NCBI GenBank assembly: GCA_951406725.2
Contig: OX597830.1
Coordinates: forward strand, 28,830,001-28,894,000
Origin: Octopus vulgaris
Lineage: Eukaryota
Reading direction: 5' to 3'
Length of the DNA stretch: 64,000 nt
Shown in pieces: positions 1-64,000 of this stretch. The notes below the pieces were generated by a model. The model was not told the DNA's origin, searched no databases, and saw nothing but the letters and a program-made list of their open reading frames with translations. Positions within the stretch are counted from its first letter, which is position 1. The number at the start of each line of letters is the position of its first letter. A program made the translations under genes and the position numbers.

Positions 1-524
1 CGGATGAGGTCTTACGCATATCAAAATGTCGAAAAAAATTTTGCTTCGGTGAGAAAGCGGAAGTAGTTCTGTCAATGCTGAGAGTGGAGATTGTATTTGA
101 AATCGTGCCATAGTAATGTAAATGGTCATGCATCAGAAAGAAATGGTTCATTTCCTTTTAGTGGTTTTAAAAATTTAGTTGGTATTTGATTATGGGGTGG
201 TTGAATAGTGTGCATATGTGTATGTTTGTTTCGGTATGCATGTGAGCGTACAGTTGTATGTGTGTGTGCATGATGTGTGTATGTGTGTGTGTGTATGTGT
301 GTGTGTGTGTGTATGTGAGTGTGTAATCATAGTTGTGCGATCGTTGGCAGGTAGGAACAGGTTACGTGTACTCTACATATTCGCTAATTGTTTCGTAGGT
401 GTCCATATGTTGGCCAGAAGTGCGGCACACATTCAGCCTGCATACAATTGACCCCTCGAAGATGTGATAAACCGAGGGTAAGACACACATCTAGGCTGTC
501 GGCTGCTAAGAATATTTAACTGTG

Positions 525-660
525 TGGGCTGGTAGAACGTGAAATGAAGCGCTTTGCTCAAACAAACCAGTACACAACACTTTATCCTATCCGAGAATCA
601 CAGCAAACATTTCTTGAACACATAGTCAACACACTTAACACCAGAGTATACGCTTTCATA
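525..660 (-). mobile_element. degenerate SINE family D fragment
   Basis: aacgtgaaatgaagcgctttgctcaa resembles the reverse complement of the family D CORE-like segment at 50150-50185; heavily diverged. Confidence 0.45.
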
Positions 661-950
661 TGTAAATATTAAGAGTACATATAAAACATGAAGTAAGAAT
701 TATTATGCAAAAATATTAAAGACTCCAGTAAGAAAAAGAGAGAAAGACACAGATTCTTTCATAACTGTGTTCCTTTGAATGCATGTATTGTATATATACA
801 TTCACAGAAACACATAAGCGCACACATACGCACACAACCACACACGCATAGATGCATACACAGAGACACATACACATTTATGCGCATATATATATTTATA
901 TTTAGATATATATGTATGTACATACTCATATGTACACACACACACAGTTA

Positions 951-998
<48 letters not shown>

Positions 999-1004
999 CT
1001 CTTA

Positions 1005-1069
<65 letters not shown>

Positions 1070-1413
1070 GGAGAAGAGAGAAGTAGAGCAAGAGAAAGGG
1101 AGCAAAAGATCTCCTTTTTTACGAGGGGGCGGGGATGGAAATGTACTGACAGTAAATGTAAAAGCGGAAAAAAGATATTAGAGAGACTAAGATATGATAA
1201 GAGAGAAAGAAAGCCTGGGAGTTTTTCCCGAAATAACATTTATGCCTATGTATCGAAATATAATGTCATATATTTATATGTTCGAATCAGTCATATACAT
1301 AACTCAATCGTTGCATCACACCATCATCTTAGGTACGCTAACTCACTCTCGCGCTATCACTATGTATGTATATACATACATAGATACATAGATACATACA
1401 TATATATATATGA

Positions 1414-1902
<489 letters not shown>

Positions 1903-2599
1903 ACATACACACACACACGCACACATATATATACACACATATGTATGTATGTATGTATGTATGTATAATGTCACTCCATCTCTTTCTATCTCGTTTGCTT
2001 TATCAGATGTTTTATCACACAGTTCGTCTTGTATCTTTATGTTTATATTTAACGCCGGCTGCAACTAACAACCTCTTACTTTGTCCTTGAGTGTGTACAT
2101 ATAATACATACATGTGTTGTATGTGCTGTGTGGCACTTAGGATATAATATATAATATGTATAAAATAAATGTGTGCATGTGTGTGCATTAAAGTGGAGTC
2201 TCTTTAATATAATCGAAGTTTAATGTGAAAAAAAAAAAAAACACCAGAAACGTTTGTTCTTATCAAAATTCTTAAGTCTTATAAACGCCCATATTTTTTT
2301 CTGCGAGATATTATCAGCCTGTTTTAGTTATCAAAACGGTTTTGTTCCAAGGAAATCGCAATAAGCGGCTTCCACTGCATATTGTCAAGCGAGATTACTC
2401 TATATTACAACATAGCGTTTCCCGTCGCGCAAGGCGTTGGATAACGACCTTCTGTTAGGCAATCAACAACAAATTCGAAATACTGGCGTGCAATACTATA
2501 TTGTACCTTCACCAGAACAATTAAGCATTCAAATACTAATTCGAAATTCAGTTGATTTACTTCAGTAATATAAATTCAAATATGCTAGTATGAGAAGAG

Positions 2600-2637
<38 letters not shown>

Positions 2638-2677
2638 GAGAGAGCGTGTGTGTGCATATATATATATATATATATAT

Positions 2678-2716
<39 letters not shown>

Positions 2717-2769
2717 CATATAACTATATATATATTAATATAAATATATACATACACACACATATATAC

Positions 2770-2814
<45 letters not shown>

Positions 2815-2876
2815 TATAGATATACAGAGATAGAGAGACAGACAGACAGACAGATAGATAGATAAATAGATAGATG

Positions 2877-2942
<66 letters not shown>

Positions 2943-3353
2943 AAGGTGCATGTATGTACGTATAATTATGCACATATGCATATATGATATACATACTGGG
3001 AGAACAAAAACACGTTACAAATATGCAGACATACATACATATGTGAATTTGTGTGTGTAGTTTTGTATGTATGAATGTGTGTACACACCAGTACATATAT
3101 ATATATATACACATACACACATAAATGTATAGTCGTTCATAAATGCATATATGTGTCTATATACTTGCCTGCGCTCATAGGTCTATCTGTATGTGTCTGT
3201 CCATACCTTCATACATATATATGAATGCAATTTTCCCTTCCCCAGCGTATTTATGGATTGCTTGCCCTAACCCTGAAGGAAAAACATGAAGAAAGTAGAC
3301 TGATTAGTTTGCATAAATCAAGAAACTGGCAACACATACAGACAGCGGTGCAC

Positions 3354-3436
<83 letters not shown>

Positions 3437-3513
3437 CATAATATATATATACATAATATATATATATGTATATAATATATATATATATACATTAACATAT
3501 ATATAAACATATA

Positions 3514-3553
<40 letters not shown>

Positions 3554-3574
3554 AATACACATATATATACATTT

Positions 3575-3614
<40 letters not shown>

Positions 3615-3684
3615 GTATGTATATAGTTACATAGGTAAATAAATAGATATAGATGTACATTTATACATACACACCTATATATAC

Positions 3685-3726
<42 letters not shown>

Positions 3727-4097
3727 TCGGATGAATATAAACACGTATTCTATATACATACATCGTTATATATATATAGACGTATTACATGCATTTCAGT
3801 TCATTTTTATATATATACGCACCTGCATTTAAATATATTCCCATATTCATATATGAGAATTTACGCATATATGTATAAATGAATTTATATATATATATAT
3901 ACATATATATATATGTATGTATACATGCATATATATATATAAATATATTTATACGTATATGCACATATATATATAAATATACTTATTCATATATACATAT
4001 ATATGTAACGTTTTTTTGATGTCCAACACCCATACATGCATGTATATATACATATAGATGTAGGTATGTATATATGCATATATTTATATATTATTTA

Positions 4098-4148
<51 letters not shown>

Positions 4149-4283
4149 CAAAAACAATTGAGTGAATTCCAATGAATTCAAATGAATATGGTACTTAGCT
4201 TGATGCACCAGAAATTCATTTATGGTATTAACCATAAAATAATGTGGGGTGATTATAACCAAGAAAAAAGTGTATATATAAAC

Positions 4284-4365
<82 letters not shown>

Positions 4366-4366
4366 G

Positions 4367-4421
<55 letters not shown>

Positions 4422-4797
4422 AGAGAAACAGAGAGAGAAAAGAAAATTTTGAGCGAAAGACAGAAGTATACACAGAAATGCAGTGGTAGTGGTTTAAGAA
4501 AGGCTTATATGAAAGGCTACATGCAGGTTGAATGTCGGGAAGAAGGGTTCATATATATACATATATGCACAAAGGTAACACCATCAGCAGTAGCTGCAGC
4601 AATTGTATTAGCAGCAACAGCAGTAGCAGCACTTAACTGTGCAGTATTGATAGTTGTGGTAAAAAAAAAACGAGATAGTCGGAGAAGTTTGAACTAGTAA
4701 GTGATTGGGAACGGGTCAAATGTCGTAGTGATTATCTGAATGCATGCTTTCGCATGCGTAGAAACATGTAAATGTGCCTACGTTAGCCTATACGTAA

Positions 4798-4845
<48 letters not shown>

Positions 4846-5152
4846 TATATATGACTACACACACATATATATATAGTTATATATGTATTGATATGTGTGT
4901 ATGCATATATTTATAACAGGAAGCGACAGTGTGAATGTAGAGACACACATATACAAAGGTATTTGAGTATATGAATAATGCACGTAAAGAGTTATGAAAA
5001 ATTTACACTGATTATTAACTAGGAAGCTTATCTATCTATCTATCTATCTATTTGTCTGTGTATCTGTCTATATATCTATCTATCTATGTGTATGTCTGTG
5101 TAATTGTCTATCCATCTTATGTATATATATACATATACAACTATCTAGGTAC

Positions 5153-5234
<82 letters not shown>

Positions 5235-5340
5235 GTATATATGTATATTCATGTATGCGTTTGTGTGTTTGTGCATCTCTACTTATCAATATGTACACAC
5301 ATCCAAAGACATATATATACACACACACCTATATACACAC

Positions 5341-5377
<37 letters not shown>

Positions 5378-5801
5378 CCCATATATTTGTAGTTATAGAC
5401 ATGAATGTACTTATGTATCTATACACAGAAGGAGAAAGAAACTGAAAGTGAGAAACTGAGATGAAAGAAAAACATTTGAGGGAGGTTAAGATATAAATAT
5501 AGATAATTCTGTGACAGATACGCGTAAGAGACAGAGCAGAGAACTTCTAGGTATAAAAATCAACATAAGCCGTGAGTAGGAGTCAAACCCGATTGCGAGT
5601 GTCAAGGGCACAGCTAGCTATGTATATTGGGTCTCAGTTCGTATGGAAGTGTGTGAGTGAGTGAGAGGGAAAGAGAGAGAGATAGAGAGAGAATGAGAGA
5701 GAGTGAGAAGGAAAGCTTCGGTGTAAGTGCAGGTTTGAGTGTATGTGCAATGACATGAAAAGCAATCAAATGTAGGTATATTTACATCTGTATATGTCCG
5801 A

Positions 5802-5887
<86 letters not shown>

Positions 5888-6134
5888 AGCTATCTATCTG
5901 TCTGTCTGTCTGTCTCTCTCTTTATATATATATATATATATACATACATTTATATATACCCGCATATGTATGCATGTATGCATGTGTATATTATATATAT
6001 GTATGTATGCATATGTATGTATGTATGTATATAAATAAATATTTATATATATATATATATACATATATATACGCACACATAGTTGTGTATATATAGTTGT
6101 GTTCATAAATATGTATGTATAGGTGTGTTCATAC

Positions 6135-6229
<95 letters not shown>

Positions 6230-7128
6230 CGTATGTATGAACACACCTATACATACACATTTATGAACACAACTATATATATATATACACATCTATGTGT
6301 GCGTATATATATATATATATATATATTTATAAATAAGAATAGATAGATAGATAGATAGATAGACAGATAGAGAGAGAGAGAGAGAGAGAGAGCGAGAGCG
6401 AGAGAAAGAAGGGAAAGAAAAATAACGAAGAAATTGTCTTATTGAGAGACGTGGAATACATAATTGCAAAAAGCATACAAAGAGATCTAAATCTAGATAG
6501 AGAAATGTATAGAGCGATAGAAACCTATAAACGGAGAAAGAAATATATATAGATAGACATATAGTGTGTTTGCAAAAATGAAAGATAGCAGAAAAATATG
6601 TAAGTAAACTATAGAGAGAGTGGGAGGCCAAATAGCAATAACACAATACATTGATTAAGAAACATTGATTTAGAGTATTAGTGTAAGGTAAGAATTAGTG
6701 TCAACTGAGAGAGAGAAGAGAAACACAGAAACAGACGTGAGAGGGAGAGTAGGAAATGAGAATGGCGTGAGTGGGAGAGGTTACAAGGTTGAAGGGCGAG
6801 GAGGAGGTACGGGAGGAGGAGGAGAAGGTGGAGATATATCAGTTGAAGTACGAGGAGAGGAGGAGAAGCGGAATTTGTTTTTGTTTGTTTTTAATTTTTG
6901 CATGTATGAAAATGTGCAGGAGAGGGTTTAGAGAGAGTGAAGAGTATGGTATGAGGGTTTCTGGAGGATAGGCTTTAAAAAAACCCAAAAAAACAATCTG
7001 AGACGGGGATCCCCCAGATACCGCACTGAATAATATATTTATGCATGTATACACAAATATATACATATATAGTTATATAGATAGATAGATTAATTGATAG
7101 ACAGAAAAAATAGATAGATGGAAACAGG

Positions 7129-7184
<56 letters not shown>

Positions 7185-7315
7185 CTCTATCTATCTCTAT
7201 ATATGTATATATATATATATACATGTATTGACATAATATATATACGCATATCCTTATAAATATATATATGAGTGTATATAAATCTGTATTTATATATACA
7301 TACACATACATATAC

Positions 7316-7382
<67 letters not shown>

Positions 7383-7762
7383 CATAAACATATATTCATG
7401 TATATGCATATATGTATATATATGTATATATATGCATGTAAGTATGTATAGATATGCATGTGCGCATGAAAATTTAGTTAAGTAGGCTTATGTATAATAA
7501 TTACTTTTGCAGATTGTATATGAAAAAAATAAATATAGAGAACAATGTTTGTAGACACAAACACAGGAATACTCACACAACTTTATGTTTTGTGCGCATG
7601 TCTGTGTGATGTGTATGTGTGTGTGAGAGACCGTGTGTTTGTGTATGTGTTTATGTGTACTCGTGTATGTAGATGTTTAAATATATAAGCATACGCATTT
7701 ATATATCTGCATATACAGATAAAGAATTGTGTGTGTCTGTATATATATATATATGTGCGTGT

Positions 7763-7850
<88 letters not shown>

Positions 7851-8067
7851 AAGGAGGCGAGCTGGCAGAATCGCTAGAACGCCGGGCGAAATGCTCAGCG
7901 GTATTTCGTCTGCTGTTACGTTCCGAGTTCAAATTCCGCCGAGGTTGACTTTGCCTTCCATCCTTTCGGGGTCGATTAAATAAGTACTAGTTACGCACTG
8001 GTGTCGATGTAATCGACTTAATCCCTTTGTTTGTACTCTCTGTGTTTAACCCCCTGAGGGCAATAAC
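7851..8067 (+). mobile_element. SINE family B (tRNA-like head, Nin/Deu-domain-like centre)
   Basis: GGCGAGCTGGCAGAA head, B-box GAGTTCAAATTCC, central GTTGACTTTGCCTTCCATCCTTTCGGGGTCG; many copies in the window. Domain name is from recall. Confidence 0.85.
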
Positions 8068-8124
8068 GATATATATATATAGCAATAATAATTCTCTAAA
8101 AGGGATATAGACAGTCCCTGCTTG

Positions 8125-8357
8125 ATAACATAAGGGACTAAAGCCATCTGAATATGGCTAGGGACAGGGCAGGGTGGTGGGGGTGTTACTGTTGCATTTA
8201 GCCCCAGGCGAACATCGACGTCACCAGAAAGAGGGCACCGTGATGGTGTCGAGCCTTTCTGGTGACGTCGATGTTCGCCTGGGGCTAAATGCAACAGTAA
8301 CACCCCCACCACCCCGCCCTGTCCCTAGCCATATTCAGATGGCTTTTAGTCCTTATG

Positions 8358-8361
<4 letters not shown>
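8125..8361. repeat. fold-back palindrome, ~107-bp arms
   Basis: 8125-8231 is the reverse complement of 8255-8361 with about three differences; the ORF track gives near-identical peptides on both strands; right end runs into (TA)n. Confidence 0.95.
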
Positions 8362-8445
<84 letters not shown>

Positions 8446-9121
8446 AATATATATATATACTTATATATATATGCACACACACACACATACGCACACTCTC
8501 GTATATATGGCTTAAAGATTTACCCAAGACCATTTCTTTACCGACAGGTACGTTTTCTGTCTATTTCTTTATGCCGAAGAGGTAAGCAACGGAGGCGTAA
8601 TGAATCAAAGGGGTTATAGGGAAAATGCACAATACGAACCCCACCCCATATACGTATATAATAATTTTTCTTTTTGTGTGTGTTTGCGTACATTATTAAG
8701 TTAGAAGCCGTACATAATGTTGGGCTGTTTGTAGTTATTGTCAGCTAATTATATCTGAAATCACAATTAATATTCACAATTAAATACAACATATGTTATT
8801 ATTGGCAAATTAAGAATGAAATAGCTGTAATTGTAATATGGCTGATGGTGCTTCGAAAAAAAGTTCTCTATGCAAAGTCCGATCGAATGGAAGCAATACC
8901 AATATTATTGTAGCTAGGTGTAAAGGAGTAAAGGTGCAGTATATAGGATTGATATAAAATGAAAGAAAGGCATTCGCACGCTAACAAACACACCACATAA
9001 ACATATACACACATACACATACGTACAGGCATAGGAACGCATGCACACACACACACACATACACACACACATACACACACACACATACACACACACATAC
9101 ACATAAGTATGTATCTCTGCA

Positions 9122-9170
<49 letters not shown>

Positions 9171-9392
9171 GTGTACATATATCTATCTATGTGTATATAT
9201 ATGTATGTGTATAAAAATATATATGTATATATCTGTATATCTATATATCTATATGTATATATGTATTTATATATATATATACATATAGATAGATAGATAT
9301 AGATATACGCATATATATATATATGCACACACATATATATTATATACGTATATACATGCGTCCCCAGAGACAGACATGCACTTAAGAAGTAG

Positions 9393-9447
<55 letters not shown>

Positions 9448-9520
9448 TGTGTGTGCAGGGGTGTAATTTAGATAGACTGACAGGCAGACTGACAGAACAG
9501 AACAGACCGAGAGATTAAAG

Positions 9521-9584
<64 letters not shown>

Positions 9585-9839
9585 TGCAAGCATGTAGAGA
9601 TTCGATATGGAAAACAAAAGACAGACTCTCTATATAATTAGATGTACATATAAGCATGCAGAACATTGCAGCCCCCCAAGGAAAACACGATGATCGGCAG
9701 TGAGAGAGGACGTGAGAAAGGGCGAAAGTTTGAATAAGACGGTGAAGAAGAAAAAGATAGGAATACAAGGGTCATTGCAAAGGTAGAAGAAAGAGTAGTT
9801 CCGCGGTAGTGGACATGTGAGGAAGAGTGGTAGGAAGAG

Positions 9840-10443
9840 AAGGGGAATGAGGTGCATGAGGGCAGAAAGATAGATAGAGAGTGAGAGGGGAGAGAGAGAG
9901 ACATAGGTGGAAAAGGATAGAATGAAATAGGTTGCAGAGAGAGAAAGAGAGAGGGAATGAAAGAGGTTGCAGAGAGTGAAGGAGAGAGAGAGAGAGTATG
10001 AAAGAGGTTCCAGAGAGAAAAAGAGAGAGAATGAAAGAGGTTGCAGAGAGAGGAAGAGGAGAGAAAGAGAGAGAGGGAAGGAAAGAGGTTGCAGAGAGAG
10101 GAGGTAAGAGAAAGAGAGAGAGGGAAGGAAAGAGGTTGCAGAGAGAGAAAGAGAGAGAGAGAGAGAGCGGGAGAGTGAGAGAGAGGAAAGAAAAGGGGAG
10201 TGAAAGGGAAAGTGAGAGGAAGAGAAGGAGCAGAGACAGACAGAGAAATTTAGGAGAAGAGAGAGAGGAGCATGTGTGCTTATTAGAGAAAGAGCAAGAG
10301 AGAGAGAGAGAGAAGGAAAGAGAGATACACAAAGATGATGTAGGAGAGAGTAAGAAAAAAGAAAGAGAGAAAATATAGCATTGACAAAAGAAAGACTGCG
10401 GGGAAAATGGGAACTAAAAATGAGAAACGTAAGAGATTGTGAA

Positions 10444-10504
<61 letters not shown>

Positions 10505-10510
10505 CAGACA
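9840..10510. repeat. GA-rich low-complexity tract with an AAAGAGGTTGCAGAGAG minisatellite
   Basis: About six copies of the motif between ~9925 and ~10150 within (GA)n. Confidence 0.85.
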
Positions 10511-11101
10511 GAATGTGAGACAGAGAGTAGTGAAGAGAGGAATATAGAGGGAGTTCGCTTCGATATTTAAAGAGGCAGGTTTTGATGCACAGAGACCAGT
10601 AGACAAACATTTGAACTGTGTGTGAGGTAAGAAACACACTCAAAAACAGTCAGATGATAATGGACGCGTGGAAGTCAATGTTAGTATGTAAATATCTTCG
10701 GTGTACACTAATAGTAATGAGTAGCGGCGATTATATTGCCTTTGCTTGACATGAGTTAATTAATAGCTGCAACTGGTGCAAATTACTAACATGTCGAACG
10801 CCTGAGGGAGAAGTCAGCCGTGAAACAATGTACACGTCAAGTGAAGCTGCTTGCCGCCGGTAGGTAGGGACATTGTAGTTGTATGCTTTAGATCATGGCC
10901 TGCGACGGCGGCATCAGTGACATTGTAGGAAAGAAAGTGTGTGTGTGTGTGTGTGTGAGTGTGCGTATGAGAGAGAGAAAGAGAGAAAGAGAGAGAGAGA
11001 GAGAGCGCGAGTGAGAGAAATGAAGGAGACACAAATAAAATGAGGTAGAGACGACAGACGGGTAAATAGATAGATAGATAGACAGACAGACAGATATATA
11101 T

Positions 11102-11168
<67 letters not shown>

Positions 11169-11677
11169 CAGATACATAGATAGCTAGCTAACTTGATAGA
11201 TATATAGATAGACAGCTACATAGATAGATAGATACATAGATAGATAGTGACTGTGAAACAGAAAGTGAGGAAAATTTTTGTAGACGATATATCTGTATGC
11301 AACATTGAATGCGTTTGTTTATACATGTATGAATGCAATTACGTATGCATGTATGTAATTTTATGCAAGTATATATACAAGTATGAATATATATAATATG
11401 ACGATCAAGTGAACGCAATGCAAGAAAAAAAACTAGTAGTCCTCTCCTATATTGAACTCTTGTCATCTCTTGTCATACACATATCTGTGTGAATCTGTGC
11501 ACGATATTTACTGGTGCATGAAGGTGTATGTAGGCATATGTATATACATACATATATCTATACATATATATACCTATACACATATATACCTATATGTACG
11601 TGCAGATCTATGTCTGTACGTGTTTATGTATGTAAATACCTATCTCACGATCCATCTATATATCGATCTATCTATCA

Positions 11678-11766
<89 letters not shown>

Positions 11767-11909
11767 GAGAGAAATAGAGATTTGGAGAGAGAAATAAAGG
11801 AACTGAGGACTGAAAAATTGATGGCTAGATAAATTCTATACATAAGGATATTTTAAAAAATTTGTGGCTACTAATGTTTTTTTTTTTTTGTTTTTTTATC
11901 GCTTACCTG

Positions 11910-12154
11910 TTAAATGTTTCAGTCATTGGATTGCGGCCATGCAGGGAAACCAGCTTTAAGGGATTTGTCGACAGGTTCGACCCAATGCTCTTTTTTTTTC
12001 GTTTATGTTTTTTTTTAAATTGCTGGTTATTCCTTAATGTAGCGGAACAGCTGGTGCCGTACCGCTAGTCTATGGAGATAAAAACGAACGAAAACTAGTT
12101 CTCTAGCTGCGTGGAGTGTCATACACAGTCACGTAAATACATACATACATAAAT

Positions 12155-12222
<68 letters not shown>

Positions 12223-12363
12223 ACACACACACATTTACGCTTGTGTATGTGTATGCCAATCTATTTTCAGTTTCTAGTATATTCACTCACAAGCCATGGG
12301 ACTACAGCAGAAGACACCTATCCAACCTGGACCATGTGGTTGAGGAATACAATACAGCCACAC
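11910..12363 (-). mobile_element. degenerate SINE family A
   Basis: gtttcagtcattggattgcggccatgc, cactcacaag and agaagacac...accatgtggtt match family A in reverse. Confidence 0.65.
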
Positions 12364-13484
12364 ATGAATGTATATGTGTATGCGTGTGTCTATATGTGTA
12401 TGTGTGTGTGTATAAACTCTTGCATTTTTGTTACTTATATAACAGATATGAGGTCATCGGGCTTAAGTGTTACATCTGGCAAACTTATATATTATTCAAT
12501 AAAGATTTTATTGTAAAATTATTTACCTTAGTTTGTATTCTATTTCGTTGCATATATTTCAGAATACGTCTATGAACATCTGAGATATACATATATGTGT
12601 GCATGTTCAATACATACAAAGACTTGTTTTTTTCTTGGACAATTCTTTTCCTTCTCTCCGACTTTTATATAGATATATCACTTTCTTAAATACACGATTT
12701 TGTTTATATATACATACCTATACAATATATAGATTTATACATGTAAGTATGTGTATATGTATGTGTTTGTGTGTTTCTGTTGTACGGCAGTTTTGTTCCT
12801 TACAATTTTACTTGTTTGGTCAAGTACCCCAAATCAAACTGCCTTTCCATTTACTATACCATACCATGTTTGCCCTGCATGCAACTGTCTTACTGCCACT
12901 AAGTTTCTGCTGAACAATAGCTACCTTTTGAAATCATTTATTGTCACGTACGGAATCCTTTACCGGAATGACTATAAGTAAATTTAAGACAAGTTATTAG
13001 CCACAGATACACACGTTCAAACATCCAGAACAGCAAATTTTTAATAGTTTATACAAGTAGGATTTTTTTTGTTTTAAAGTGTCTAGCCGGCGGGTGCTTA
13101 AAATACAGTGGAGCATATGACAGCTCGTAACGCCCTCGCTACATAGTTCTTAGATTACTGGCGGAAAGTAGACTAAGTTTCTTGGCTGAGTTCCACTTTC
13201 TACATTTCCAGTTTATTTATATTTCCTGAGGTGCTTTATATGATATATATTTAGCACTAGATCAGCCTTGATATTCATCCGTGATTATGCTATATTTGTG
13301 TTTATCTAGACCCACATGTTCAACTGAGTTCTAATAGTGTGAGATGACAGGATCGCATCTGTAAATATTTCTTCCTCACCATACAATGAAGAATTGCAGT
13401 TCTATATTTAAGAGATTAGGAAATATGTGCATTATTTACATTATTTATATTTAACGAATATTTGTCCTCATCTTGTTTGTTTTT

Positions 13485-13530
13485 AACACAACGTTTCGGC
13501 TGATATTCCCTCCAGCCTTCTTCAGGTGTC
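13485..13530 (-). ncRNA. minimal type-I hammerhead ribozyme motif (family H1)
   Basis: Minus strand reads gacac-CUGAAGA-aggcug..cagcc-GAAA-cg-UU-guguu: intact core, stem I, stem II and palindromic ACGU stem III. Confidence 0.75.
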
Positions 13531-13578
13531 TTGGGGATATTTTGTCTCTCTCTCTCTAAGGTATAATTTTTGCTGTTC

Positions 13579-13817
<239 letters not shown>

Positions 13818-13866
13818 TCGAAAACTATACCTTAGGAATGAGAACCCATGTTCGAAATTTCCCCAA

Positions 13867-13913
13867 GACACCTGAAGAAGGCTTTGAGGGTACATTAGCC
13901 GAAACGTTGTGTT
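13867..13913 (+). ncRNA. minimal type-I hammerhead ribozyme motif (family H1)
   Basis: gacac-CUGAAGA-aggcu..agcc-GAAA-cg-UU-guguu; homologous to the 13485-13530 copy in opposite orientation. Confidence 0.75.
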
Positions 13914-14801
13914 AACAACAAATTTGTACAGAACAGTAAATTGTTACAGAACGGCAAATGGGGTCGTAGATTTTGCCCTTTTACGCTAAGAATCCTTCAC
14001 TCAATATATCCTGGAGAGCTTATCATACTACATTCCGTCTTTTCGTATGCAAATATATAAAATTTATCTCCTTGCCCTCTGCTCTACAAGTTCTTCTGGC
14101 CAAGAAGTTCTGCTGTTCTGTACAAAAATCCCCTACCGATATTTTTGTTATTAAGTTTTTTTCTGTAACTGCGATGAAGCTAAAATTTCCACTTGTTTGT
14201 TTTATATTTAAGAAGGAATACTTCCATGCAACTAATATATGGAGGGACCACATTTGAAATCGTGTACTATGTGCTACTGATATTATCGTTGTCACTAGTG
14301 TTGCTGTCTTGTAAATGATTTATATTAAAGTGACTAGCAATTGTACTTGTACGGGGGTGGATGTGCTGAAAGGTTCCTTGCTTTAAGAGTATGGCAAAAG
14401 ATCTGGTTGAGGGCCCAACCTTCCGAGTTATTTTCTTGCATTTAGAAAAACTGGAGGACTGATGCAAAGTGTGTGAATCTGAGAGAGGAATATATTGAAT
14501 AAAATCATAATTAACTGATCCACCTGTATTTTCTTTTACCAGGATCTTTTCAGCGCACCCTTCTATTGTCCATTTACTTCTGCCTCTTTCACACAGCTCT
14601 ATGGTGCGTTTCAATTTTGTGTTGTTTGCTTGCAACAATTCTAGTGTTTGATTTTGTAGCATACTTTTGTGTGGTAGCCATTTGTAAATTTGTCATGCAT
14701 TTAAATACAATCGTAAAATTATGTGAAACAAAATTCTTTTCCTTCTCTAACCTCAGCTATCGAGGGCAATCCTTCTTTGTATCTAGTCTTTATTCTTCTT
14801 T

Positions 14802-14812
14802 TTACTTGTAGT
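14802..14812 (-). CDS. possible coding start of a terminal exon (speculative)
   Basis: Acceptor aaattttctttag|A at 14813-14814; in phase 1 after the 18530 exon it reads D-Y-K-stop, followed by unique UTR-like sequence. Confidence 0.2.
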
Positions 14813-14959
14813 CTAAAGAAAATTTAATGTGGTAGTGCTCAAATAAAACTGTTTAACAGAAGCGAAAATTACGCATTCATACTATCAGAGTGAACCATAT
14901 TTCTCATACCATAAATAGTAATTATTTTAAAATTACAGGTACGAGATCACCAATGTTAG

Positions 14960-15275
14960 TATTTCACCGGTACTACATTTTACTGACTCAAAAGGAAGAA
15001 AGTCAAAGTTGCCCTCGACTGGATTTGAACTCAAAAGAAAGAGTCCGAAGAAAGATTATAAAACATTGTGGCCGACGTTCTGAAGGTTCTACTACCTCGC
15101 TGCTTTTAGTAACAAAAAATATTTCTTTCTTATTTAGACACAAGACCAGCTATTTTGGTGGGGAAAAATGCAATCGATTACGTCGACCCCAGTGATCAAA
15201 TTGTATTCATATCATCAACCCCCACCGCAACTGAAAAGACGAAAGGCAAGGTTGACCTCAGCGGAATTTGAGCTA
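14960..15275 (-). mobile_element. two degenerate SINE family B fragments
   Basis: atcgattacgtcgaccccagtg, gaaaggcaaggttgacctcagcggaatttgagct and gatttgaactca match family B in reverse. Confidence 0.65.
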
Positions 15276-15277
15276 AT

Positions 15278-15278
15278 A

Positions 15279-15312
<34 letters not shown>

Positions 15313-15437
15313 TGTCGGCGGTGATGGTAGTGTTGATGGTGGTTGTAGTGTTGGTGGTGATGATGACGTTGATGATGGTGGTGATGGTGGTGGTGGTGGT
15401 GATGTGAGGATGATGATGATGATGGTGATAATGATGG
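15278..15437. repeat. (GAT)/(GGT) compound microsatellite
   Basis: Direct reading. Confidence 0.95.
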
Positions 15438-15459
15438 TTTTGTTATTGTTTTATTTACG

Positions 15460-15862
15460 AAGGCGGTTAGTTGGCAGAGACGTTACAACACCGGGTGAAG
15501 TGCTTAGTGGTATGTCGTCTGCCTCTACGTTCTGAGTTCAAATTCCGCCGTGATCAACGTTGCCTTTCATCCTTTCGGGGCCGATAAATTAAGTACCAGT
15601 TACGCACTGGGGTCAATGTAATAGACTTAATACCTTTGTCTGTCCTTCTTGTCCTCTCTATGTTTAGCCCCTTGTGGGTAATAAAGAAATAGGTATTTCG
15701 CCTGCCGTTACGTTCTGAGTTCAAATTCTGCCGAGATCGACGTTACCTTTCGTCCTTTCAGGATCGATAAATTAAGTACCAGTTGCGTACTAGGATCGAT
15801 CTAATCAAGTGGCCCCGTTTCCGAAAAGTTCGGGCCTAGTACCTAGAGTAGGAAAGATTATT
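15460..15862 (+). mobile_element. SINE family B with a second headless unit
   Basis: Head at 15460; junction aaagaaataggtatttcg at ~15690 restarts the unit. Confidence 0.85.
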
Positions 15863-15999
15863 TTATTTATCGACCTTTATGCAATGAAAAGTAAAATTAA
15901 CCACATCAGGTTTTAGAGTGACTACGTGCAGTAGAGAAACGAGACACTGCAATGAATTCTATCGGACGCTTTAAGGACTCTGTGAGAATAATAATAAAC

Positions 16000-16265
16000 A
16001 CGCCGTTGCAATGGGACTCCGCCACTTGGTACAATCTCGGGCTTGTGTTTCAAACGATCCCCGCTCAATTCCAGTGGCATTCAATGTTGCTTTGAGTTGG
16101 TCTTTGTATCTTCTAACAAAACAGTCTTTCCCTGAAGTGAATACACTGAATAAAACTTGAGACGGGAACCTAGATTCATTCTTCCTACATGGCCTCACTA
16201 TCGCAGACGGTGTTTCGTCAACAGAGATTCGATACTTTGACTGCTGGCACTTTCCACGACTTTGT
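16000..16265 (-). mobile_element. RTE-clade LINE 3' fragment, degraded
   Basis: Minus-strand translation across a stop and frameshift gives SIESLLTKHRLR*.GHVGRM and RRYKDQLKATLNATGIERGSFETQARDCTKWRS, matching the RTE C-terminal pattern LRWxGHVxRM..KRYKDxLK..WExxAxDRxxWR. Confidence 0.75.
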
Positions 16266-16597
16266 TAATAAATATTAAATTCCTAATAACTAAGAATCTT
16301 CCTGTTAATTTTATTTCCGTCCAGTTTCTTGTCCTCAACGATTACTATTCCACTTCATTTAAAAACGTTTATTTCCAGAGACAAAGTGACTGGTGCGTAA
16401 CTATTTACAATGAATAATTATTAAAATATATCAATTATTTTTCTGAGTGCAACAAAGGAATAACCCGGAGGCGTTGTTTCAGTGTATTTAACGTCAAATT
16501 ATATGCCACTAGATTTGATTATATTTTTAATTTCAGAGAATGTACTTTTGAAGGAAGTCGGTTTATTTTAATGATAAAGAAAAGTCACGCGCAGGCA

Positions 16598-16642
<45 letters not shown>

Positions 16643-17080
16643 TATATATTTCAAAGCCTATTACAGTTACATTATACGTACATTGCTGGTAATTACTCAA
16701 TATGTCAAAATTAAAACACTAACCTAATTACGTGGTCGACTGAAGAATCCACAAATAATACTTATGTACATAGCTACGAAAAACTTACGTATATACATAA
16801 CGGCAAACGCGCGCGCATTCACAGATACACATACAGACACAGAAAATACACACATATACACACACCGCACACCGCACACAACACACAGATGTCACATACG
16901 TACACATATACGTGCATACGTGTATATAAATATATGTACACACACATATAATCATATATTTGTATATGTGTGTATATATATTTAAATATACGTACTTACG
17001 CAGAGAATAGGGCACTATGAGTAATATTTTGATTTTGAGTGGAAATATATTTTTTTACTAATATGCACTACCCTATACAT

Positions 17081-17472
17081 AGGTGCATGAGTGGCTGTGT
17101 GGTAAGTAGCTTGCTTATCAATCACATGGTTCTGGGTTCAGTTCCTTGTGCAAGTGTCTTCTGCTATAGCCTCAGGCCGACCAAAGTATTGTGAGTGTAT
17201 TTGGTAGACGGAAACTGAAAGGAGCCCGTCGTATATGTATATGTGTGTGTGCACGCGCACGCGCGTATATGTTTGTGTTTGTACCCCGAACATCGCTTGA
17301 CAACCGTTACTGGTGTGTTTTCGTCCTCGTACCATAGCGGTTCGGCAAAATCGACCGATAGAATAAGTACTAGATTTACAAAGAATAAGTCCTGGGGTCG
17401 ATTTCTTCGACTCAAGGCGTTGCTCCAGCATGGCCACAGTCAAACGACTGCAACAAATAAAAGAGTAAAGAG
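17081..17472 (+). mobile_element. SINE family A
   Basis: Head gagtggctgtgtggtaagtagc through tail aaaagagtaaagag. Confidence 0.9.
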
Positions 17473-17679
17473 TACCTTGCAAAACCATATCAGGTCTTGT
17501 AAATACATTAAAACCACTATAAACTATTCAGTGCACTACTTCAGAATATTAACTCCATTCTCTTTGACCATTTAGACAAAATTTGGTGGGAAAAAATAAG
17601 TAAGACAAATTCAGGTAAATTTCCTGCCTCAATATTCCAGAATAACATTTCGGAAATCACTCATACACATCGATATCTA

Positions 17680-17896
17680 GAGACGTTTGCACGCCGTACG
17701 ACGTGCTTCGCGGTATCTCACCCATCGTCACGTTCTGAGTTCAAATTCCGCCGAGGTCGACTTTGCCTCTCATCCTTTCGGGTTCGATAAATTAAGTACC
17801 AGCTTATGCACTGGGGTCGATGTAATCAACTTAATCCGTTCGTAAGTCCTTGTTTGTCCCCTCTATGTTTAGCCCCTTGTGGGTAATAAAGAAACA
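17680..17896 (+). mobile_element. SINE family B
   Basis: cgttctgagttcaaattccgccgaggtcgac through gggtaataaagaaa. Confidence 0.85.
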
Positions 17897-18529
17897 GATA
17901 TCTATCCTAAGATATCAGAAACATTAGAAAATCAACAAGAGCTTAAAATATTAGGTCAGATGAAAGAGGGTCTTAGAAGAATGGCACATGATATATGAAC
18001 TTAACAAAACTCGACTAAATCTAAAATCTCAAGATAAGATATTCTCTATGGCTTTTTCACGATTTGCTAGTGTGGTGGTGTTCTAGACATATCTTCACAA
18101 TAAGCTGTTACAGGGAAAGAAATTATTGAAATAATCGTTGCTAATTTTGCTCCACTTAGACATCCTTTTTCTCAAAATTGAAAGTGATGAAATAAGACGT
18201 TAGTGTGTGTGTGTGTGTGTATGTCGTGCTGGGGGGGATGGCTTGATATCCAACAGGGGAAGGAATCTTTATTGTTCAACGCCAATAATTATACAGTTAT
18301 TTTATTAGCAACTTCAACTTTGAGGAAAAGTTTATTTTAAAAAAGGTGTAGCCGTGAGTTGTTTCAATCCCCCTCAGCTTAAAAGATAACAACTATTCTG
18401 ACGAAATTTTTCTCTCAAAGATGAAGCAACAAAATGAAATGCTGATGCAATATTTGCCATGTATTGGTTTCGAACAGGTTGAGAGAAAAAAACCGAAAAT
18501 TTAGAAATTATTAATTTTGTCTCACTCAC

Positions 18530-18640
18530 CCATTTTGACCCACGCTCTCTTTATATGACTGTGGAAAATGCCTGCCGGAAAACGCGTTTTTATTTTGTGT
18601 GTGTAGTCATAATATGAAGAGGTCGTATTCGATGCAAAGT
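18530..18640 (-). CDS. candidate internal exon (111 nt, phase 1-1), unknown protein
   Basis: Acceptor tgttatttgttttgttttag|, donor ATGG|GTGAGT, length divisible by 3, only one open frame: (D)FASNTTSSYYDYTHKIKTRFPAGIFHSHIKRAWVKM; no homology recognised. Confidence 0.4.
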
Positions 18641-18921
18641 CTAAAACAAAACAAATAACATTTACGAAGCCATCATTCCGGTTGCATGTTTTACTGATTC
18701 TGGTTAACTCATACCGAAATGAACGTTGGCAAGCATTTTGAAGCGCAATGGAAACAGAACAATCTTGCAGTTTTCGCAGTGCAGAATATACTAGTCTTGT
18801 CGAAGTATTTTTTTTTTTGTTGTTGTTAGAAGGAACGATATTCATAACATTCATTATAATAGCTGAAGATTCGGCCACAGTTTTATTTTACTATATCCAG
18901 TACAGACACAACTCAAACACT

Positions 18922-18953
<32 letters not shown>

Positions 18954-19040
18954 CACACATGTGTATATACACATGAGTATATATACTATATGCAAGCATA
19001 CATATTGACACAATGACGCACAAATATATATATATATATA

Positions 19041-19199
19041 CCGGAGTAAGCACATAAATGTCAAACAAGGTGGAAAATTGAGTACTCGAATACCAGTGGT
19101 AGAGTAATATGCTTTATTTAAAGCTAGCAAAAAATGTCCGATGAACGGCAACAGGAAACTCAGAGTAACAGGTTTTGTTGAATTTTCTGCTGCTTTAAA

Positions 19200-19203
<4 letters not shown>
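19041..19203 (+). mobile_element. (TA)n-embedded Penelope-like repeat with a degenerate hammerhead (family H2)
   Basis: Homologous to 39041-39221; ugu-CCGAUGA-acggcaacag-GAAA-cucagag-UA-aca at 19135-19170; (TA)n on both sides. Confidence 0.65.
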
Positions 19204-19297
<94 letters not shown>

Positions 19298-19628
19298 TAT
19301 ATATCCATACTTATATGTGTGTGTGTGTCTGTGTGGATATGTATGTAGATACATTTATGAGTGTGTGTGTATTCAAACAGAAAGAGAAGTGGAGAAGGTG
19401 TGTATGTGATAGAGGAAACGGAGAGCAACAGATAGAGCTATATGGTCTGGTAGATCAACTGATTTATAGACAACTAAATACACGTCTATAGATTTCAGTA
19501 GAGGTTATATGCAGGTAGGCATATGCAAACACGCAAAAACGTATGCACACGCACACACGGTCTAAATTACATTTATCTTGAACGAAGGTATATGCATACA
19601 CATAGACACATAAACATACACATACACG

Positions 19629-19689
<61 letters not shown>

Positions 19690-19840
19690 GTGTGTGTGTG
19701 TGTGTGTGTGTATGTACATATCTGCATGTGAATCTGTGTGTATGTGTGCATGTGTGTATATTTGTGTACATAAATATGCCCCTATATACTTACATATCTA
19801 CTCATACATCTTTATTTCACCCTCCTTTTCTTTCTCTATC

Positions 19841-19902
<62 letters not shown>

Positions 19903-20766
19903 CATAAATATATATGTGTGTTTGTATGTATGTATGTATGTATGTATGTATGTATGTATGTATGTATGTATGTATGTATGTATGTATGTATGTGTGTGTG
20001 TGTATGCATACATATATGTGTATGTCGGTATTTGCACGTACGTTGTCGTTTGTCATGCAGTTATTGCCATCTGCAGCTGTGAACGTAAGCCTCGTCCGTG
20101 ATATAACCGTGCAGATTTTTTTTCTTACTCTCCATACAACTGCTGCATTAGGTCGTCTCTATACAGAATTGGAAAGATAAGCGTGCTTAGAGATTCTCTT
20201 ATTCTTCTTCCTAAGTAAATTTTTCGCTATTTCGTAACAACTAGCATAGAAGGAATGACCGAATAACACGGGGAATGAATATTGGTACATATGCATAAGT
20301 ATGTGTGTGTGTGTTTGAGTATTCTTGCGTGTAAATGTGTATGTTTGTATGTGAGTTATTTTTTTGTATGTTCGTGTGTGTGTTTCCTGTGTATGAATGC
20401 AATTTACTACCTATCTCTTTTCTTTTACCTATATGCCTCTCTGTCTATCTTTCTATCAATATATGCAACGCTCTCTCTCGTTCTCTCTCTCACTCGCTCT
20501 TAGCTTCCTTCTCTATCTCTTCCCTTGATATGTCCGTCTTTCTACCTACCTATGTACGTATCTATGTAAGTGTAACGCGAAGTAGATAAAACAGGGGACA
20601 ATTAAGGGATTCGTTGGTCAAAATAAAGTTCGTTTTCCATGTTTTTTTAGTCTTTTTTTATCTTCTCGTTTTTTCATTTTGTTCACGTCTTTTTACGTCC
20701 TGTGCCCATATATGCATGTATATACACATATATATCTAGGTATGCACATATATGTATGTATATATG

Positions 20767-20829
<63 letters not shown>

Positions 20830-20965
20830 CATATATTTATATATTCATCTGTATCTCAGTCTGCTATCTCTGCATTTGTAGCTCCCTCATTTCATAAAGA
20901 CATAACACAGAAATATGCATATAAATGTATATACATACATACATACATAATACACACACACACAT

Positions 20966-21022
<57 letters not shown>

Positions 21023-21091
21023 ATAATACACACACAGACTCACATATATATATATATATATATAGTGCGTGTACATATATACATACATACA

Positions 21092-21179
<88 letters not shown>

Positions 21180-22719
21180 AGATTGACATGAGGCTTGGTC
21201 TGTTTCCATGAACATTTGAAAGTGGGATGACATTGTTGATAGTGGACACGGGATGCACCATGTCAAGAGTATTGTCTTTTTTTTTAACGACAGAAACTAG
21301 AGGAGTTGGTGAAAATGGCTGATAAAGAGCTAAATAGATGGAAATACAACACCTGGAGAAGACTAAAGGACTACGCCACCAAATGTAATCAGTGCAGACG
21401 GAATTGTCCCACATGTCGGCCTCTGCAGTCACGGCAGCTTTTGCTCTGCCAACAAGATAGGAGCAAGTCATACCATTCGTTTTCTTCGAGAATCAATGAA
21501 TACTTACCTACACACACACACACACATATACATACACGCACATCCACATACGCACACACTCACACAGACTCAAACACGCACAAAAACACACACACGCACT
21601 CGCGCAAATGTACACACAAACACACAAACACATACACACACACACGCACACATTATTACCATAATTTAGCGTTTAACTGCTGTTACTCGTTCACAATATT
21701 TTTCCTGATATGCAGAAGGCATTCTCATGCCAGATGCTTCGGAAGACATTGCGTGTCCAACAACATACAGAAGCAATACAAACCTCAGAACAGAATATCC
21801 AGACTACACTGGATCTCTTTCTCATTCTTCAATCCTTCCTCACCAATTTCTTTCATTCTCCCACTCACCCATCTCTCTCTCCCTCTATCTTTCCCTCTCC
21901 CTCCTTACTCTCTTTCTCGCTCGTTCGCTTTTCCATTCTCTGCTCAATTTGCAAGACGAAATCTGAGGAGTTATATTAAAATTGAGCTGCACTGGAAGCT
22001 TCTTGTAACAGAGCATTTATGCACTAACCAGTGTCATCGGTCCTTAAGTACGGAATGATATCTACTGTACAGACAATATTCTATAAACTACCAAGACCTT
22101 GCTCGTCTCTAGTGTGTGTATGCGTACTTATCATACGCGTGTATACGCATCAAAAGTGTCGATGCTAAAAGATATCCAGGATCATTCACAAGACAACGTG
22201 CCCCACATTCAACGACCAAATAGCATTCGACTGCTAATATCAACATTTTCTTTTTAAGGGATTTATTCCATCAAAAATCGGAGAAGATATGGAATAAAAT
22301 ATAAACATTTCTATCAAAATATGCAACCGGTTTCAATTGTTTTAAGACGATTTAGTGATATTTTTAAAGAAGGGGTAAAATACTGAAATAAATTAAATTA
22401 ATCCTTATAATAATTAGTTCTGGAAGTTCACTTTTCTTTCTTCCAAAATTCACATGCATAATATCGCCTCATGACTGACAGACTAGAAGTGTGAAAAACT
22501 AATTAGTTAATATACAAGAACCAAACTGTGCATGTCAAGCCCTTACCCACATTTCCACATTTTTGTTTTCTCTTGCTAAATGCTTTTCGAAGTCAAAACA
22601 TTGAAACACGAGGTAAAAATTGTAAACAGATGTTTCTGTTTCGCTATTGTTTTCTCAATTTTTTTTCTTTTGTATGTGCAACAGGAATAATGCATGACGT
22701 TCTAAAGTACTTTTCAACA

Positions 22720-22760
<41 letters not shown>

Positions 22761-22939
22761 CCACACGATCACACACACACATAAACAAACACACATACAC
22801 ACACACAAACATACAGGGGCAGAAGAAAAGCAAGCTCTTGATAATGTTCAGAATAATATTATGTCAACAATAGAGACAAGAATCAAAAGTGATGAAGGTA
22901 TCGTGTTTTCCTTAGTTTATATAGATACACACACGCACA

Positions 22940-23040
<101 letters not shown>

Positions 23041-23335
23041 TTTATATATATATACACACACATCCTCACAAATATGAAACGTTTCGTAATTTTCCTGAGG
23101 AAATGAAATGAAATACTGCTTAACTCTTTATGCCTTTATATCTATATCTGTACCACTTGAAATATTGACTTTGAAGTCCAAGAAATATTCTTATAATGAT
23201 GCAAAGTGTTATGCAGTATATTATTACATGCCCTTAGGGAATCTTGAAGACCCTTTTATACCTGTATATTATACAGTGTATATGATAGACTCTAAGAAAC
23301 GATACCTTCATTACTCCTATGTAATACTCTTTCCT

Positions 23336-23800
23336 TTATTATTATTATTGCTTTTGCATAGCTTCTAACGCTTGAGATGCACTACACTGTCAGCTGTTCA
23401 CTACCAGTCAACTAAGGTAACATCTCTTAATTTTCCAAAATATTCGAGCGGTTCCAAGCAGTGGTGTTTTCTGCAAGTGCTCCACACTTATTGCAACCCC
23501 TATTTGTTCCACGTACTCCTCGAGATTTTTGCTCACTGTTCCCATGGCTCCGACAATTATTGGTACTACTGCTACCTTTTTCATCGACCACAACTGCTTA
23601 ACCTCCCAAGCTAACCTGTCATATCTCTCGAATTTTCTTTCTTCCTTATCGCATGCCTTGTTGTCAGCTGGGCATGCTACATCTATGATCCAGCATAGTT
23701 TCTTTTCTTTCTGAATTAAGACTATGTCCAACTTCCTAGTCTTTATCACATGGTCGCACTGAATCACAAAATCCCCTAGGATATTTGCATTTCTATTTTC
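23336..23800 (-). mobile_element. 5'-truncated R4/Dong-clade non-LTR retrotransposon (restriction-like endonuclease domain plus 3' UTR)
   Basis: ILGDFVIQCDHVIKTRKLDIVLIQKEKKLCWIIDVACPADN..KEERKFERY..LLGTARI fits the RLE pattern RxPDxV..IIDVxxP..KxxKY..LLGTARI; (AAT)n tail at ~23336-23348. Confidence 0.85.
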
Positions 23801-23841
23801 GACGAAGCAAAAAGAAATTACTCCTGAGTAATACTCTTTCC

Positions 23842-24416
<575 letters not shown>

Positions 24417-24878
24417 GTACTTGTGCTTGTTTTGCAATGCTTTTTTATGTGAATTCGTATGTTGAAACAAATCTTATTGGTTCTTTGGAGGGTCATTAAG
24501 CTGATGATATTAAGCACGTGCACTGCTTCAAAATCACTTCATTGTTAGGCAATGGCTCAAATATTTAACCAGCTAACGAATTTAACCAACAATCAATCGG
24601 TTAAACAACCGATTAATTGTTTTACGAATACATTAAATAAACGATCGATTAGTAAGACATTTAATCAACTGAATAAAAATAATGAAATAATATTGAACTA
24701 CTGCGTGCGTGTATCTTTTCCTGTGTAATGCCCCTACAAAGATACAACATGGTATTATTAGACTATTATTGTCAATACATATAGTTTATATATGCATGCA
24801 TTATGTATACATATATATATATATATATATACATAACGCATCTGGGTTTTTTTTCTTTACTTAACGTATTTAACTTCA

Positions 24879-25182
24879 TGTGGAGGCACATGGCCTAGTG
24901 GTTAGAGCAGCAGACTTTCGGTCGAGGGATCGCGGGTTCGAATCTCAGACCGGGCGATGCGCGTGTTTATGAGCGAAAACGCCTATGCTCCACGCGGCTC
25001 CGGCTGAAGGTAATGGCGAACTTCTGCTAACTCTTTCACCACAACTTTCTCTCATTCTTTCCTCCTGCATCTTGCATCTCACCTTCGACGGATCAGCGTC
25101 CCGTCCAGGTGGGGAACCTATATGTCAAGGAAACCGGGAACCCGGCCCTTATGAGCCAGTCATAGCTCGAGAAGGAACAAAC
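24879..25182 (+). mobile_element. SINE family C (tRNA-Arg-like head), full length with a 12-bp TSD
   Basis: A-box TGGCCTAGTGG, B-box GGTTCGAATC; perfect TSD TATTTAACTTCA at 24867-24878 and 25183-25194. Confidence 0.92.
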
Positions 25183-25929
25183 TATTTAACTTCAGATCTA
25201 TCAATGTATGTATCTACCTTTGTATCTACACACACAATATATACGTACGTACAAGCATACATTCATACATACATTTATACCTACACTACCCCTCTTATCC
25301 CACGAAAGAATGCTATACGTACCTTGACATTGATGAACATGTATCATAAATAGTGATAGAGTGACCCATGAATATTTCACCAGATTAAGAAAAATATGGT
25401 AGTCCGAACATTCCACTTACAACAACAAAAATAAAACAATATTCCACAATGCATTTGCTATACCAGTGCTGATTCTAATTGTCAATACGGATAAGCTTGG
25501 ATTTTCAGGAAAATAAATCAACCACCTGATTTTCATATTACATATACAATCTTTAAGTGTGACCTTTCTCAGGTTTAAAATATGCCATTGTTTTCGCTAT
25601 ATATATTCCAAAGAAGGAGCTTTATATTTTGTTATCAAGGAGGTCCTTCTGTACAGGAAGAATTCAAATGATCAAATACAGAAGACATACGTACATACAT
25701 ACATACATACATACATACATACATACCATACCATACAAACATACATATTAGTGTAAATATGAGTGTCTGGAATATCTTCTACGTACATACATGAAGAAAA
25801 GAACCTACACACACACACCAAAACATACACACACACACGCACACACATACACACACACAAACACAGATTTACACATTTGTGTGAAAACTCTCGCATGATC
25901 TATGCCATACATATATGCGTACATAAAAT

Positions 25930-26310
25930 AGACGCAGGCGTGGCTGTGTGGTAAGTAGTTTGCTTACCAGCCACATGGTTCCGGGTTCAATCTCACTGCG
26001 TGGCACCTTGGGCAAGTATCTTTTATCATAACCTTGTGAGTGGATATGGTAGACGGAAACTGAAAGAATCTCGTCGTATATATATATATATATGTGTGTG
26101 TGTTTGTGTGTCTGTGTTTTACCCCTCATCATCGCTTGACAACCGATTATGGTGTGTTTACATCCCAGTAAATTAGCAGTTCGGCAAAGAGACCGATAGA
26201 ATAAGTATTAAGCTTACAAACATTACGTTCTGTGGTCGATTTATTCGACTAAAGGCGGTGCTCCAACATGGCCACTGTCAAATGACTGAAACAAATACAA
26301 GGATAAAAGA
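25930..26310 (+). mobile_element. SINE family A
   Basis: gacgcaggcgtggctgtgtggtaag through aaatgactgaaac. Confidence 0.9.
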
Positions 26311-26685
26311 ACTGACATACATACACACACATACATATGGATAAATATGTTTGTGGATAAGGGTATATATCTGTGAGGTAGAGGAGATAAGTTGCACATT
26401 TCTATTATAGAATTGTACCTGCGAGAGTCGTTTTAACGTAAGGTTTGTGTTAATACGCAGATAATTTCTATAACGAGAGAGCGAATGCTTCTCGGCAATT
26501 ATTCTGATCCTGCACTACAAGTACATATGTTACCTTGGTTTACTCTTCCTCACAACTCTCTTGGTGTCGATAACAAATAACTATCTACAGTAGTGGATCG
26601 TTATAACTTTTAAAATTATCGAATCTACTGTCATGCAGTTTTAGTTTCGGAGATTTACATTCGGATTTCAAATTCTGCGCAGATT

Positions 26686-26909
26686 CTTACTCTTTACTCT
26701 TTTACTCTTTTACTTGTTTCAGTCATTTGACTGCGGCCATGCTGGAGCACCGCCTTTAGTCGAGCAAATCGACCCCGGGACTTATTCTTTGTAAGCCCAG
26801 TACTTATTCTATCAGTCTCCTTTGCCGAACCGCTAAGTAACGGGGACATAAACACAACAGCATCGGTTGTCAAGCAATGCTAGGGGGACAAACACAGACA
26901 CATAAACAT

Positions 26910-26967
<58 letters not shown>

Positions 26968-27128
26968 GACTGGCTTCTTTCAGTTTCCGTCTACCAAATC
27001 CACTCACAAGGCATTGGTCGGCCCGGGGCTATAGCAGAAGACACTTGTCCAAGATGCCACGCAGTGGGACTGAACCCTGAACCATGTGGTTGGTTAGCAA
27101 GCTACTTACCACACAGCCACTTCTGCGT
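26686..27128 (-). mobile_element. SINE family A
   Basis: Full-length reverse copy with a (ttttactc)n tail. Confidence 0.92.
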
Positions 27129-27244
27129 TTACTTTCTATATTTAATCTGTCACATAGCGTCACACTAACACATGGCATCTCGATTCTGTTTGGATTTCGG
27201 AAGCATTCGCATTCGTATCAGGTCTTCTCCTCTCTCTACCTTAC

Positions 27245-27332
27245 CCCATATATCTTGGTAGCGATGAAAAGCGCGAAGACCATTAATTTCCCTCATAAAT
27301 GATGAACAACGGCGCCTTCGGGAATTAAACAT
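27245..27332 (-). CDS. possible first coding exon (speculative)
   Basis: ATG at 27332, MFNSRRRRCSSFMREINGLRAFHRYQDIW, phase-1 donor G|GTAAGG compatible with the 18640 acceptor. Confidence 0.18.
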
Positions 27333-27514
27333 CCAGCATTCTCACAGGCAAGTACAGCAACGTAGTTAACTACAATTGACTGGGCATCTGCTCTCAATCC
27401 ATGTAGTGTGGAGGAAACACATGTAGAGGATGTCGCACACGCACAGCTCTACCTACGTTTTGCCATCTCACGTGTAAGTGTGCATTATGAAAGAGAAGCA
27501 ATAGTATTTGTAAT

Positions 27515-27532
27515 AGTAGCAGTAGTAGTAGC

Positions 27533-27600
<68 letters not shown>

Positions 27601-27778
27601 CAGTAGTAGTTGTAGTAGTTGTTGTTGTAGTAGTAGTAGTAGCAGCAGCAGCAGCAACAGTAGTAGTAGTAGTAGCAGCAGCAGCAGCAACAGTAGTAGT
27701 AGTTGTAGTTGCAGTAGCAGAAGCAGCAGTAGCAGTAGCAGCAGCAGCAGCAGCAGTAGTAGCAGTAGTAGTAGTAGC

Positions 27779-27816
<38 letters not shown>

Positions 27817-27818
27817 CT
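27515..27818. repeat. (GTA)/(GCA) compound trinucleotide repeat
   Basis: Direct reading. Confidence 0.97.
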
Positions 27819-27959
27819 GCATTAGTAATTCTTGTTGATGATGTGGATCCTCCCATCTATCAGTCTCTTTGTCAAATTTTGTACCTATATATGGGTGCGA
27901 ATGTGAATACATACGCACACTTACACCCATACGCACGCGCGCACGCACACATATACACA

Positions 27960-29060
27960 CATATATGTTTGCTTATATTCATACACACGCATGAATACAT
28001 GTATTCACACAATTTGACAATGAAATAATCATTTCATAAGTAAACCCTTTCTTTTCTGACCTTTAAATTTTGCAAACAGTATCAAGGTAATTAATAAATG
28101 TGATATTAAGATCATTATATCTAGAACATTCGCTGTGTGCAAAATTATTAAAGACAGATTATACGGTTTTACTTTGGTTGAAAATATTTCGGGAATTAAA
28201 AAGATAAATTGATTGTACAAACCTTTACCGTAACGTCTTTAAGCAAATTCATGTTTAGAATTAGACGTTACGTATCACTTAACCATACTAAAAGTGGATA
28301 TATTAAAAAAAAAGTCTGGTCCCTACGCTTGAACTAATGGCTGGATTATACCAAATGATATTTCTTAGTCTAATTTTACACTTGGTGTATTAAGGTGTGT
28401 TTTTATTTAATGTAGAGTATCTGGAAAAGAAAAGACCTCAATATAACTATAAGACAACCAGCAGACGAGATTTATATCTGCAAATAAAAGGGATCTATGA
28501 TTGTAAATTTTAGAGAGAAAATATCTTTGGAATGATAAGAATTACAAATATAAAATATTTTATCCCTCCCACACCACACTTAGATTTATCCACTTAAGGT
28601 GGTAAAGAGAAATTTGATGATGTTAGTGGTAAATCTAATGCTACAATTTAATTTATTGAATAATTTTTCTGAAGAGTTTACTTAAAACCTATCTAGCTCA
28701 AGGCGGTTAGTATTCTGAGATGACTATTACACTTAGCTCTACATAAACCGACTCGCAATGTAGGAAATAGAGAAATAGCAAGGAAAAGATAACAAAAATT
28801 TCAAAAGAAATTCTGTTCAATGTCGTGTTCATTAGGATACAAAAGAAATATTAATTTCCCTATCTTTTTATTCAGGATGAGTTGTCAAGAAACAAAAGCA
28901 ATTCCATGCATATCAAATTCATTAATTATTTTGTTACTATTGGCTAAATTTAAAGGTCAGAAGAGATAGGGTCTTCTTATGAAATAAATGTTTCATTGTC
29001 AAATTGTGTGAATGTATGTTTTCATGCTTGTGTATGTATACGAGCGTAAATACGTGTCTA
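27960..29060. mobile_element. ~1.1-kb element with ~150-bp imperfect terminal inverted repeats (non-autonomous DNA transposon or fold-back-like)
   Basis: 27960-28106 (attcacacaatttgacaatgaaa..atttcataag..ttctgacctttaaattt) is the diverged reverse complement of 28910-29060. Confidence 0.7.
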
Positions 29061-29069
29061 TATATATAT

Positions 29070-29465
29070 AGGCGCAGGAGTGGCTGTGTGGTAAGAAGCT
29101 TACTTACCAACCACATGGTTCCCGGTTCAGTCCCACTGCATAGCATCTTGGGCAAGTGTCTTCTACTATAGCCTTGGGCTGAGCAAAGCCTTGTGAGTGG
29201 ATTTGGTAGACGGAAAAGGAAAGAAGCCCTTCGTATATATGTATGTGTATATGTTTGTGTGTCTGTGTTTGTCCCTCCAACATCGCTTGGCAACCGATGA
29301 TGGTGTGTTTACGTCCCCGTAACTTAACGGTTCGGCAAAAGACACCGATAGAATAAGTACTAGGCTTACAAAGAATAAGTCCTGGAGTCGATTTGCTCGA
29401 CTAAAGGGAGTGCTCCAGAATGGCCACAGTTAAATGACTAAAACGAGTAAAAGAGTAAAGAGAGT
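29070..29465 (+). mobile_element. SINE family A
   Basis: ggcgcaggagtggctgtgtgg through aaaagagtaaagag; sits in TA. Confidence 0.93.
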
Positions 29466-29569
29466 ATATGTATTACCACAGACACTCATATATACAAAGA
29501 AAAATTAGTCGCAACAGACACAAACACAAGCATAGACAAAATATGCATACATTGTTTCTTAAGTTTCGC

Positions 29570-29995
29570 ACAAGGCCAGCAATTTCGGTGGAGGGGCAAC
29601 TCAATTCCATTGACCCAGTGATCAACTGATACATAACCTATTGATCCCGAAAGAATAAAAGGCAAAGTCGACGTCGGCAGAAATTGAATTCAGAACGAAA
29701 AGACGAACTTCATGGCGCTATGCATTTTGCCCGGCGTGCTAACGACCCTACCAGGTTGCTGCCTTTACAGAAACACAGATATTGATCTCAAATTTTTCAA
29801 ATTTTCGCAACAATTGAAGGAGGTGGGGTTAGAGCAATAACATCGACCCCAGTGCTCCAACGCTACTTATTTTATCGACATCGGAAGCATGAACAGCAAA
29901 GTCACCTCGAAAGAATTTGAACTCAGAACTTAAAAACGGACGATATGGTACTAAACATGGTACCTGGAATGCTAAAGATTTTCTCAGCGAGCTAC
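29570..29995 (-). mobile_element. two diverged SINE family B copies
   Basis: ggcaaagtcgacgtcggcagaaattgaattcagaacg and aatttgaactcagaac match family B in reverse. Confidence 0.7.
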
Positions 29996-30265
29996 TTTCA
30001 CAAATATACATACATTAGCTTCTGTTAAATATTCTTTAGAAACAAATGACATGTTAAAAAATATATGTTTTTCTGTGTATATCCGTCTTTACAAATGTGT
30101 TTTGCATGTATATTATGTTTTAAACGATTCCTTAATATACTATATCTGTCTCTCTTTCACCCTCCCTTATCCGTTAAATATATAAACTCGTACGTACGTA
30201 TGTACGTACGCACGTATGTATGTATGTGCTTGTGTGTGTGTGTGTGTGGGGGGCATGTCTGTACC

Positions 30266-30410
30266 AGGCGTAACTGAATGGTAAGAAGCCTGCTTCTCAA
30301 CCGCAAGATTCCTCTGTATGGAAGCTTGCGCAAGGGCATTCTACTATGGCTTCGGGCCGACCAAAGACTTGAGAGTGGATTCGGTAGACTGAAATTGAAA
30401 GAAGCCTGTC

Positions 30411-30460
<50 letters not shown>

Positions 30461-30590
30461 GTGTGTGTGTCTGTCTTTGTGTTTGTGTTTGTTCATCCTC
30501 CCACACACACAATCACTTGACAACCGGTGTTGGTGTGTTTATGTCTCGATAACTTGGCAGTTCGGAAAAAGGGTCCATTAGAATAACAAC
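30266..30590 (+). mobile_element. diverged SINE family A
   Basis: cgggccgaccaaag..gagtggattcggtagac..cttgacaaccggtgttggtgtgttt. Confidence 0.8.
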
Positions 30591-30639
30591 AGAAATATAC
30601 TCACATGTACCCATAACCGTTTATCGATTTGTGTCCCTG

Positions 30640-31010
30640 CTGGGGCCCCATCTCGAACGCCTTTCGGTGAAAACACCGACCAAAGTACTTATACTGTCGG
30701 TCTATTTCCCGAAGAGCTAAGTTCCGGGAGACAATAACGAACACACGTACATACATACATACATACATACATACATACATACATACATACATACATACAT
30801 ACATACATACACATACATACATACATACTTACATACATATTAGCATGCAATACACACTTAAACGACGGTGTTTTTCAGTTGTCGTCGAGCCTTGTGCATT
30901 CACGACATTATGGTTGGCCCTGAGTATGGTAGAAGAGACATCACTAAGGTTCTACGCAGTGAGACATAATCCAGAACCATGACGTCAGGAAACATGTTTA
31001 CAACACGACC
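30640..31010 (-). mobile_element. highly diverged SINE family A
   Basis: aagtacttatactgtcgg, ttttcagtt and acgcagtgagac..aaccatg match family A in reverse. Confidence 0.5.
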
Positions 31011-31071
31011 ACGCATAGTTACATATATATTTATATACAAAGCAATTTTATTTAATATATATTGTATTCTC

Positions 31072-31105
<34 letters not shown>

Positions 31106-31173
31106 TGTATGTATGTATGTATGTATGTATGTATGTATGTATGTATGTATGCATCTCTCTATCTGGCTATATC

Positions 31174-31251
<78 letters not shown>

Positions 31252-31289
31252 ACTATCTATCTATCTATCTATCTATCTTTCTATCTATC

Positions 31290-31322
<33 letters not shown>

Positions 31323-31336
31323 ATCTATCTATCTAA

Positions 31337-31380
<44 letters not shown>

Positions 31381-32204
31381 TTATCTACACATAAATATAT
31401 CCGTACATACACGTGAGAAAGAGAGAGAGAGAGAGAGAGAGAGTGAGAGAGAGAGAGAGAGAGAGAGAAAAAGAGAGACAGAGAGAAAGTGAAAATGTAA
31501 GTCTAATTTGTTTTCATAATAATTTCTTTTCTGTATGCAACTCCATATTTCTTTCCTTAACAATACATTAAATATCTAGTTTCCAAACTATATTTAATTA
31601 TTAATTTTTAATCAAAACCAAACTCTTCCCATATGTATTTAAGTTAAAGATAATAAATATGGAAAATGGAATTTCTCATTTTATTCCATTTACAAATAAT
31701 CATTTCATTTTTTTTTTTATTGTATACAAGAACTAAATTACGCAGGGTTCTTTATGCTCGCGCAGAACATTCAAATTCGTTATTTCCCACAGATTACTTC
31801 GTCGATATGAAGATTAACTCATTATAATAATTGTCCTGTGTAAGATAATTATTTCTAAGATTGTTATACGTCATCATTTGTAGCAAGATACATAAAGAAA
31901 TGATGGAAAAGCTTTCCGTTTTGAATTACAAGGTTTTCCATATTTTAATATGGCATACATGTTTCATGGGATATATGTTCGTTACATAAGTAGGCAACAG
32001 AGCCCAGCATATTGCCATGTTATTTTCGTTGAAAGTGGAGCCTCAGTCGATACTATCAACTCCAGCAATTTACTGGTACTTTAAAACCCCAGAAATAAAA
32101 TAATGTTGTCGAAACGTGACATCAGTTTGTAGAGTGGGAAGAAATATCGCTCTAAGTACTCTTCCAGCTCGTTGCCATAGTAATAATTACTGCTATCTAC
32201 TCAA

Positions 32205-32440
32205 GGCCCGATTATTTTTTTCTTTTTGGCAGAGGGGTCTAGTCGATTACATCGACCCCAGTGCTCCCCTTTCATTGATTCCGAAAGAATGAAAGCAATG
32301 TCGACCCCGGCGTAATTTGAACTCAGTATGTAAAGACGAACAAAAAAAGCATAGAAGATTTTGTCTACTGCGCTAAAGATTTTGCCAACATGTCACCTTT
32401 TATCACTCTAATAATAATTCTTTCTATTATAGGCACAAGG
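32205..32440 (-). mobile_element. diverged SINE family B
   Basis: gtcgattacatcgaccccagtg..aatttgaactcag. Confidence 0.7.
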
Positions 32441-32520
32441 CCCAAGAATTTTGGACTAAGAGTGCTAGTCGATGACCTCACCCCTTGTACTCGACCGTCA
32501 ACATATGCCGCAATACAGAA

Positions 32521-33302
32521 GAAGGCGAGCTGGCAGAAACGTTTGCACACCGGGCAAAATCCTTAGCGGTATTTCGTCTGTCTTTACGTTCTGAGTTCAA
32601 ATTCCACCGAGGTCGACTTTGCCTTTCATCCTTCGGAGTCGATTAAATAAGTACCAGTTACGCACTGGGGTCGATATAATCGACTTAATCCGTTTGTCTG
32701 TCCTTGTTTGTACCCTCTGTATATAGCCCCTTGTGGGTAGTAAAGAAATAGGTATTTCGTTTGCCGTTACGTTCTGAGTTCAAATTCCGCCGAGGTCGAC
32801 TTTACCTTTCATCCTTTCGGGGTCGATAAATTAAGTACCAGTTACGCACTGGGGTCGATATAATCGACTTAATCCGTTTGTCGGTCCTTGTTTGTCCTCT
32901 CTGTATTTGGCCCCTTGTGGGTAGTAAAGAAATAAGTATTTCGTCTATCTTTACGTTCTGAGTTCCAATTCCGCCGAGGTCGACTTTACCTTTCATCCGT
33001 TCGGGGTCGATAAATTAAGTACCAGTTACGCACTGGGGTCGATATAATCGACTTAATCCGTTTGTCTGTCCTTGTTTGTCCTCTCTGTGTTTGGCCCCTT
33101 GTGGGTAGTAAAGAAATAAGTATTTCTTCTATCTTTACGTTCTGAGTTCCAATTCCGCCGAGGTCGACTTTACCTTTCATCTGTTCGGGGTCGATAAATT
33201 AAGAGCCAGTTACGCACTGGGGGTCGATGTAATCGACTTAATCTCTTTGTGTATCATTGTTTGTCTCCTATATGTTTAACCCTTTGTGGGCAATAAAGAA
33301 AT
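32521..33302 (+). mobile_element. SINE family B tandem array: one head plus four ~184-bp units
   Basis: Units restart at gtatttc near 32569, 32752, 32936 and 33120; ORF-track peptides repeat at a 184-bp offset. Confidence 0.92.
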
Positions 33303-34164
33303 AAAGAAATAAAAGATAAAGTCAACCTCGGAGAAATTTCGACTCGTAATGTAAAATAGGAAGAAATGGCATGAAAAATTATGTCCCGTTCTGCCAATAA
33401 TAAAAAAAAAACAATTGTTTCTGATTTAGGTACAAAGCCAGCAATTTTGAGATAAAGAGCAGTGACTGAATTCATCAATCCTAGTACATGACTGGCTTTT
33501 GAATTATAGAGCTGGGAGAGATGAAATGCACGGTTTGGTTTGACGAGATTTAGAAGGCAAAACAAGAGGACCGTCAACATATGCCGAAAATTTGGTACTG
33601 CATAGAAAGTTCTCTCAAATGTATAATTGACAGACTTGAACCGCCAAGAGTAGCCCAATTGTCTAAGGTGCAACAGGCAATTCTCGTAATTTTATCCTAG
33701 CAGCATGGTGTTATCAAGAATATATTAGCTTCTTAACACAAGAGCTTTGGAGATAAGTAAGAAACCATCAATTACATTGTCTCTTGATATCAAGAACTAA
33801 TGAAGAACGATATATCTACACGAACAACATCATAACGGGGTACAAACGTTGAAAAATATTCGGTGGGTAATTAGATCCAGCTAAATAAGAAGTGTTGCAA
33901 TCATCACGGCTAAACACTTTTAGTGGTTATAAGAGGATTATCATCATAAGGCAGGGGGCCATCAGAGTTGATAGTCAGATAATTGCAAAACAAACCTGAC
34001 AATGTTATCGGAGATTGAAAGTGCATAGTCTTTTATATAGCTATATCCACAATACGAAACATCTTCATTCGTTTCAGGAAAAAAAAATGAACGAATACAT
34101 GGAACTGAGATCAAAGTGCTCGAAGTGTCAAACAAATCTTCCTCAAAATAGCCCTGTCTACTAT

Positions 34165-34366
34165 AGGTACAAGGGCTGAGACTTTGGCTGAGGAGATAGT
34201 CGATTACGTTGATCCTAGTGTTCAACTAGTACTTATTTTATGGGCCCCGAAAGGATGAAAAGCAAAGTCGACGTCGCTGGAATTTGAACTCAGAATGTAC
34301 GACAGGCCAAATTGCCGCTAAGTATTTTCCCCGGCGTGCTAACGTCTCTACCAGCTCACCGCCTTA
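34165..34366 (-). mobile_element. SINE family B
   Basis: ccccgaaaggatgaaaagcaaagtcgac..gctaacgtctctaccagctcaccgcctt. Confidence 0.85.
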
Positions 34367-34453
34367 ATAACATCAATCTTGTTGGAATTATTCAGAAAAA
34401 CGAAAATGTGTCCTATAACTTATGTGGAGCATTAGAGACAAGTGGGTGAAAAA

Positions 34454-34488
<35 letters not shown>

Positions 34489-35525
34489 ATTAAATTAATA
34501 AAGATAGATGTAAAAAGCCGCTCTTCTTGGTGTTGCTGATGTTTCAGTAATTATGGAGTAGACACATGATCGTAGTTGTTGCAAATAACCATTACGTAGC
34601 CAAACACATCTCTGTAGTTAGACGTTCTTTGCAGTAACTTCGGTACGTCATATCAACCCTAGACCGGAGACAGCAAATACCTACTGCTTGAATTTGGTTG
34701 CCGGAAACTTCTAACATTTCTCGTATATAAACATACATAACAAATAGACAGATAGACTGACAGGCAGAAAAATAGATATTCAAAAACTTTTCTTCACATG
34801 CTAAGGACATAGCTGGTCAAAATTAATTCCAATGTAGAAAGAGAAGAAAATACATTCATACGTGCTTACTTGTATGCATAGGCAATATGTGAGCATGTGC
34901 ATATCTGTGAGTGATTACAGACACACACGCACACGCGCACATACACACACACACATAGATTGTAGAGGAGACCACTGCAAATTGATATTGTGATATGCCT
35001 AGTGAAACCCGAACCCCAACCCCAGATAGTTTTACTTCTGCCGATCTAATTACAGAATAAGTTTGTTCAACAGATTGTAACCGTGAATAGTCAGTAGGGG
35101 CCCTAAATAAGTGCTTCCGGTTATGACTAACTAATCCAGGCTGGGAGAGGCAAATGCTGTTGTAAGTTTTAGAAGTAAGAAGAGAAGGGTCGTTGGCCAC
35201 AATTAAGCCCTTTCTTGTTTTTTTTTTTTATTCCTTTATCACTACATGTTTCCGCTTGTTTTCTTCAAACAAGGCAGGAACGACTCAAATTTGTCATGTC
35301 GTCTGTGTGGAAAACTTTGTAAAGCTTTTGCTGGCCTAAATAGTCGTTACCAGTAAACGCTTTATATTTATTTTCTAAACTGAAAATATTTAATTCCAAA
35401 ATATTTAACTGTCGTGTGTGTGTGTATATATATATAATCATATCGAAGGGAACTGGAAATTAATAGAAATTTTCTCTTCCAGCGACTAGCGTGTAAAAAT
35501 TTAGTCCAAAGACTATGTATTGCTC

Positions 35526-35681
35526 ATAAAATACAGTGTACATTAAAACACATAAAGAATATACTGGTGGGATTCAACACGCTAGAAAGAACAGCTAGGT
35601 TCTATAACCTAGCGGTTGTTTCTAGCGTGTTGAATCTCACGAGTGGATTCCTTATGTGTTTTAATGTACGCTGTATTCTAT
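35526..35681. repeat. fold-back palindrome, ~76-bp arms, 4-nt loop
   Basis: 35526-35601 is the reverse complement of 35606-35681 with about nine mismatches; right end runs into (TA)n. Confidence 0.92.
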
Positions 35682-35733
35682 ATATATATAATATATATTT
35701 ATGTGTGTGTGTGTTTGTGTGTGTGTTGTGTGC

Positions 35734-35765
<32 letters not shown>

Positions 35766-35779
35766 ATGTATATATGTTT

Positions 35780-35975
35780 GTGTGTCTGTGTCTGTAACTC
35801 CACCATCGCTTAACAACCGATGTTGGTATGTTTGCGTCCCCGCAACTTAGCGGTTCGGCAAAAGATAGCTGCCTAGCAAAAATAGCTCCTGGGGTCGATT
35901 CGATTTGTTTGACAAAAAGCGGTAATCCAGCAAGGACGCAGTCAAACGACTGAAACAAATAAAAAATAACATAAA
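35780..35975 (+). mobile_element. SINE family A, 3' half
   Basis: catcgcttaacaaccgatgttgg..cttagcggttcggcaaaag..gactgaaacaa. Confidence 0.8.
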
Positions 35976-36044
35976 AGAATATATATATGTATATATGGGT
36001 ATGCATATATATATGTATATATATATATGTATATATAAATATAT

Positions 36045-36124
<80 letters not shown>

Positions 36125-36471
36125 CGTACACATACATGCACGCGCACACACACACTCATTTATATATACATATATATATATATATCGTTCCTCACCCTTT
36201 CGGTAGCAGTGAAGATGTAAGCCGAAATGATCGTAGTGCTAATAAATCTTTCTGTACCCTCTGTCTTCCCTATCAATTATTTAAAATATAATAAACGTGC
36301 ACCGAAGAATTCTTTACGTAGATCCTGCGACTAAATTGCTGTGCCGCAGATGACGACTGCTAGCTGTAAGTGGTGTACGTGATTTCAAGACACACAACTA
36401 GGGACATACACAAAAGAAGGTGTGGATACTAAACTTTAGAGTTTCCTATGAAAACTTTAATATTAAACATA

Positions 36472-36517
<46 letters not shown>

Positions 36518-37134
36518 GTATATGTATGTATACATACACACACACACACATATGTTTATATTCAATTATAGGATCACGTTATCAAATTCACCAAATTATT
36601 CACTTTTCTGAGATATTATAAGTATATGTAGAATAGCGGATTTGGTCCTTGTCTTTCGACGGTCTACGGTGGGCGGGGTGTCATTCACATATTGAATTAT
36701 ATTCACACCAATCACTTCATTAGAATCCTTGTACAGATTGAACTCAATTAAAAGTAGCCAAGGGCAAATGTTGATGTTAAGAAGGGTGTCTAAGTGCATA
36801 TAGACATATGAAATAACTGCAGTGTGCTACAATTCAATTATACTTCATTTATGCCAGATTAATGAAGGGAAAATCTATAGAAGCTCTTAATAGATTTTTG
36901 AACAGAGGAAGCAGTAGTTGAGTTTGTATAAGAGAGAAACATGCCGTGAGTTGTGACGCTTGATAAATCACTGTTGCACGCACACACGAGCACATAAAAA
37001 TCCGCGCCCAAAGATATTTGTGCTCTGCGAATAGGAGTCAATACGACAGTATAGTTAACACAAAAATGCATGAGTTAGAAGTTAACAATATTATAGAATG
37101 TCCCAAGATTTAATTTGCATCACAGAATTGATTC

Positions 37135-37290
37135 ACATTTTGGTACAAGGATAGCAATTTCGAGCGGGGAGGCGAAGCAGTTGTATCGACCCAGACGCTC
37201 GTCAGGTATTTATTTATATTACAGAACTCAAAAGTATGATAGCCAAAGTCACAATTTGGCAGAATTTGAACTCAGAATGCAAAGACCGAT
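37135..37290 (-). mobile_element. degenerate SINE family B fragment
   Basis: caaagtcacaatttggcagaatttgaactcagaa. Confidence 0.55.
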
Positions 37291-37312
37291 GGAAGACTCC
37301 TATAACAATAGC

Positions 37313-37383
<71 letters not shown>

Positions 37384-37466
37384 TAATAATAATAATAGTA
37401 ATAATGATAATAATAACACAAACAATAAGAATAAATGCAAGAAGAGTTTATCTATCTATGTACCTA

Positions 37467-37587
<121 letters not shown>

Positions 37588-38330
37588 ATATGTTTATATA
37601 TGTACATATATGTGTGTGTATGTATGCATGTATGGTTATATGAATGTGGCTATGCATCTATATTATATGTATGTAGGTGTGTGTGTGTGAGTGTGCGTGT
37701 CTGTCTGTTTAATACTAAGCAAACACATAAAACCCAAATAAAACGTACAACTATAACAGAGGAAAAGGACATAATCGTTAAAAATAATGGAGATATCAAA
37801 TAAAGAAGAAAAACAAAGTATGGAAGACAGAAAGACAAATAATGAACAGATTAGCAAACAGGTGAAAACATGTAGGTAATACACATACATACAGATATAT
37901 CAAAATACACACAAAAAAAAACAAAAAAACATGCAATGATAACGTATAGACAGATAGAGGTACAAAGCAGAGAAAGCAACTGCACAAACGCATGTAATTG
38001 TATATAAATGCACATACACATGCACATATGCACAGATACACATACGACCAAAGTTCGAGAGGGAGGCGAAAAACAGTGTAAGGAATGGAATCGCATGAAA
38101 TATTAGTTCCTTTAACAAGCTCGCCAGAATAAATGCTAAACAATAATATATTATACACGGCAATTATGTGACAGAAAAATTGTGATTTGTATGTAATTAG
38201 GGTATATAATATAATATATGTTATAAATACACCTCCATAACTTCCCCAAACCTACTCACTGATATGCGTGTGTGTGTGTCTGTGTGTCTTTATATATGTG
38301 TGTGTGTATATAAGCACACACATATATATA

Positions 38331-38364
<34 letters not shown>

Positions 38365-39040
38365 CATATATATACATAAACACACACACACACACACACA
38401 TACCTACACACACATATATATGCATATATACCTACGTACATACATACATATAAATATGTTGAATCATAATTATATGCTAGCCATTGTATCTAGTGTGCAG
38501 AAAAGCACAAGATTTGGAAGATGTATGTTTATACATAAGACATCTATTATGGGTGAATGTATGTTGGTGTATGCGTGCGTGTAAGAGAGAGGGGGGAGAG
38601 GGGGAGAGAGTGTGCGTGTGTGTGCTTTTGAACCTGTGTTCTTGTGTGTGTGTGTGTGTATGGGTATCTATGTGTGCGCTTGTTCGAAATTTATTTCCTT
38701 GATTTATCTTTTTAAATTTTGCAAACCATATCATGTTCCGAAATTTTCACGCGTGCATACACACAAACAGTGACATACATGCAATCACACATGCATACAC
38801 ACACGCACACACATATACACATACATATATATATATATACATCTGTTTATATATATATACACACATCTATCTATATATATATATTCACACACACATATAT
38901 ACATATATACATACATACACCTTTATAGGTACAAATGAATATGTATCTCTCTCCTTTATCTGTCTATGTACATTAATATATACATAAATAAACACAGATA
39001 GATTTATGTGTAGATATATACATATGCATATATATATACA

Positions 39041-39219
39041 CTTTATTTAAAAGCAGCAGAAATATATCAAAAGCTGTTACTCAGAGTTTCACGTTTCCGT
39101 TCGTCAGATAGTTTTTTTTCTAACAAAACCGTCCGACTTTTAAATAAAGCATATTACTCTACCTCTGGTATTCGAGTACTGTTTTATTCCACCTTGTTTC
39201 ACATTTATGTGCTTACTCC

Positions 39220-39291
<72 letters not shown>

Positions 39292-39373
39292 TATACCGGA
39301 GTAAGCACATAAATGTGAAACAAGGTGGAATAAAACAGTACTCGAATACCAGAGGTAGAGTAATATGCTTTAT
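39041..39373. mobile_element. Penelope-like repeat (family H2) with a perfect 78-bp inverted repeat around (TA)n
   Basis: 39144-39221 is the exact reverse complement of 39296-39373; homologous to 19041-19203. Confidence 0.8.
39074..39111 (-). ncRNA. type-I hammerhead ribozyme motif (family H2), core intact
   Basis: Minus strand reads cuau-CUGACGA-acg(gaaa)cgu-GAAA-cucugag-UA-acag: GAAA-tetraloop stem II, quasi-palindromic stem III, GUA cleavage triplet, one mismatch in stem I. Confidence 0.75.
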
Positions 39374-39405
39374 GTATATCTATATCTATATATATCTCTC
39401 TCGCC

Positions 39406-39470
<65 letters not shown>

Positions 39471-40608
39471 TACACACTCTCATTTATTTTATTTAGACGG
39501 TCTGTGAATAGTTTATAAAAAAATATATACATCCATGTACATCGCACATATTCATACATGCATATACATAACTACATACATTCATAATCTGGTTCATTTA
39601 CAATCATACCGTGTTTTAACGTGTTGGACTGTTAAGGCTGTTGGTGTATAAAAACGATACAAAGAAACGCAGATAAAGGGGGGGGAGAAAATAGAACGAG
39701 TGAAGGAGAGAACGAGAGAAATAGAGGGAGAGTGAGTTGGAAAAAAAAAGAGAGAACAAAAAAATAGAGAGGACGAAAGAGAAAGTGAAAGAGATGAAGA
39801 ATGAAAGAATGAAGACGATCAATAATAAAGCAAGGCAGAGTCAGAGATCATCTCAGCAGAGTTTGCTTGAAATCTATATATTGCCAGTGAAGACTAGGCA
39901 TCCGACACTTAATTACAAAACACTTCATTCTCGGCAGATTCTATCTCGGTATACCAACCTATACGTCAAGTTCACTACGATTTAGCTGTTTGCTTTTTTT
40001 TTTCATTTTTGCATCGCTCTCCCTCCCAATCTCTCTCTCTCTCTCTCACTCTGTTTCTCTTTCTCGCTCTCTCTTTCTATCTCTCTCTGTATGTGTGATG
40101 TATATTTGTTTGAGAGTGTAGTGTCCCTCTGATTCAAAGGCGTTCTTATTATCTCATGCTCAATCATTTATTGAACTATCTATTTCTCTTACTGGCACTC
40201 ACTAAAACCTATATACATACATGCATACATACACATATTCCTGTGTATGCCTCTCTCTCTCTCTCTCTCACTTTCTCTCTCTCTCTCTCTCACTCACTTT
40301 CTCTTTCTCATTCTAGCCTTCTTTATTTCATTCTCTCTCCTTCTCGCACTCTCTCCCTTTCTTTGTTATTCCAATTTTACTACATAAAAACCATTTCGGT
40401 CTTGTTTCCTATGCAAATACGCCAGCATCACCGCTACCAGTATCTCAGTTTGTCAATGATTCTCATTTCATCCGAAGGTTTTTGTTTTTGCACATATACG
40501 CATACATACATACATGCATACATGCTTACTGGCACACATGCATACATACATATATATATATATATGTGTATATATGTATCCATATATACATATATATACA
40601 TATGTATG

Positions 40609-40659
<51 letters not shown>

Positions 40660-40757
40660 TCATATAAATAATATATATCAATTATTCATCTAAATATTTA
40701 CCAATATCTATCTCCGCACAGATATTTATCTAGCCAGGATTACACACACATATGAAT

Positions 40758-40791
<34 letters not shown>

Positions 40792-41431
40792 GTACACAAA
40801 CCGCACGTACGCATTTTCAGCAATACATTATCTCTGTGGCTATCTTTTTTCCTCTATCCATAACAATATATCCATTTATTGACCAATATTGTATGTGTGC
40901 GTGTGTGTGAGTGTGTGTGTGTATGTGTGTGTGTGTGGGAACATGTCGCTCAACCTACTTGAAAAAGGATCAACAACTCTACACCACCATGTCCAAATCG
41001 CAATATAGATTTCAAATCTCTTGTAAGAAATACAGTATGTTTGAAGAAAACACGGAATGGTCACGGGTCGAAAACCTTTGATCACAAATCTTATCGATCA
41101 AGACTGAAACCTGGTGGAAAAAAAAAACACACCATGAGTCAATAAAACCGCTCAAAACAATATCTATTTCTCTATCTATAAATCTCTATATATCTCGATT
41201 GCCTCCGTTAGCTTTATACAGATGCATGGAAGTGTCATCCCGGACTAAGGTAAGGTATATCGAGCGTTATTATTTCTCCAAAGCGGACGCTCGATGGTTT
41301 GCATGATGTGCAGCAGACAATCAGCTGGATTAGGAAGACAGAATGTCACAGCGTTGAACGGTTTTGCAAGTAGACGATTGTATAGTGAAAGTGAAAGTAT
41401 ATTTTACGGTATAAGGAACATGTACTTGAAA

Positions 41432-41773
41432 ATGGCACCTTGGGGCATGTGTCTTCTACTATAGCCTCGGGCCGACCAAAGCCTTGTGAGTGGATTTGAT
41501 AGACGGAAAGTGAAAGAAGCCCGTCGTATATATATATGTATTTATGTCTGTGTATATGTTTGTGTGTCTGTGTTTGTCACCCCAACATCACTTGACAACT
41601 GATGCTGGTGTACTTACGTCCCCCGTAACTTAGCGGTTCAGCAAAAGACAACCGATGGAATAAGTACTAGTCTTACAAAAATAAGTACTGGGGTCGATTT
41701 GCTCGACAAAATGCGGTGCTCCAGCATGACCACAATCAAATGACTGAAACAAGTAACAGAGTAAAAGAGTAAA
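41432..41773 (+). mobile_element. 5'-truncated SINE family A
   Basis: tggcaccttggggcatgtgtcttc through aaaagagtaaaa. Confidence 0.9.
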
Positions 41774-41867
41774 ATTAATCAATTAAACAGGATATTACTC
41801 TACGCAAGAATACGTGTGTTCTCTGATTATACGTATGCACACACATGCGCGCGCGCGCACATATATA

Positions 41868-42297
41868 TTGGGTTTTTCGTACAGTTCGTGCCGATTTATA
41901 GTAGCTTACCTTTCGCTTGTTTTTCGAACAAGGTTGAATCCATAAAATAGGGTTTAACTACATCTCCATTTACAGCACAGTTTAAGCCATCTTTTCATGG
42001 AAGAAGATTTATGTTCCTATAATCTGTGTTAATTCTGTAACCCTTTAAAATGGAAGATAACAAAGTTCATTTTCGGCACTTGATGCTTTGGGAACCAGCT
42101 CGGCTGGGATGTGTTACACCACCCTCCATATTCATCAGATATTGCTCCTTCGGATTTCCACTTATTCCGGTTTCTGCAGAATAGTCTTAATGGTAAAAAT
42201 TTCAATTCCTTGGATGACATAAAAAAATACCTTGATGTATTCTTTGCCATGAAACCACCTCAATTCTGGGAAGAGGGTATTTTCAAGTTAAAGGAAA
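41868..42297 (+). mobile_element. mariner element, 3'-truncated duplicate
   Basis: Left TIR TTGGGTT..TTCGTGCCGATTT and HPPYSSDIAPSDFHLF; cut at the duplication junction. Confidence 0.9.
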
Positions 42298-42612
42298 CTA
42301 AAGCCTCGGGCCGACCAAAGCCTTGTGAGTGGATTTGATAGACGGAAAGTGAAAGAAGCCCGTCGTATATATATATGTATTTATGTCTGTGTATATGTTT
42401 GTGTGTCTGTGTTTGTCACCCCAACATCACTTGACAACTGATGCTGGTGTACTTACGTCCCCCGTAACTTAGCGGTTCAGCAAAAGACAACCGATGGAAT
42501 AAGTACTAGTCTTACAAAAAATAAGTACTGGGGTCGATTTGCTCGACAAAATGCGGTGCTCCAGCATGACCACAATCAAATGACTGAAACAAGTAACAGA
42601 GTAAAAGAGTAA
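42298..42612 (+). mobile_element. SINE family A (duplicated copy)
   Basis: Near-identical to 41459-41773. Confidence 0.9.
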
Positions 42613-42706
42613 AATTAATCAATTAAACAGGATATTACTCTACGCAAGAATACGTTGTTCTCTGATTATACGTATGCACACACATGCGCGCGCGCGCACA
42701 TATATA

Positions 42707-43245
42707 TTGGGTTTTTCGTACAGTTCGTGCCGATTTATAGTAGCTTACCTTTCGCTTGTTTTTCGAACAAGGTTGAATCCATAAAATAGGGTTTAACTAC
42801 ATCTCCATTTACAGCACAGTTTAAGCCATCTTTTCATGGAAGAAGATTTATGTTCCTATAATCTGTGTTAATTCTGTAACCCTTTAAAATGGAAGATAAC
42901 AAAGTTCATTTTCGGCACTTGATGCTTTGGGAACCAGCTCGGCTGGGATGTGTTACACCACCCTCCATATTCATCAGATATTGCTCCTTCGGATTTCCAC
43001 TTATTCCGGTTTCTGCAGAATAGTCTTAATGGTAAAAATTTCAATTCCTTGGATGACATAAAAAAATACCTTGATGTATTCTTTGCCATGAAACCACCTC
43101 AATTCTGGGAAGAGGGTATTTTCAAGTTAAAGGAAAGATGGAGACGCATCGTGGAACAAAATGGTTCATAATTGGTTGATTAAAAATGGATTCATTGACC
43201 TTTTTCATACCCATAAAAATCGGTACGAACTTTCCGGACAACCCA

Positions 43246-43246
<1 letters not shown>
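42707..43246 (+). mobile_element. internally deleted mariner (Tc1/mariner) element, 540 bp
   Basis: Imperfect TIRs ttgggtttttcgtacagttcgtgccgattt / aaatcggtacgaactttccggacaacccaa, TA on both flanks; N-terminus MEDNKVHFRHLMLW fused to C-terminus LGWDVLHHPPYSSDIAPSDFHLF..RWRRIVEQNG (YSPDLAPSD-type motif). Confidence 0.93.
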
Positions 43247-43277
<31 letters not shown>

Positions 43278-43339
43278 ATACTGGTAAGTGTTCGGCACAG
43301 ACGATTTGTTTCTAATGATTTAATCTTTGTGATATGAGT

Positions 43340-43500
43340 TAGCACGCTGTGCAACACGTCAGATGTCAAAGTGATCGCCGAGTAATGTGAAATGAACTGC
43401 TTTGCTCAAGAACGTTACATGACGGTCGTTTCGACAGTCAAAACCACAGTCTTGCTATTGTAAGTGCCACATCCTCTACACGAGGCACGCGCCTTCCCAT
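43340..43500 (-). mobile_element. degenerate SINE family D-like fragment
   Basis: atgtgaaatgaactgctttgctcaagaac..gcacgcgccttc. Confidence 0.5.
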
Positions 43501-43663
43501 AATTAGATGGAAAGATAGATAGATAGATAGATAGATTTGTAGATATGTGTGTATATGTGTGTGAGTGTGGGGGTGGGGCTGAGATTGTGCATGTGTCGTT
43601 GTGTTTGTGCCTATACAATTATACATGTATATATTACAAAAAAAAAAACACGTTATTTATATA

Positions 43664-44017
43664 TAGGCGCAGGAGTGGCTGTGTGGTTATTAGCTTGCTT
43701 ACCAACCACATGGTTCCGGGTTCAGACCCACTGCGTGGCAACTTGGGCAAGACGGAAATTGAAGGAAGCCCGTCGTATATATGTATATATATATGTATGT
43801 GTGTGTATATGTTTGTGTGTCTTTGTCCCCCAACATCGTTTGACAACCGATGGTGTTGTGTTTACGTCCCCGTAACCCAGCTGTTCGGTAAAAGAGGCCG
43901 ATAGAATAAGTACTAAGCTTCCAAAGAATAAGTCGTGGGGTCAATTTACTCGACTAAAGGCGGTGCTCCAGCATGGCCACAGTGAAATGACCGAAACAAG
44001 TATAAGAGTAAAGAGTA
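43664..44017 (+). mobile_element. SINE family A with an internal deletion
   Basis: Full head and tail; ttgggcaag joins directly to acggaaa. Confidence 0.9.
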
Positions 44018-44577
44018 ATAGTATATTTATACATGGTTAATGGGAGCAGATGCGACTTCTGTATTTTGCTTAACAGAAAGGCATATTGTCATTGTAATAT
44101 GGGAAAGGAATCAACAGACATTTGTGACCTAAACAAGAACCAAGTTGGTGTGTGACCGAGCTTGACTTTATATTGCAGGTATATATCATTGATCGAGTAG
44201 CCACTAACAGTCTCCGGTTCATCTCATTTTCTCACCAAAACTTCGGACGCTGGACCGATAGGTCACATTGTTGAATCAAACCTGGAATAACATAGTTGCG
44301 AATTCAAATTGTAAACCACCCCAAAATGATAACCGTTTGAAGATTCAGTCATATTGTCAAGATTGCAGCTTGCACGGCTGTGACCGCGCTGAGGCAGTTA
44401 CGTAATGTGTCTTCTTTTTTTTTTTAAGCCTTGTGCTCAGTAACTAAGGAACAAGCGAGTTCAATATGGTATCTTCTGCAGCGGTAGATTTTCTTCGGGG
44501 TTTGTGCTCAAAAAGATGTTCACTTCGTTTTCGAAGGTGCAATAGATGTTGATTTCCTCTCCCAACTCTCTCTTACA

Positions 44578-44667
<90 letters not shown>

Positions 44668-44832
44668 GTGTCTCCCTCTCTATCTACAAACATACGTTTG
44701 TGCAAATTTTTGTATAAAACTTACAAAATTTATAACAAAAAAAAAATCAACCATACACACGTGTGTGTATATATATATATATATACACATACACATACAC
44801 ATACATATACATATATATGTATATATATATAC

Positions 44833-44897
<65 letters not shown>

Positions 44898-45148
44898 TTT
44901 ACATACATACGCACATGCTTGTATGTTTATTTGTATGTCAGTGTGCGTATTTTTATGGGAAGAGTCGTGAAGTATAATAAAAAGCTTTAGGTGAAGTTAC
45001 TTGAGCCAGCAATGAATATGAACATCCATGTAAATACTGATGCATACATCTGTATATCAATGTATAGGTGTATGTATGTATGTATGTATGTATGTATGTA
45101 TGTATGTATGTATATATTTATATGTATGTATGTATGTATGTATCTATA

Positions 45149-45179
<31 letters not shown>

Positions 45180-45222
45180 GTAAATGTCTAATTGTGAATA
45201 TATATGTGTATAAGCAAACATA

Positions 45223-45278
<56 letters not shown>

Positions 45279-45672
45279 ATGTATATAACTATCTATATAT
45301 CTGTATCTATGTATATATGTATGTATATGTATGTGTACGCGTGAGTATGTGTGTGTGTGAGTGTATGTTAGATATAGGGAGTGACACGTTGATATATTTC
45401 TCGAAATTAATATTAAATCTACTGAGATCGATTTCCAAAGAATTCACTGATGAATTGCCACAAAAATATATAAAAGCATACCCTTAGAGGCAATACTTTT
45501 GCTATCTTCAAATATGAGCACACGGGGCACTTGCCCAGGGGTGTTTCGGGTCTAGGGGTCAAACAGCTATCAGTTTGTGCTCCGGCATGCCGTCAATAAA
45601 TAAATACTGGTGGACATAGTGCAATGCATTGCCCAAGGGAAAAGTGTAGTGTTAAAGTAGGCTCTGTGCTTA

Positions 45673-45840
45673 CAGGCATGGCTCAGTAGTTTACAAGTTC
45701 ATATACTGACCGCATATATGCAGGATCGATCCCGGTGTGAGAGGTTATCAGCAAGTATCTTTTATAGCTTTAGGTTTGTCAGATGTCCTCTGAATATTGG
45801 CAGTGCAGAAACTGTGCTGAAGCCTGTCGTGTGTACTTTT
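45673..45840 (+). mobile_element. degenerate SINE family A-like 5' half
   Basis: caggcatggctcagtag..gcaagtatcttttatagc..gaagcctgtcgt. Confidence 0.45.
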
Positions 45841-46090
45841 AAATGATGTGTGTATTTGCGTTCGCGCATGTGTGTGTGTGAGTGTGTGTATGTGGTGTAT
45901 ATGTTTATGTGTCTGTGTGTGTGTCTGTGTATACGTATGTCTGTGAGAGAAAGAGAGAAAGAGAGAGAGCAGGAGCGCGTTCTGAATTAAATACCATGAG
46001 TTACAGGCTGAGTTACATAACAAGTATGCATAAAGGTATATGTATGTGTGTGTATTCAAACATACACACACGCACATACACTCACACACA

Positions 46091-46155
<65 letters not shown>

Positions 46156-46243
46156 GTTGTCTGCAAGACTATATATACATATATATGTATATATATACAT
46201 GTATGTATGTATGTATGTATGTATGTATATATATATAAACATG

Positions 46244-46275
<32 letters not shown>

Positions 46276-46312
46276 CATATATACATGTATGTATACACAC
46301 ACACACACACAC

Positions 46313-46363
<51 letters not shown>

Positions 46364-46607
46364 TACCTGTGTGTGTATGGGTGTGGGTGGATGTATGTAT
46401 GCTTGAAATTATGTAACAAATAATGAAAGATTTCGCAAACGGAGGCGTAGGACGATTGAAAATCTTATCTGAGTGACCAAACATGTTACATGAATGTAAA
46501 AATAGAACAATAAACTGAAGGGTCTCGGATGTATAAAGCAGAGAGGTCGGTAGGATTGTGCATGGAAGAAATATTCTGTTGGGAGTCATTTTGCATAATT
46601 TATTAAG

Positions 46608-46655
<48 letters not shown>

Positions 46656-47116
46656 AATCTATCTATCTATCTATCTATCTATCTATGCTTCATCGAGTCC
46701 GTCAGTCGGTATTTTAATGTCTTTATTTCGAGGTTTTTTTTTGGGGAAACTGAGCGATTACTTAAAAAATTCTGTAGAAAACATACATGATAATTGAAGA
46801 AGTGTGATAACAGTGAGTTCGAAAATTTTGCCCAGTACCTTTCTTCTGTTATAGTTAGTCGAAGTATGCGCAATCTCTGTCACCGTTTCCCATGTAATAG
46901 TATTGCACACACAAACACACACACACACATACACACACATATATATATGTATATATATTTATGTATATATACATTTACATATATATACATATATATGCAT
47001 ATATTTTTATATAACATATGCATATATACATACATATATGTATACATATATATATACATATATATGTATATGTGTGTATATATATACAGATTTATATACA
47101 TATATATGTATATGTG

Positions 47117-47147
<31 letters not shown>

Positions 47148-47148
47148 G

Positions 47149-47198
<50 letters not shown>

Positions 47199-47465
47199 TA
47201 TATAGACATACATACATATATGTTAAATATATGGTATTGTGTGCAAACATACACAGATTCACCCCACCTATACACTGGTATTAATATATATAGAAATAAA
47301 CATATTCAGACATATAGGTTATGTTTACTTTATGGCTAAATATTTAATTATTACATAAACTTAAAAGGACATCGACACATACACTGACGCGCGAGCGCAC
47401 GAAATGGTTGTATCTATCTATATAAGTATATACGTATATATATATATCTATATCTATATATATGC

Positions 47466-47531
<66 letters not shown>

Positions 47532-47994
47532 GTATATATATACATATAAATATATACACATATATATATATATATAGTTATACATATGTATATATTCATA
47601 TATACTAATAAATATATACATATATGTGTGTGCCTACGATTTTTTGTATGTGTGTGTGTGTGTGTAAACCTTTGTGTCTGAGTGTGGGTGATTATTTATG
47701 GAGAAAGACGGATACTATGTACAAGGAAATGCTAGACCGACCAGAGCAATAAAGATTCAATTTTTTATGGCTGTTACCATGTCTGTACATGGCATTTATA
47801 TTTCATGCAAGATGTGTGCGAGGGAGAAGATACGCACATACATGCCTACATAGAACAACATAAAGCAGGCCTAAGTATATACAAGTATAGGTAGAGTGAT
47901 TGTGCTTCTATTACAATGCGTAATATAGATAAAAGAGATGAATGAAGATACTATTATGCGTAAATGTATATATGTGGATATATAGGCGATATGC

Positions 47995-48046
<52 letters not shown>

Positions 48047-48207
48047 ATATAGGTGATATACGAATATATATATATGTTAATACACACACAGAGGCACATG
48101 GATTTATTTACATATAGATATGTGTATATATACATCGATGCAGACATGTCGATGTGTGTCTGTGTGCGTATGTGTGTGTGTATATATATATAAATTGAGA
48201 GATAAAC

Positions 48208-48259
<52 letters not shown>

Positions 48260-48907
48260 ATACAAATATATATATATATACAGACTCATAATATATACAA
48301 ATTTATATATATTCATGTATATAAATGTATATATATATAATATATATGCATATATATTAAGATATATACAGATGAAAATATATATACATATATGTTTATT
48401 AACAGACACACACACATAGCTATAAATCAAATTTCTGTCTATCTATCTACCTATCTATCTCTCTATCTATATATATATACATGTCGCATGCCATCAAATG
48501 CAATGGTTGGCATGTACAAATCTGTCCACTAGTTGCAACTAGTTGAAAATATTTATCGTGTGCTAATGAAATTCTACGTGCATTTAATATTTGATTGAAG
48601 ATGGTAACACAGAATTGCGTACGAGTATATATCTATACAGATATATTGATATATATATATATTTATATATATATCAAATATAAGTATTTAATTAGTAACA
48701 CACTTCCATACACAAACATTCTTACACACACATACATAAATACATACATATATACACACACATACATAAATACATACATACGTACATACACAAGTACATA
48801 TATAGATATATATGTTCCTTTATTTTTTTATCGTTGTGTATGTATGTGTGTATATTTATATATATTCATTTCTATATGTATACAATCACACACATATATG
48901 TGAGTAC

Positions 48908-48957
<50 letters not shown>

Positions 48958-48970
48958 TTAAAACTTAAAA

Positions 48971-49021
<51 letters not shown>

Positions 49022-49576
49022 GTGTGTCTTTGTGCACATATATAAATTAATATATATATACGAGTCTGTATATATGTGCTTGGGTGTATACAGATATATA
49101 TAAATATATATCTGTATTATAGATATGGATACACACACACTTATATTTATATTATTGTGTGTATGTGTGTGTGCATTTAGATACTATAGAAAGACAACTC
49201 TCACAGGTCTTCGTACTCAGTTTTGGCACCGTTTCGTGCAATCCTGGAAATGGAGAAATATTTATAGGAACAGGTGGGACAATAAAATTTGACAGAAACT
49301 GGATTGGAAAGATATATTAAAAAAATTAGTATATAGTGAACATTTTTACAATGATTTCACCAGCTAATATCCAAGTTACACCTCTCTCTACTATACTTTG
49401 CCTGTAACATTACAATTCAATGAGCCTGTGGCTAATATTTACCATGATGGTAAATGCTTTTATTTTTCATTCCCTTCGAAAATTATCCCTGATTAGTGGT
49501 TTGGTGCTTAGCTGTTCTTTCGAGCGTAAAGGATTGCTATATTGGAATCTATATCTATATAGATATAGATATAGAT

Positions 49577-49644
<68 letters not shown>

Positions 49645-49669
49645 GTAGATGCATTTGTGTGTGACTCCC

Positions 49670-49862
49670 TCTACGTTTGTCCCTCCCACATCGCTTGACA
49701 ATCGATGTTGGTGTGTTTACGACCCGTAACTGATAGGTCTGGTAAAAGAGACCAACCGAATAAGTACTAGGTTTACAAAGACTCAGTCTTGGGGCCGATT
49801 TGTTCGACCGAATGCGGTGCTCCAGCAAGGGTGCAGTCAAATGACTGAAACAAGTAAAAAAA
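49670..49862 (+). mobile_element. SINE family A, 3' half
   Basis: catcgcttgacaatcgatgttggtgtgtttacg..aaatgactgaaacaagtaaaa. Confidence 0.85.
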
Positions 49863-49864
49863 TA

Positions 49865-49907
<43 letters not shown>

Positions 49908-49965
49908 ATTATTGCATATATATATTTAGTTACGTATATATCTATATATAAGTAAACATATATAA

Positions 49966-49997
<32 letters not shown>

Positions 49998-50033
49998 CAA
50001 ATGAAAAACAGAAGATGAAAGATATATATGTGC

Positions 50034-50071
<38 letters not shown>

Positions 50072-50076
<5 letters not shown>

Positions 50077-50392
50077 GACACGTGGCTTAGTGGTTAGAGA
50101 ATTCGGTTCATGAACATTAGGTTGTAAGTTCGAAAACCGAAGACATGTTGTGTCCTTGAGCAATACACATTATATTCACGTTGTTCCAGTTCACTCAGCT
50201 GGCAAAAATAAGTTGTACCTGTGATTCAAACGGTCAGCCTTGTTGCATTCTCTGAGTCACGCTGAATCTCCCTGAAAACTAAGGGATGAGTCTCTATGGA
50301 CTGTTCAACCACTTGCATGTTAATTTCGCAAGCAAGCACTTCGGTTGATCGAATGAAATGATACTCACATAATCGTATGCAACGGAGAGTCA
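50072..50392 (+). mobile_element. SINE family D (tRNA head, CORE-like domain)
   Basis: A-box TGGCTTAGTGG, B-box-like AGTTCGAAAAC, CORE-like GTGTCCTTGAGCAA. Confidence 0.75.
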
Positions 50393-50414
50393 GTGTATAT
50401 ATTGATATATCACT

Positions 50415-50706
50415 GGTACGGCACTCTGTCGTTTACAACAACGAGGATTCTAGTTGATCCGATCAACGGAACAGACTGCTAGTGAAATTTACTTCCAAGT
50501 GGCTGAGCACTCCACAGACATGTGTACTCTTCCCGAGATCTCCTGGAGATTCAGAGTAACACAGAGTTTCACCAGGCTGACCCCTTTGAAAATACAAGTA
50601 CAACAGAATCACTAAGAATGAGTGAGTGAAAGTGGTGATGAAAAAGTACAGAAGGGGTCGCCACTACTCCATATCATCGCCAGTCCACTGCCCTAACCAC
50701 TGGGCA
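50415..50706 (-). mobile_element. SINE with a family C-like head and a family D-like tail
   Basis: Minus strand starts gcccagtggttagggcag (as in family C) and ends with a segment homologous to 50215-50392. Confidence 0.65.
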
Positions 50707-50840
50707 AGTGTTCAGGGCAGCTGACTCGCGGTCATGGAATAGAGGTTTTGGTTCCCAGGCCGGGCAGTGAGAGTGTTTATTAAATGAAAACACCTGAATA
50801 TCCACGACGTTCCGGCAGGTATTGGTGGGGAGCCCTGTTT
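50707..50840 (+). mobile_element. SINE family C 5' fragment
   Basis: agggcagctgactcgcggtc..gtgtttatt..aaacacct..ccggcagg matches 24900-25010. Confidence 0.65.
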
Positions 50841-50877
50841 ACTATCTATATACATTTATATATAGATGGACACGCGC

Positions 50878-50922
<45 letters not shown>

Positions 50923-50933
50923 TATGTATATAT

Positions 50934-51033
<100 letters not shown>

Positions 51034-51311
51034 GTGCATAAGTATATATAAGCAAATATAGACATAAGTATATATGAGTATATATAAGCATGCATATACA
51101 TGTACATGTAAATCTGTACTTATCAACATAGACATATAAGTAAATATGCATGTATATATATTAATACACTCACTCATACAACCAGTCACATATTCATATA
51201 TAAGTATATATGTATACTGATAAATGTATATACATACACACAGTCAAAATCTCTCATGTCATAGGTGTCTCTCTACCTAGTGATCTATTTTCCCTTGATC
51301 TATTTAACACC

Positions 51312-51370
<59 letters not shown>

Positions 51371-51455
51371 ATAGATAGTAGATAAATAGATAAATAAGTA
51401 GATAGATACATAGACAGTTAGATAGATAGATGAATATATATATATATATATATAT

Positions 51456-51527
<72 letters not shown>

Positions 51528-51863
51528 ATAGATAACATCATTATACGGGCATCATCGTGTATACATTCTTTATTATTCGTATAATATTATACTGTCGTGT
51601 TTAGAAGTGAGTCTTCGCATAAAATAGATAGATGTAGGTATGCATACAGTAAGCAAGATATGGAAGCAGCACCGATGCGTTATAAGAAGAACCAGACTGG
51701 GAATGGAAAAAAAAAATATCTTAGCTGATGTTGAAGATACATAAAATGATAGAATGGTAACGTTTAAGTCTATGTAGGGAGACTGTAGAAATCAATAACT
51801 TGGAGAAAAAGGGCAAGCAAGGGAAATGAGTAAAAGTGCAAATTTTGTTTCCATCTTTCTCTC

Positions 51864-51944
<81 letters not shown>

Positions 51945-52014
51945 ATTCACACACATATATTTATATCAATAAAATACACACACACACATATATATATATT
52001 TATATATATAAAAT

Positions 52015-52095
<81 letters not shown>

Positions 52096-52467
52096 AATAT
52101 ATAAATATAAATATAAATCTACGTGCACGTTCATTTATATGTAAAAGCTAAACAATTCCAGAGAAGACAGTGTTACGCAAATTTGCACGTGCATATATTT
52201 TTCTCTGTAGACGCAGATATCAACGCGTGTATATGCATAAAAACACGTAAACCAACTGATATATCAGTACGCACACACACAAAATCCATCTAAATATACA
52301 ATAAATGCGTGTATCTATATACACGTATGTGTGTATGTGTGAATTTTCATATATACATACATACATATATATATATAACTCTATATCTATATATATATAT
52401 GTACAAATATGTAAATTTGCATGAATATTTCACTTACGTGCTTAAAAAAATATATATACATATACAA

Positions 52468-52514
<47 letters not shown>

Positions 52515-53129
52515 CACATTATAAATGTATATATACATATACACCTATCTACACAGAATAAATAATATGTACATAGGTTTATGTGTACCATACACTTTCA
52601 ACGACCATTTGAAAGGTTAACAGAAAAAAATCCACGTTCATCATGATCTCTTCCACAGATTCACCATTCCGGTTTATTTTCATGCATATTTATACTTATA
52701 TATATATGTATATGTGTTTGTCTATATATATTTATATATATGTAAATATATATATATAAATACATATATATATATATACATATATATATGTGTGTGTGTA
52801 TGTGTGTGTGTATGTGTGTGTGTGTGTGTGTGAATAGATTTGTATATATATATATATATGTATAAAATTAAATGTGTATATTTGTGTGCGGGTGCTTATG
52901 AAAGTAAATGTGTGATTATTTATAGAAAAGCATATGGGTTTTAATTTCAACATTACAGGTATATACAATATTATGTAATAACGTTAAACATCCCAAATTA
53001 TTAAATAATATTTCATTGTTTAAATATAGCGTATAGAAAGCTGAACTACAGGTGCGATTACAAATATTTAGAGATGTATAACGTAAGCTGAATTACAAGT
53101 AGGCATATACATATATAGATGAGTACACA

Positions 53130-53201
<72 letters not shown>

Positions 53202-53344
53202 ATTATCTATAACTATATCTATATCTATCTATCTATCTCGGAGTAAAATTTTATGATAATTTACTGTATATACTCATGTTTTAATAATCTGTATTTGATA
53301 TATTGATGTCTAGTTCTTTTTGTGCATACTTCAATACATTAATA

Positions 53345-53399
<55 letters not shown>

Positions 53400-53513
53400 A
53401 TTACATCTACGTACATGTACACACATATACGTGTATATATGTACATACGTATATATGGGTGTATATATACGTGTGTCTGTCTATATGTATATAAATATAT
53501 ATACATACGTATG

Positions 53514-53546
<33 letters not shown>

Positions 53547-53620
53547 TCACACACACACACGTAGATATATATATATATATATATGTGTGTGTGCGTGCGT
53601 GTTTGTGTGAATATGTATAC

Positions 53621-53659
<39 letters not shown>

Positions 53660-53833
53660 AATATAATATATATATATATATAAATATATGTATATATATA
53701 TGTATGTATGTATGTATGTATATATCGATTTATAAACAAAAATATCGATAGATACATGATTCTTGCCCGTACATGCATGTATGTATGCATATATATGCAT
53801 ACATATATATGCATCTAGGTGTATAGGTGTGTA

Positions 53834-53884
<51 letters not shown>

Positions 53885-54164
53885 ATATATATATGTATAT
53901 ATGTATGCATATCATTGCATATGCATTTTTAGAATTATAAACGTGTGTGTATGCTTGTGTTTTTGTGCTGTGTTTTTGCGTAAATGTTTATATTCAAGTT
54001 TGCTCCTCTTTTTGTCTCTATGACTCCTCATAAAGGCTGTTGGTGGCGATAGTTAAGTTCCTCCCTACGTAGTTTCTGCGTTCAAATCCCTAAAGTTTTT
54101 GCAAGCTTCACCTCACTGATTAAATGTGAAATAAATAAATATTACATAATAAAAATGACATAAG

Positions 54165-54200
<36 letters not shown>

Positions 54201-54462
54201 TTTATATATATATATATATTTATGAATTTATATATATATATATATATATAAAAAAAAAATGATGAACTATGAAAACTCCGAAATCAAATAGGAGAAACAG
54301 AGGTGAATATACACTTTCAAGTTTCCATAATTAACATTTTAGCTAAAGGGGCATGGCCCTATCTTACAATCTCACCTTCCATGCACTGATCCCTGTAGCT
54401 AGCCAATACATATATATGAACGTCTACCACTTTCGCCAGTTCTTATGCAAGTTCTAACTATC

Positions 54463-54545
<83 letters not shown>

Positions 54546-54664
54546 ATTTATTTATCTATCTATATAGGTGTGTATGAATGTAAATATATCCCCAAACATA
54601 CAAACAAACGTAAATATATATGCATAAATCCCAACATAAGTGCACATATATATATATATACATA

Positions 54665-54711
<47 letters not shown>

Positions 54712-54752
54712 ACTATATTTGCTATATTTGAAAACTGACGAGTATATCTATT

Positions 54753-54858
<106 letters not shown>

Positions 54859-54920
54859 CATATGTATGTATGTATTTATGTATGTATGTATGTATATGTC
54901 TTTTTGTGTGGGTGTTTATG

Positions 54921-54986
<66 letters not shown>

Positions 54987-55108
54987 CATATATTTGTGTA
55001 TATTGCTGCATGTGTGTTCATATGTAGATTATGTATATTCATATATATTCATATTCATATACATATATATATTCATTTGTATATATATACATATATATAT
55101 ATAGACAA

Positions 55109-55173
<65 letters not shown>

Positions 55174-55757
55174 TATATATAATAAATTCATATATATAGT
55201 AAATTCATAAATTATATATTTAGCAAATGTATATATGAATATATGTACGTATGAATGTATATATATAACAAAAGTCAAACAATCATTCTTATTCATAAAT
55301 TTAATTATTTACTTAATCATGAAGATTGTAACTCTGATTATAATCTTTGTAACTTTCATTGCAAACTAGTAATCTATCAATAATTGCAAGATTTGTATAA
55401 CCTCTGTTTTACTTTGTTATATCTTTGTTATAAGCTATCGTAATGATCTTGATTGTTAGTATATTTAACTACGTTCTCCAGTAATTATCTGGGCCGAAAA
55501 CACTATATTTATTCAGTTAATGAAATTGTATTTCAAATATTCTTATTCAATCGTGCACACCTTTATATACAAACAAGACACATATACTTATTACGTGCAC
55601 AGCATTCAGACACACTGATACAGGCACTCCCGGACACTCAAAAACACATACACTCGCACACATACACACACACACATGCAAGCAGACACTCGCACGCACA
55701 TGAAGACAAATGCAGACAGAATCTTTGACATATTGTTTGTATTGCTATTATATATCC

Positions 55758-55887
<130 letters not shown>

Positions 55888-56152
55888 ATACATATATACA
55901 CACATATATATGCATACAAACATATACACATATAGACATATGCATATACATATGTATGTGAACATATACTTATAGATGGCTATATGTGTATACATATATA
56001 CATTTTGATATATATATATATATATATATACATACTTATATGTATATATATATATATAACTCTATACCTATATATACACACATATATATGTGTATGTATT
56101 TATACATATATATTATACTCATATATATATATATATATATGTCTATTTATAC

Positions 56153-56293
<141 letters not shown>

Positions 56294-56590
56294 CCTGTGT
56301 ATCAAATACACTCATGGATTGATGTAGATATAGATGTACATGTTGATATACAGAATTACATATCTATGCATACATAAATATATTTACGCACATATATCTG
56401 GTTATATACATACATACACACTCACACACAGTCACATATACATGCGACTTTTTGTGAATAAACGTATATATATATATATATATATATATATACAAACACA
56501 TACATATATAATAGAATATTATATAATGTAATATAGTATATGTGTGGGTGGGTGTATATATATATAATAATATGTTACAGTTTTATATAT

Positions 56591-57012
56591 AGGAGTGGCT
56601 TTGCGGAAAGTAGCTTGCTTACCATCCACCCGGTTCTGGGTTCAATCTCATTGCAGGACAAATGTCTTCTACGATAGCCTCGGGCCGATCAAATCCTTGT
56701 GATTTGATTTGATAGATGGAAACTGAAAGAATCTCGTTATATAACATATTTATATATATGAGTTTGTTTATTTGCTTGTGTGTGTGTGAGCGTGTGTGTA
56801 TGGTTGTGTGTCTGTTTTTAACTTTCCACCTCCGCTTGACAACCGATATTGGTGTGTTTACGTCCCCGTAACTTAGCAGTTCGGCAAAAGAAACCAGCAG
56901 AATAAGTACTAGGCTAGCAAGAAATAAAGCCTGGGGTTGATTTGTTCGACTAGAGACGTAGGTCCAGCATGGCCGCAGTAAAATGACCGGAATAAATGAA
57001 AGAATAAAAGAA
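56591..57012 (+). mobile_element. SINE family A
   Basis: aggagtggct through aaagaataaaagaa. Confidence 0.85.
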
Positions 57013-57086
57013 TGTATATATATTTATACGTATACGCATATACGTATATATTGCATCCATCAAAACATACACACAGACACACACAC

Positions 57087-57155
<69 letters not shown>

Positions 57156-57200
57156 CTAAATTTCTAAATCTCTCGTAGAGACATGTACGGTAGTGGGGCG

Positions 57201-57415
57201 ATAGAAAGGTTGTATAATGTCAATCTAACACGAAATGACAGTAGAGGGGTACACCACCGCTGTTTAGCCCTAGGAAGCATCGACGCCTCCTGATGTATAT
57301 AAGGACACAGGAAAAATGTGTCAAAGCCATCAGGAGGCGTCGATGCTTCCTAGGGCTAAACAGCGGTGGTGTACTCTCCTACTGTCACTTTCGTGTTAGA
57401 TTGACAGTATACAAC

Positions 57416-57423
<8 letters not shown>
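57201..57423. repeat. fold-back palindrome, ~95-bp arms
   Basis: 57201-57295 is the reverse complement of 57328-57423 with few differences; loop contains a gacaca/tgtgtc stem; right end runs into (TA)n. Confidence 0.95.
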
Positions 57424-57448
<25 letters not shown>

Positions 57449-57807
57449 ACATGCACACAAGCACACTTCTGATATGTACCAATAGCTTAATATCTAGCAT
57501 ACATTCTGGAATCAGAAATCTTAAGACGTGAATAAAGATGTCGTCTAGACTGAAACATGTTGAAGTCAGAGAGAGTTTAGCTGCACCTGCATTCCAAAAT
57601 GCCTTCCTCGTCATAGACTATGTCACGCTGTTTCTGTCTGTGAATTACGTTATGTTTTCACGTGTACGTGTAATACTAGGTGATTTGCGGTCTTCTGCAA
57701 TGAGCAGCTATTTCGATCAGCCGGAAAATTCATTGTCAACCATTTTGATATATCAGTCAAAACTTCTATCTATCTATTTATCTATTTTTCTATCTATCTA
57801 TCTATCC

Positions 57808-57867
<60 letters not shown>

Positions 57868-57948
57868 GTCTGTCTACCTATCTATCCATTTATCTATGTT
57901 TCTATCTATCCGTCTGTCTGTCTGTCTGTGTGACCGTCTGTCTATTTA

Positions 57949-57979
<31 letters not shown>

Positions 57980-58446
57980 ATCTATCTCTCTATGTATATA
58001 TTTGCTTGTCTGTCTGTCTCTGTCACACAGACAGACACACACACACGCACACACACGCTCTTTCTCTCTCACTCTCTCTCTCTCTCTCTCTCTCTTTGTG
58101 CATCTTTAGCCCTATATATATTTAACTTCCTAGGAAGCTAAACAGTTGTCAGTGCTCGTGGCCCAATGCCTTTGGTATTCGATTCCCATATTTATAAACA
58201 AGTGGGTTCAGTTTCTTCACAGAGCTGCACGCTCTCTTTGAGCGATGACTTTGCTGAATGCTGCGTCCTTTGACAAAGTTTACCGCTCTAATGTTACGGC
58301 AGTATATGTAGCGCCAAGTCGGTCATGATTTCATAAGACTGGTCGTGATTTATCTTTACATACCTAGATAGATATATACATGCATACATGCATACAAACC
58401 CAGTTACATTCAAATATAATGATGATTTATATATCTATACGTATTT

Positions 58447-59440
58447 TCTTATTTCTTTACTGCCCACAAGGGATTACACACAAGGGGGAGGGGGTCAAAC
58501 AAGGACAGACAAACGGATTAAATCGATTATATCGACCCCAGTGCGTAAATGGTTCTTATTTAATCGACCCCGAAAGGATGAAAGTCGACTTCGGCGGAAT
58601 TTGAACTCAGAACTTAGCGGCAGACGAAATATCACTAAGCATTCCACCCGGCGTGCTAACGTTTCATATTTCTTTATTGCCCACAAGGGGCTAAACACAG
58701 AGGGGACAAACAAGGACAAAGTGATTAAGTCGAATACATCGACCCCAGTGCGTAACCCAAAAGGATGAAGGGCAAAGTCGACCTCGGCGGAATTTGAACA
58801 CAGAACGTAACGGCAGACGAAATACTTATTTCATTACTGCCCACAAGGGGCTAAACACAGAGGGGACAAACAAGGACAGACAAATGGATTAAGTCGGTTA
58901 CATCGACCCCAGAGCGTAATTGGTATACATTTAATCGAACTCGAAAGGATGAAAGGCAAAGTCGACCTTTGCGGCATTTGAACTTAGAACGTAGCGGCAG
59001 ACGAAATATCGCTAAGCATTCCACCCGTCGTGCTAACGTTTCTTATTTCTTTATTGCCCACAAGGGGCTAAACACAGAGGGGACAAGCAAGGACAGACAA
59101 AGGGATTAAGTCGATTACATCGACCCAAATGCGTAACGCGAAAGGATGAAAGGCAAAGTCGACCTCGGCGGAATTTGAACACAGAACGTAACGGCAGACG
59201 AAATACATATTTCTTTACTACCCACAAGTGGCTAAACACAGAGGGGACAAACAACGACAGACAAATGGATTAAGTCGATTACATCGATCCCAGTGCGTAA
59301 TTGGTACTTATTTAATCGACCCCGAAAGGATGAAAGGCAAAGTCCGCCTCGGCGGAATAGGAACTCAGAACGTAACGGCAGACGAACTGCCGCTAAGCAT
59401 TTCCTCCGGCGTGCTAACGTTTCTACCAGCTCGCCGCCTT
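58447..59440 (-). mobile_element. SINE family B tandem array, five units with a dimeric higher-order structure
   Basis: Single complete head at 59440; unit ends (tatttc(a/t)tta) near 58449, 58667, 58827, 59044 and 59208. Confidence 0.9.
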
Positions 59441-59714
59441 TCTGGAGATATATGTTGGCTGTTTGCAAATTTACGAAATGCGTGGGATGGGTAAAATGGT
59501 GAAAAACCGAAATTATCATTAAATAGTACGCGTAGCAACTATATTGCGGTGATGAATAAATATTTTATTGTTGAGCTGTGACTATATCAAGTGCCAATCA
59601 AGTATTAGTTATAATTTGGGTCGATTTGATTTAGATCTCTGCTCAATTTTGCTTATTATATGTATAGAAGCAACCGGGAACTGTGATCAGTAGCACGTTA
59701 AAAGAGAAAAAAAT

Positions 59715-59805
59715 GTACTAGGGGCGATTCGTTCGACTAAAACTCTTCGAGGCGTTGCTCCAGCATGGCTGCAGTCGGGTGACTGAAACGAGTAAAATAA
59801 TAAAA
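59715..59805 (+). mobile_element. SINE family A 3' end
   Basis: gttcgactaaa..gctccagcatggctgcagtc..gactgaaac. Confidence 0.7.
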
Positions 59806-60044
59806 GAAAACATATAAATAAACATGCGATGTGTTCGATATCTAACGCAGGACACATTGTGCACTTGCAAAGGAAATGTCGATTTGATGGAATGAAACAT
59901 CTTATTCGCAGCTCAAACATTCGTTCACTGTCAACAAATCATCTGGGCAGATTGTTCAGCATGAAATTGTAGAACCGTCATTCTCAGATCAAGAGATTTC
60001 CATTATTATTATTATACGTATATATATATATATATAGGCATATA

Positions 60045-60435
60045 AGCGCAGGAGTGGCTGTGTGGTAAGAATATTGCTTCCCCACCACATGGCTATGGGT
60101 TCAGTCCTACTGCGTGGTACCTTGGCCAAGTGTTGTCTACTACAGCCTTGGGCTGTAGACAGAAACCGAAATAAACACATGGTGTATAGAAGCGGCGAGC
60201 TGGTAGAAACGTTAGCACACCGGGCGAAATGCTTAGCGGTATTTCGTCTGCCGCTACGTTCTGAGTTCAAATTCCACCGAGGTCGACTTTGCCTTTCATC
60301 CTTTCGGGATTGATAAATTAAGTACCATTTACGCACTAGGGTCGATGTAATCGGCTTCATCCCTTTGTCTGTCCTTGTATGTCCTCCCTATATTTAGCCT
60401 CTTGTGGGCAGTAAAAAAATAAGAAACACGTCATG

Positions 60436-60471
<36 letters not shown>

Positions 60472-60722
60472 TGTATGTATGTATGTATGTATGTATGCAT
60501 GCATGCATGCATGCATGTATGTATGTATGCGTATCTGCATTTTTCTGACAACTGATGCTGTTGTGTTTACGTCCCCGTAACTTAGCGGTTCGGCAAAAGA
60601 GATCGATAGAAGAAGTACTAGGCTTACGAAGAATAAGTCCTGCGGTCGATTAGTTCGACTGACGGTGGTGCTCCAGCATGGTTGCAGTCAAATGACTGAA
60701 ACAAGTAAAAGAGAAAAAAGAG
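60045..60722 (+). mobile_element. SINE family A interrupted by a family B copy
   Basis: A head at 60045-60165 and A tail at 60540-60722 flank the B copy. Confidence 0.85.
60189..60425 (+). mobile_element. SINE family B, nested
   Basis: gcggcgagctggtagaaacgttagc through ttgtgggcagtaaa. Confidence 0.92.
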
Positions 60723-60735
60723 ATATTCTAGATAC

Positions 60736-60862
60736 AGGCGCAGGAGTGGCTCTGTGGTAAGAAGCTTGTTTCTCAATCACATGGTTCCGGATTCAGTCCC
60801 ACTGCATGGCACCTTGGGCAAATGTCTTCGCGTATAGCCTAAGGCCGACCAAGGCCTTGTAA
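60736..60862 (+). mobile_element. SINE family A, 5' half
   Basis: aggcgcaggagtggctctgtggtaag..ggccgaccaaggccttgt. Confidence 0.85.
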
Positions 60863-61297
60863 ATGAATGGAGGAATAAGAGAATATATATATCAAAACTG
60901 CGAATATTTTGAGCGACGAATATAATGCTTTTACATAACCTTCTCATATGTGAGCTCGATTCAAATCCCGGTTGCTATTAACTAAGTCTTTGCTCACATC
61001 GGTATTGATACAAGGAGTATCTAGTTAGTCTTGGGATATTTCATGTATCGATTTGTCTCTCTTTCTATCTAATTTTTATCTGGAATATAAGCTTCAAACC
61101 GTATCATGTTCCGTCTCGCAGATTCGGTTTGTTAATTACTTAATGGTTAAACATATCTGCTGATTGATATCATTATTTATCCGTTAAATCTTCCTTGTTC
61201 CAGCCTCTAAAAAAATCTTCTGTACTTCATATGAATACAATAAAAGTACAATGCAAATGAAAGGTTGATATGCGTGACGAATACACTTACTCGGATC

Positions 61298-61705
61298 TTT
61301 TACTTCTTTCAGTTATTTGACTACGGCCATGTTGGGGCTTCGCCCTGAAATTTAAATCGAACCTCTCGTCCCCAGTACTTATTGTTAAGTCTGATACTTA
61401 CTCTATCGGTCGCTTTTGCTGAAACGATAAGTTACGGGAATGTAAACACTCCATCAAACATCATTCAAGCGTCGGTGGGGGGGGGGGAGGGACAAACACA
61501 AATTCAAAGATACACTCACAGAGACACAATCACACCCACGAACACACTCGTGTATACACGATAGACTTCTTTCAGTTTCCGTCTGCCAAATTTACTCACA
61601 AGGCTCTGGTCGGCCTGAGACTATAGGAAGGGCACTTGCACAAGCTGCCACACAATGAGACTGAACCCTCAACCGTGTGGATGCAAAGCAAGCTTCTTAC
61701 TACAC
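61298..61705 (-). mobile_element. diverged SINE family A
   Basis: ttttacttctttcagt..cttctttcagtttccgtc..agcttcttactacac. Confidence 0.8.
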
Positions 61706-61716
61706 GCACACATATA

Positions 61717-62032
61717 AAACGATAAACGTCGCCCTTTTCAAGCCTGGCCAGACTCATGGGCCCGGATTCCCGGTTTCTGTAGCGTATGTGTTCCCCCCAG
61801 CTGGACGGGACGCCAGTCCATTGCAGCGTTACTCAAGAAACAGGAAGAGAGAGTGATAGAAAGTTGTGGCGAAAGAGAACAACATGGGTCGCCGCCCACC
61901 CCCTGCCGGAGCATCGTGGTGATTTTAGGAGTTTTCGCTCAATAATCACACACAACCCCCGGTCTGGGAATTGAAACCGCGAACCTCCGACCGCGAGTCC
62001 GCTGCCCTAACCTCTGGGCCATTGCGGCTCCA
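61717..62032 (-). mobile_element. SINE family C (tRNA-Arg(TCG)-like head)
   Basis: Minus strand tggcccagaggttagggcagcggacTCGcgg; related to 24879-25182; possible degenerate TSD acacg(c/t)aca(c/t)atata. Confidence 0.88.
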
Positions 62033-62486
62033 ACACGTACATATATAGTGTATCGATTATGAGCATGGGTTTACAAAACAAGGTTTCTGTTGTACAATTA
62101 TAACTTTTAGGTAAAAAAATGATTCCATTTATACTCAGCTAGACAAACTTTGTTACATTTATGGCAAGGTCGAAGACTTGACGATTTGTTTTGGATTATA
62201 TGTTTTTTACAGTCTAAGAAAAGGTACAATATATACTACATCTATATGAATACGTATAGACATAGACACTCACAGACATACGTCTGTGTGTTGGTAACGT
62301 TTGTGTATCTATATACGTGTTCAGGTATGTGTGTGTATGTGCATATATATACAAACATAATATATATATATGTACTTATATCTGTATATATGTTGAGGGC
62401 TTGCACCAGTAGACATACATACATACATACATGCATACATACATACATACATACAAACATACATACATGCATACATACTGACAGAA

Positions 62487-62535
<49 letters not shown>

Positions 62536-62577
62536 CACATAGATCGTTCTTCGTTTTGGACTTTCGTGTTCCTTTCC

Positions 62578-62612
62578 GTTTCCGAAGAAGAGCTATGCTC
62601 GAAACGTAAAAC
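62578..62612 (+). ncRNA. degenerate minimal type-I hammerhead motif (family H3)
   Basis: guuu-CCGAAGA-agagc(uau)gcuc-GAAA-cg-UA-aaac: all stems form, one U-to-C change in the core. Confidence 0.55.
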
Positions 62613-62874
62613 TTTTTACACTTTTCTTTCTCTGAGCGCCTTATTAATACGTTGGTTGTGCAACGTCCAAGCGTTTGTTTGTTTCTTTTTTTTTTATCGC
62701 TTTCTCAGTGTATCTTTTTTTTTTTTTATTGACTATGGCTTATATAGATAGAAGTTAAAGGATAAATAATGATATCAATCAACAGATATGTCTAACCATT
62801 TAGTAATTAACAAACCCAATCTGCGAGACAGAACATGACACTGTTTGAAGCATATATAATATATACATACGTAC

Positions 62875-62955
<81 letters not shown>

Positions 62956-63027
62956 CATATATATACATATATATACATATATATATGTATATATATACAT
63001 ATATACATATGTACACTTATGTACACG

Positions 63028-63070
<43 letters not shown>

Positions 63071-63329
63071 TTATACATATATATATATATATGTTTATAT
63101 AAGTGTGTGTATGTATGTAGCTATCTATGTTTATATCAGGTAATGTTTATGTATACATACACGCATATATACCGGCAAACACTTCCATACCTACACACTC
63201 ATACGCACATAGGCGCGCATACAAACACGCACACGCATACACAGGCACACACACATGTGTATATATATATGTGTGTGTGTGTGTGTATGTATGTATATAT
63301 ATAGGTATATATATATATATATATAGATA

Positions 63330-63362
<33 letters not shown>

Positions 63363-63830
63363 ATACGAACATGTGTATATAGGGGACCTCATAAAACTGA
63401 TAGAGATCTATACAGGATATTTCTCTACGCTGTCTAAAGTGTCACGTTACCTTTCTGTAAAAAAAAAAAAATTCTTTTTACTCTTTAAAGAATAACCATT
63501 CTCCTTACCACAATTTTAAACGTATAAGTGTTAGACTACTTCTAAATAATATTGTAGATAATTAAGTGAGTAGTGGTAAAAATAATTATTATTTTGTGCT
63601 TTATAGGCACACGGCCATCAATTTTGGGCCAGTATGGCGGTCGTGGAAATCGGCACAAGTGCTCACCTTGTACATATTTTACCGCCCCCGGAAGAGTGTA
63701 AAGCAATTCTGCAAAAATCGACATCACTTTATTTTTATCCTTTCGTGGGGTTGATAGTATAAGTATTATAACCAGGTATATACTTCCCTGGGCTTATGCC
63801 TACAGTTGGAAGTATAATATATGTATGTAC

Positions 63831-63884
<54 letters not shown>

Positions 63885-63930
63885 TTATATTTATATATTT
63901 ATATATATATAAGTATATATATACTTATAT

Positions 63931-63996
<66 letters not shown>

Positions 63997-64000
63997 TATA

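Follow-up and report, generated by a model that had tools for sequence, protein, structure and literature searches.

The stretch of DNA that we analysed (the window, 64 kb in length) consists of microsatellite-rich eukaryotic DNA and contains no N letters. At about 39 kb it carries a short insertion with a minus-strand hammerhead ribozyme motif, beside a (TA)n tract across which part of the insertion is mirrored, and at about 19 kb it carries a second insertion of the same family. The features of both are:

19041-19203, plus strand: second insertion, head-to-head layout, lying between (TA)n tracts, with a CCGA core and without the outer palindrome
39041-39120, minus strand: 5'-truncated pLTR piece with a type I hammerhead, reaching the family's short 3' terminus at the TA-rich flank
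39074-39111, minus strand: hammerhead, with the stem I 5' arm at 39111-39108 (mutated) and the stem I 3' arm at 39077-39074
39107-39101, minus strand: hammerhead core CUGACGA
39100-39091, minus strand: hammerhead stem II, 3 bp, with a GAAA loop
39090-39079, minus strand: hammerhead GAAA and palindromic stem III
39122-39137, plus strand: micro-inversion, an inverted copy of the stem I 5' arm and the start of the core
39137-39221, plus strand: inverted partner piece, 13 nt of the short terminus followed by a tail of ~72 nt to the long terminus
39222-39295, no strand: (TA)37 tract with one C, the insertion target and likely the fold-back primer and loop
39296-39373, minus strand: right arm, an exact inverted copy of 39144-39221 that meets a degenerate TA-rich flank

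The outer structure is as the first-pass annotation described it, i.e., perfect 78-bp arms around a TA tract of about 74 bp, forming a near-total palindrome of about 230 bp: the arms (39144-39221 and 39296-39373) are complementary at 78 of 78 positions, and the 74 nt of (TA)n between them (39222-39295) are interrupted once, by a C at 39286 for which the mirror position, 39231, holds no counterpart. The palindrome is oriented tail-to-tail, with the tails inward. On the tract side the mirror ends at 87 bp, at the unmirrored C, and on the other side unique flank resumes after 78 bp. Within the window the palindrome occurs once, and it is absent from the second family copy; a MITE or other terminal-inverted-repeat transposon was discarded on these grounds, a reading that also fails because in other family copies the arm runs on into the hammerhead. 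A search of the 64 kb with Rfam gave no match at gathering score. Relaxing the threshold to E<=10 between 38500 and 40000 produced 60 matches, all sub-gathering and mostly microRNA hairpins, with no hammerhead among them; being below gathering score and driven by the palindrome, the microRNA-type matches were set aside.

The conserved letters of the hammerhead core and its NUH site are complete (CUGACGA, GAAA, U16.1 and GUA), placing the predicted cut after 39078 on the minus strand. The core pattern matched twice in the 64-kb window and never in 100 shuffles; since it was derived from the window's two copies, the core likeness of its matches is partly by construction. In folding, stem I carried A-C mismatches at its second and fifth pairs, with pair probabilities of ~0, C3, U4 and G5 were 99% paired with the micro-inversion, and stem III of the monomer had a pair probability of 0.08-0.10. 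The 60-nt hammerhead region folded no better than shuffles (z -0.82). At 39109, where the 39-kb copy has an A-C mismatch, 92-96% of the family depth holds the letter that completes stem I. With stem I broken and the core sequestered by the micro-inversion, the 39-kb hammerhead is predicted not to self-cleave. Thus, of the intact minus-strand hammerhead that had been proposed, the CUGACGA core, the GAAA-capped stem II and the GUA site stand, but the intactness does not.

Internally, the insertion (39041-39221) consists of two pieces placed head-to-head in a (TA)n target, with a tail on one side. The family depth over the pLTR piece (39041-39120) begins in the 39035-39044 bin, and the inverted partner piece contains a bulged hairpin at 39156-39180. 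Two inner inversions that had been noticed earlier were recovered, the 13-nt one (39041-39053/39137-39149) identical at 13 of 13 positions and the partial inverted ribozyme copy (39103-39118/39122-39137) at 12 of 16. The micro-inversion retains the family-majority letters, CCGA included, and in relatives it is an exact copy. Overall, 7 sites are listed at which 39041-39221 departs from the majority letter of the family.

BLAST within the window aligned 19041-19203 to the 39-kb element at 79% identity (E 1e-39). TA runs lie on either side of both insertions, each of which joins a tail-bearing piece head-to-head with a hammerhead-bearing piece. Four of the 24 sequencing runs listed provided contigs placed on 38925-39221 (5613, 5394, 2913 and 574), and 477, 460, 282 and 86 of these, respectively, were at least 99% alike to it. 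By its sequence the element is a member of a high-copy repeat family, a term we use without a figure, as alignment depth does not equal copy number. Loose ends before 39137 and the joint 39054-39137 show that elsewhere in the family hammerhead and arm share one orientation, the arm coming second. Two 3' termini therefore exist in the family, of which the longer lies ~72 nt beyond the shorter and runs into (TA)n. Loose ends past 39218 enter (TA)n in three of the four runs listed. Junction points differ between family copies (15 of 100 joints are listed), the common ones among those listed falling at 39137-39151.

Four 13-15-nt motifs of the family were unmatched in the literature searched, a search that covered articles, and the family may already be catalogued in Repbase or Dfam. 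Its terminal motif has no match in the PMC8557442 supplement, and the main text of an octopus repeat paper (PMC13282606) mentions neither hammerhead, ribozyme nor Hydra.

At core position 4, C is held by 74-94% of the family depth, by the 19-kb copy and by the micro-inversion of the 39-kb locus itself; the depth at this position is small (46,000 vs a peak of more than 1 million in run X1), and alignment bias should favour the window's letter. Other CpG sites in the family show decay letters at 8-16%. Judging from these letters, the canonical CUGA of the 39-kb copy is likely the product of CpG decay of a family CCGA. A CCGA core appeared in none of the 137 related matches listed and in none of the 26 listed Hydra rows of the PMC8557442 supplement. 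The change, U4C, is known from nature; it reduces activity in vitro and yet supports a viroid (PMC3088659).

In metagenome contigs (44 of 64 parts scanned), the core pattern was found at at least 120 loci, with at least 137 full matches; viral contigs gave none, and the exact terminal motif matched neither metagenome nor viral contigs. One metagenome locus (L053) combines the hammerhead with a tail, a TA run and an ORF of 714 aa, the latter with the motifs RWK, DKT, YRDD, CxCx5C, a GIY-YIG-type motif and CxxC..E..N..CxH. These are the diagnostics given for the Hydra clade of Penelope-like elements (PLEs) in PMC8557442, i.e., a single ORF with RWK, DKT, a reverse transcriptase core, a CxCX5C linker, a C-terminal GIY-YIG, CxxC and CxH. 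At least 2522 of 8000 scored proteins were relatives of the L053 protein at E<=1e-30. Pieces of Hydra-type ORFs occurred in 10 of the 120 listed loci, and in 7 of these 10 the ORF ended 147-638 nt upstream of a hammerhead on the same strand. As for the layouts of the 120 listed loci, 18 were head-to-head with a one-sided tail, 5 head-to-head with no tail and none with a tail on both sides, the window's own layout being seen in 2. Of the 103 scorable related hammerheads listed, 31 are preceded by a micro-inverted copy of stem I and core sequence. We also observed that the listed loci (L001-L120) comprise several Hydra-type PLE families in metagenome host DNA, among which stem I covaries, and that in L053 the intact-looking ORF is followed by a partial tandem copy.

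The hammerhead and target of the window family fit the same clade. Like Hydra-clade PLEs (PMC8557442), it has a type I hammerhead with a 4-bp palindromic stem III around one base and a CUGU/ACAG stem I, a (TA)n target, which 26 of the 27 Hydra families in the supplement share, and head-to-head truncated copies with a tail at one end. Its stem III and family-majority stem I match those of Hydra-2_aMil and Hydra-2_aJap, which have identical stem III and stem I core pairs in File S2 of PMC8557442, whereas position 4 differs. It departs from these elements in its majority CCGA rather than CUGA, its 3-bp stem II and the lack of an ORF in our searches; its tail measures ~72 nt, compared with 30-40 bp for PLEs in general (PMC8557442), and the 39-kb locus has in addition the tail-to-tail mirror. 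Hydra-1_Obim was discarded as a parent, its hammerhead in the PMC8557442 supplement being different. Pfam detected no reverse transcriptase or GIY-YIG domain in 150 of the 272 window frames (mostly the longest), with 3 sub-threshold matches; as it also detected nothing in the L053 protein itself or in three further pieces, it is a weak test for Hydra ORFs. The best tblastn match of the Hydra protein to the window had an E of 0.19. An autonomous PLE with this terminus, which the first-pass annotation had proposed to look for, was found neither in the window frames, nor by tblastn, nor in the metagenome and viral contigs.

The sequence comparison thus supports the proposed link to PLEs and allows it to be narrowed to the Hydra clade. 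An inverted arrangement of truncated copies has been described for PLEs (PMC8557442), and both 39041-39221 and 19041-19203 show it, with an inverted 5'-truncated copy at the 5' end and a tail at one end only. At 39 kb, the pLTR-like inverted architecture therefore applies to the inner part, but not to the outer palindrome, as a tail-to-tail copy was found at 0 of 122 related hammerheads listed. From its sequence, 39041-39221 is likely what is left of an old insertion into (TA)n by a Hydra-clade Penelope-like retrotransposon, of which it represents the truncated 3' end.

The hairpin in the tail has possible counterparts among the relatives. Among the 143 related 3' halves listed, 49 carry a motif further downstream, in 15 distinct versions. 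Of these versions, 11 fold into an inner stem of 4-7 bp that has a bulge of 2 nt; in each of the window's copies the stem measures 4 bp and the bulge 3 nt. In 12 selected relatives pairing reached 97.8%, and at two pairs both partners had changed, the structure and the 12 alignment rows having been chosen by hand. A covariance model of these 12 tails, run on the window, gave the arms an E of 0.66, ranking them behind four TA-rich matches, and missed the 19-kb copy, such that homology between the window's tail hairpin and that of ORF-linked relatives is suggestive only. In L053, one such motif (394-420) follows the hammerhead and a second (473-502) lies just upstream of the start of the Hydra ORF.

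Two results bear on how the right arm arose. At two sites the arms share a letter that few family copies have, its share of the family depth being no more than 0.7-2.3% at 39181 and 2.4-9.1% at 39186, which implies that one arm was copied from the other. Moreover, the micro-inversion is mismatched at 4 of 16 positions and the arms at 0 of 78 (Fisher p 6e-4; with the 13-nt overlap added, 4 of 29 vs 0 of 78, p 0.005), indicating that the identity of the arms is younger than the insertion. The earlier argument that zero divergence means a recent event consequently holds for the arm duplication alone and not for the insertion, with its 7 majority differences and diverged micro-inversion. Our preferred account, to which we give a probability of roughly 0.5, is that an old Hydra-PLE end with its hammerhead came first, and that the right arm was later copied from the tail by DNA fold-back at the TA tract.

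According to the fold-back account, and judging from relatives and the literature, a Hydra protein with reverse transcriptase and GIY-YIG domains would have cleaved the (TA)n target and reverse-transcribed the element RNA from two 3' start sites, presumably leaving two short pieces head-to-head, one tailed and one tailless, with a micro-inversion at the joint. Substitutions then accumulated, as the family letters show, breaking stem I and turning CCGA into CUGA, the latter probably by CpG decay. Subsequently, breakage or stalling within the TA tract may have allowed a 3' end to anneal to the 9 TA bases nearest the tail, to be extended backwards over 78 bases and to be joined at the far end through a microhomology of ~3 nt. 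The geometry of the locus is consistent with these last steps: 9 perfect TA bases lie beside each arm, the loop would measure 56 nt, 78 nt are copied, and the right arm meets the degenerate TA flank with ~3 nt of microhomology. Fold-back insertions in yeast are alike in being short inverted copies (10 to >150 bp) primed by inverted microhomology of ~10 bp and joined at the far end through 0-5 bp of microhomology (PMC11724301), although those followed an induced break and the 39-kb case is reconstructed from its letters; long AT repeats are reported to break easily and to fold into hairpins (PMC11797062, PMC12972899). Elsewhere in the window, at 6040-6335, low-complexity DNA is mirrored across (TA)n(GATA)n with 98 of 103 matches, and the GATA run is repeated behind the second arm. 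It resembles the product of template switching, has no relation to the family and provides a precedent for mirroring.

Counter to fold-back, the end of the right arm lies within a few bases of the junctions at 39137-39151, so that a tail piece made by the PLE machinery also fits. The right arm might then derive from another insertion of the family, consisting of the tail alone and entering the same (TA)n in reverse orientation, with gene conversion across the hairpin later making the arms identical. The family is abundant, its target repeat is strand-symmetric, and the arm end (39144) is among its common junctions. Against this, a lone tail piece would lack the head-to-head partner that both window insertions have. 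Conversion would also have had to be complete, given that the shared letters are rare (at most 2.3% and 9.1% of depth), and five other local inverted repeats in the window retain 1-9 mismatches, which argues that arms are not routinely homogenised. We therefore regard this origin as unlikely. That assembly or polishing created the right arm, or made its match perfect, we judge quite improbable. Zero mismatches beside a self-complementary tract that reads alike on both strands would be expected of such an artefact, and PLE inverted structures are known to trouble assemblies (PMC8557442); however, two switches would be needed, since the mirror stops at 87 bp on the tract side and gives way to unique flank after 78 bp on the other, the other inverted repeats of this assembly keep their mismatches, and the window is free of N. 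None of the 24 sequencing runs listed, among which no run is recorded as RNA, contained half of the locus's 14 words, and in the contig alignment of four runs the left flank was without cover and repeats were skipped, making presence or absence of the locus unreadable from cover, while the right-arm junction lay outside that alignment.

A single recent PLE retrotransposition that made the entire nested structure, together with an active hammerhead, appears very improbable. The core nucleotides are all canonical, the family is PLE-like and the arms are identical, as such an event would predict, but the 7 listed majority differences and the diverged micro-inversion speak for age, and at the estimated 4.4% per lineage the chance of 0 differences in 78 bp is ~0.001. 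A broken stem I, a sequestered core and the absence of tail-to-tail copies from the 122 relatives listed weigh in the same direction.

How the family spread is a separate question, and the following is compatible with the fold-back account. Rather than by truncation of an autonomous element, amplification may have proceeded from an ORF-less master, a SINE-like, retrozyme-like derivative of a Hydra PLE, which we consider possible though short of probable. Both window copies begin 12-18 nt before the core, the depth drops sharply 5' of stem I, where loose ends agree at only 0.47-0.49, and the majority U4C is absent from the related matches and Hydra rows referred to above (137 of 137 and 26 of 26). 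However, junction points vary by copy, as independent truncations would, the drop in depth stems partly from the 39-kb copy's own mismatches and micro-inversion, ORF-bearing related families are also often truncated at the same place, and the window copies contain no tandem units. More speculatively, this would be a Hydra-dependent, ORF-less family of very high copy, with a U4C master, mobilised via the covarying bulged tail hairpin.

Other ribozyme-bearing elements offer partial parallels. Minimal PLE hammerheads (PMC4209133) are likewise of type I, with a palindromic helix III suited to cleavage as a dimer, and are mostly solo and tied to truncated PLEs, with opposite-strand pairs reported; metazoan ones cleave weakly in vitro, as dimers. 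The window's differ in their short stem II with A-U first and, at 39 kb, in the broken stem I. The Poseidon element PAc of Anolis (PMC11167929) resembles the window family in that two reverse-transcription start sites define an optional tail and both strands of AT-rich DNA are cut, and its insertion in vitro does not require hammerhead cleavage; it belongs to another clade, such that the mechanism in the window is drawn by analogy only. Non-LTR retrozymes (PMC7229834; bioRxiv 10.64898/2026.07.22.740005) are similarly short and non-coding, have a type I hammerhead and are proposed PLE derivatives, but consist of tandem hammerhead units, whereas the window copies are solo and internally inverted. 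With no tandem array at either copy and one core per insertion, a non-LTR retrozyme was discarded.

Several further repeats were observed in the window. At 13476-13922, a second hammerhead-like family with a CUGAAGA core and a long stem II forms a head-to-head inverted pair around (AAT)n, its arms having 84 matches and 9 mismatches; we take it to be Penelope/Poseidon-like. On the minus strand, a frame of ~140 aa beside a long (TTA)n tract (23411-23830) has no Pfam match and presumably resembles the C-terminal restriction-like endonuclease of R4/Dong-type LINEs, and a short frame at 15922-16264, also without a Pfam match, resembles, we assume, the 3' end of an RTE-type LINE ORF. A dispersed repeat of ~144 bp (26967-27110 and 12 other places, 13 BLAST pieces), usually adjoining TA runs, is presumably an octopus SINE end. 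A 184-bp, SINE-like repeat is found in tandem arrays and solo copies (32569-33304, 58450-59386 and dispersed; 21 BLAST pieces). Hairpin-like inverted duplications at 8125-8361 (105/106 matches), 35526-35681 (67/76) and 57201-57423 (90/95) each end in (TA)n on the right side only and are possibly the ends of other PLE families; a 12-nt motif from each is absent from the PMC8557442 supplement.

Taken by itself, the 39-kb locus is likely ordinary for the most part and of little weight, i.e., a decayed Hydra-type PLE end of a known kind to which a local mirror copy of the tail was probably added later. What it teaches is that identical arms date the duplication and not the insertion, and that a canonical CUGA may itself be a product of CpG decay. 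The bulged hairpin in Hydra-type tails is a candidate signal for binding of the reverse transcriptase or for initiation, and a high-copy family with a U4C majority bears on the question of what PLE hammerheads are for. Were the family indeed Hydra-dependent, spread from a U4C master and mobilised via the tail hairpin, it would provide a natural test of the idea that PLEs can spread with ribozyme cleavage dispensed with or tuned down, and the signal by which Hydra reverse transcriptases recognise their RNA would be identified.

What the first reader, a model, noticed from the sequence alone, without database searches (positions are those of the whole stretch)
57201..57423. Second fold-back shares a ~60-nt structured core with the 8.1-kb palindrome but not its ends
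Minus strands align: tttagccccaggcgaacatcgacgtcaccagaaaggctc-gacacc..ggtgccct (8 kb) versus tttagccctagg-aagcatcgacgcctcctga-tggctttgacaca..tgtgtcctt (57 kb). The loop stem is kept with a compensatory change, both fold back just after it, and both have TA on the same side. The outer arms are not alignable, the reverse of a MITE. This suggests a conserved RNA/DNA signal that triggers self-priming or template switching. The plus strand ctgatg..gacaca/tgtgtc-aaa is vaguely hammerhead-like, but the identity is unknown.
Basis: partly seen in the sequence, partly recalled or inferred. Interest (0 to 1): 0.75.

Follow-up and report, generated by a model that had tools for sequence, protein, structure and literature searches.

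The report
Head-to-head Penelope stubs sharing hairpin core
The two DNA fold-backs are real and share a 60-base core predicted to fold into the same two hairpins; they are most likely head-to-head stubs left in TA repeats by Penelope-like jumping genes, their turn-back point appears to vary between copies, and the core lacks the hammerhead catalytic motif but is likely an RNA handle for the copying machinery, possibly one that pairs two RNA copies.

Summary
Both palindromes (57201-57423; 8125-8361) exist. Their 59-nt cores are related (44 of 53 aligned bases; 0 of 20000 shuffles); their outer parts are not.

(1) Each unit is (TA)n + 45/43-nt tail + inverted truncated copy + longer copy + (TA)n, the published signature of Penelope-like elements (PLEs). 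Three other fold-backs in the window look similar, two with hammerhead motifs reading outward. (2) The shared fold lies on the outward-reading strand: hairpin A, then hairpin B with an identical self-complementary GUCGAU loop and pair-preserving changes.

Public contigs show the 57-kb unit is an abundant repeat that continues past the centre and is joined head-to-head at many places. A fixed trigger is therefore not supported; a hot spot remains open. The 'ctgatg' is an artefact of the inverted arm, and there is no CUGANGA.

Best reading: stubs of two diverged, apparently hammerhead-less (Naiad-like) PLE families that keep a conserved RNA structure. No RT/GIY-YIG link could be tested. The architecture is known; I did not find the core motif in Rfam or in the papers searched.

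The parts
57141..57155 (.). (TA)n run at the left outer end; likely target
   Evidence: sequence
57156..57200 (-). 45-nt tail: 3' extension present on one copy only; part of the repeat family
   Evidence: covered by many contigs in all 4 runs laid (table 2); TA runs precede it in an X9 loose end (table 7)
57201..57295 (-). Inverted, more 5'-truncated copy (lacks hairpin A, carries the tail)
57296..57423 (+). Longer copy, tail-less; inferred sense strand reads outward from the centre
   Evidence: orientation inferred from G.U pairs and from outward-reading hammerhead motifs in neighbouring fold-backs
57296..57303 (+). TATATAAG: element sequence, not target DNA; TATA-box-like (function untested)
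   Evidence: other copies continue upstream through it (table 7); TATA box noted in a Penelope pLTR (PMC3846280); absent from the 8-kb copy
57304..57322 (+). Hairpin A: 6-bp stem, loop length variable among copies
   Evidence: loop indels at 57309-57312 (table 4)
57325..57357 (+). Hairpin B: AGCC/GGCT basal stem, internal loop, 7-bp upper stem
   Evidence: the only two stem variants listed (57328 C>T, 57336 G>A) keep pairing
57339..57344 (+). Apical loop GUCGAU, identical in both families, self-complementary with G.U ends
   Evidence: 216 of 4096 hexamers are self-complementary this way
57424..57448 (.). (TA)n run at the right outer end
   Evidence: sequence
8069..8081 (.). (TA)n run at the left outer end of the second family
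8082..8124 (-). 43-nt tail of the second family
   Evidence: not checked against reads
8125..8231 (-). Inverted, more 5'-truncated copy, second family
8232..8361 (+). Longer, tail-less copy, second family
8234..8250 (+). Hairpin A, second family (contains a G.U pair)
8252..8286 (+). Hairpin B, second family; loop GUCGAU at 8267-8272
8362..8395 (.). (TA)n run at the right outer end, second family

Best explanation
The two fold-backs are most likely short head-to-head insertion stubs of two diverged Penelope-like retroelement (PLE) families that appear to lack the hammerhead, and their shared 60-base core is predicted to be a two-hairpin RNA structure, likely kept because the element's RT/endonuclease needs it to bind or pair its RNA template. 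Proposed steps: (1) The GIY-YIG endonuclease cuts both strands in a (TA)n run (shown in vitro on AT-rich DNA for another PLE, PMC11167929; inferred here). (2) Reverse transcription is primed from both target ends at two start sites about 45 nt apart, giving one copy with the tail and one without (two start sites bounding the tail shown for that PLE; inferred here). (3) Both cDNAs stop early, at variable points (variation seen). (4) They are joined head-to-head by fold-back or annealing over short self-complementary stretches. The hairpins offer such stretches, so they may bias the junction without fixing it (inferred; 3-nt ATG/CAT microhomology at this locus). (5) The core itself works at RNA level on the outward-reading strand (inferred from G.U pairs). 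Of its possible jobs I rank protein binding and/or RNA-RNA dimer linkage through the self-complementary GUCGAU loop first, standing in for the palindromic helix III of PLE hammerheads (untested; about 0.3 for the dimer role itself).
For: Architecture: (TA)n-tail-inverted copy-longer copy-(TA)n in both units, with the tail on the same copy. It matches the published PLE/Naiad description: inverted 5'-truncated copy, 30-40-bp tail at one end, (TA)n targets, no canonical hammerhead, Naiads in Octopus spp. (PMC8557442). Head-to-head pLTRs with junction palindromes are described in PMC3846280. Internal controls: fold-backs at 13476-13922 and 39144-39373 carry CUGANGA...GAAA motifs reading outward from the centre. 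Family evidence: 1731, 1698, 9 and 1062 contigs laid from 4 of 4 runs, covering tail and arms; the family continues upstream of 57293 (20, 10 and 10 contigs in three runs); joints are scattered; one 233-nt contig is itself a fold-back with another centre. Structure: same minimum-energy fold in both families. Between families, stems show 3 two-sided and 2 one-sided pair-preserving changes (my structural alignment of the pairs). Within the family, 8 substitution sites fall in the core, 6 of them in 25 unpaired positions and 2 in 34 paired positions, both keeping the pair (post-hoc Fisher p 0.05 for sites, 0.004 for pair-breaking).
Against: No RT or GIY-YIG ORF is linked: none among the 150 longest of 393 window reading frames scanned with Pfam, and no genome is held. 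PLE membership therefore rests on architecture alone. The tails (45, 43 nt) are slightly longer than the published 30-40 nt. Short motif searches found no match to the core at the 3' ends of the published Naiad, Chlamys or Hydra consensus sequences. Covariation rests on two families and a hand alignment; the 8-kb core folds no better than shuffles (z -1.0 alone, -0.01 for the whole copy). A self-complementary 6-nt loop occurs by chance 5% of the time. 5 of the 10 left-to-right joints have unknown letters between, each rests on one contig per run, and short contigs can be mis-split on a palindromic reference. Sequence upstream of about 57263 is unseen, so a hammerhead further 5' is not excluded.
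Confidence: 0.62

Rival explanations
1. The core is a dedicated fold-back trigger: cDNA that has passed hairpin A snaps back and self-primes at a fixed point, so palindromic copies are the designed product.
For: Both window copies turn at the same aligned base (57328, 8255) and have perfect inner arms of 47 and 60 bp. One X1 contig spans 57252-57340 with a centre about 16 nt shorter (table 8). Self-priming is proposed for Penelope (PMC3846280).
Against: 10 of 14 listed joints give other junctions. Many copies run past the centre into unique upstream sequence. Plain self-copying cannot make the tail that only the inverted copy has.
Confidence: 0.15
2. The core is a non-canonical or hammerhead-derived self-cleaving ribozyme: hairpin A as helix II (basal G-C), hairpin B as a long helix III (A-U basal pair, then CUA) with a palindromic loop.
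For: The helix order, the basal G-C and A-U pairs and the palindromic loop parallel PLE hammerheads (PMC4209133 passages). The ends of Naiad_Obim and Naiad_Ovul have a similar GACAC/GTGTC stem before GAAA.
Against: No exact CUGANGA in any of 4 copies on either strand. The one-mismatch hits lie inside hairpin B or the distal arm. The helix II-III linker is AA or G instead of GAA, and no helix I is found. No Rfam ribozyme match, though Rfam also misses the window's minimal hammerheads.
Confidence: 0.08
3. They are deletion derivatives of a TA-targeting DNA transposon with long inverted repeats (MITE or foldback type).
For: Near-total palindromes, TA flanks, variable centres, very many related contigs.
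Against: One end carries a 43-45-nt family-specific tail with no inverted counterpart, in both families. The ends are not conserved between families while the centre is. Neighbouring fold-backs of the same layout carry hammerhead motifs.
Confidence: 0.08
4. They are PLE stubs, but the core is only inherited sequence (or a DNA-level promoter element) with no RNA-structure role.
For: TATA-like box just upstream in the 57-kb family. Weak folding z of the 8-kb core. Only two families compared.
Against: The rest of the two elements has diverged beyond alignment while both stems keep pairing through changes, and the G.U pairs work on one strand only.
Confidence: 0.07

Closest known systems
Penelope-like element insertions with inverted pLTR and tail (PMC3846280, passages; PMC11167929, parts 1-2 of 4 of the text)
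   Same: Head-to-head copies, tail on one end only, AT-rich target, short overlap or palindrome at the junction, TATA-like motif near the centre.
   Different: Only about 100-170 nt per copy remains; tail is 43-45 nt, not 30-40; no hammerhead motif in the retained part; no ORF seen.
Naiad clade of PLEs (PMC8557442; passages, sections 5-6, supplement parts 1, 2, 24 and string searches)
   Same: (TA)n target, inverted truncated copy, tail, no canonical hammerhead, present in octopuses. By eye, 15 of 44 consensus 3' ends shown carry a 6-12-nt palindrome of varying sequence flanked by a stem.
   Different: No sequence match to the listed consensus ends; diagnostic protein motifs untestable; the paper describes cephalopod Naiads as old remnants.
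Minimal hammerheads of PLE pLTRs (PMC4209133 and PMC6765202, passages)
   Same: Small structured motif near the 3' end with a palindromic loop that could link two RNAs.
   Different: No CUGANGA, no GAAA junction, no helix I.
Hydra clade of PLEs (PMC8557442 supplement)
   Same: (TA)n target, short 3' ends; a Hydra family is listed for an octopus.
   Different: Hydra elements carry a canonical hammerhead about 90-210 nt from the 3' end; none is found here.
Retroviral dimer-initiation kissing loops (recalled, no call)
   Same: Stem-loop with a self-complementary 6-nt loop.
   Different: Loop ends are G.U pairs; no evidence of dimerisation here; unrelated element class.

Membership tests
EN+ Penelope-like elements | ORF with telomerase-like RT and GIY-YIG endonuclease linked to this 3' end | not testable with these tools
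   No genome held; none in 150 of 393 window frames; contigs too short
EN+ Penelope-like elements | Inverted 5'-truncated copy joined head-to-head | tested here: met
   orientation inferred
EN+ Penelope-like elements | Tail of about 30-40 bp at one end only | tested here: met
   45 and 43 nt, slightly long; 57-kb tail is family sequence
EN+ Penelope-like elements | Variable 5' truncation among copies | tested here: met
   10 different left-to-right joints of 14 listed; upstream loose ends; 57-kb family only
Canonical PLE clades (Penelope/Poseidon, Neptune, Nematis, Hydra) | Hammerhead motif in the pLTR | tested here: not met
   No exact CUGANGA in 4 copies, both strands; applies only to the roughly 200 nt visible
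Naiad | (TA)n insertion preference and no canonical hammerhead | tested here: met
Naiad | N-terminal GIY-YIG, CxC and DKA motifs | not testable with these tools
   no ORF available
Naiad | Sequence similarity to a described Naiad 3' end | tested here: inconclusive
   exact short-motif searches and reading by eye of 44 consensus ends; only a loose resemblance
Hammerhead ribozyme | CUGANGA core next to helices I and II | tested here: not met
   'ctgatg' belongs to the inverted arm
Hammerhead ribozyme | GAAA between helices II and III | tested here: not met
   linker plus basal A reads AAA (57 kb) or GA (8 kb)
Hammerhead ribozyme | Self-cleavage | not testable with these tools
   bench assay needed
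HDV-like or other Rfam ribozymes | Match to a family model or double-pseudoknot pairing | tested here: inconclusive
   no Rfam ribozyme hit; pairings not found by eye; Rfam missed known-type minimal hammerheads here
MITE / TIR transposon | Inverted repeats forming both termini, ends better conserved than the centre | tested here: not met
   one-sided tails; centre conserved, ends not

The most novel reading that the evidence does not exclude
Hammerhead-less Penelope-like elements have replaced the ribozyme with a non-catalytic RNA dimer-linkage module: a helix II/III-like hairpin pair whose self-complementary loop joins two template RNAs, so that a dimeric RT-endonuclease primes both cut DNA strands at once and produces head-to-head insertions. 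The sequence-varying palindromes seen in many published Naiad 3' ends would be the same device.
Probability: 0.2. Interest if true: 0.72.

Novelty: new variant of a known kind. Interest (0 to 1): 0.4.

Why it matters
The palindromes themselves are ordinary PLE by-products. What could matter is the core. How PLEs make inverted copies and tails, and what hammerhead-less Naiads use in place of the ribozyme, are stated open questions (PMC8557442 discussion). A 60-nt motif conserved between otherwise unalignable families, in an abundant repeat, gives a defined target for covariation analysis, junction mapping and a simple dimer or cleavage assay.

Tried and rejected
Own-genome search: no genome held.

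Pattern scans: viral contigs 0 and 0; metagenomes 0, then 4 hits; prokaryote genomes 4 hits. All 8 loci match only 18-20 nt and were dropped as chance.

Rfam: no family at gathering score in the window. miRNA hits on the whole palindrome are generic hairpin matches below threshold; single copies give nothing relevant. Rfam also missed the 13.9-kb and 39.1-kb hammerhead motifs, so it is a weak negative.

Pfam: no RT or GIY-YIG in 150 of 393 frames; the few weak hits are below cut-off. nhmmer with the two cores found only the two elements.

(pair counts on A2) used a structure string out of register with the alignment and was discarded; pairs were taken. HDV-like, twister and pistol readings were tried by eye against recalled consensus features and did not close. 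A loop-to-downstream pseudoknot works in the 57-kb family but not in the 8-kb family.

Expression: no RNA holder is on record; X9 is RNA only by guess, so nothing is claimed. Four of the 14 joints (one goes back, one changes strand, two lie within the right arm) were left out of the junction count.

Literature searches that showed no description of this core or of a PLE kissing loop: (listings; open-licence papers only). Repbase and Dfam were not available, so the families may be catalogued there. Supplements of the 2026 bioRxiv retrozyme preprint were not seen (passages only). Earlier-finding look-ups by sequence and place were empty.

Full report
Setting. The window is microsatellite-rich, AT-rich, essentially non-coding animal DNA. 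Its short repeats look octopus-like to me; that label is recalled and comes from no call. No genome is held.

Observation. The 57-kb palindrome has arms 57201-57295 and 57328-57423 around a 32-nt loop; the 8-kb one has arms 8125-8231 and 8255-8361 around 23 nt. Their cores (57303-57361, 8233-8291) share 44 of 53 aligned bases, with 12 gap columns. None of 20000 shuffles reached that score, whereas the distal parts (354 of 2000) and the tails (409 of 5000) are at chance level. The other 15 cross-family comparisons among palindrome copies in the window score 16-30, against 36-43 for the four 57-vs-8 pairs.

Both units have TA runs on both sides. On the left, a 45-nt (57156-57200) or 43-nt (8082-8124) stretch lies between the TA run and the palindrome. 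In both, this tail belongs to the copy that lacks the central hairpin. Laying Logan contigs of 4 runs (three organism labels) on 57158-57424 placed 1731, 1698, 9 and 1062 contigs over tail and arms alike. Twenty of 24 listed runs from 8 studies hold part of the stretch. Summed depth is not a copy number, but this is plainly an abundant repeat and the tail is part of it. Other copies run on upstream of 57293 into sequence that is not the mirror arm (20, 10 and 10 contigs in three runs). The central TATATAAG is therefore element DNA, and the 'ctgatg' before it is only the end of the inverted arm. The 8-kb family was not checked against reads.

Is the turn-back point fixed? One search lists 14 joints. 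Ten run from the left arm or tail to the right arm, all at different places; I left out four (one goes back, one changes strand, two lie inside the right arm). A 233-nt contig is a fold-back whose shorter copy starts at 57312. These data are thin: one contig per joint and run, five of the ten with unknown letters between, and a palindromic reference invites mis-splitting. Verdict: not fixed, possibly biased.

What makes this layout. PMC8557442 (passages, sections 5-6) describes PLE insertions with an inverted 5'-truncated copy, a 30-40-bp tail at one end, and, for Naiads, (TA)n targets and no canonical hammerhead. Its supplement lists Naiad and Hydra families from octopuses. PMC3846280 (passages) reports head-to-head pLTRs with junction palindromes and proposes self-priming. 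PMC11167929 (parts 1-2 of 4) shows a PLE protein cutting and extending both strands at AT-rich DNA, with two RT start sites that bound the tail. The window holds its own controls. The fold-backs at 13476-13922 and 39144-39373 have CUGANGA...GAAA motifs reading outward from the centre. A third, at 35526-35681, has a one-sided extension ending in TA. I infer that the centre is the 5' side and that the two units are stubs made of two truncated cDNAs. No ORF link could be tested, so membership rests on architecture (about 0.8).

The core. On the outward-reading strand both cores fold, as minimum-energy structures, into hairpin A (57304-57322; 8234-8250) followed by hairpin B (57325-57357; 8252-8286) with the identical loop GUCGAU. 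On the opposite strand the 8-kb core does not fold this way. The 57-kb core is strongly structured (z -4.8), the 8-kb core weakly (z -1.0). Lining up the pairs by hand gives three two-sided changes (one in A, two in B, one of them beside a bulge) and two one-sided changes to or from G.U; one 57-kb pair is unpaired in the 8-kb copy. Within the 57-kb family, one search lists 8 substitution sites in the core. Six lie in unpaired positions, and the two in stems keep the pair (C-G to U.G; G.U to A-U, the latter at 20-60% of depth by run). The post-hoc Fisher p is 0.05 for sites and 0.004 for pair-breaking changes. One loop variant makes the loop a perfect palindrome, one breaks it, and one inserts a base. 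The loop is self-complementary with G.U ends, a 5% event by chance. Hairpin B co-folds with itself at -47.5 against -31.0 kcal/mol for two monomers (8 kb: -41.9 against -25.4), although any hairpin gains in such a duplex.

Not a hammerhead. There is no exact CUGANGA in any of the four copies on either strand, no GAAA junction and no helix I. A structural echo remains: basal G-C of hairpin A, basal A-U of hairpin B followed by A, and a palindromic loop like helix III of PLE hammerheads, which are thought to act as dimers (PMC4209133 and PMC6765202, passages). It does not fit the non-circular hammerhead permutations either, which all keep CUGAnGA (PMC10085705, parts 3-4 of 8). A hammerhead further upstream than the roughly 30 nt seen in loose ends is not excluded.

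Function. I commit to an RNA-level handle for the element's protein, with dimer linkage as the most specific guess. Circumstantial support comes from the published Naiad consensus sequences. Reading by eye the 44 3' ends shown, 15 from bivalves, hemichordates and a hydrozoan carry a 6-12-nt palindrome of differing sequence flanked by a stem; 29 showed none in the stretch displayed. I could not show homology between that motif and this core, and the passages I read do not discuss it.

Novelty. The fold-back architecture is known, and earlier notes of this scan reached the same class of reading in other genomes (unchecked, not support). The two-hairpin core was not found in Rfam or in the searches listed under Tried and rejected; Repbase and Dfam could not be consulted. 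I rate it a new variant of a known kind, interest 0.4.

Noticed in passing
published consensus 3' ends Naiad_Obim, Naiad_Ovul and Naiad_Amil, Aacu, Anas; not in the window: By eye these contain all hammerhead strands in a rearranged order: helix II 5' strand, then cleavage-site block, then GAAA block, then helix I 3' strand plus CUGAUGA, with complementary helices I-III of different sequence in octopus and coral. It resembles type SGC of PMC10085705 but with the helix II strand moved upstream. It could explain the authors' 'HHR_half_core' label and would give some Naiads a permuted ribozyme. Untested.
   Followed up: partly
published Naiad consensus 3' ends: 15 of 44 ends shown carry a 6-12-nt palindrome whose sequence varies between species while staying self-complementary, inside a conserved stem context; candidate RNA dimer signal or new motif. 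Read by eye.
   Followed up: partly
13476-13922: Head-to-head pair around a (TAA)n run, each arm with a minimal-hammerhead-type motif (CTGAAGA at 13872 + and 13525 -) with palindromic helix III; Rfam does not detect it.
   Followed up: partly
39040-39373 and 19040-19222: A roughly 185-nt TA-flanked element with a Hydra-type hammerhead motif (39107 -). It has an inverted partial copy around a (TA)n centre at 39 kb and a single, more diverged copy at 19 kb whose core is mutated.
   Followed up: partly
35436-35681: Another head-to-head unit with a roughly 90-nt one-sided extension and TA flanks, no CUGANGA; unrelated in sequence to the two studied.
   Followed up: partly
58105-58145: Small scrambled fragment resembling the 3' half of hairpin B in both orientations around a short TA stretch, 700 nt from the 57-kb unit.
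   Followed up: no
57201-57248 / 57375-57423 and 8125-8171 / 8315-8361: All arm-to-arm differences (6 and 3) lie in the outer ~48 nt, while the inner 47 and 60 bp are perfect. Could reflect hairpin-mediated correction, self-copying of the inner part, or chance (clustered events, weak statistics).
   Followed up: partly
57363-57371 with tail 57187-57195: Predicted 9-bp pairing between the stretch just after hairpin B and the start of the tail in the 57-kb family; no counterpart found in the 8-kb family.
   Followed up: no
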